From: Candidatus Saccharimonadota bacterium
Lineage (GTDB): Bacteria; Patescibacteriota; Saccharimonadia; Saccharimonadales; Saccharimonadaceae
Length of the DNA stretch: 32,000 nt
Assembly (NCBI GenBank): GCA_023898645.1
Contig: CP060232.1
Location: forward strand, 1,050,001 to 1,082,000
Reading direction: 5' to 3'
Under the pieces are notes generated by a model. It saw only the letters and a program-made list of their open reading frames with translations. It ran no database searches and was not told the DNA's origin. The translations under genes were made by a program, and so were the position numbers. The first letter of the stretch is position 1, and each line of letters begins with the position of its first letter. Below are positions 1-32,000 of the stretch, piece after piece.

Positions 1-438
1 CACACCTAGGCGGTCGATGATAGCCTGGTACATTGCGAGTTCAGGTTTAACGGCGCCCACTTGATACGACAATACTGTTGCGTCAAACAATTCGGTCTGC
101 CTTGGTTCAAATAAATCACCCAGCCAATCACCGGCAGCATTGCTTAGCATACCAATCTTTACTCTTGGTTTCAGCGAATCTCGCATATACTCAAAAAGTA
201 ACGAATTAGGCGACGCACCACTTATGCGACGCCGCACTTCACTTTCATTAAGTTTCGACATTCGACTAATCTCAGTTATGAATTCGTCGTATTTTATAAA
301 ACCGGCGTTAACAGCCTTTTCCATGTCGCATGCGCGCTGTAGCTTTTCCGAATCACGTCCCCAAAGTTCCTCGCGCAAATGCTTCCAGCCATCAGCCGTC
401 AATACGCCAAAACAGTCAAAAATAACAGCTTTTATCAC
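1..438 (-). CDS. HAD-superfamily hydrolase (N-terminal part; C-terminus lies beyond window start)
   Basis: Not in the ORF track (edge-truncated). The minus frame is open from GTG 438..436 to position 1 and reads VIKAVIFDCFGVLTADGW...KIGMLSNAAGDW...VGAVKPELAMYQAIIDRLGV. It has a HAD motif I-like hhhFDxxGVL with an aromatic residue at Asp+2, as in dehalogenase-type members. An S-N and a K-P motif follow. TATAAT at 450..445 lies 6 nt upstream of the GTG. Confidence 0.65.
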   Translation of the reverse strand, partial: MIKAVIFDCFGVLTADGWKHLREELWGRDSEKLQRACDMEKAVNAGFIKYDEFITEISRMSKLNESEVRRRISGASPNSLLFEYMRDSLKPRVKIGMLSNAAGDWLGDLFEPRQTELFDATVLSYQVGAVKPELAMYQAIIDRLGV

Positions 439-528
439 GAATCTATTATACCTCAAGGGAAAGCCTCTCCACTTCGGCCACGCTAGCCTTACAAGGTTTA
501 GCCGTCGCCGACCTAATTCAAGTACAGG

Positions 529-1137
529 TTAAGAAAACCCGATTTTGCTAAGAAGTTTGGAAAAGTCTGGTATCTGTAGCTGGAACAGATTACTAATTTG
601 TCCCAAGTTCGCCTTTAGTGAACCGAGTGAACCGGAACATGTTGTCGTCCAGAGCTTTTGAATCGTGTTATCGCCCTGCCTTACTTCAAATTCATATAAA
701 TTACCCGAAGCGCATATACCTCGGGTATCGTTCGCAGCTCCTTTTAGTGGCATTCCCTCCATAAAATTCGCACGATTTAACGCATACACAAACTGAGTAT
801 ACGCCTGTATATCGTTCTGCATCTGATCATTGTCAACCTCATTACCCAAATAGCCTACATGCGTTGTCATGTTACGCGCATCGGGGCTTATTGTGATGGT
901 GTAGCTATGAAAATTTTCGCGAGCAACAATCGGACCGCGAACTGTCATGCGAACACTACGATCCGCCAGCGTACTAGTGAGTGCTTGCTTGCCTGTATTA
1001 ACAGGTGATGATGTTTCAGGCGATGCGCCACCACCAAAAAGCGTACGTCCAAGTGAAACCAAGGCTGCTATAGCCAATACAACAATAATGAGTACCAATA
1101 CAATTGGTACAAGCCTCTGGATTCCACTTCTATCCAT
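529..1137 (-). CDS. hypothetical single-pass membrane protein (N-terminal TM anchor, extracytoplasmic domain with 2 Cys)
   Basis: 202-aa ORF that fits exactly between its neighbours. It has one hydrophobic helix, LVPIVLVLIIVVLAIAALVSL, near the N-terminus. I recognise no motif. Confidence 0.6.
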   Translation of the reverse strand: MDRSGIQRLVPIVLVLIIVVLAIAALVSLGRTLFGGGASPETSSPVNTGKQALTSTLADRSVRMTVRGPIVARENFHSYTITISPDARNMTTHVGYLGNEVDNDQMQNDIQAYTQFVYALNRANFMEGMPLKGAANDTRGICASGNLYEFEVRQGDNTIQKLWTTTCSGSLGSLKANLGQISNLFQLQIPDFSKLLSKIGFS

Positions 1138-1191
1138 ACTAATATTTAATCATTTTTACAGTAAAATGTCAATGTACGCAAGCTCTAATTG

Positions 1192-3729
1192 TTACAATTC
1201 GCCCCAGTTTTTACCAATACCCACATCTACTTTGAGTTTAACTGGAAGCTCTGGCGCAATTGATTCCATTACTTTTACCAAAATATCTGAAATTTTTTCG
1301 GCATTTTCACTCGGACACTCTACGAGGATACTGTCGTGTACTTGTAAAATTTGTCGCCCTAAACCATCCAGCTTCTCTTCTAATTGATTCATCGCAAGCT
1401 TCATTAGATCGGCCTCGGTTCCTTGAATCGGCATATTCGCCGCTTGGCGATTAGCTGCTTCACGTACCATATAGTTACTACTGTTAACATCCGGCGTAGG
1501 GCGACGGCGACCATGATATGTCTCTACATAGCCGTCTGTTTTAGCCTTTTCAAGCGTTGAGTCGATGTATTTTCGTATCGGAGCCCGCAGCTCAAAATAC
1601 TGGTCGATGTATTTTTTTGCATCAACGAAATTCATACCAGTCGCAGCCGAGAGTCCATGAGGACTCATACCATAGAGCACCCCAAAGTTAATGACTTTTG
1701 CATTCCGACGTTGAGCCTTTGTAACCTGATCCATAGGTATATTATTTGCAAGAGCAGCCGTCTTCGTATGGATATCAACGCCGCTATTAAAGTCACTTAT
1801 CAGATCTTTATCGTCCGCCAAAGCCGCCGCAAGCCGTAGCTCGAATTGGCTGTAGTCAGCGCTAACAAGTACATTACCCTCCTCTGGTATAAATGCTTCT
1901 CGTATACGACGTCCTAAATCGGTTCGAACAGGAATATTTTGCAAATTCGGATCTGTACTGCTCAATCGACCCGTAGCGGCAACATCCTGATTGAATGTTG
2001 TGTGTACACGATCATGCTCGTCGGCCTGAGCTGGCAAGGTGTCGACATACGTATTTCTCAGCTTTGCTAATTCACGCGTTCGTTCAATCAATTCAATTAT
2101 CGGGTGCTGTCCGCGAAGTTTGTCGAGCTCTTTTTGACCTGTACTGTAGGCAGTTTTGCCCTTTTTTATACCAGCAGTAGGTAACTGCAATTTAGTAAAC
2201 AACACCTCTGAAAGCTGAGCTGGACTTCCAATATTAAATTCGTAGCCGGCCATTGTATACATTTCTTGTTCAAGCTTTGCATGCTCATCACTCAGTTCTT
2301 TGCTCATTTCGGCAAGTAGCTTTTTATCGATTTTTATACCACGCCGTTCAATTAAAAACAAAGTGTAGATGAGCGGAAAATCAAATTTATGCGCAATATC
2401 AGCAACTCGAGGTAACTCCTTGAAACTTTCCAACTGCCAATCGTATAGCTGCCAAAGCGTCGCCATACGCTCCAACTGCGTCTCAAGCTGGCCACCAATA
2501 AGCGAAGTCAGACTACGATCTCGACGCAACGGATCTACCAAAAATGCCGCTTGGCGGATATCGTGAATTTGCTCAAAATGAACGTCATCCACGCCGTAAT
2601 CCGCCAAGTCATGATAAAGTTTCTTCACGTCGTAAGCTACAACAGTCGCTAATTCAAGTGTCCGCCATACACTTCTCGGAACCTCTTTAACTAGCATATG
2701 ACAAACCGTATCTCTATTCATCGAAAGCCATAGCTCCTCATCAACGAGATCAATGGTTACAGCACCCGCAATCATGAGCTGTCTTGGCCACGGCTTCTCA
2801 ACCATATCTACCGTCGATAGGTGGTTCACTGCTAATGCATGCGACGCAGAACCTTCATCCTGCATATGTTTTGGTAATCGCTTAGTAAGCGAATGGAATT
2901 CAAACTTCTCAAGTATGCTGGCGACCTTGGTAAGATTCGTGTTGTGTATGTCTGCAGCATCCCAATCAAGCACAATTGGCACATCAGTCCAAATACGACC
3001 AATCTCTTTACTCATATACGCCGACTCTTTGCCTGCAAGCAGCTTGGAGGCTATTGATGGCTTAATGTCTTCCAAATGCTCGTAAATACCATCGAGTGTC
3101 TTATACTCCTGAAGCAGCTGGATACCTGTTTTTTCTCCAATTCCTGGTACGCCAGGCAGGTTATCTGAAGAGTCACCTTTCAGCGACTTTAAGTCCAAAA
3201 ACTGGTGTACATCGATGCCGTATTTTTTTTCAAAATATTCGACGTCAAATTCCTCAATGTTACTCAGTCCGTTCTTAAGTGCATATACTTTAGTATGTGG
3301 AGAAATTAGTTGCAGTGCATCCAAATCGCTCGTCAATAAACACGTTTCGATACCCTTTTCAGCTGCCTGCAAGCTAAACGCCCCCAATATATCATCTGCT
3401 TCGTAATCATCCAGCTCATATAGTGGCCAACCAAATGCATCAAGTAATTCATGTAGCAATGGTATCTGCTCATAAAAATCAGGCGGAGCTGGTTTACGAC
3501 CAGCCTTGTATTCAGGATAAATTTCACGACGTTTACGTATATTAGTCTTGGGCTTGTCCCAGGCTACCGCCACATAGTCAGGCTCTAATTTTTTGATAAG
3601 TTCAATCGCCAAACTGGCAAATCCGAACACACCACCTGTAGGTGTGCCGTCACGCATGCTTAAACCTGACATGGCATAATAACCGCGATAAAACACTGAT
3701 TTTCCGTCAATGACTGCCAGACGCTTCAT
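1192..3729 (-). CDS. polA: DNA polymerase I
   Basis: 5'-nuclease N-terminus. Pol motif A is LVSADYSQFELRLAA, motif B is RRNAKVINFGVLYGMS and motif C is QVHDSILVE. The track ORF starts at 3759, but MKRLAVIDG at ATG 3729 is preceded by TATACT (3741..3736) with a 6-nt gap, so I call 3729 as the start. Confidence 0.95.
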   Translation of the reverse strand: MKRLAVIDGKSVFYRGYYAMSGLSMRDGTPTGGVFGFASLAIELIKKLEPDYVAVAWDKPKTNIRKRREIYPEYKAGRKPAPPDFYEQIPLLHELLDAFGWPLYELDDYEADDILGAFSLQAAEKGIETCLLTSDLDALQLISPHTKVYALKNGLSNIEEFDVEYFEKKYGIDVHQFLDLKSLKGDSSDNLPGVPGIGEKTGIQLLQEYKTLDGIYEHLEDIKPSIASKLLAGKESAYMSKEIGRIWTDVPIVLDWDAADIHNTNLTKVASILEKFEFHSLTKRLPKHMQDEGSASHALAVNHLSTVDMVEKPWPRQLMIAGAVTIDLVDEELWLSMNRDTVCHMLVKEVPRSVWRTLELATVVAYDVKKLYHDLADYGVDDVHFEQIHDIRQAAFLVDPLRRDRSLTSLIGGQLETQLERMATLWQLYDWQLESFKELPRVADIAHKFDFPLIYTLFLIERRGIKIDKKLLAEMSKELSDEHAKLEQEMYTMAGYEFNIGSPAQLSEVLFTKLQLPTAGIKKGKTAYSTGQKELDKLRGQHPIIELIERTRELAKLRNTYVDTLPAQADEHDRVHTTFNQDVAATGRLSSTDPNLQNIPVRTDLGRRIREAFIPEEGNVLVSADYSQFELRLAAALADDKDLISDFNSGVDIHTKTAALANNIPMDQVTKAQRRNAKVINFGVLYGMSPHGLSAATGMNFVDAKKYIDQYFELRAPIRKYIDSTLEKAKTDGYVETYHGRRRPTPDVNSSNYMVREAANRQAANMPIQGTEADLMKLAMNQLEEKLDGLGRQILQVHDSILVECPSENAEKISDILVKVMESIAPELPVKLKVDVGIGKNWGEL

Positions 3730-3908
3730 AGTACCAGTATAGCCTACTCTCTGGTACAAGTAGTAGTCTTTGAGGCTATCGACGTATACGTCCTAAACGG
3801 CACGTGTTTCGTTCACTACCAACGACACTCGAATATTCGTAAGTAGATTCGTCTCTTCGTTGATTTAAGTAATTCCTATGCAGATTAGCCAAGCATAAAC
3901 ATAGGCAT

Positions 3909-3937
3909 TTGACCCCTATTTGAGGTGAGCGTAGTAT
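3909..3937 (+). promoter_or_regulatory. sigma70-type promoter TTGACC-17-TAGTAT, 7 nt upstream of the uppS ATG (leaderless transcript predicted)
   Basis: TTGACC at 3909..3914, a 17-nt spacer, TAGTAT at 3932..3937, ATG at 3945. There is no usable SD; the GAGGTG is 17 nt from the ATG. Confidence 0.45.
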
Positions 3938-3944
3938 AAACAAT

Positions 3945-4649
3945 ATGACAAAGACGTTTCATGTAGCAATCATCCCTGACGGCAATCGCCGCTGGGCTCG
4001 TCAGCACGGCATTAAGGGGTACAAGGAGCTATATGATCGTGGCGTAGATAGCCTACTCGGCATTACGGAAGCTGCGTTTGAATATGGCATTACGCATCTG
4101 TCACTCTGGGGTAGTTCACACGCAAATATTGCCGATCGCTCGTCAGACTTCACTAATAATATCGATCGAGTATTTCGTGACAGTATTCACCGCTTCGCAG
4201 ATCATCCCGTATTAGAAAAGTATGACGTCCGGATTAATGTCATTGGAGAGTGGCGCGATAGTCTGACTCAAAAAACCATAGACGCCATGGAGGACGCTAT
4301 GGCAAAGACTGCGCATCGCAACGGTCGTGTACTAACACTTCTCATCGACTACAGTGGTACACGCGAACGCACGTTTGCCGTTCAGTCAATACTTACCAAC
4401 CCCGAAAGCGACGTACAGACAGAGCAGCTACTTCGTTCACGTTCGTGGACTGGGCATCTACCCGACCTAGACCTTATTATCCGCACTGGAGCTTGGGAAG
4501 ATCCCCACAATAGTGCCGGATTTATGAGCCTACTTTCCGATGAAGCACAGTACGCTTTTCCGGAATTACTATGGCCAGACTTTAATACCGAATATTTACA
4601 TGACATTATCGACGACTTTCGTGGTCGTGAACGCCGTCGCGGTAAATAA
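3945..4649 (+). CDS. uppS: cis-prenyltransferase (undecaprenyl-diphosphate synthase family), divergent
   Basis: N-terminal HVAIIPDGNRRWA signature, an IRTG motif, LWPDF and a C-terminal RERRRG. The central ENW-type and RLSNF-type motifs are not conserved. Confidence 0.8.
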   Translation: MTKTFHVAIIPDGNRRWARQHGIKGYKELYDRGVDSLLGITEAAFEYGITHLSLWGSSHANIADRSSDFTNNIDRVFRDSIHRFADHPVLEKYDVRINVIGEWRDSLTQKTIDAMEDAMAKTAHRNGRVLTLLIDYSGTRERTFAVQSILTNPESDVQTEQLLRSRSWTGHLPDLDLIIRTGAWEDPHNSAGFMSLLSDEAQYAFPELLWPDFNTEYLHDIIDDFRGRERRRGK

Positions 4650-4693
4650 AACAATTATGCTTATATGTTCAATTTTCTGATACAATTGGAATA

Positions 4694-5257
4694 ATGTCAG
4701 AACAAAATGCAAAAATCATCGCATTCGTCGGCCTCGACGGATCCGGAAAATCAGCAGCCACAAGCTACCTTATAGAACGCGGATACCCTAAGGTTCATTT
4801 TGGTAGCGTCATTGTGAACGCACTAAATGACGAGGGGCTAGAGTTTACACTGGAAAACGAAAAAATGATGCGTGACAAATTACGCCAAAACGGTGAAGAC
4901 CTTGTCGTACAGCGCATCGTTCAACAAATCAAAGATCTCATCAATGCCGGACAACGACGTATTATAGTTGACGGCATGGGCGGATGGGACGCATACCGAA
5001 CATTAAAACATGAGTTTCCTGGCGAGCTAATAACTGTTTCGCTAACGCCATTCCGCAATATTCGCATGCGTCGTCTTGCCAACCGTACAGAACGGCCACT
5101 TTCCGAACATGAAGCTTATGAAAGAGATTTCGATGAAATCGAAAACCTCGGTAAGGGTGGCGTCATCGCAATTGCTGATTACTCTATCCTAAACAACAGC
5201 AGCCAAGAACAGCTTCACACGCAAATTGATGAACTGTTACGTTTTATCGACTTCTAG
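4694..5257 (+). CDS. P-loop nucleotide/nucleoside kinase-like protein (dephospho-CoA kinase / dNMP kinase-like)
   Basis: Walker A FVGLDGSGKSAAT at the N-terminus; size is about 187 aa. TACAAT at 4681..4686 lies 7 nt upstream of the ATG. Confidence 0.65.
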   Translation: MSEQNAKIIAFVGLDGSGKSAATSYLIERGYPKVHFGSVIVNALNDEGLEFTLENEKMMRDKLRQNGEDLVVQRIVQQIKDLINAGQRRIIVDGMGGWDAYRTLKHEFPGELITVSLTPFRNIRMRRLANRTERPLSEHEAYERDFDEIENLGKGGVIAIADYSILNNSSQEQLHTQIDELLRFIDF

Positions 5258-5844
5258 AGTTCAAACTCTTTTATCAGATAATCACGATAGGCATCTAGTG
5301 ACAAAAAGTCATTCTCTATGACAACATCAACAAGTTCACGTACTGATTTCATATCGAGCGATCCCGAAGGAGCATCAGTCGGCGGATGCATCTCCCGATA
5401 TTCATCAATTTTAAACTGTTCAAATGAAATCCGATCTTCATCGCGTCCACGGTTACTTTGCTGCAGCCGGTCATATCGCATACGCTGATCAGCATCAACC
5501 CACACCACTATTCCGTCACGTTCATGGACTCGTTTAACTTCGTCGGGATGACGAATACTAACAAGTGCCAGTCCTTTATGGTTTTTAGCATCCTTCTCAG
5601 CAAAGTAAACGTCCATAGCCTTGGTAAACATAATGCCGTTATCGCCGGATTCGTTTCGCCATTTTTTGCTTAATTCAGCTTGATTTTCGCGATTTACTGA
5701 TTGGCCGGTACGTATCAGTTCTTCACGCAATAATTCGCTGACACTATGAAAGCTATATCCGCACCGTTCCTCAAGCAGCTTGCCAAGTTCATCCTTGCCT
5801 GCGCCGTTCGTACCCGAAATGCCTACGATTTGCGGTAGCTTCAT
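5254..5844 (-). CDS. P-loop nucleotide/nucleoside kinase-like protein
   Basis: Walker A GISGTNGAGKDELG. The start ATG (5844..5842) directly abuts the rpoD stop TAA (5847..5845), which suggests translational coupling in a dnaG-rpoD-kinase operon. Confidence 0.65.
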   Translation of the reverse strand: MKLPQIVGISGTNGAGKDELGKLLEERCGYSFHSVSELLREELIRTGQSVNRENQAELSKKWRNESGDNGIMFTKAMDVYFAEKDAKNHKGLALVSIRHPDEVKRVHERDGIVVWVDADQRMRYDRLQQSNRGRDEDRISFEQFKIDEYREMHPPTDAPSGSLDMKSVRELVDVVIENDFLSLDAYRDYLIKEFEL

Positions 5845-6858
5845 TTAACTCAAGTACTCGTGTAGTTTTTTGGCGTCTTTATGCTTACGCAGTTTGGCCA
5901 ATGCCTTTGCTTCAATTTGACGAATACGCTCACGTGTGACAGCAAATTCCTGTCCAACTTCTTCAAGTGTATGACTTTTGCCATTTTCTAGGCCAAAGCG
6001 CATTTTGATAATCTTTTGCTCACGATCTGAGAGTGTCGACAGTACGGCCTGAACCTGTTCTTTGAGCAACTGCTCGGTAGCAGAATCCTGCGGTGTTTTA
6101 CCGTCTTCGTCTTCTATGAAGTCGCCAAGTACACTATCTTCGTCCTCACCGTCACGACCCACACCGGCGTCAAGCGATGTGATATCCTGCTTAATCTTGA
6201 TGACATACTCAACTTTTTCCGGTTCCATTTCCAACTCTTTTGCAAGCTCTTCAATGGTCGGTTCACGATTAAGCTCCTGTGTCATGCGACGCTGAGTTCG
6301 CAGAAGTTTATTAATCGTCTCTACCATGTGTACAGGTATACGAATTGTACGAGCCTGGTCTGCGATAGCACGTGTAATCGCCTGGCGAATCCACCAAGTT
6401 GCGTAGGTACTGAATTTAAATCCCTTGTCTGGGTCAAACTTTTCTACAGCACGGAGCAAACCGGTATTACCCTCTTGAATTAGGTCCAAAAAGTCCAATC
6501 CGCGACCGCTGTAACGCTTTGCAATTGATACGACTAAACGCATGTTAGCTTCAGCCATTTTGTCCTTAGCCCTCTTATCGCCAGCCACAACCTTTTGGGC
6601 TAATTCCAGCTCTTCCTCTGAAGTTAACAATGGAATTTTACCGATTTCACGTAGGTAAAGTCGTACACTATCGTCGCTAATATCATCCAAATACTGACTG
6701 TTACTAAGTGCCTCATCATCAATTTCCTCTTCTTCGACAAGATCATCGAGCACTGGCTCCTCGATATCACTCAGGTCTTTAGACACAACTTCCGTATCGT
6801 TATCAGTAGTTTGATCGTCGGCTAGGTGCAAATCGTCATCATTATTTTCTGGCATCAT
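5845..6858 (-). CDS. rpoD: primary RNA polymerase sigma factor (sigma-70 family)
   Basis: Acidic N-terminus. Region 2 reads [15 protein letters not shown] and region 4.2 reads [24 protein letters not shown]. It overlaps dnaG by 4 nt (ATGA). Confidence 0.95.
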
Positions 6859-8600
6859 TTCTCTCCTTTTATAAGTATGCTTAGTTGGCGCAAATAATCC
6901 CCTGCGGCAGCATCATCCCCCCGCTCCCTCGCGGCTGCCTCTTGCTGTATCAATTGTTCTTTTTTCGTTTTTTGGTAGTTTGCTTGCAACGATCGTAGAA
7001 CGTCTGTAGCAGTGGCAACTCGATTCTCACTGCTCCAATCCACATTATCTACGTCGGGATGTAATAATAACATCGTAACATATTTTTCGTAGGCTTCCAA
7101 GCTTACCGGTATAGACTCTACCTTCTTCTTCTCGTTCTCAGCTAGATACGTTGCAACTGCCCGACGCTCCTTCCCGCGAAAAATCGAAGAGTCAATACCC
7201 GTAAATAAATCTTGTACCTGTATATCAACCAATGCAACAGCCAGTAATGTATCCTGTTTACGATCAGGCTCATCACGCGGTTCTTCAATGACTTGTTTTG
7301 TTTTTTTAATTGCCTTTTGTGTCTTTACCTCGTCTTTAACTGATGCAAGCTTGCGTATCAATGCATCACGCGTTGTATCAGTCATTTTAGCTATTTGGGA
7401 AAGATAGTGATCCTGTTCAACCGGATCGCTAAGCGCTCTAACGACATTCAAGGCCGCTGTCGTAAATGCTCTCTTGCCAGCTGCAGTATCTAGTTTTTCG
7501 CGCTCTGCAAACCGTGCAATTACCCAATCGACTACCGGTTGAGCTGTATTTATAGCGTCTTTCCATAATGCAACATCACGTTGAATAAGCTCATCTGGAT
7601 CCTTGGCATCATTTGGTAAACTGATAATCGTCAATTCTACGCCCACCATCTGTGCAATGGGTATAGCGCGTTCTGTTGCCGCCAGACCAGCCTTGTCGGC
7701 GTCAAATGCCAAACGAATGTGTGGTGTCAAGCGACCAAGTGCTCGCAAGTGGTGTTCCGTCAAAGCAGTCCCAGCCGTCGCCACGACTTCACTAACTTCA
7801 ACCTGATGACTACTGACTACATCTAAATTTCCTTCTACTACGACAACGTAGTCCGTTTTTCGAATAGCCTCCTTTGCCTGAGAAAATCCAAAAACATGAC
7901 GACTTTTGTCGTATAAAAGTGTTTGTGGCGTATTTAGGTACTTCGGAGCTGAAGGATCATCATTAATTATTCGGCCCGTAAATCCAACAACTTGACCCGT
8001 ACTGTCCATAAGCGACACCATCATACGTCCTCGAAACAAATCTCCGCCATATCGATTTGTTAGTCCGGCATCTGATAACTCTTGTGGGGTGAATCCCTTT
8101 TTCTTGAGAAAACTTGTCAGTGCATCCCCGCTATCCGGTGCATATCCTATCTTAAAATCCTGTACAACTTTTTTATTCAATCCTCGTTTTTTAAAGACAT
8201 ACTGCTGTGCATGTTCATTGCGTAGTAAGCTTTGCTGATAGTACGTGGCTGCCAATTCATTCGCAGCAAGAAGCCGTTTTTTACGCTTCGCTAAATCTTG
8301 CGATCCACTACTCTGATAAAGCGACAGGTCAACGCCTGCACGTCGAGCCAGAAGTTCAAGTGCCTGACGAAAATCCATCCCCTCAACTTCCATTACAAAA
8401 CTAAATACGTCCCCACCCTTTCCAGAACTAAAATCATGCCAAATATGTTTGTCTGGACTGACATAAAAACTAGGTGTCTTTTCGCCTGAAAAAGGACTCA
8501 GTCCTTTGAAATTTCTACCTGAACGTTTCAGTGGAACATATTCACCAATAACATCCTCGATGTTAAGCCGAGATCGTACTTCCTCCTTGGCATCCTGCAT
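6855..8600 (-). CDS. dnaG: DNA primase
   Basis: N-terminal EKTPSFYV primase zinc-ribbon region, a TOPRIM core ([18 protein letters not shown]) and a C-terminal helical domain. The track start is GTG 8636. ATG 8600 (MQDAKEEV) has an exact TATAAT (8612..8607) 6 nt upstream, so I prefer 8600. Confidence 0.9.
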
Positions 8601-8684
8601 GCCATTATTATAGCCCGAGGCTACCGTAATAGCCACCTCTGGGCTCTTTCATGTTTATCTCTATTATGCTTAAATGGATATACA

Positions 8685-9377
8685 ATGGATCCAAACCAAC
8701 AACCAAATCAAACACCGCCCCAGCCACCGGTACAGCCGGCGGCCCCTCAGCCGCTTACAGGCTATGATACACCTCAGCCGTTAGCGTACGATCCGAACTA
8801 TCTTGATTCAATCGCACCGCCGCCACCAAGACCCTCGTTTTTTAGCGGTAGCTTCGGCAAAATATTCTTTGCGATGATTGGCGTTTTCGTACTCGCGGTT
8901 AGCCTAATTATCGCCTTCAGTGGCAACGATAACACGGCAGATCTCCAGCAGTTGGCGGTCCGATTAAACAATCTCTCTCTTACCGCGAAAAAGGTCCAGC
9001 CAAACCTAAAGAGCAACAACCTATCGACAGCTAATAGCACCTTTCAGGTTTGGATTACCGATAGTCAGCACCAATCAGTAACACTTCTGCAAGAAGCAGG
9101 TGTAAAAAAATCGCAATATGACAAAACGATGGTCGCAAGTGAAAAGACGTTATCTGATAATCTTAACGCAAAATTTGATGACGCTCGACTGAATGCGGTT
9201 TTAGACCGCGTTTACGCCAGCACGATGTCTTCCGAAACCGAAAAGTTAATTGTTCTGTTCAATGCCATGGGAAAAAACAGTAAAGCCAAAGCTATCCGTG
9301 ATTACGCAAATAGCACCAGTGCAAACTTAGCGCTCATACATAAAAGTTTCAATTCCTATGTCGACGACGGAAATTAA
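8685..9377 (+). CDS. hypothetical single-pass membrane protein with Pro/Gln-rich N-terminus
   Basis: 230-aa ORF. The N-terminal 50 aa are P/Q-rich. There is one TM helix, IFFAMIGVFVLAVSLIIAF, followed by a helical extracytoplasmic region. I recognise no motif. Confidence 0.6.
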   Translation: MDPNQQPNQTPPQPPVQPAAPQPLTGYDTPQPLAYDPNYLDSIAPPPPRPSFFSGSFGKIFFAMIGVFVLAVSLIIAFSGNDNTADLQQLAVRLNNLSLTAKKVQPNLKSNNLSTANSTFQVWITDSQHQSVTLLQEAGVKKSQYDKTMVASEKTLSDNLNAKFDDARLNAVLDRVYASTMSSETEKLIVLFNAMGKNSKAKAIRDYANSTSANLALIHKSFNSYVDDGN

Positions 9378-9385
9378 TAGAAAAT

Positions 9386-9721
9386 TTACACTGTATCGCT
9401 AACTAGCTGATAACTATGGCGAGCAAGATCGAACACTTCTTCTTCGGTCAACTGACCACTGCAGATGATAGTGTTCCAGTGCTTCTTGTTCAAATGATAC
9501 CCGGGCAACACACTTTCATATTTCTCTCGTAAGTGCTTAGCTAACAGCGGATCGCACTTCAAGCTAACACGCAGAGGAGTACTGTCCTCCGCTACAATTG
9601 CTACAATTTTTCCATCTGGCTTATCTCCGTATTTATAGACAGCCGTTCCTTCACCAAATGGATAGTCTAGCCACACTTTAGGGAACTGCAGTAGAAAATC
9701 TTCTATTTCTTTATGCTTCAT
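9386..9721 (-). CDS. MmcQ/YjbR-family protein
   Basis: 111 aa with YPFGEG...V.K, LKCDP and PGYHLNKKHWNTI, which match my recollection of the YjbR (DUF419) fold family. The start overlaps the orn stop by 4 nt. Confidence 0.7.
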   Translation of the reverse strand: MKHKEIEDFLLQFPKVWLDYPFGEGTAVYKYGDKPDGKIVAIVAEDSTPLRVSLKCDPLLAKHLREKYESVLPGYHLNKKHWNTIICSGQLTEEEVFDLARHSYQLVSDTV

Positions 9722-10266
9722 ACGCGTACTTTACCTAAATAATATTTTAATTCCATTATGCTGCCTCGTATGTCGTCGAGTGCACGATGCACCTCTGGTT
9801 TTGCAAACCTCTTGTTGTATTTACCATCAAATACAACCTTCCATGCACTAACATCCAGCATACGATAGTGTAGACGCTTGCTTAGATTGTTCCATTCACT
9901 ATCAATAAACTTACGGTCTTGATGGATCGAATTTCCCGCAAGCAATACTGGCTTGTCGTCACTGAAATGCTCCGCAATAAATTCCAAAAGCATACCTTCA
10001 ACAACACGAGCGTCTTTTGCACTATCAGAATTATTCTGCGCAATCAATGAGTCTCTTACCGTTGGAAACTTTTTCCAAAAATCTGGTGCATATTCGATTC
10101 GTTTAGCAAATAAGTCCGGCTCAACTCTTACCGCTGCATCAAACGTGGCAATTTCATTGAAATCCCAATCAGTTGCAATTACTGCAACCTCTAATATCCG
10201 GTCTTCAACCGGATCAAGACCTGTCATTTCCAGATCCATCCACAGCAGTCTCGCATGTTTTGTCAT
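9718..10266 (-). CDS. orn: oligoribonuclease (DEDDh 3'-5' exoribonuclease)
   Basis: Motifs LLWMDLEMTGL, GNSIHQDRKFI and HRALDDIRGSIMELKYY. An exact TATAAT (10278..10273) lies 6 nt upstream of the ATG. Confidence 0.9.
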   Translation of the reverse strand: MTKHARLLWMDLEMTGLDPVEDRILEVAVIATDWDFNEIATFDAAVRVEPDLFAKRIEYAPDFWKKFPTVRDSLIAQNNSDSAKDARVVEGMLLEFIAEHFSDDKPVLLAGNSIHQDRKFIDSEWNNLSKRLHYRMLDVSAWKVVFDGKYNKRFAKPEVHRALDDIRGSIMELKYYLGKVRV

Positions 10267-10288
10267 ACGACCATTATACAGGCCTTTG

Positions 10289-10684
10289 CTATTTACCAGG
10301 ATGGAATTTGAGGCTAAGAGAATTTATGCAGTAGCGTTGGTCCGTAGGCACGCCTAGGCCCTCTCCTTCAAAAACGTGTCCTAAATGACTATCGCAAGCT
10401 GCACACTTCACTTCAGTACGTCTCATACCGAGTGAATTATCTTCCGTTAATACAACGGTGCCTGGTATAGCGTCATAAAAACTCGGCCAACCACACTGCG
10501 CATCGAATTTCTTGTCACTTTCAAATAATTTCGTACCGCATGCCCCGCAGCTGTAAGTACCGACATCAAAAACGCTATCGTACTCTCCACTAAAGGCAGG
10601 TTCCGTGCCCTTTTCTCGAAGTACATGATACTGCTCAGGTGTCAGCTCATCTTGCCATTCACTTTCAGATCTATCAATCTTCAT
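10289..10684 (-). CDS. msrB: peptide-methionine (R)-S-oxide reductase
   Basis: Two CxxC zinc motifs (CGACG, CAACD), HLGHVF and the catalytic RYCINS. An exact TATAAT (10696..10691) lies 6 nt upstream of the ATG. Confidence 0.95.
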   Translation of the reverse strand: MKIDRSESEWQDELTPEQYHVLREKGTEPAFSGEYDSVFDVGTYSCGACGTKLFESDKKFDAQCGWPSFYDAIPGTVVLTEDNSLGMRRTEVKCAACDSHLGHVFEGEGLGVPTDQRYCINSLSLKFHPGK

Positions 10685-10704
10685 AAAACTATTATAATTC
10701 TTGT

Positions 10705-11133
10705 TTAGTCTTTTTTCTTGTCTATACGATCAAGTCCAGCCATGTGAACTAATACATATACGACAAAAATCGTTGCGACAAGTGTAATCAGAGAGGACAG
10801 CGCAGCGCCCCATAAAAGATCAGCTTTGCGTCCCCACAACTCGATATGCCAATAACTTGCCTCGAGTCTACCGTGTGATCCAACAATAAATCGTACAAGT
10901 GGCGTTATAAAGCTCTCAACAAGCGTCTTGATTGTCCCACTAGCGACGGTACCGATTGCAAGTCCGATTGCCATACCTACGATGCCTCGATCACGTATAA
11001 AATCAACGAAACTAACAGCCTGCCTATTAACACCTCTTACTACACGTTTATCTTTTGCCGCACGAGCTTTATTTGCGGCATGCCTTTTAGCTGCCGACAC
11101 CATTTCTCGCTTACTTGGTTTATTGTTTGACAT
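10705..11133 (-). CDS. mscL: large-conductance mechanosensitive channel with a basic N-terminal extension of about 40 aa
   Basis: FVDFIRDRGIVGMAIGLAIGTV is a TM1 signature, and a second TM helix is present. The track ORF starts at 11220, but ATG 11133 has GGAG 7 nt upstream, so I call 11133. Confidence 0.85.
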   Translation of the reverse strand: MSNNKPSKREMVSAAKRHAANKARAAKDKRVVRGVNRQAVSFVDFIRDRGIVGMAIGLAIGTVASGTIKTLVESFITPLVRFIVGSHGRLEASYWHIELWGRKADLLWGAALSSLITLVATIFVVYVLVHMAGLDRIDKKKD

Positions 11134-11240
11134 GGGATTTCTCCATTTTCTAATGATACCTGTATTGTATATGATTCTTTCAGACAGTAAAGGATGGCTG
11201 ACTGCGCAAACTGGTATCAAGGAAGGTTATATTTACTGTG

Positions 11241-12869
11241 CTACATCTTCGCAGGCGCAGCAATACCTAATATCATCAAGCCAGCTTTCAGCGTGTCCGC
11301 ATACAGCGCCACAAGACCAGCTCTATGTAATTCGTGCTCATCACCTACAACCTGATTCTTTTCATAATAACGATTAAATTCTTGCGCCAATTCAAATAAA
11401 TAAGTACATATATGATGCGGCTCAAGAGATCGTGTAGCGACTTGTATGACTTCGTGATATTCACTCAGTTTTCGAATAAGTGGTCGATCTTCCTCGTTCA
11501 CTTCCTTAGGATTCGTTATATTGCCTTCAATCTTCCCAAGTATACTTTTTGCTCTTGCGTAAGCATACTGTAAATAACTACCCGTATTACCCGTTAGACT
11601 AACGGCTTCGCTTACGTCAAATACAACATCGCCACCAATCTTTACTTTCAGAAACTGATACCTCAAAGCTCCCGCTATAATTTCGTCAGTAGGCTCACCT
11701 CCACGCTCTCTGATTGCCTCACGAAATTGATTAAACAACCACCCGATTTCAATAACATCACCATCACGACTACTCATCTTACCCGTAGCCAGCTTGACTA
11801 AGCCGGTCGCGATATTAGTTGTTACATCTTTTAACTCAGGAATACATAGCTCAGCGGCCGCTATCACACCCTTAAAATAATCTCGCTGCTCGCCACCGGT
11901 GACAATATAGCTTTTTTCCGCATGATACGCATTGTTTTTTAGCTGCATGAGACCTAAGTCACGTGCACCATAAAGTCCGCTGCCATTACCTGCCACAAAG
12001 GCATTATCGAATGACCCATATTCACTTCCCTTAAATATCAGTGCTCCGTCGGACTCTTGAAATACATCGGGGACATGTCTTTTGACCGTTTCAACTCCTA
12101 CCGGATCCGCTTCACTTTCCAAAAAACGTCGCTCAATCGGCACATTACCAAGTTGCGCAACAATAGTGTCAATCTGCTCAAAGCTCCAAGCCTTGCATGT
12201 GTCATAAACCTGACTATATAGGTCCGATGTTGGTGCAAACGATTCCTGAGCAAGCTTATTAATCTCCGTTTTCGCTGATTCATCTTCTTTGTAAGCCTTC
12301 GATCCCTCCGCGTACATTCGTGACATAAACGTATTGCGGTCTTTCTCAGGAATTTGACTAAGCTTCGAAGAGTCGCCATCTACATAACGTAGCAAGCTGT
12401 ACATACTTTTACCCACGTGAAGCCCAACATCCCCGTGGTAACTAACCCGATGGACTTGTGCTCCGTCGACAGCAAGAAGATTGGCAATTGTATCCGCCAA
12501 AATTGCATTAAATGCATGACCGATATGCATAGCTTTAAAAGGATTTGGATTATTCGTTTCGATAACAATATTCTGACCAGCCCGATTCGCAATCGGCTCA
12601 TCACGCGTCAAATCCAAAAGAGCCTCTCCGCTTAAGCGGATATTTATAAATCCAGGACCTGCCACATTTACCTCTGTAAATTCGCCGCTTGCTCGTAACT
12701 TCTCAGCTATGCGCTCCGCAATCTCTCGTGGTGGTTTACTTAATTTACCTGCAAGCTGCAGGGCGACATTCGTAGCATAATCACCGAACTGTGGTTCAGG
12801 TCGCGACAATTGTACGCTTGTTTCAACACCGAATTCTTCTTGAATAAGCCGAGCAATTTTTGTATCCAT
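11241..12869 (-). CDS. argS: arginine--tRNA ligase
   Basis: Class I HIGH motif (AMHIGHAFN), a KMSSR loop and a C-terminal anticodon-binding domain ending in M. TATAAT (12883..12878) lies 8 nt upstream of the ATG. Confidence 0.95.
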   Translation of the reverse strand: MDTKIARLIQEEFGVETSVQLSRPEPQFGDYATNVALQLAGKLSKPPREIAERIAEKLRASGEFTEVNVAGPGFINIRLSGEALLDLTRDEPIANRAGQNIVIETNNPNPFKAMHIGHAFNAILADTIANLLAVDGAQVHRVSYHGDVGLHVGKSMYSLLRYVDGDSSKLSQIPEKDRNTFMSRMYAEGSKAYKEDESAKTEINKLAQESFAPTSDLYSQVYDTCKAWSFEQIDTIVAQLGNVPIERRFLESEADPVGVETVKRHVPDVFQESDGALIFKGSEYGSFDNAFVAGNGSGLYGARDLGLMQLKNNAYHAEKSYIVTGGEQRDYFKGVIAAAELCIPELKDVTTNIATGLVKLATGKMSSRDGDVIEIGWLFNQFREAIRERGGEPTDEIIAGALRYQFLKVKIGGDVVFDVSEAVSLTGNTGSYLQYAYARAKSILGKIEGNITNPKEVNEEDRPLIRKLSEYHEVIQVATRSLEPHHICTYLFELAQEFNRYYEKNQVVGDEHELHRAGLVALYADTLKAGLMILGIAAPAKM

Positions 12870-12896
12870 TGCCCACTATTATACAAGATTTTAAGA

Positions 12897-13091
12897 TTAG
12901 ACGTCTGCTTCGAAGTCGAATTCTTGACCGAACTGCGCTTCTTCCTCTGCAGATCTGTATTCTTCCTCGAGAGTTTCACCGAGTACACCACCAGATACCG
13001 GGCTGGTACCTTTGACGTTCTTGAGTACATACCTTAATACACGGTTGTCGTCATGATAGTTTACTGGTTCGTTTGATTGGTCTTCCGACAT
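12897..13091 (-). CDS. small acidic protein (64 aa), function unknown
   Basis: The ORF fills the pyrG-argS gap exactly. AAGGAAA lies about 10 nt upstream of the ATG, and a near-consensus promoter lies upstream. The C-terminal tail EEEAQFGQEFDFEADV is acidic. Confidence 0.55.
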   Translation of the reverse strand: MSEDQSNEPVNYHDDNRVLRYVLKNVKGTSPVSGGVLGETLEEEYRSAEEEAQFGQEFDFEADV

Positions 13092-13116
13092 GTTTGTATG
13101 TTTCCTTTACAGTTAA

Positions 13117-13145
13117 ACTATAGCACTTACGCTTATTATTGTCAA
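13117..13145 (-). promoter_or_regulatory. sigma70-type promoter TTGACA-17-TATAGT for the small acidic ORF (and possibly argS)
   Basis: On the minus strand: TTGACA (13145..13140), an exact 17-nt spacer, TATAGT (13122..13117). Confidence 0.5.
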
Positions 13146-13173
13146 TAAATAGAAATGATCACACTGAAAATCA

Positions 13174-14772
13174 CTATTTTAAGGCAGCTCTTATCAAACC
13201 GACAAACAGTGGATGCGGACGGTTAGGGCGTGACTTTAGCTCCGGATGAGCCTGAGTACCGACAAAGTACGGATGGTCAATTCCTTCGACAAACTCAACC
13301 AACTTGCCATCTGGTGATGTTCCGCTTATGATCAAACCACCCTTTTTGAGGTAATCTGCGAATGACTGATTAACCTCATATCGATGGCGATGGCGTTCAA
13401 CGACGGTATTTTTTCCATATGTCTTCGCTACGACACTTGCTTTTACCAGTTTTGCCTCATAATTTCCAAGACGTAACGTACCTCCGGTCGACTCCTTACC
13501 CTCTTGTCCTTCCATGATATAAACAACGTTGTTTAAAGTTTTGGCATCAAATTCAGTACTGTTGGCGTCGTCAAGGCCAGCACGACGTGCTGCTGCTACT
13601 ACAGCTAACTGTAAACCAAGACATAGTCCGAGATACGGTTTTTTATGCTTCAAGGCATATGTTGCCGCAGCGATTTTACCCGGAATACCTCGTCCACCAA
13701 AACCACCCGGCACCAAAAGCGCATCAACCTTCTGAAAGTCTCTGTATGTGGCCGTTTCGGCATTAATCCACTTTATATCTACTGCTACGTCATCATGCCA
13801 CCCAGCGGCCTTGAGTGCTTCTAAAACAGAGATATACGTGTCCTCGTTGTCCATGTATTTCGCAACCAAACCTACAGTTACGGTTTTTTCGTGCTGCTTC
13901 TTTTGCGCCTGAACGATTTTCTTCCACTTGTTTAAGTTGGGTCTTGTTGTATCGCCAGTAAAACGACTCAATACGCCGTTAATACCACTTCCAGCAATCG
14001 ATAGTGGCACCTCGAAAACTGTTGATGCATTAGGGAGTAAAATGACTGAATTTTCACTGACGCCACTAAACAAACTGATTTTTTTCGCCACACTTGCAGG
14101 AGCTGGCTCGTCAGTACGCACAATGACTACATCTGGAACAATGCCGAATCCACGCAAATCATTGAGAGCATTCTGCGCCGGCTTCGTTTTAAACTCCTTA
14201 CTCGTGCCAATAAAGGGTACGTAAACAACATGAACATACAAACAATTTTCACGACCAACACGTGATGCAAATTCACGTATGGCTTCGATAAAACTAAGCC
14301 CCTCGTAATCACCGACGGTTCCGCCAATTTCCACTATGTGCATATCCGCTCCATCAGCCGCATCCTGTATTGCGTCCTGTATTGATCCCGTCAGATGTGG
14401 AACAAGTTGTACAGTTTTACCACCAAACTTTCCCGCTCTTTCGTCAGCGATAAGATTTTGTAGCAAACGACCAGCAAGAGTAGCATTTTTTTGTGTCAAC
14501 TCTATGTCAAGAAATCGCTCATAATGGCCTAAATCCAAGTCCGTTTCGGCACCGTCTATTGTTACGAAGCATTCGCCATGTTCCGCCGGATTTAAAAGCC
14601 CCGCATCTACGTTGAGATACGGGTCACACTTTTGAATTGAAACTGTCATGCCTTTTGCCTGAAGAACGGCACCTATACTAGCCGCACTTATACCCTTGCC
14701 GACTCCGGACAAAACACCACCAGTAACAAATATAAATTTCTGATTTTTACCCACAGTTGAAGTCTCTCCCAT
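13174..14772 (-). CDS. pyrG: CTP synthase
   Basis: N-terminal KFIFVTGGVLSGVGKGI, a glutamine amidotransferase nucleophile GLCLGLQ, and HRHRYEVN. An extended -10, TGGTACAAT (14789..14781), lies 8 nt upstream of the ATG. Confidence 0.97.
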   Translation of the reverse strand: MGETSTVGKNQKFIFVTGGVLSGVGKGISAASIGAVLQAKGMTVSIQKCDPYLNVDAGLLNPAEHGECFVTIDGAETDLDLGHYERFLDIELTQKNATLAGRLLQNLIADERAGKFGGKTVQLVPHLTGSIQDAIQDAADGADMHIVEIGGTVGDYEGLSFIEAIREFASRVGRENCLYVHVVYVPFIGTSKEFKTKPAQNALNDLRGFGIVPDVVIVRTDEPAPASVAKKISLFSGVSENSVILLPNASTVFEVPLSIAGSGINGVLSRFTGDTTRPNLNKWKKIVQAQKKQHEKTVTVGLVAKYMDNEDTYISVLEALKAAGWHDDVAVDIKWINAETATYRDFQKVDALLVPGGFGGRGIPGKIAAATYALKHKKPYLGLCLGLQLAVVAAARRAGLDDANSTEFDAKTLNNVVYIMEGQEGKESTGGTLRLGNYEAKLVKASVVAKTYGKNTVVERHRHRYEVNQSFADYLKKGGLIISGTSPDGKLVEFVEGIDHPYFVGTQAHPELKSRPNRPHPLFVGLIRAALK

Positions 14773-14811
14773 GGGGTTTCATTGTACCACTTTGTATGGC
14801 GGTGTGCCAGA

Positions 14812-16416
14812 CTAGCGACCGGCAGCGTAATTCAAGATATCAACAGCTAATTTCGGTATATTGCCAACACTTGGTATACCCGGAAGACCATCAGGCATCT
14901 GATACGCGAGGTGGTACTTATATAACGCAGGTGCAGCGCGTAGCAAAATATCTTGACGCTGAGCGGCGTTAATATTCATATCTTTCATTACTTCATACCA
15001 GCCCTCGTTACTATGGGCGGAAATAGTACTAAGACCACCTGAAATATTCGGATTTGCTGGGGTAGTTTGAGGTAGTTGAGTACTATCGATACCATTGGGG
15101 TGCGCGCCTTCACTCTGAACAGAACCGGCATCTGGATTGTTTCCATGTAGCCATGCCCCGAGGTAATGCCCACCAAAAGCGATAGCAGCCCCAGCAGCGG
15201 TGCTACCGAGCACGCGAACTAATCGTTTCTTCTGTTGTTCAGTGGTGTCTTCCTCAACTGCGTTTGTAATTGCCCAGACGGCGCGACCAATCTTAGATCC
15301 AACCAATTCCAATTCGTTCAATTTGACGAATTTTTCGCCATGTTGGTCCTGTGGATCCAATTTCATGTCAAGCGTGTTATTAATTCGTGATTTAACTACC
15401 TTTGATGATAACAATCCCTTGGTACGCTGAGCTCGCTCCTGGCGATGCTTTGTTTCGAATACGCTATATACCTTTGCACCAGTCCATACGCCAGCAGCAC
15501 CAACGACTGCTAGTGAGCCACCAGTTGCAACCGTACCAACTGCAAATGCACCAGGTATAATGCCGTATGACAATACACGCCTACCCCATTTCTTCGCGCT
15601 AGAAGTCTCCGGCTCACCATTTTCTTTACGGCCTGCCATGAAGTTAATCGCCTTTCCAAGCAGTCGATTATTTTTGCCGTAGTTCATCGTAATGTTATTT
15701 GTCAGTTCATGAGCTAATTGAATTGTCCTCATGGCGATATGGTTGTCCATAGCCTCATATGAATCAAAATGGCCACCATTGATTTCTTGTGCTATACGCA
15801 TTTGCGTAGCGGCTTCGTATCGTTGCTTAGCTAGCGTAAAATGTAGCGCCTGCTTGCCTACATTGGAATAGGAATTCATAAAATCAACACCCATCATACG
15901 CTTTTGACGCTTAGCGTATAGCTCGGCTAGCTCCATACGCTTTTCTTCCTGATATTCGCGCGCCTCACGAATATTTTCCGGCTCGATGCTTGCGCGCTCT
16001 TTCTTTTGATTAATGTGTGCCTTTAGCTGATCTTCGTTTAATTTCGCCTCAGCTATCAGATGGCTGAACACCTGTAGTTCTTCATCATTAAGAGGTTTGG
16101 ACTCATCCTCACCAAGCCCGTCGAGCGTACGCGCATACAGTGCACTACTATCATCACCGTCAGGATTATTAAGCCACTCCGCAGCATCAAATTCTGCTTG
16201 TGGATTATGTCGAAGCAATGCCTCAAGATGACGAGCTACCTCTCGGAACTTACCCGCTGTGTATATCGGTCGTTCCATTGCTTCATCAGCGCCTGGAGTC
16301 ATCTCATCACTTTGAGGTAACGCACCGTCTCTACCCCCGTCTTCATGAGGGGCTGCAATGATTTCTCTCCACTCTTCCGCAGAAGCGCGTGAATATGTTT
16401 CAACGGATTGCGACAT
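14812..16416 (-). CDS. hypothetical protein with coiled-coil N-terminal half and two glycine-zipper hydrophobic segments
   Basis: 534-aa ORF. The Gly/Ala-rich hydrophobic stretches are GIIPGAFAVGTVATGGSLAVVGAAGVWTGA and LGSTAAGAAIAFGGHYLGAWL. I recognise no catalytic motif. Confidence 0.6.
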   Translation of the reverse strand: MSQSVETYSRASAEEWREIIAAPHEDGGRDGALPQSDEMTPGADEAMERPIYTAGKFREVARHLEALLRHNPQAEFDAAEWLNNPDGDDSSALYARTLDGLGEDESKPLNDEELQVFSHLIAEAKLNEDQLKAHINQKKERASIEPENIREAREYQEEKRMELAELYAKRQKRMMGVDFMNSYSNVGKQALHFTLAKQRYEAATQMRIAQEINGGHFDSYEAMDNHIAMRTIQLAHELTNNITMNYGKNNRLLGKAINFMAGRKENGEPETSSAKKWGRRVLSYGIIPGAFAVGTVATGGSLAVVGAAGVWTGAKVYSVFETKHRQERAQRTKGLLSSKVVKSRINNTLDMKLDPQDQHGEKFVKLNELELVGSKIGRAVWAITNAVEEDTTEQQKKRLVRVLGSTAAGAAIAFGGHYLGAWLHGNNPDAGSVQSEGAHPNGIDSTQLPQTTPANPNISGGLSTISAHSNEGWYEVMKDMNINAAQRQDILLRAAPALYKYHLAYQMPDGLPGIPSVGNIPKLAVDILNYAAGR

Positions 16417-16437
16417 ATATACTCTTAAACTCCAATA

Positions 16438-16466
16438 ATAGTAATATTTTACTAAATTATTGACAA
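16438..16466 (-). promoter_or_regulatory. candidate promoter TTGTCA-17-TACTAT for the 14812..16416 gene
   Basis: On the minus strand: TTGTCA (16466..16461), a 17-nt spacer, TACTAT (16443..16438). The leader carries GGAG/AAGAG before ATG 16416. Confidence 0.4.
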
Positions 16467-16491
16467 AAAGTCAAGAGCTTGTGCTATTTCA

Positions 16492-17769
16492 CTATCCGTT
16501 AATTATGTCTTTTGCGTTAGTGCCAGGTGTGTATATTTTAAGCGCTTCGTCTCTTTTCCACGCCTCTTGCAGCGGCGCTAAAATCTCCCAAGCACGTAGT
16601 ACTTCGCTATTTGTAGCAAACAAACTTTTACGACTGTTTATCGCATCTACTAGCACCCGTTCGTACGCATCTGGTAAACGTGTATCGGGCGGATACATGT
16701 AGCTCAGTTTCTGATGCTCAAGTTCCTGATCGTAGCCTGGCTTTTTCGTAACAAGATCAATCTCTATACCTTCATTAGGCTGAATCTTAAAAATCAAAAA
16801 ATCACTTTGATTTTCATTGATTCGTCGAAAGCGTACACGCACTTCAGTTTTTTTGCTGTCTAGCGCCTTTCCTGTAGTGAGTAGCAGTGGTACGCCATGC
16901 CACGTCGGATCATCTGACTGAAGTTCAAGAGTCACAAAGGTCTCCACCATACTTTGTAAATTGCTCACCTCTGCACGATACCCCTCATACTGAGCACGGT
17001 AACTCTTGGCAGGATCAACTGGCGCAACCGCTTCTAGCGCCGTCAAGCGTCGTTCTGGGAGGTTATCCCAATCCAGATCGTCTGGCAAAGGTGATAGAAC
17101 CAGCGCCAAAAGCTGCATTAGATGACCCTGTACAATATCTCGAAGAGCACCTGTTTGTTCATAAAACGTCGCTCGGCCTTCAATACCAATTGACTCTAGT
17201 GCAAGCACCTCTATATTCTCAATGTATTGATTGTTCCATAAATGAGCGAAAATAGCGTTTCGCGCCCGAAAGGCGACGATATTTTGCGCCATCTCTTTGG
17301 CCAAAAAATGATCTATGCGATATATCTGCGATTCATGAAAATACTTTGCAGTATGATCAATCATTTCTTGAGCACTAACTAGATCTTTACCAAATGGTTT
17401 TTCAAGTAATAACTTGTTCTTTTGTCCATTTAAACCTGCTTGGCCTAGATTCTCTATAATATTCGCAACCGAATTTGGTGGAACTGAAAGATAAAACAGC
17501 ACCTGCTCATCATCATCTGCATCTATATATTCGCGCAGTTTTGAATAATCAGCAGCATTCTCCAAGTCCATCTGATACAACGATGTCGTACCAGCCAATT
17601 GCTCGTGGTGCTCACCGAGTATCTCAAATTGCTCTACATGTCGTCTCGAAACGCCAATAATACGCAAGTCTTCACATTTGCCTGCATCAATAACATTAGT
17701 AAGCGCAGGTAGTAATTTACGTTGCGCAAGGTCACCGGTAATACCAAAGATAACGAGTGTTGATTTCAT
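16492..17769 (-). CDS. zwf: glucose-6-phosphate 1-dehydrogenase (short form)
   Basis: GITGDLAQRKLLPAL dinucleotide motif, EKPFG, and RIDHFLAKE (canonical RIDHYLGKE). TATAAT (17784..17779) lies 9 nt upstream of the ATG. Confidence 0.9.
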   Translation of the reverse strand: MKSTLVIFGITGDLAQRKLLPALTNVIDAGKCEDLRIIGVSRRHVEQFEILGEHHEQLAGTTSLYQMDLENAADYSKLREYIDADDDEQVLFYLSVPPNSVANIIENLGQAGLNGQKNKLLLEKPFGKDLVSAQEMIDHTAKYFHESQIYRIDHFLAKEMAQNIVAFRARNAIFAHLWNNQYIENIEVLALESIGIEGRATFYEQTGALRDIVQGHLMQLLALVLSPLPDDLDWDNLPERRLTALEAVAPVDPAKSYRAQYEGYRAEVSNLQSMVETFVTLELQSDDPTWHGVPLLLTTGKALDSKKTEVRVRFRRINENQSDFLIFKIQPNEGIEIDLVTKKPGYDQELEHQKLSYMYPPDTRLPDAYERVLVDAINSRKSLFATNSEVLRAWEILAPLQEAWKRDEALKIYTPGTNAKDIING

Positions 17770-17799
17770 ATATTTCTCATTATACGTTGCTTGCTTAAA

Positions 17800-18513
17800 T
17801 TACAGTGAAAACTTGATATTTCTCAGAATTGCAATTGCGACGATCCAAAAACCTAACAACCAAGCAATCGCGAGAGGCATATAGATTGGCGACAATACAT
17901 ATGTAACACCTAGCCACATAAATACAAGCGGTATATATACGACAACTCGGTCAAATGAACGCATGGTTGGAAATAGCCAACGAACAACAAGCCAATAAAG
18001 AACAGAGGCGAGAAAACCGAACGGTATATATACCTGCGCCACGGCCGCGCCAAACAGCACACCAACCAAGACAACCGCAACAAGAGTTGTAACACGATCA
18101 TTGACGCTAAAATTGCGCTCCGATTCATATGCATGCAGCTGCGAAGTAAGATCTTTATAGTCAACATACTCTATTTTTGCAGATGCAATACCGTCTAGTA
18201 CGCTACTGTGCGCAGCATTTCTCCTCCTTACAATAATTATCGGCATATGCTTAGCGTAGGCAATGCCAGCCTCAATCAGTCTATCTCCCGAAGGGCGATT
18301 CGAAACATCAACAAGAATCGCATTACATGCAGTGATTTCATCGTCTACCCTACCCCAGAGCGACTGCTCGTCGTCAAATGTTTGTTTGTAGTTCTCAACA
18401 TCGCGCACAAAACTAAAGTCAACCAACTTTGCCTCTCGAACGGCTTTACAAAGTGCCTCGACTTCTCCCTTATTATCCGTCCCCTCGAATCGAGATGCTA
18501 CGTATATTTTCAT
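17800..18513 (-). CDS. nucleoside 2-deoxyribosyltransferase-like domain fused to a C-terminal 4-TM domain
   Basis: The N-terminal part is about 135 aa: KIYVASRF ... ACNAILVDVSNRPSGDRLIEAGIAYAKHMPIIIV. It follows the NDT-family pattern iYlAGpF ... D.G...E.G.A.a.gkP. Four hydrophobic helices follow. The track start is 18537, but ATG 18513 has TATACT (18525..18520) 6 nt upstream. Confidence 0.6.
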   Translation of the reverse strand: MKIYVASRFEGTDNKGEVEALCKAVREAKLVDFSFVRDVENYKQTFDDEQSLWGRVDDEITACNAILVDVSNRPSGDRLIEAGIAYAKHMPIIIVRRRNAAHSSVLDGIASAKIEYVDYKDLTSQLHAYESERNFSVNDRVTTLVAVVLVGVLFGAAVAQVYIPFGFLASVLYWLVVRWLFPTMRSFDRVVVYIPLVFMWLGVTYVLSPIYMPLAIAWLLGFWIVAIAILRNIKFSL

Positions 18514-18598
18514 AACAATAGTATATAGGACTTTCATAACCTCTATAAGGTTCCTTTTTGTTAAACATACTTCGGACTTTCCTATGAATATACAGGAT

Positions 18599-19813
18599 CT
18601 AACTAAACAGCGTCAGCCATATAAGAGCAAAGTTCAACACGATAATTAACAGCGTTATAGTGCCTAATATATAGGTAGTAATTAGATGATTGACGCCTTC
18701 CTTCATAATGCGCCTGCTTGCCGTCACGAGAACCAACGGTATGAGCGCGAATGGTATACCAAAACTCAGCACGACCTGAGAAATAATGAGTGCAAACGTC
18801 GGATCAACACCAATCGCCACGATGAAAATCGCAGGTACGATCGTAACGAGACGTCGCCAGTGTAACGCGACCTTTTTGTGCAGCATACCCTCCATAATCA
18901 CCGCACCAGCATGGCCGCCCACTGCAGTCGAAGCAAAGCCCGATACTAACAAACTAAGACCGAACAGTGCGCCTACCAGACTCGATAAATCCGTATTCAA
19001 CACCTTATAAATTCCATCTAAAGTGTCTGTACCCGGCAGGCCGCGTAGTGCACTGGCAGCTAAGAGCAGCATGGAAATATTCACTCCACCGGCAATCACC
19101 ATGGCAACGCCTACGTCCGCTTTGGTCACGCGCAACAAATGCTTCAGTTCATCGCCCCATTTTTTACCATGGCGATCTCTACTCATGGCCGAGTGTAGAT
19201 AAACTACATGCGGCATAACTGTTGCTCCAAGCATTGCCGTCGCCAAAAGCAACATATCTGTGCCATGTAATTGCGGCACCATTCCCGCCAACAACCCACT
19301 CGTATCTGGCGGCCGCATAACCAGTCCAACGACAAATCCTAATGGAATCACCATAAGCAATCCCACCACAACTCGTTCAAATATCCTTTGACCCTGCGTG
19401 CTATAAATACGCAGTAGTAACATACTTATAATTCCGGTGATAACCGCGCCTACAAGCAGCGGTAAGCCGAATAAAATATTGAGTGCAATTGCTCCACCAA
19501 CTACTTCGGCAATGTCAGTAGAAATCGCCACCAACTCGGCCTGAAACCAGTACGCAATCCGACTTTTGCGCCCTAATTTTTCTGCAATGACCTCAGGCAA
19601 ACTTTTACCCGTTACTAACCCGACTTTTGCACTTAGATATTGAACCATCATGGCCATTAGGTTGGCCACTATTAACACCCATAGTAAAGAGTAGCCGTAC
19701 TTAGCACCAGCACTAAAATTAGCTGCAAAGTTACCCGGATCGACATAAGCAACCGCTGCCACGAACGCGGGTCCAAGCAATGCCAAGACTCGTCGAACTC
19801 GTAGTACCATCAC
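18599..19813 (-). CDS. mntH: Nramp-family divalent metal (Mn2+/Fe2+) transporter
   Basis: AYVDPGNFAANF (DPGN motif), MPHVVYLHS, and about 11 TM helices. The start is either GTG 19813 or the adjacent ATG 19810. It lies only 50 nt downstream of nrdB. Confidence 0.9.
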   Translation of the reverse strand: MMVLRVRRVLALLGPAFVAAVAYVDPGNFAANFSAGAKYGYSLLWVLIVANLMAMMVQYLSAKVGLVTGKSLPEVIAEKLGRKSRIAYWFQAELVAISTDIAEVVGGAIALNILFGLPLLVGAVITGIISMLLLRIYSTQGQRIFERVVVGLLMVIPLGFVVGLVMRPPDTSGLLAGMVPQLHGTDMLLLATAMLGATVMPHVVYLHSAMSRDRHGKKWGDELKHLLRVTKADVGVAMVIAGGVNISMLLLAASALRGLPGTDTLDGIYKVLNTDLSSLVGALFGLSLLVSGFASTAVGGHAGAVIMEGMLHKKVALHWRRLVTIVPAIFIVAIGVDPTFALIISQVVLSFGIPFALIPLVLVTASRRIMKEGVNHLITTYILGTITLLIIVLNFALIWLTLFS

Positions 19814-19863
19814 TTACCCACTTTCGTTCTATTAGCGATTAACGCGCTAGTTTCGTCGGGATT

Positions 19864-20850
19864 TTAGTCTTTTTTCGCGCCGTTTACTTCGTATGAAGTG
19901 TTCGTAGCCTCAAAGAAATTAACTAGCTGCAAGGTGTCGTTTGCCGTTGCCATCCATTTAGCCGGATTACCGACGTTATAGTGTGCATCAAACCCAAGCT
20001 CTTCCAGTCGACGGTCAGCCAAATACTTAACGTATTGGTTGATGTAGTCGCTGTTCAAACCTAAGATGCCGTTTGGCAATAAGTCTTTGTTGTATTGTTC
20101 TTCCATTTCAACACCGTCCAAAATCATCTGTTTGATTTCATCGGCAAACTCTTCAGTCTGCAAGTCTTCGTTTTCCTCAAGCACCGTTAAAATCAGGTTA
20201 ATGCCAAACTTTAGATGCAATGATTCGTCGCGAACAACCCAGTCAATGAGCGTACCAAAGTTACGTAGCAAATTACGCTGACGGAAGCTGAGCGCAACCA
20301 TAAAGCCACTGTAGAACCAGATGCCCTCAAGGATGATGTTGTACGCAATCATGTTGCGGATGAAGTCTTTTTTACCTTCGGTTGTGGTAATGTCGAGCGT
20401 TTCCTCGGTCATACGTTTGATGAATTTCGTCTCGAATTCTTCTTTTCGCGCCATACTCGGCGTCTCCACGTGCGCCGCGTATGATGCTTCGCGATCGATT
20501 GGGAAAGTCTCTAGGACATATTCAAAACTCATGCAGTGATTTGCCTCTTCCCACATTTGTTTTGCAAGATACAAGTGGCACTCTGCTGCGTTAACGTAAG
20601 GGTATACACCAAACGCCAGTGCCTTATTGACCAATAACTCATTTGGATTAAAGTAGCTCATCAAGAACGTTACTGCGTGCCGTTCTTCGTCGCTCATTTT
20701 CTTCCAGTCAGCTAAGTCCTGACCAAGCTGGACTTCATTTGGAAACCAAGTATTAGCAACCGCTTGATCGTACAAGTCCATCGCCCACTTATAGTGAACT
20801 GGTTTAAGTAGTAATCCGTCCTGGATACCAGTGCCGAGAATGCCTGCCAT
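19864..20850 (-). CDS. nrdB: ribonucleotide reductase small subunit, class Ic-like (R2c)
   Basis: Ferritin-like R2 ligand sets: NELLV (Glu), EEANH, ILEGIWFYSGF and RDESLH. Phe is at His+4, where class Ia/Ib have the radical Tyr. Confidence 0.9.
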   Translation of the reverse strand: MAGILGTGIQDGLLLKPVHYKWAMDLYDQAVANTWFPNEVQLGQDLADWKKMSDEERHAVTFLMSYFNPNELLVNKALAFGVYPYVNAAECHLYLAKQMWEEANHCMSFEYVLETFPIDREASYAAHVETPSMARKEEFETKFIKRMTEETLDITTTEGKKDFIRNMIAYNIILEGIWFYSGFMVALSFRQRNLLRNFGTLIDWVVRDESLHLKFGINLILTVLEENEDLQTEEFADEIKQMILDGVEMEEQYNKDLLPNGILGLNSDYINQYVKYLADRRLEELGFDAHYNVGNPAKWMATANDTLQLVNFFEATNTSYEVNGAKKD

Positions 20851-20914
20851 GATAACTCTGAAGTCCTTTCCTGATTAATTTAAACAGATGTGCCATAATG
20901 AACCAACCTTAAGC

Positions 20915-21088
20915 CTATTGGCAACCTTCACACATAGTAAGTTCAGCTGGATCAAGTGGTGCAGCAATAGTACCGTTTGCCTTAGCTTCTTCTTGAGCCT
21001 GATCCTGAGCAGCCCTCATAGCCGCGTCAATAGCGTCTAATTTCTGCTGCAGTGTCATGTTTTCTTCGATAATGTTTGATGCGTTCAT
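20915..21088 (-). CDS. small ORF (57 aa) ending in a C-terminal CxxC (..TMCEGCQ), located between nrdA and nrdB
   Basis: It is below the ORF-track size cut-off. I translated it by hand as MNASNIIEENMTLQQKLDAIDAAMRAAQDQAQEEAKANGTIAAPLDPAELTMCEGCQ*. A strong SD, AAGGGG, lies 7 nt upstream of ATG 21088. It has the same strand as nrdA and nrdB and lies within their operon. Confidence 0.55.
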   Translation of the reverse strand: MNASNIIEENMTLQQKLDAIDAAMRAAQDQAQEEAKANGTIAAPLDPAELTMCEGCQ

Positions 21089-21158
21089 TGCTTTTCCCCT
21101 TATACCCTTTTTACTTTATTTTCTTTGGTTTTTCGTTCTCATTTATCACCCGTCATAT

Positions 21159-23570
21159 TTAGGCTCCTTCACCAACTGTTTGTTTTTTCGCGAAGCCAAA
21201 GCCTGTTTTGCGTGGGCCACTGCCTGATAACGTCTCGGCCTTGTTCACTTTCACGGTACTCTGTTCGGCGGTATGACGCGGTTTAACGTGTAGATAGTAA
21301 GTTGTTTTCAGTCCCTTCCTCCACGCTGTCGCGTATATCTTTTCGTACTCATCAATGTCACGAGTTTCCAAATACATGTTGCGGCTTATAGCCTGATCAA
21401 CCCACTTCTGCGCCCTGGCGGCAACTTCGATAAATGCATAGGGACTTAGCTGGAAGCTTGTTTTGTAGACATCTTTAATGTGTTGCGGAATTGCCTCAAT
21501 TTGCTGTACATCACCCTGTAAACGAAGTACGTCATCTTTTACCTGCTCCCAAATACCTAGGTTCTTTAGGTCATGAACCAAATTAGTGTTCACTTCTAGG
21601 AACTTACCGTTTAACGTCGCACGGCTAAAGATTTGTGCAAACTGCGGATCAATCCCAGGGGTCGTCCCAGATACATGCGCATTGTTTGCCGTAGGTGCAA
21701 TAGCCATAAGAGTAGCATTGCGCATACCCTTTTTAACCTTTGGTCGTAGCTTCTCCCAGTCCAAACGTTTCTTCCGAGTGACATCAACTTTAACGTGACG
21801 ATCGAGGTCGAGCGTATCAAGTGTATCTATTGGTAATATACCCTTACTCCAGCTACTACCTTTATAAGTCGGGTAACTACCGCGTTCTTTTGCCAAGTCG
21901 GCACTAGCATCGATGGCATGATAACTAATGAACTCACACAACTGATCGATCAAATCGTATGCTTCTTCTGATTCATAACTGTGACCTAATTTTTCCAACA
22001 CATCAGAAAAGCCCATAATACCCAAGCCTACGGCACGATTCTGCAAGTTTGAGTGCATAGCCTGCTCAATCGGTGTATTAGTCAAATCACAAAGGTTGTC
22101 TAGCTGACGAATTGAAATCCGAACTGCCTTCTTTAGACGATCCCAGTCCCACGTTTTATCTTCTTTCAGGTGTACGGATAAATTGATACTCGACAAGTTA
22201 CAGACGGCAGTATTGTCTTTGTCTTGTGGAAGTGTAATCTCAGTACACAAATTACTATGATGAATCGTACCGGTATTGTTGTTAAGTGCACGGACGTTCA
22301 TGGTGTCCTTCCAGGTTAACCACGGATGACTGGTTGCTTGTAAGATGGTAAGAATCTGGCGGTATTGTTCGCGAGCATTAACCTTTGTAAAGTCACGAAG
22401 CTTACCTGCTTTCGCAAGTTTTACGTACTCGTTGTAACGCTTAGCAAATGCATCACCATAAAGCTCAACCAAATCCGGAGTCTCGGCAGGATCAAACAAA
22501 TACCAATCTTGGTCTTTTTGTGCGCGACGCATAAACTCATCGCTCAAAATAACGGCCGTATTAGCGATACGTGTCCGTAGGTACGGATCACCAGAGTTTT
22601 GTTTCAAATCCAAAAACTGCGGGAAGTTCAAGTGCCAGTTTTCCATGAATATGGCAGCTGCACCCTGTTTTTTGCCTTTGCGACTGACTGCGAACAATGC
22701 CGTATCGAGCATCTTGATAAATGGAATAGGGCCCGTCGACTCGCTATTAGTCGTTTTGACCGGACTACCGGCTGCACGTAGTTTCGTAACGCCTATACCG
22801 ATACCACCCGTGCCCTTAGCAATCCACATTGTGTCACGGATACCGCGAGCAATCGCTTCCATATCATCCTCGATATCGAACAAAAAGCAGTTAGAAAGCT
22901 GTGGAAACGAACCACCGGCATTGATACGAGTCGAGCCAGCAGGGTTGGCATCGAGCTTACTGATGTATTCATAGAATTCTAACGCCGTGGCTGTTGGGTC
23001 TTTTTCGAGCAGACTCAAGCCCATAGCTATGCGCATAGCAGAATATTGTGGCACTTCCATAGCCTCACCGCTGTTTTTACGCAGCGCATAGCGGTTACGA
23101 CTAGTGATGACACCTAGGTAATGCATAAGGCCGTCTCGGGCTGGATCAAGCGCCGCCGCCAACTTCTTTAAATCGAAGGTCTTGCTACTCATACGTGGAT
23201 CTAGTAGACCATCAGCAATGCCTTGCTTTAGATACTCCGGAAACTTCTTAACATGCAATTTACGCAGTTCGTCTGTATTCGCATAGCTGCCTAGCACCTT
23301 TCGATACACACTTCTCAACTGTAAACGCGCTGCAATAATGTCATAGTCTGGATCATCTTTGACATTCTGAAGCGCCGTATGTATGACGGCCTCGTTAAGC
23401 TGTTCGGTTGTAATACCGTCAAATAATGTCAATTGCAACTCTGTCGCGACTTGCACGACTTTTTGGATCTGGTCTTTTAGCCCCTCACTGGCTTCAACCA
23501 ATGCCAGGTTGACCTGGTTGGCGTCAAATGGTTCGCGGGTGCCATCGCGTTTAACCACATGTATGCTCAT
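21159..23570 (-). CDS. nrdA: ribonucleotide reductase large subunit (class I) with N-terminal ATP-cone
   Basis: ATP-cone VVKRDGTREPFD, active-site LSNCFLF, SNLCTEITL and AVCNLSSINL. SD AAGGGGG lies 4 nt upstream of the ATG. The C-terminal 40 aa contain no Cys. Confidence 0.95.
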   Translation of the reverse strand: MSIHVVKRDGTREPFDANQVNLALVEASEGLKDQIQKVVQVATELQLTLFDGITTEQLNEAVIHTALQNVKDDPDYDIIAARLQLRSVYRKVLGSYANTDELRKLHVKKFPEYLKQGIADGLLDPRMSSKTFDLKKLAAALDPARDGLMHYLGVITSRNRYALRKNSGEAMEVPQYSAMRIAMGLSLLEKDPTATALEFYEYISKLDANPAGSTRINAGGSFPQLSNCFLFDIEDDMEAIARGIRDTMWIAKGTGGIGIGVTKLRAAGSPVKTTNSESTGPIPFIKMLDTALFAVSRKGKKQGAAAIFMENWHLNFPQFLDLKQNSGDPYLRTRIANTAVILSDEFMRRAQKDQDWYLFDPAETPDLVELYGDAFAKRYNEYVKLAKAGKLRDFTKVNAREQYRQILTILQATSHPWLTWKDTMNVRALNNNTGTIHHSNLCTEITLPQDKDNTAVCNLSSINLSVHLKEDKTWDWDRLKKAVRISIRQLDNLCDLTNTPIEQAMHSNLQNRAVGLGIMGFSDVLEKLGHSYESEEAYDLIDQLCEFISYHAIDASADLAKERGSYPTYKGSSWSKGILPIDTLDTLDLDRHVKVDVTRKKRLDWEKLRPKVKKGMRNATLMAIAPTANNAHVSGTTPGIDPQFAQIFSRATLNGKFLEVNTNLVHDLKNLGIWEQVKDDVLRLQGDVQQIEAIPQHIKDVYKTSFQLSPYAFIEVAARAQKWVDQAISRNMYLETRDIDEYEKIYATAWRKGLKTTYYLHVKPRHTAEQSTVKVNKAETLSGSGPRKTGFGFAKKQTVGEGA

Positions 23571-23787
23571 ATTCCCCCTTTATTAACCTCACATATCACT
23601 ATGTAATACGCGTGGTGGAATGTTAGTTTTTATTAATTTTCCCTACACTTTACTTCCCGACTCCGGCGCGTCTCTCGTGCGCGTTTGGGGATGCAAGAAG
23701 AGGCCCAATCTAATTAGATTTGGCGGCGGTGTCTCTCCGTCTTGCAAAATGTGTATTTTTGTTGAACTACTACATATGTAGTGTCTA
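23571..23787 (-). promoter_or_regulatory. long 5' leader of nrdA with a GC-rich structured core (candidate cis-regulatory RNA)
   Basis: The predicted TSS is near 23787. The core at about 23641..23750 is much more GC-rich than its flanks. The 8-mer TTGCAAGA (23747..23740) pairs over 7 bp (TGCAAGA/TCTTGCA) with TCTTGCA (23698..23692), enclosing the AATCTAATTAGATT hairpin (23707..23720). A second GC-rich segment, CGCGCACGAGAGACGCGCCGGAGTCGGG, follows. Confidence 0.35.
23769..23784. promoter_or_regulatory. NrdR-box-like palindrome A (ACTACATATGTAGTGT)
   Basis: 12/16 match to the NrdR-box consensus as I recall it (ACACTATATATAGTGT). The core ACTACATATGTAGT is a perfect 14-bp palindrome. It lies just downstream of the predicted -10. 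Confidence 0.55.
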
Positions 23788-23793
23788 CATAGC

Positions 23794-23822
23794 ATTTTAG
23801 ACCCTATATGTATGGTTTTCAA
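23794..23822 (-). promoter_or_regulatory. candidate nrdA promoter TTGAAA-17-TAAAAT
   Basis: On the minus strand: TTGAAA (23822..23817), a 17-nt spacer that is almost exactly NrdR box B, TAAAAT (23799..23794). Confidence 0.5.
23801..23816. promoter_or_regulatory. NrdR-box-like palindrome B (ACCCTATATGTATGGT)
   Basis: 12/16 match to the consensus. Its centre is 32 bp from box A. It occupies the promoter spacer. Confidence 0.5.
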
Positions 23823-23858
23823 GCATTTTGTCTGTGTTTTTTTCACCACAAGCTTGAT

Positions 23859-23874
23859 AACACCTTATAGTGTT
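23859..23874. promoter_or_regulatory. degenerate palindrome C (AACACCTTATAGTGTT)
   Basis: ACAC-N6-GTGT rather than ACAC-N8-GTGT, so it is a poor NrdR box. Its centre is exactly 32 bp from box D. Confidence 0.3.
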
Positions 23875-23890
23875 GTAAATAATAAACATT

Positions 23891-23906
23891 ACGCTATATG
23901 TGGTGT
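23891..23906. promoter_or_regulatory. NrdR-box-like palindrome D (ACGCTATATGTGGTGT)
   Basis: 13/16 match to the consensus. Confidence 0.5.
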
Positions 23907-24005
23907 ACGAATTTTGTTCTAAAGATATAATCGCGACCCCAATAACCACTTGATACCAAAAATTTACTGGATATCACTCAGCATAAGCGTTATTATGTAA
24001 CTTAA

Positions 24006-24794
24006 ATGAAAACGACTATTGAAATGGAGAAAGCTGCGAGGAAAACAAAGTTATGGGTTGTCCTTTTTGGCATCCTTAACCTCTTAATTTTAGCCGGTAT
24101 ATTAACTAGTTTATTGCTATTCTGGAAACCGTGGGACCCAACAATCACTACTGCTTCACGTAAAATTACCATCACTGGTAGCGCGACTGTTCAAGACGAG
24201 CCCGACCAGTTCAAATTCAACGTGTCCTACACCAAAAACTCAACCGACGAAATAACAAAGCTTAATGATCAGATTGTCGCAACTCTTAAGAACCTTGGCG
24301 TCAAAGACAGTCAAATTAAAAACAATGCGAGCAACTACGGGTCTACGGAAGTCTATTACACAGACAAGACTGCCGGCAAAAACGAAACAACCCTCAGCTT
24401 AACCATCACGGTCAACGATAAAAAAATTGCTCAAAAGATTCAAGACTACTTACTTACAACTAGTCCAGAAGGAAACATTACTCCGATTGCATCATTCAGC
24501 CCTGCAAAACGCAAGGAACTGGAAAATAAAGCTCGCGGCGCTGCAATAAAAGACGCTCGGACTAAAGCAAATCAAACAGTTAGTGGTTTGGGCGCCAAAC
24601 TTGGCAAAGTACTTGAAGTTTCAGAAGGGACAAACACTGGCGGCTGCGATATCGGTGGTGTTGTTTGCCCCGTTACTTTGGAAGGCTCTGTATCATCATC
24701 TTCAACAGACGCTACCGCCAAAAAAAGCCCGAGCATCCAGGCAGGCACCGACGATTTAACATATAGCTTTACAGTCACATTTAGCTTGGAATAG
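24006..24794 (+). CDS. SIMPL-domain (DUF541) protein with N-terminal membrane anchor
   Basis: TM helix LWVVLFGILNLLILAGILTSLLLF followed by ITITGSATVQDEPDQFKFNVSY, which is a typical SIMPL/BP26 start. A second half with ARGAAIKDARTKA follows. TATTAT (23991..23996) lies 9 nt upstream of the ATG. Confidence 0.7.
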   Translation: MKTTIEMEKAARKTKLWVVLFGILNLLILAGILTSLLLFWKPWDPTITTASRKITITGSATVQDEPDQFKFNVSYTKNSTDEITKLNDQIVATLKNLGVKDSQIKNNASNYGSTEVYYTDKTAGKNETTLSLTITVNDKKIAQKIQDYLLTTSPEGNITPIASFSPAKRKELENKARGAAIKDARTKANQTVSGLGAKLGKVLEVSEGTNTGGCDIGGVVCPVTLEGSVSSSSTDATAKKSPSIQAGTDDLTYSFTVTFSLE

Positions 24795-24898
24795 CAGAGC
24801 AAATAAATTCATTGTATCGTCATTTTTTTATTAAGATTTAGACATCGTAACTACTCGCTAATGATAGTTATATAAATGATAAACTTAATACTTGATTA

Positions 24899-24927
24899 TT
24901 TACATTTAGTAAAATTTATACTATAGT
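24899..24927 (+). promoter_or_regulatory. candidate promoter TTTACA-17-TATAGT for the hydrolase gene
   Basis: TTTACA at 24899..24904, a 17-nt spacer, TATAGT at 24922..24927. The roughly 90-nt leader contains two hairpins: TGTGCC/GGCGCA, and CCGTACCA-ATCC-TGGTACGG at 24974..24993. AGGAG lies 5 nt before the ATG. Confidence 0.4.
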
Positions 24928-25023
24928 TCAGCCAGTTTTGATTGTGCCACTTTTCGGCGCAACTCGACTCGTCCCGTACCAATCCTGGTACGGAGATAAC
25001 AGTTCGATTTCCTAGGAGTAGCA

Positions 25024-26382
25024 ATGCATGAGTATCGCATGATCTACGTCATGAAGCGTATATTTGCACTCTTTGTCACAGTAATAATGGCCATAGCCAT
25101 TGCCCCACGTGCAATTGCTGGACCGACTGTAGTCGGAGTTGACGGCACAATAGTGCAGTTACCTATCGACATATTAGAAGGTGCACTCGCACTTAACGAC
25201 AACATGCTAACAAAACTACCAGGCTATCAAGAGGTGGTGGTTAAATATCCACAATCATTCGGCCTGTTCACCTTTAGCGCTATCGGCTATGACAAGTCGG
25301 TCGCTATCGGAAAAGCGGGTACAATTAATGCGATTAAACAAGCCCAGAACGGCGACCCATCAGTGCCAGTGAAGGTAGCCTGTCATTCGCAGGGATCAGA
25401 CGTCTGCACACAAGCGAATGATCAACTACGAAACGATGGGTATAACCAGTCTAGTGTGACGTACTTTCTGGAAGGGAACGTTGACAACGCTTACCTTGGT
25501 ATAAAGGTTTGGATTCCTCATATCGGGAAGAACGGAGTTTTCATTCCTGGTCCAGGCGTGACACTCGGCAATGCGACCCCCACGGCAGGAAGTGATGCAC
25601 AGATTAATCAGGTGTCATACGAGTACGACGGCTTTGCCCGTACGCCAGAATACCCGATTAATCTGCTTGCCGATCTGAATGCAGTAGTAGGCACACTGCT
25701 CGAACATGGTTCATATAGTAAGGCAGACCCCTACGCGCCTAACAATATCGTCAGCACGACACCAGATGGCAAGATCACGAATATCATGATTCCTGTGAAT
25801 GTAGTGCCCCTGTTGACAGTAGCAAAGTTTTTTGGCCTACCTCAGCAAATAGTGGACATCGTTAACCCCACGCTAAAGGCGATCATTGATACTGCCTATA
25901 GTCCAGTCCCAAACGGGCCTGGAACCTATCCGACTAAGGCTGTAACTGTCAAACTTTTTCCATCAAAAGAAAAGCTTCAGACAGACATCAAGAATGTTCA
26001 GCAAGGTTTGGCGGAGTCCAAAAACAAGTTGGCGGCATTGTTTAAGCCACCCATCCCCGCCATTACCACGTCGAAGTCATCATCTGGAGCACTCAACAAA
26101 CCGACCTCGTCCGATTCGTCGAACACAAGGTCAGTCACTCAAGATGTAGCAGTTCAAGTGCAACAACCGAAGAGAAACGGATCATCGCCAACAAGGATTA
26201 ATGGCCAGCATAGGCAAACTTCCTCAGTCAGGAGCACCAGTCCCGACACGGCGAAGCAAGCCAGCAATATTCACCCGTCGACGCCAAGTACTGTAAGTGC
26301 ACGCGATAGACATAACGTCAAACGGAATGCCTCGCGCGGTTCAGGCAACAGATCGGTAAGAAATTCGAGTGGTAAATCCTAG
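25024..26382 (+). CDS. secreted alpha/beta-hydrolase (PE-PPE/cutinase-like serine esterase) with a basic Ser/Thr/Arg-rich C-terminal tail
   Basis: Signal-peptide-like MKRIFALFVTVIMAIAIAPRAIAGP. KYPQSFG...YDKSVAIGKAG...VKVACHSQGSDV contains a nucleophile elbow, xHSQG. The last roughly 110 aa are low-complexity and basic. Confidence 0.65.
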   Translation: MHEYRMIYVMKRIFALFVTVIMAIAIAPRAIAGPTVVGVDGTIVQLPIDILEGALALNDNMLTKLPGYQEVVVKYPQSFGLFTFSAIGYDKSVAIGKAGTINAIKQAQNGDPSVPVKVACHSQGSDVCTQANDQLRNDGYNQSSVTYFLEGNVDNAYLGIKVWIPHIGKNGVFIPGPGVTLGNATPTAGSDAQINQVSYEYDGFARTPEYPINLLADLNAVVGTLLEHGSYSKADPYAPNNIVSTTPDGKITNIMIPVNVVPLLTVAKFFGLPQQIVDIVNPTLKAIIDTAYSPVPNGPGTYPTKAVTVKLFPSKEKLQTDIKNVQQGLAESKNKLAALFKPPIPAITTSKSSSGALNKPTSSDSSNTRSVTQDVAVQVQQPKRNGSSPTRINGQHRQTSSVRSTSPDTAKQASNIHPSTPSTVSARDRHNVKRNASRGSGNRSVRNSSGKS

Positions 26383-26396
26383 AGTAAATCAGACTC

Positions 26397-26443
26397 GCTC
26401 CGTAATCCTACAATAGGTTAATAGTAGGATTACGGAGCTTTTT
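26397..26443 (+). terminator. rho-independent terminator of the hydrolase gene
   Basis: Perfect 15-bp stem GCTCCGTAATCCTAC / GTAGGATTACGGAGC, a 12-nt loop, then TTTTT (26439..26443). Confidence 0.8.
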
Positions 26444-26500
26444 CATGCAATATCGCGGTTGCGCCAGTGAGTTGTCGCACAGTCCTGAGCCAAATCTGTA

Positions 26501-26536
26501 AAAATAAATAACGTCCAAATGGACGTTATTTATTTT
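26501..26536. terminator. bidirectional hairpin terminator abutting the tRNA-Ser 3' end
   Basis: Perfect 16-bp inverted repeat AAAATAAATAACGTCC-AAAT-GGACGTTATTTATTTT. The GC core is flanked by A/T runs, which gives a U-tract on either strand. Confidence 0.6.
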
Positions 26537-26625
26537 GGCGGAGAGAACAGGATTCGAACCTGCGGTACCATTGCTGGCACACACGCTTTCCAAGCGTGCT
26601 CCTTCAACCACTCGGACACCTCTCC
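26536..26625 (-). tRNA. tRNA-Ser (anticodon GGA), CCA encoded
   Basis: The reverse complement is GGAGAGGTGTCCGAGTGGTTGAAGGAGCACGCTTGGAAAGCGTGTGTGCCAGCAATGGTACCGCAGGTTCGAATCCTGTTCTCTCCGCCA. It has a 7-bp acceptor stem, an anticodon stem CACGC/GCGTG with loop TTGGAAA, a long variable arm and a GGTTCGAATCC T-loop. Confidence 0.95.
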
Positions 26626-26731
26626 TCGTCGCAATAAGTTACTCTAAACATTTTAACAGACGACAACAAGAACAGCACCGGTCAACACTGTACAAATACA
26701 AGAAGGTTGTATAAATGACACGCGCTTACGG

Positions 26732-26761
26732 TTGCACATGCATCACATTGCTTTCTATAAT
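26732..26761 (+). promoter_or_regulatory. candidate promoter TTGCAC-18-TATAAT for the ABC operon
   Basis: TTGCAC at 26732..26737, TATAAT at 26756..26761, ATG at 26772 (gap 10 nt, no SD). Confidence 0.45.
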
Positions 26762-26771
26762 AAAAACACCT

Positions 26772-27569
26772 ATGGCAGCCGAACCCGTACCGCCAGTTAT
26801 TGCTCTTGAGGGCCTTTCAAAAAGGTATGGACTTGGCGAGTCTGAACATACAGTGCTAGATGGGCTAGATTTAACTATTGAAAAGGGTGAATTTATTGCC
26901 ATTATGGGGCCGAGTGGCTGTGGCAAAACGACACTGCTCAATATACTTGGTCTACTCGACCGTGCCGATGATGGCGATTACTATCTAGACAGCCGATCAG
27001 TTGACACGCTTTCAAACGGTCGTCGCGCACGTATTCGCAGTAGCCAAATTGGTTTCGTCTTTCAAAGTTTTAATCTTGTGCCTCGTTTAAATGTCATAGA
27101 AAATGTCGCCCTACCCCTAACTTATATGGGTATGCATAAAACCAAACGACTACAGCGAGCCAGCAAAATGCTCTCAACGTTTCATTTGTCGGAACGTGAA
27201 TACTACATGCCGTGGCAATTGTCTGGTGGTCAAATGCAGCGCGTTGCAATTGCTCGCGCATTAGTCAACAAGCCATCGATTGTCTTAGCCGACGAGCCAA
27301 CAGGCAACCTTGACAGTCGAAGCTCGCACGTCATCATGGAAGAACTGTCAGATATCCATCGCCGCGGCAATACTATCATCATGGTCACGCACAACCCCGA
27401 CATCACTACATATGCGAGTCGAGTTATTCATATGCTCGACGGAAAAATTGCCAGTGACACAAAGATACCACGAATCAAAAAAACAAAATCTGAACCCAAG
27501 CGACCATTAGGCAAAAAGTCAAAAACGAAGAAAAAAACAACTACAAAATCCAAGAAAGGTTCAACTTAA
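26772..27569 (+). CDS. ABC transporter ATP-binding protein (MacB/LolD/FtsE-type) with a Lys-rich C-terminal tail
   Basis: Walker A GPSGCGKTTLLN, signature LSGGQMQRVAIARAL, Walker B IVLADEPTGNLD. The track start 26715 adds an implausible Cys-rich N-terminus. ATG 26772 (MAAEPVPPVIALEGLSKRYG) fits the family N-terminus. Confidence 0.9.
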   Translation: MAAEPVPPVIALEGLSKRYGLGESEHTVLDGLDLTIEKGEFIAIMGPSGCGKTTLLNILGLLDRADDGDYYLDSRSVDTLSNGRRARIRSSQIGFVFQSFNLVPRLNVIENVALPLTYMGMHKTKRLQRASKMLSTFHLSEREYYMPWQLSGGQMQRVAIARALVNKPSIVLADEPTGNLDSRSSHVIMEELSDIHRRGNTIIMVTHNPDITTYASRVIHMLDGKIASDTKIPRIKKTKSEPKRPLGKKSKTKKKTTTKSKKGST

Positions 27570-28804
27570 TGCGTTTGCTCGTCGCTAACCACATAGCCAA
27601 TGCACTCGAATCGCTGCATTCAAATCGTCTCCGTACTGGGTTGACGGTTGTTGGCGTTACTATCGGTATAGCCAGTATTACAGTTATCTTATCCCTCAGT
27701 GCTGGTGCGACCAAAATCATTTCCGAACAAGTCGACCAGCTCGGTAATACAGTCGCTGTAATTCGTCCCAAATCATCAAACAGCGACACAAAAATTACCA
27801 ATCTAACATCAACGCTAGCTGGTAACAGTATCACAAGCAGCCTAACTGAACACGACATGGACGCGATTCAAGCCATTAAGGGCATTGAAGCCGTAGCACC
27901 GATAATGCTCATCGGAGGTAGCGTAACGGCTAACGGAACTACCGCACATGACGCTTCCATAGTTGCCACGACAACTTCCCTCAAGGACGCTATTTCTCTA
28001 CCACTTGAACAGGGCCAGTTTTTTGACAATACAACCAAAGACAACACCGCGGTCATAGGTAGCCAATTGTCGGTTGATTTGTTCGGCACCGAACAATCGC
28101 TTGGAAAAACATTTGACACACACGGCACGACATTCCGTGTCATTGGCATACTAAAGCGTCTCAATAATCCCGTAAACTACAATAATGTAGACTTCGATCA
28201 TGCCGCCATCATAAATTTAAATAGCGGCAAAATCTTCAACCAAGGAGTAGCATCCATCCAACAAATCGACATTCGTGCCGCTTCAAGTCATATATTGCAA
28301 TCCGTTTTATCGCAGGCCAACAAACTACTCATAATGAGTCATAAGGGAGAGAACGATTACATAATTCTCAGCGGTAAAGAACTCGCCCGACCAACAAACG
28401 AACTCTTCGCGGCCGTTGCTACGACCTTGACGACAGTCGCAGCCGTATCACTGATTGTTGGTGGCATCGGCATCATGAACATCATGCTGGTCGGCGTCAC
28501 CGAGCGCACTCGTGAGATTGGCGTTCGCAAAGCGCTTGGAGCATCAAACGCTCACATTACATGGCAGTTTTTAATTGAAGCTCTCGTTATGAGTCTAGCG
28601 GGTGGATTCCTCGGCTACCTATTCGGCTACCTCATCGCCTTTGCAATCGCCCGCACCTTCCTTACATTCGACCCGGCATTCACCTGGACAGTCATAGCTT
28701 ACGCTTACGGTGTATCTCTCGTGATCGGCTTGCTCTTTGGTCTATATCCAGCTATCCGAGCTGCTCGTAAAAACCCCATTGAAGCTCTACGCAATTATCA
28801 ATAA
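27569..28804 (+). CDS. ABC transporter permease (MacB-like: N-terminal TM, periplasmic-type domain, FtsX 3-TM domain)
   Basis: The start overlaps the ATPase stop (TAATG). The C-terminal GGIGIMNIMLVGVTERTREIGVRKALGA motif is typical of FtsX/MacB permeases. Confidence 0.9.
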   Translation: MRLLVANHIANALESLHSNRLRTGLTVVGVTIGIASITVILSLSAGATKIISEQVDQLGNTVAVIRPKSSNSDTKITNLTSTLAGNSITSSLTEHDMDAIQAIKGIEAVAPIMLIGGSVTANGTTAHDASIVATTTSLKDAISLPLEQGQFFDNTTKDNTAVIGSQLSVDLFGTEQSLGKTFDTHGTTFRVIGILKRLNNPVNYNNVDFDHAAIINLNSGKIFNQGVASIQQIDIRAASSHILQSVLSQANKLLIMSHKGENDYIILSGKELARPTNELFAAVATTLTTVAAVSLIVGGIGIMNIMLVGVTERTREIGVRKALGASNAHITWQFLIEALVMSLAGGFLGYLFGYLIAFAIARTFLTFDPAFTWTVIAYAYGVSLVIGLLFGLYPAIRAARKNPIEALRNYQ

Positions 28805-28806
28805 AT

Positions 28807-29847
28807 CTATGCTAGTTCTAGCTTAAGCTTCTCTACAAGATCGACTGGTGTCGGGTCAACGCCGTTCAGTATAGCCACGTAAATACTTGCGAAGTCAGCG
28901 AGGATACAGCCCCACAGCAATTGTCCGAGTACCGTTTCACCTGCCAATTGTACTGGTATTGCCTTTGGTCGGCGACCGCTAAGTAACTTATCTGTTATTT
29001 CGAAACGCTTCAATATGCGTTCATGTTCAAACGAGCTTTTGAGATCAAAAACAACAAACGGTTTGTCAACCGGGTGAGAAGCCCAGCCGATAAACTCATT
29101 ATGATTTGTCTCTGGGTAAACATTCCAAAACGAAAGATTCTTAGCATTTTCATTCCAGCTTATTTTCCATTTATAAGCGACTGGGCCCGTTAGTCGTCCC
29201 CCGTAAAATACCGGCGTCTTACCTACTGCAAGAAGCGCTAACTGTTTAGCATAATTCTTGTCTGTCGGTACATCCGATGTCCATTTCTCTGATTCAGATT
29301 TCAACCACTGAGAAACAGTAGTAATCTCGTCTAACATTTCGTCAGAAATAATCCAAAAATGCTTTAATAATTCGCCAAGTGCACGCAAATTAAAAAGCAT
29401 TGCCATGCGTGGTTGCAAACCTGCTGGAATTTGAATGCGCGTGATATGTTCTGCCGCTGCAATCTCAATTAACTTACCGCCAGCTGCCAGAATGGCAACT
29501 TGAGCGCCGCGTTCACGCGCCTGCGCCAGGCAAGCGACTGTTTCTTCTGTATTACCAGAATAGCTGCTCGCGATAACAAGCGTTGATTCGTCTACATATG
29601 TTGGTAACTCATATTCTCGCACAATCTCAAACGGAATCTTTAGTTTTTCTTCCAGCCATGCTTTTGCAAGAAGTGCTGCAAGCGCACTGCCACCCATACC
29701 TGCGACAACTACTTTTGTCAGCTGTCTGCCATCATGTTCGGCGTCGGCAATTTCAGCAGCGAACTGCACCTGCTCCCACTGCTTTGCGGCGATACCAAGA
29801 GCATTCTCGGAATCCCGTTGTTTTAATACATTCATATCATCTAACAT
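28807..29847 (-). CDS. bifunctional phosphoglucose/phosphomannose isomerase (SIS domain)
   Basis: SIS motifs VVAGMGGSALAA and SYSGNTEET; size is about 345 aa. The track start GTG 29892 adds an Arg-rich extension. ATG 29847 has AGGAG (29862..29858) 10 nt upstream and TATAGT (29880..29875) further up. Confidence 0.8.
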   Translation of the reverse strand: MLDDMNVLKQRDSENALGIAAKQWEQVQFAAEIADAEHDGRQLTKVVVAGMGGSALAALLAKAWLEEKLKIPFEIVREYELPTYVDESTLVIASSYSGNTEETVACLAQARERGAQVAILAAGGKLIEIAAAEHITRIQIPAGLQPRMAMLFNLRALGELLKHFWIISDEMLDEITTVSQWLKSESEKWTSDVPTDKNYAKQLALLAVGKTPVFYGGRLTGPVAYKWKISWNENAKNLSFWNVYPETNHNEFIGWASHPVDKPFVVFDLKSSFEHERILKRFEITDKLLSGRRPKAIPVQLAGETVLGQLLWGCILADFASIYVAILNGVDPTPVDLVEKLKLELA

Positions 29848-29931
29848 ATGTCGATTTCTCCTGTTGCGAGGTTCACTATATCTATGATACACTCTTTACT
29901 GATAAACCGTAAGCATATTATTGAGGTGGGC

Positions 29932-30756
29932 ATGACTGAGGGATCAGACGAACAAGATCTAGTAAAGGCACTCGATAGCGTCGCAGACGCTGCAGCGAGC
30001 GTAGGGGGTGTACCCGCATCGAGTACAGCAACAGCTACACTTAATTCACCTGTGCCCGCTACGTCAGGTCCTGTAGATTCGCCTTTTCCATCTATATTCC
30101 CCGAATCATCAACTCAATCACAGCTATCACCTTCTGTTACGTTAAATCCACCTACTCCAGGTCCACTTCTCGACACAAACGAAACAACAGCATCCACGGC
30201 TCCTACACTTCCTCCAGACACTTTCGGACCCGTCAACCCAACTGTTCCTGAGGCTCCCGCTACACCGGAGCAAACCCCTACACCTGCCGTGTCTACTGAA
30301 GCATTTGAGCCTATTGTGCCCACTTTACCTCCTGAGCCTACTGCTTTAGACACCTCCGCTGAGCCGGTAATACCAGCCGTGCCGGAAACAACCGAATCGT
30401 CAGATACTATAACACCTGTCGCCTCAACACAGTCCGAATCATCAGATGCTATCGCTCCAGTTGTTTCAACACCACCTGAATCTGAAAAACCAGCAGAAGA
30501 CAATGGACCGCTCGCCTCCATAAAAAAGGATGTTTTGGTTGAGCTACGCCCGCTAGTCGACAAGTTGAGTGTATCACCAGAAGAAAAATTTGATACTTTA
30601 CTTTTGCTCATCCGTAGCACAGACGACTCCACCTTGATAGAGCCAGCACACGAAGCAGCCAAAGCGATTACAGATGAGACGCGACGCGCGGAGGCGCTTC
30701 TCGATATAGTCAAAGAAATCGACTATTTAACTCGTCAAAAATCTGACGAATCCTAA
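29932..30756 (+). CDS. Pro/Thr/Ser-rich low-complexity protein with a conserved-looking helical C-terminal domain
   Basis: GAGGTG lies 4-5 nt upstream of ATG 29932; the track start 29848 overlaps the PGI/PMI gene. About 190 aa are P/T/S/E-rich, followed by a roughly 85-aa helical C-terminus (LASIKKDVLVELRPLVDKL...). Confidence 0.6.
   Translation: MTEGSDEQDLVKALDSVADAAASVGGVPASSTATATLNSPVPATSGPVDSPFPSIFPESSTQSQLSPSVTLNPPTPGPLLDTNETTASTAPTLPPDTFGPVNPTVPEAPATPEQTPTPAVSTEAFEPIVPTLPPEPTALDTSAEPVIPAVPETTESSDTITPVASTQSESSDAIAPVVSTPPESEKPAEDNGPLASIKKDVLVELRPLVDKLSVSPEEKFDTLLLLIRSTDDSTLIEPAHEAAKAITDETRRAEALLDIVKEIDYLTRQKSDES
30394..30492 (+). repeat. degenerate 42-bp (14-aa) tandem repeat, about 2.3 copies, inside the Pro/Thr-rich gene
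   Basis: The units start at 30394, 30436 and 30478 (partial). They encode ESSDTITPVASTQS / ESSDAIAPVVSTPP / ESEKP.. About two thirds of the nucleotides are identical between units 1 and 2. Confidence 0.5.
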
Positions 30757-30765
30757 AGTTCTATG

Positions 30766-30803
30766 AATAATAAAATACCTCCGCTCGGAGGTATTTTATT
30801 ATT
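30766..30803. terminator. bidirectional rho-independent terminator between convergent genes
   Basis: Perfect 17-bp inverted repeat AATAATAAAATACCTCC-GCTC-GGAGGTATTTTATTATT. The GC core is followed by a T-rich run in both directions. Confidence 0.7.
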
Positions 30804-30810
30804 GAATACA

Positions 30811-32000
30811 TTATTTATCTTTAAATTTTTCGCTATCGTCCTTCATGTCCGAGTCGACGTCTAGAAGTGACGGACCAGTAGAAGTATGCACTCGTGCATT
30901 ATGTAAGGCGCTCTCTAAGTCGCGTCGACTTCTGAAATAGTAGACGACACCGAGTGTTATAGCGGCTACACCGACAAGACCAGCAACAACTTCAACAGGG
31001 CCGGTTGTTGGCAGCGCAGCACAAGTACCCGAGACGGTTACGACCGCACTATCCTGACGATTTCCGTTATCCGTTTCTACAGAGGCGGTATTTTTTAGTA
31101 TCGAACAAGGATCTGCATCAACACGTGCTTCGAATGATAAGTAAGCACTTCCACCAGGTGCATAGTTTCCAATATCAATCCCTCCGTTTGCAATACCATT
31201 ACCGACGATTGCTCCGTTAGGATTTGTATCGTCATAAAGTTTCGTCTTGCCCGGTAGATACGTCAACCCGACTGGTAATATATCTTTGAGTTTTACGTCT
31301 AGTTGATTAATCGTACCAGTATTCTCATAGCTCAAAAGATATTCAACAGTTGAGCTTTTTTTCACAGTCACACTATCATGCCACCCGGTAGTACCGGCCT
31401 GACGAACCTCCTTTTTAAACGTAAAGTTCGGTTGTACTGCCTTAAATGCAAACGTTATCCAACCAGAGTATTGATCGCAACCCGGTAAATCACCGTTCAA
31501 ACTATCAAAGCCAAGCGGTTTACCACTGCTACTAAATAGTGCTGTATCACCGAGAGACGTACCGTTCGTCATGCCCTTATTATGTATAACTGCGGTGCCC
31601 GGCACATAGCGCAGCGATATATCTGTTGCCGTTTGATTCTGCATAGTGAAATAGTCAAACACCATTTTTGGATTTGCATTACTAGCTCCAATAAAAGCCT
31701 CTGCTTCGGTACCGGTTGCGTGAGCTTTAACTACAGCAGGCAGCTCAACCCTAGCATAAGCTCCATGCGCAATACCAACGCCACTTTGATTCAAGCTACT
31801 CGATGCATTATTGTGGTAAAAAATCATCGCTTCATATTCTTTACCCGGAACTAAATTAGCGTCTTGTTCAAATGTTTTATTGTCAGTAAGGTTTCGTACT
31901 CTAAAGAAATTACGTTCGTCTCCGTATGTCGGATCGTCTGTAATCGAATCAAAGGTAACGTATGTAGCTGGTTGCGCCTGAGTAAATGTTGGGCGATCCG
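30811..32000 (-). CDS. surface protein with a DUF11-like repeat domain and an LPXTG-like C-terminal anchor (N-terminus beyond window end)
   Basis: The frame stays open upstream of the track ATG 31827 all the way to position 32000 (..YGDERNFFRVRNLTDNKTFEQDANLVPGKEYEAMIFYHNNA..). VEYLLSYENTGTINQLDVKLKDILPVGLTYLPG is DUF11-like. LPTTG is followed by a hydrophobic helix and RSRRD, then an extra tail of about 40 aa. Confidence 0.75.
   Translation of the reverse strand, partial: DRPTFTQAQPATYVTFDSITDDPTYGDERNFFRVRNLTDNKTFEQDANLVPGKEYEAMIFYHNNASSSLNQSGVGIAHGAYARVELPAVVKAHATGTEAEAFIGASNANPKMVFDYFTMQNQTATDISLRYVPGTAVIHNKGMTNGTSLGDTALFSSSGKPLGFDSLNGDLPGCDQYSGWITFAFKAVQPNFTFKKEVRQAGTTGWHDSVTVKKSSTVEYLLSYENTGTINQLDVKLKDILPVGLTYLPGKTKLYDDTNPNGAIVGNGIANGGIDIGNYAPGGSAYLSFEARVDADPCSILKNTASVETDNGNRQDSAVVTVSGTCAALPTTGPVEVVAGLVGVAAITLGVVYYFRSRRDLESALHNARVHTSTGPSLLDVDSDMKDDSEKFKDK

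Follow-up and report, generated by a model that had tools for sequence, protein, structure and literature searches.

Comparative sequence evidence that the redox tail of class I RNR NrdA is a separate small protein in Saccharibacteria

Introduction

The large subunit (R1) of class I RNR carries a dithiol in its C-terminal tail. With every turnover, this dithiol re-reduces the active-site disulfide, and it is reduced in turn by thioredoxin, glutaredoxin or NrdH. The pair is located in cis, as C754/C759 in E. coli and as a CX2C motif in eukaryotes. For yeast Rnr1, it has been reported that a protomer is reduced by the tail of its neighbour, indicating that a non-covalent geometry is tolerated. 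It is also known that nrd operons elsewhere encode small accessory redox proteins, such as YfaE, NrdI and NrdH.

The class II enzyme NrdJa/NrdJb of P. aeruginosa and other Proteobacteria is a split RNR (Crona et al. 2015, PMC4520616; Burnim et al. 2022, PMC9669993). Its two chains bind each other with Kd values of 54-690 nM. NrdJb carries the C-terminal Cys residues, and its thiol-disulfide exchange for NrdJa with the physiological reductant was shown experimentally (PMC4520616). For Aeromonas phage Aeh1, a fragmented nrdA (NrdA-a/NrdA-b) has been described (PMC3045599). Dedicated RNR redoxins include NrdH and a Grx domain fused to NrdB in Facklamia ignava, and NrdA of all class I RNRs has been stated to contain the redox Cys pair (PMC6187632). 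In the literature, we found no description of a split class I RNR tail or of Saccharibacteria RNR.

Here, we analysed an nrd locus in a stretch of 32,000 nucleotides of a Candidatus Saccharimonadota bacterium (contig CP060232.1, positions 1,050,001 to 1,082,000; hereafter the window). An earlier note on this DNA had suggested that the R1 redox tail was split off as a stand-alone mini-protein acting in trans, an arrangement of which its author knew no description. The split is indeed new for class I, but it is not without parallel, since the class II precedent NrdJa/NrdJb has been published (PMC4520616).

Results

The nrdA gene (21159..23570, minus strand, as are all features described below) encodes a class I RNR catalytic subunit of 803 aa, based on Pfam and NCBIfam matches and on alignment to P. 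aeruginosa NrdA (5im3). The protein consists of an ATP-cone, an all-alpha domain and a ten-stranded barrel (Pfam PF03477, PF00317 and PF02867, the last matching with an E value of 1.6e-163), and it scores 1294 bits against NCBIfam PRK06539 (cutoff 988), covering model positions 1-790 of 822. The class I models were its best match and a partner nrdB gene is present, which argues against an adenosylcobalamin-dependent class II enzyme. The Cys residues of NrdA are C228, C442, C457, C494 and C545, with no others. The active-site trio C228, C442 and C457 is kept, C442 lying inside NLCTE (residues 440-444), and the YY dyad for radical transfer is found at residues 758-759; the active-site Cys residues, NLCTE and the dyad all align with those of 5im3. 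We take the E. coli counterparts of the trio to be C225, C439 and C462.

The C-terminal tail of NrdA (residues 758-803, 21162..21299) reads YYLHVKPRH...GFGFAKKQTVGEGA and ends in ...YYLHVKPRHTAEQSTVKVNKAETLSGSGPRKTGFGFAKKQTVGEGA before the stop. As the earlier note had observed, the C-terminal Cys pair is missing: no Cys occurs in the 46 residues after YYL, so that the cis redox pair of class I NrdA is absent from the window protein, and a survey of the Cys positions revealed no second pair elsewhere in NrdA. Comparison with fused relatives indicated that the proximal part of the tail and an R/K-x-GFGFAKK motif are kept, while the distal linker and the Cys pair are gone. The tail Cys residues are likewise absent in 53 other Cys-less Saccharibacteria loci with a readable NrdA tail, and a single locus (L059) is the exception among the Saccharibacteria loci examined. 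Short Cys-less NrdA tails were also observed in other Patescibacteria (P0254 and P0305), in which P0287 is a further short-tailed NrdA. Since NrdA retains C228, C442 and C457 without tail Cys residues, the active-site disulfide is expected to form still and to need reduction.

The nrdA stop codon (TAA, 21161..21159) is followed by a spacer of 70 nt and then by a small gene (20915..21088), which encodes a 57-aa protein (MNASNIIEENMTLQQKLDAIDAAMRAAQDQAQEEAKANGTIAAPLDPAELTMCEGCQ) with the C-terminus LDPAELTMCEGCQ. A Shine-Dalgarno-like AAGGGG (21096..21101) lies 7 nt before its ATG (21088), and the ATG of nrdB (20850) is located 64 nt past the small ORF. The frame of the small ORF differs from that of nrdA and contains a TAA (21118..21116) upstream of the ATG, and a simple readthrough or a single frameshift does not join the two ORFs. 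Every sequence statement of the earlier note, the CEGCQ end included, was confirmed. It had regarded the small ORF as unannotated, but GenBank lists it as USN96518.1, 'hypothetical protein H6797_05645'.

The 57-aa protein ends in a redox motif, DPAELTMCEGCQ (20918..20953), which contains Cys53 and Cys56, one residue before the stop, and is homologous to the ends of contiguous NrdA tails. AlphaFold2 predicted a single amphipathic helix for residues 13-37 (20978..21052; block pLDDT 73-76), while the CxxC end was non-helical past residue 50 and had low pLDDT (block mean about 50). Thus, as in RNR tails, the CxxC motif lies very close to the end of a flexible segment (...CEGCQ), and the combination of a single helix with an unstructured Cys end fits the expectation for a tethering element plus a flexible tail. 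A conserved stripe on the helix, formed by L13, K16, L17, I20, A23/M24, A27/Q28 and A31 and including invariant alignment columns, is proposed from this model as a docking or dimerisation element. No known domain was found in the protein with Pfam and NCBIfam. Its CxxC motif sits at the extreme C-terminus, and neither a family match nor a PDB sequence match suggested a thioredoxin fold. A YfaE-type [2Fe-2S] ferredoxin is likewise not indicated, since the protein contains two Cys residues rather than four and no ferredoxin domain. When we searched the PDB with the small-ORF profile, only chance matches to coiled-coil fragments were obtained, and the P. aeruginosa NrdA tail was not picked up.

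The nrdB gene (19864..20850) encodes the radical-generating subunit of 328 aa (Pfam/NCBIfam), and its best PDB match is C. trachomatis R2c (1syy). In the alignment, EEANHCMSF falls on EEAVHTHTF and NELLV on AESLV of 1syy. NrdB has Phe at the position of the radical Tyr and Glu as the first metal ligand, as expected for R2c, and on these sequence features we classify it as class Ic-like. The Mn transporter gene mntH comes after nrdB. A terminator scan found no terminator-like site on the minus strand between nrdA, the small ORF and nrdB, which is consistent with a single operon, and an Rfam scan detected no structured RNA or recoding signal in the spacers of the nrd region. The small protein is probably made from the same operon as nrdA in the window. 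The best sigma-70-like promoter match upstream of nrdA (23794..23822) is a consensus match only and not evidence of function. No thioredoxin, glutaredoxin or NrdH gene is present within the window. The window does contain a gene for MsrB, an enzyme which relies on thioredoxin in other bacteria.

The arrangement was then compared among 52 complete loci with a Cys-less NrdA, comprising 48 GTDB species representatives, three metagenome contigs and the window. The small gene is found within the nrd cluster in all 52. The earlier note had called for checking its conservation at the nrdA-nrdB junction, and this holds for 44 loci with the order nrdA-small-nrdB; in the other 8, the gene follows nrdB, a position that rules out frameshifting, readthrough and misassembly. 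The length and frame of the spacer between nrdA and the small gene vary freely among loci. In about 10 loci, the small ORF lies in the nrdA frame behind one stop, a fraction about as large as chance predicts. When the ORFs of all loci were collected in six frames, the ending DP-x(4-6)-C-x-x-C-x-stop was seen in one and only one small ORF of each locus, and its only other occurrence was the end of the fused NrdA of L059. A gene for a PNPOx-like flavoprotein adjoins the small gene in one subclade, and short paralogs of the small gene are present in two loci (L047 and L051).

The small ORF is conserved rather than a chance reading frame. In the 51 species-level orthologs, the residues KL, I and DP and both Cys residues are invariant, and 50 of the 51 have a G-rich SD-like motif ahead of the ATG. 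The median dN/dS of the small gene is 0.19, indicating purifying selection, and the variability at the three codon positions is 0.20/0.15/0.46. Homologs numbered 66 in 90%-identity clusters, and the profile search, covering 1.84 billion representatives, gave 124 clusters at 50% identity; about 118 of these are small proteins of 34-144 aa, and the remaining six are long, unrelated repeat proteins. CxxC followed by 0-2 residues forms the end of 150 of the 181 retrieved family members, and most of the others look truncated or frameshifted. Both Cys residues are lost in two family clusters (P0122 and P0141), which, if they are functional genes, would need another explanation.

Contiguous NrdA proteins with a Cys-containing tail were found in two loci, L059, which is labelled Saccharibacteria, and L066, on a Simkania contig, and neither has a small gene. 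The NrdA of L059 ends in DPMEFLVCDSCQ. Of the 120 closest relatives of this fused tail, 111 have a contiguous tail with CxxC plus one residue at the end; several of these NrdA fragments are labelled Paceibacterota or Parcubacteria, and nearly all end in P.DPxxxxxCxxC[Q/E]. The fused tails run 40-150 residues further than the Cys-less ones, to DPxxxxxCxxCQ. The earlier note had asked whether the small ORF aligns to R1 tails, and its profile gave a C-terminally anchored match in 88 of the 111 fused tails (E <= 0.01; best 1e-7), while nothing was matched in the tail interiors or in shuffled tails used as controls. The homology is confined to the ~20 residues at the C-terminus. For the helical two-thirds of the small protein, no counterpart could be detected in the fused tails, and among the 1.84 billion representatives, no protein of NrdA length, and hence no fused intermediate, carries the helix. 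A derivation of the helix from the interior of a fused tail was rejected, as the signal was no better than with shuffled sequences. An 'S.NP..Q' likeness of two diverged small ORFs (L034 and L035) to fused tails was also dismissed, as it occurs in 2 of the 111 tails and is too rare. The small gene and a cis Cys pair are mutually exclusive, the gene being found in each of the 52 Cys-less loci and in neither of the two fused ones.

A related contiguous NrdA had been named in the earlier note as a finding that would turn the locus into an assembly or sequencing error. Such a protein does exist in L059, but it does not reveal an error here: it is only 55-60% identical and marks the ancestral contiguous state.

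Discussion

These observations are quite likely explained by a fission of the gene for the class I RNR large subunit, with the detached redox tail acting in trans. The comparative sequence data support the view that the dithiol tail of NrdA is a separate conserved protein in Saccharibacteria. The split-off of the R1 tail put forward in the earlier note is thus borne out by the motif homology, the complementary distribution, the selection on the small gene and its independent position. The ancestral NrdA would have had a long flexible tail ending in P-x-DP-x5-C-x-x-C-[Q/E], which bore the dithiol. In most Saccharibacteria, NrdA is cut short just past the conserved GFGFAKK, with the dithiol end being a separate protein of ~57 aa. 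First, the helix of the mini-protein would dock on NrdA or dimerise, in place of the covalent tether. Second, the reduced Cys53/Cys56 pair would enter the active site and reduce the C228-C457 disulfide. Finally, the oxidised mini-protein would be re-reduced by the cellular thioredoxin-type system. The mini-protein probably carries electrons in trans, taking them from a thioredoxin-type reductant and passing them to the active site of NrdA; here, we infer its binding to NrdA, this transfer and which reductant acts upstream.

A bolder reading, which we regard as rather unlikely, is that the 57-aa protein is a free, RNR-dedicated 'micro-redoxin' without a thioredoxin fold, that is, a dithiol carrier free to diffuse, with its abundance or redox state regulated apart from NrdA. 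If so, the mini-protein would determine how fast these ultra-small episymbionts make dNTPs and might serve other disulfide-forming enzymes, and its charging by a non-canonical reductant would be possible, for example by the neighbouring PNPOx-like flavoprotein of one subclade. The split would then be a new regulatory node and not a neutral fission.

It is improbable, in our estimate, that the tail-derived mini-protein is now mainly a regulator, such as a redox-sensing inhibitor or an RNR assembly factor, with another reductant serving the active site. A conserved helix without counterpart in the fused tails and the existence of short paralogs and Cys-less variants would suit such a role, and the authors of the NrdJa/NrdJb work suggested that splitting could add a regulatory level (PMC4520616). 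However, the conservation of both Cys residues and the DP motif in every species-level ortholog argues that the ancestral redox chemistry was retained, and NrdA offers no alternative Cys pair.

We see even less chance that the small protein serves the class Ic-like NrdB in metal handling or cofactor maintenance, comparable to YfaE or NrdI, and binds Mn, Fe or an Fe-S cluster with its Cys residues, perhaps as a dimer, leaving the direct reduction of NrdA to a redoxin or a small molecule. The class Ic-like character of NrdB, the mntH gene after it and the small accessory redox proteins of other nrd operons are in line with this reading, and the M-C-x-G-C stretch loosely resembles heavy-metal-binding MxCxxC motifs. 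The Met before the Cys, however, is not conserved, being I, A, G or L in orthologs, and we rejected the heavy-metal-binding motif on this ground. The protein has two Cys residues only and no ferredoxin, flavodoxin or HMA domain. Moreover, its Cys motif, DP prefix, spacing and position one residue from the stop match the contiguous NrdA tails of the same clade, and the gene occurs in precisely those loci whose NrdA no longer has a pair.

A recoding event, by which readthrough or frameshifting fuses NrdA with the small ORF and keeps the tail in cis, is very improbable. The two ORFs are same-strand neighbours a short spacer apart, and in some loci they share a frame with one stop between them, but in the window a -1 or +1 shift still meets the TAA at 21118..21116, no Rfam or other structured element occurs in the spacer, spacer length and frame are unconstrained, nrdB intervenes in 8 loci, and a conserved SD and ATG stand ahead of the small ORF. 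Finally, there is next to no chance that a sequencing, assembly or annotation artefact or a pseudogene is at work, with an indel or nonsense error detaching the tail of a truly contiguous nrdA in this MAG: the distant L059 and other Patescibacteria do have a contiguous NrdA with the same terminal motif, and the small ORF is in the nrdA frame behind a single stop in about 10 loci, but that fraction is at about chance level, the same arrangement with an identical small protein was found in six contigs from six different sequencing runs, the split is common to all complete Cys-less loci, the window ORF lies in another frame behind an in-frame stop, the gene can follow nrdB, and it has its own start signals and is under purifying selection, and the comparative data already refute this reading.

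Among the sampled Saccharibacteria, the results reveal a lineage-wide exception to the cis pair rule, with the pair residing in the product of its own gene. In this way, a function can be annotated for a widespread 'hypothetical protein' of Saccharibacteria, and seemingly defective NrdA sequences are explained. Since the cis tail is disordered, its search for the active site is hard to observe, and the mini-protein, with its 57 aa, would offer a minimal system made by nature in which to study how the tail reaches the active site and its reductant. As RNR is essential, the docking of the mini-protein could also be a weak point specific to this lineage, whose members include episymbionts of the human mouth.

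Comparison with known systems places NrdJa/NrdJb closest. In both cases, the catalytic chain lacks the C-terminal Cys residues, an adjacent gene of the same operon encodes a product ending in a redox pair, and this second polypeptide goes back to the C-terminal portion of an ancestor that was a single chain. However, NrdJa/NrdJb is a B12-dependent class II enzyme, whereas the Saccharibacteria system is class I and class Ic-like; the Saccharibacteria protein, with 57 aa, one helix and two Cys residues, has no detectable sequence relationship to NrdJb, and its gene can also follow nrdB. Taken together, the two systems show that the redox module was detached independently in two RNR classes.

Compared with the cis tail of class I R1, the small protein has the same CxxC motif one residue from the stop and presumably the same chemistry, but it is not covalently attached to NrdA and contains a conserved helix that the fused tails lack. 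The Cys-less NrdA of Saccharibacteria contradicts the published generalisation on the class I pair (PMC6187632). Compared with NrdH and the Grx domain, the protein is likewise a small CxxC protein encoded with nrd genes that would deliver electrons to RNR. Those proteins have a thioredoxin fold and reduce the NrdA tail, whereas the 57-aa protein has no such fold and is equivalent to the tail, which receives the electrons one step later. The Aeh1 system resembles that of Saccharibacteria in that a class I nrdA gives rise to two polypeptides, which have to come together again. The viral split is said to result from a mobile homing-endonuclease insertion and to lie within the catalytic body, whereas the split in Saccharibacteria separates the redox tail.

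The nrd locus

In the window, nrdA (23570..21159, minus strand) encodes an 803-aa protein with Pfam and NCBIfam matches to the ATP-cone, the all-alpha domain and the RNR barrel, and NCBIfam PRK06539 matches it with 1294 bits over model positions 1-790 of 822 only. The cysteines of NrdA are C228, C442 (inside NLCTE), C457, C494 and C545. In an alignment, C228, C442 and C457 correspond to the P. aeruginosa NrdA active-site cysteines, so that an active-site disulfide is still formed at each turnover. The redox pair in cis is lost, with no cysteine among the 46 residues past the YY dyad (YYLHVKPRH...GFGFAKKQTVGEGA). The small ORF (21088..20915, minus strand) begins 70 nt after the nrdA stop with AAGGGG 7 nt upstream, lies in a different frame from nrdA with TAA in its own frame at 21118..21116, and encodes a 57-aa protein ending in LDPAELTMCEGCQ, which provides a CxxC in trans. 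The sequence details given in an earlier note are all correct, but it called the ORF unannotated, while GenBank lists it as a hypothetical protein (USN96518.1). No terminator-like sites or Rfam elements were found between nrdA, the small ORF and nrdB when the window was scanned.

NrdB (20850..19864, minus strand) is class Ic-like: C. trachomatis R2c (1syy) is its closest PDB match, Phe takes the place of the radical Tyr, and the first ligand is Glu. An Nramp/MntH manganese transporter gene (18599-19813, minus strand) lies directly after nrdB, which suggests an operon of class Ic-like nrdB and mntH that also supplies Mn. Upstream of nrdA, the AT-rich palindromes ACACCACATATAGCGT, ACACTATAAGGTGT and ACACTACATATGTAGT (about 23760-23910, minus strand) resemble NrdR boxes; a search of this region with the NrdR-box consensus, allowing 3 mismatches, gave one match, no more than expected by chance. 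ORFs of 245, 534 and 230 aa (17800-18537, minus; 14812-16416, minus; 8685-9377, plus) have no Pfam match, the first lying between mntH and zwf. The source MAG is labelled 'Candidatus Nomurabacteria bacterium' in GenBank (USN96518.1) and its close nrd-locus relatives are nearly all labelled Saccharibacteria; the GenBank label is probably wrong.

Conservation of the small gene

The identical small protein is encoded on 11 contigs, and the order nrdA-small-nrdB is shared by six contigs, each from a different sequencing run. A word-indexed search gave 66 homologs. When 1.84 billion cluster representatives were searched exhaustively with a profile, 124 clusters matched: about 118 are small proteins (34-144 aa), and six long matches were rejected as unrelated repeat proteins. 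CxxC followed by 0-2 residues ends 150 of the 181 retrieved family members, and the others mostly look truncated or frameshifted, with CxxxC in one lineage. Two family clusters, P0122 and P0141, have lost both cysteines (...APADSALVTIVSGE) and represent either genes in decay or a variant that does something else.

Scanning GTDB species representatives with NrdA yielded 54 loci, almost all of which carry a Saccharibacteria label. A Cys-less NrdA occurs at 52 complete loci, namely the window, three metagenome contigs and 48 from GTDB; the remaining four GTDB loci are interrupted by contig ends. Each of the 52 has, within the nrd cluster, a single small ORF with the ending DP-x(4-7)-C-x-x(-x)-C-x-stop, between nrdA and nrdB in 44 and after nrdB in 8. 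The small gene is thus kept at every complete Cys-less Saccharibacteria locus examined. Among 45 core orthologs the gene is under selection, with a median pairwise dN/dS of 0.19, every usable pair below 1, and variability of 0.20, 0.15 and 0.46 at codon positions 1, 2 and 3. Of 51 orthologs, 50 have a G-rich Shine-Dalgarno-like motif ahead of their ATG. The agreement of six runs, the occurrence at all complete loci, the dN/dS and the Shine-Dalgarno-like motif effectively exclude an artefact or pseudogene; the small gene is real and conserved.

Recoding by readthrough or frameshifting, which would join NrdA and the small ORF, is effectively excluded as well, since at the 8 loci with the small gene after nrdB neither these events nor misassembly of nrdA can explain the arrangement. 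The small ORF is in the nrdA frame with a single stop between at L029, L033, L036, L045, L046, L047, L051, L058 and L064, a frequency at about chance level.

Predicted structure of the mini-protein

AlphaFold2 with the family alignment predicted one helix at residues 13-37 (block pLDDT 73-76) and no structure elsewhere. The invariant or nearly invariant M11, T12, L13, K16, L17, A19, I20, A23, A27, Q28 and A31 form a stripe on one face of the predicted helix, as expected of an amphipathic helix that would serve docking or dimerisation. The design hxxKLxxIAxxhxxxQ ... DPxDxxxCEGCQ is kept in five diverged orthologs (L034, L035, L045, L055 and L064). Profile comparison detected no counterpart of the helix in fused NrdA tails; it is either new or diverged past recognition. 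A thioredoxin-fold redoxin, a YfaE-type ferredoxin and an HMA metal-binding domain were rejected as its identity from family and PDB searches, ortholog conservation and AlphaFold2. In one subclade, short paralogs downstream of nrdB (L047 8827-9039 and L051 10107-10304, e.g. MGQTITSADMTLEQKLQAIADAIRALESTNTNTVLCGECV) have the helix and the terminal CxxC-x and lack the DP motif, and L043 8855-8962 and L046 9242-9406 match the small protein over the helix part only.

Probable origin of the split

A contiguous NrdA is found in L059 (OZ246398, labelled Saccharibacteria), only 55-60% identical to the NrdA of other loci. Its tail comprises 150 residues of low complexity and finishes with ...DGPVDPMEFLVCDSCQ; nrdB begins 24 nt further on and the locus has no small ORF. 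The earlier note had said that such a relative would make this locus an assembly or sequencing error; the relative exists, but the six-run agreement speaks against the error. A cis tail, here with the end ...EEGCESCQ, is likewise present in the NrdA of a Simkania contig (L066).

We then took the 120 best matches of the L059 NrdA C-terminal 260 residues, several of them named Paceibacterota, Parcubacteria or Patescibacteria. In 111 of these 120, CxxC plus one residue ends a tail of roughly 70-210 residues, nearly always within P-x-DP-x5-C-x-x-C-[Q/E], the same motif as the end of the small protein (APLDPAELTMCEGCQ). When a profile was built from the 51 small proteins, 88 of the 111 fused tails matched it with E <= 0.01 (best 1e-7, 25 bits). 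Every match was anchored at the C-terminal residue and spanned about the last 20 positions, and neither fused-tail interiors nor shuffled tails matched. This motif homology and the complementary distribution of the cis tail and the small gene support the earlier proposal that the R1 redox tail was split off as a separate small protein.

The proximal part of the tail, with its K/R-x-GF[G/A] motif, is still present in split NrdAs, and fused tails share this motif. This basic-x-GF[G/A] motif, about 25 residues past YYL (21162-21200, minus strand), is conserved in both forms, with three copies in L059, and is the final conserved element ahead of the fission point. In a rough NJ tree, split NrdAs cluster tightly (at least 66% identity) and L059 is on a long branch. 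The parsimonious reading of these sequences is that fused NrdA is ancestral and the small gene a product of fission: NrdA would have been cut past the GFGFAKK motif in the ancestor of most Saccharibacteria, the distal tail end becoming its own cistron, which in some lineages would later have relocated behind nrdB. The NrdA fragments P0254, P0287 and P0305, relatives of the fused Patescibacteria tails, lack Cys in their short tails, which stop soon after GFG/GFA (...MTGKRGFGTIKTAAAG), and may be independent fissions. The N-termini of diverged small ORFs in L034 (7325-7630, MAISKNPKIQ...) and L035 (3638-3898, MSTSSNPKIQ...) are similar to '..IMAKLSxNPxxQ', an element that precedes the Cys motif in a few fused tails (P0197, P0232, P0257). 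This likeness might be a remnant of the fission point, but by the pattern used the element occurs in only 2 of 111 tails, with P0257 as an additional near-match by eye.

Proposed function

The tail dithiol reduces the RNR active-site disulfide and is re-reduced by thioredoxin, glutaredoxin or NrdH (PMC6187632, PMC9669993). We suggest that the mini-protein does this job in trans, its helix standing in for the covalent tether; it would bind NrdA, pass electrons to the active site and be recharged by a reductant. A mainly regulatory role is improbable, as both cysteines and the DP motif are invariant, arguing for retained redox chemistry. In principle the mini-protein could instead serve the class Ic-like NrdB in metal or cofactor handling, but this leaves unexplained both the identity of the motif with the NrdA tail end and the presence of the gene exactly where NrdA lost its own pair. 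We consider fission with a shuttle acting in trans the probable explanation, the remaining uncertainty being biochemical.

The window was found to contain no redoxin gene; it does encode MsrB, which is thioredoxin-dependent in other bacteria. At six of the 8 loci with the small gene after nrdB, a gene of about 131-135 aa lies directly upstream of it (L007 4547-4942, L037 8403-8825, L038 5637-6074, L039 9328-9750, L053 8823-9233, L060 9035-9442). The L007 copy has weak PNPOx-family Pfam matches and the other five are similar by eye; this PNPOx-like product may be a partner or reductant. At the same place, L039 and L060 have an additional gene of about 205 aa.

Comparison with known systems

The redox pair has been stated to be in NrdA of all class I RNRs (PMC6187632), and CXXC ends most class I tails (PMC9669993). 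Our full-text literature search turned up no account of a split tail in class I or of the Saccharibacteria RNR. The nearest known parallel is the split RNR of class II, NrdJa/NrdJb, in which the 229-aa NrdJb bears the C-terminal cysteines and thiol-disulfide exchange for NrdJa has been demonstrated (PMC4520616). In contrast, the RNR described here is class I; split RNRs are a known kind, and this one is a class I form with a minimal tail protein of 57 aa.
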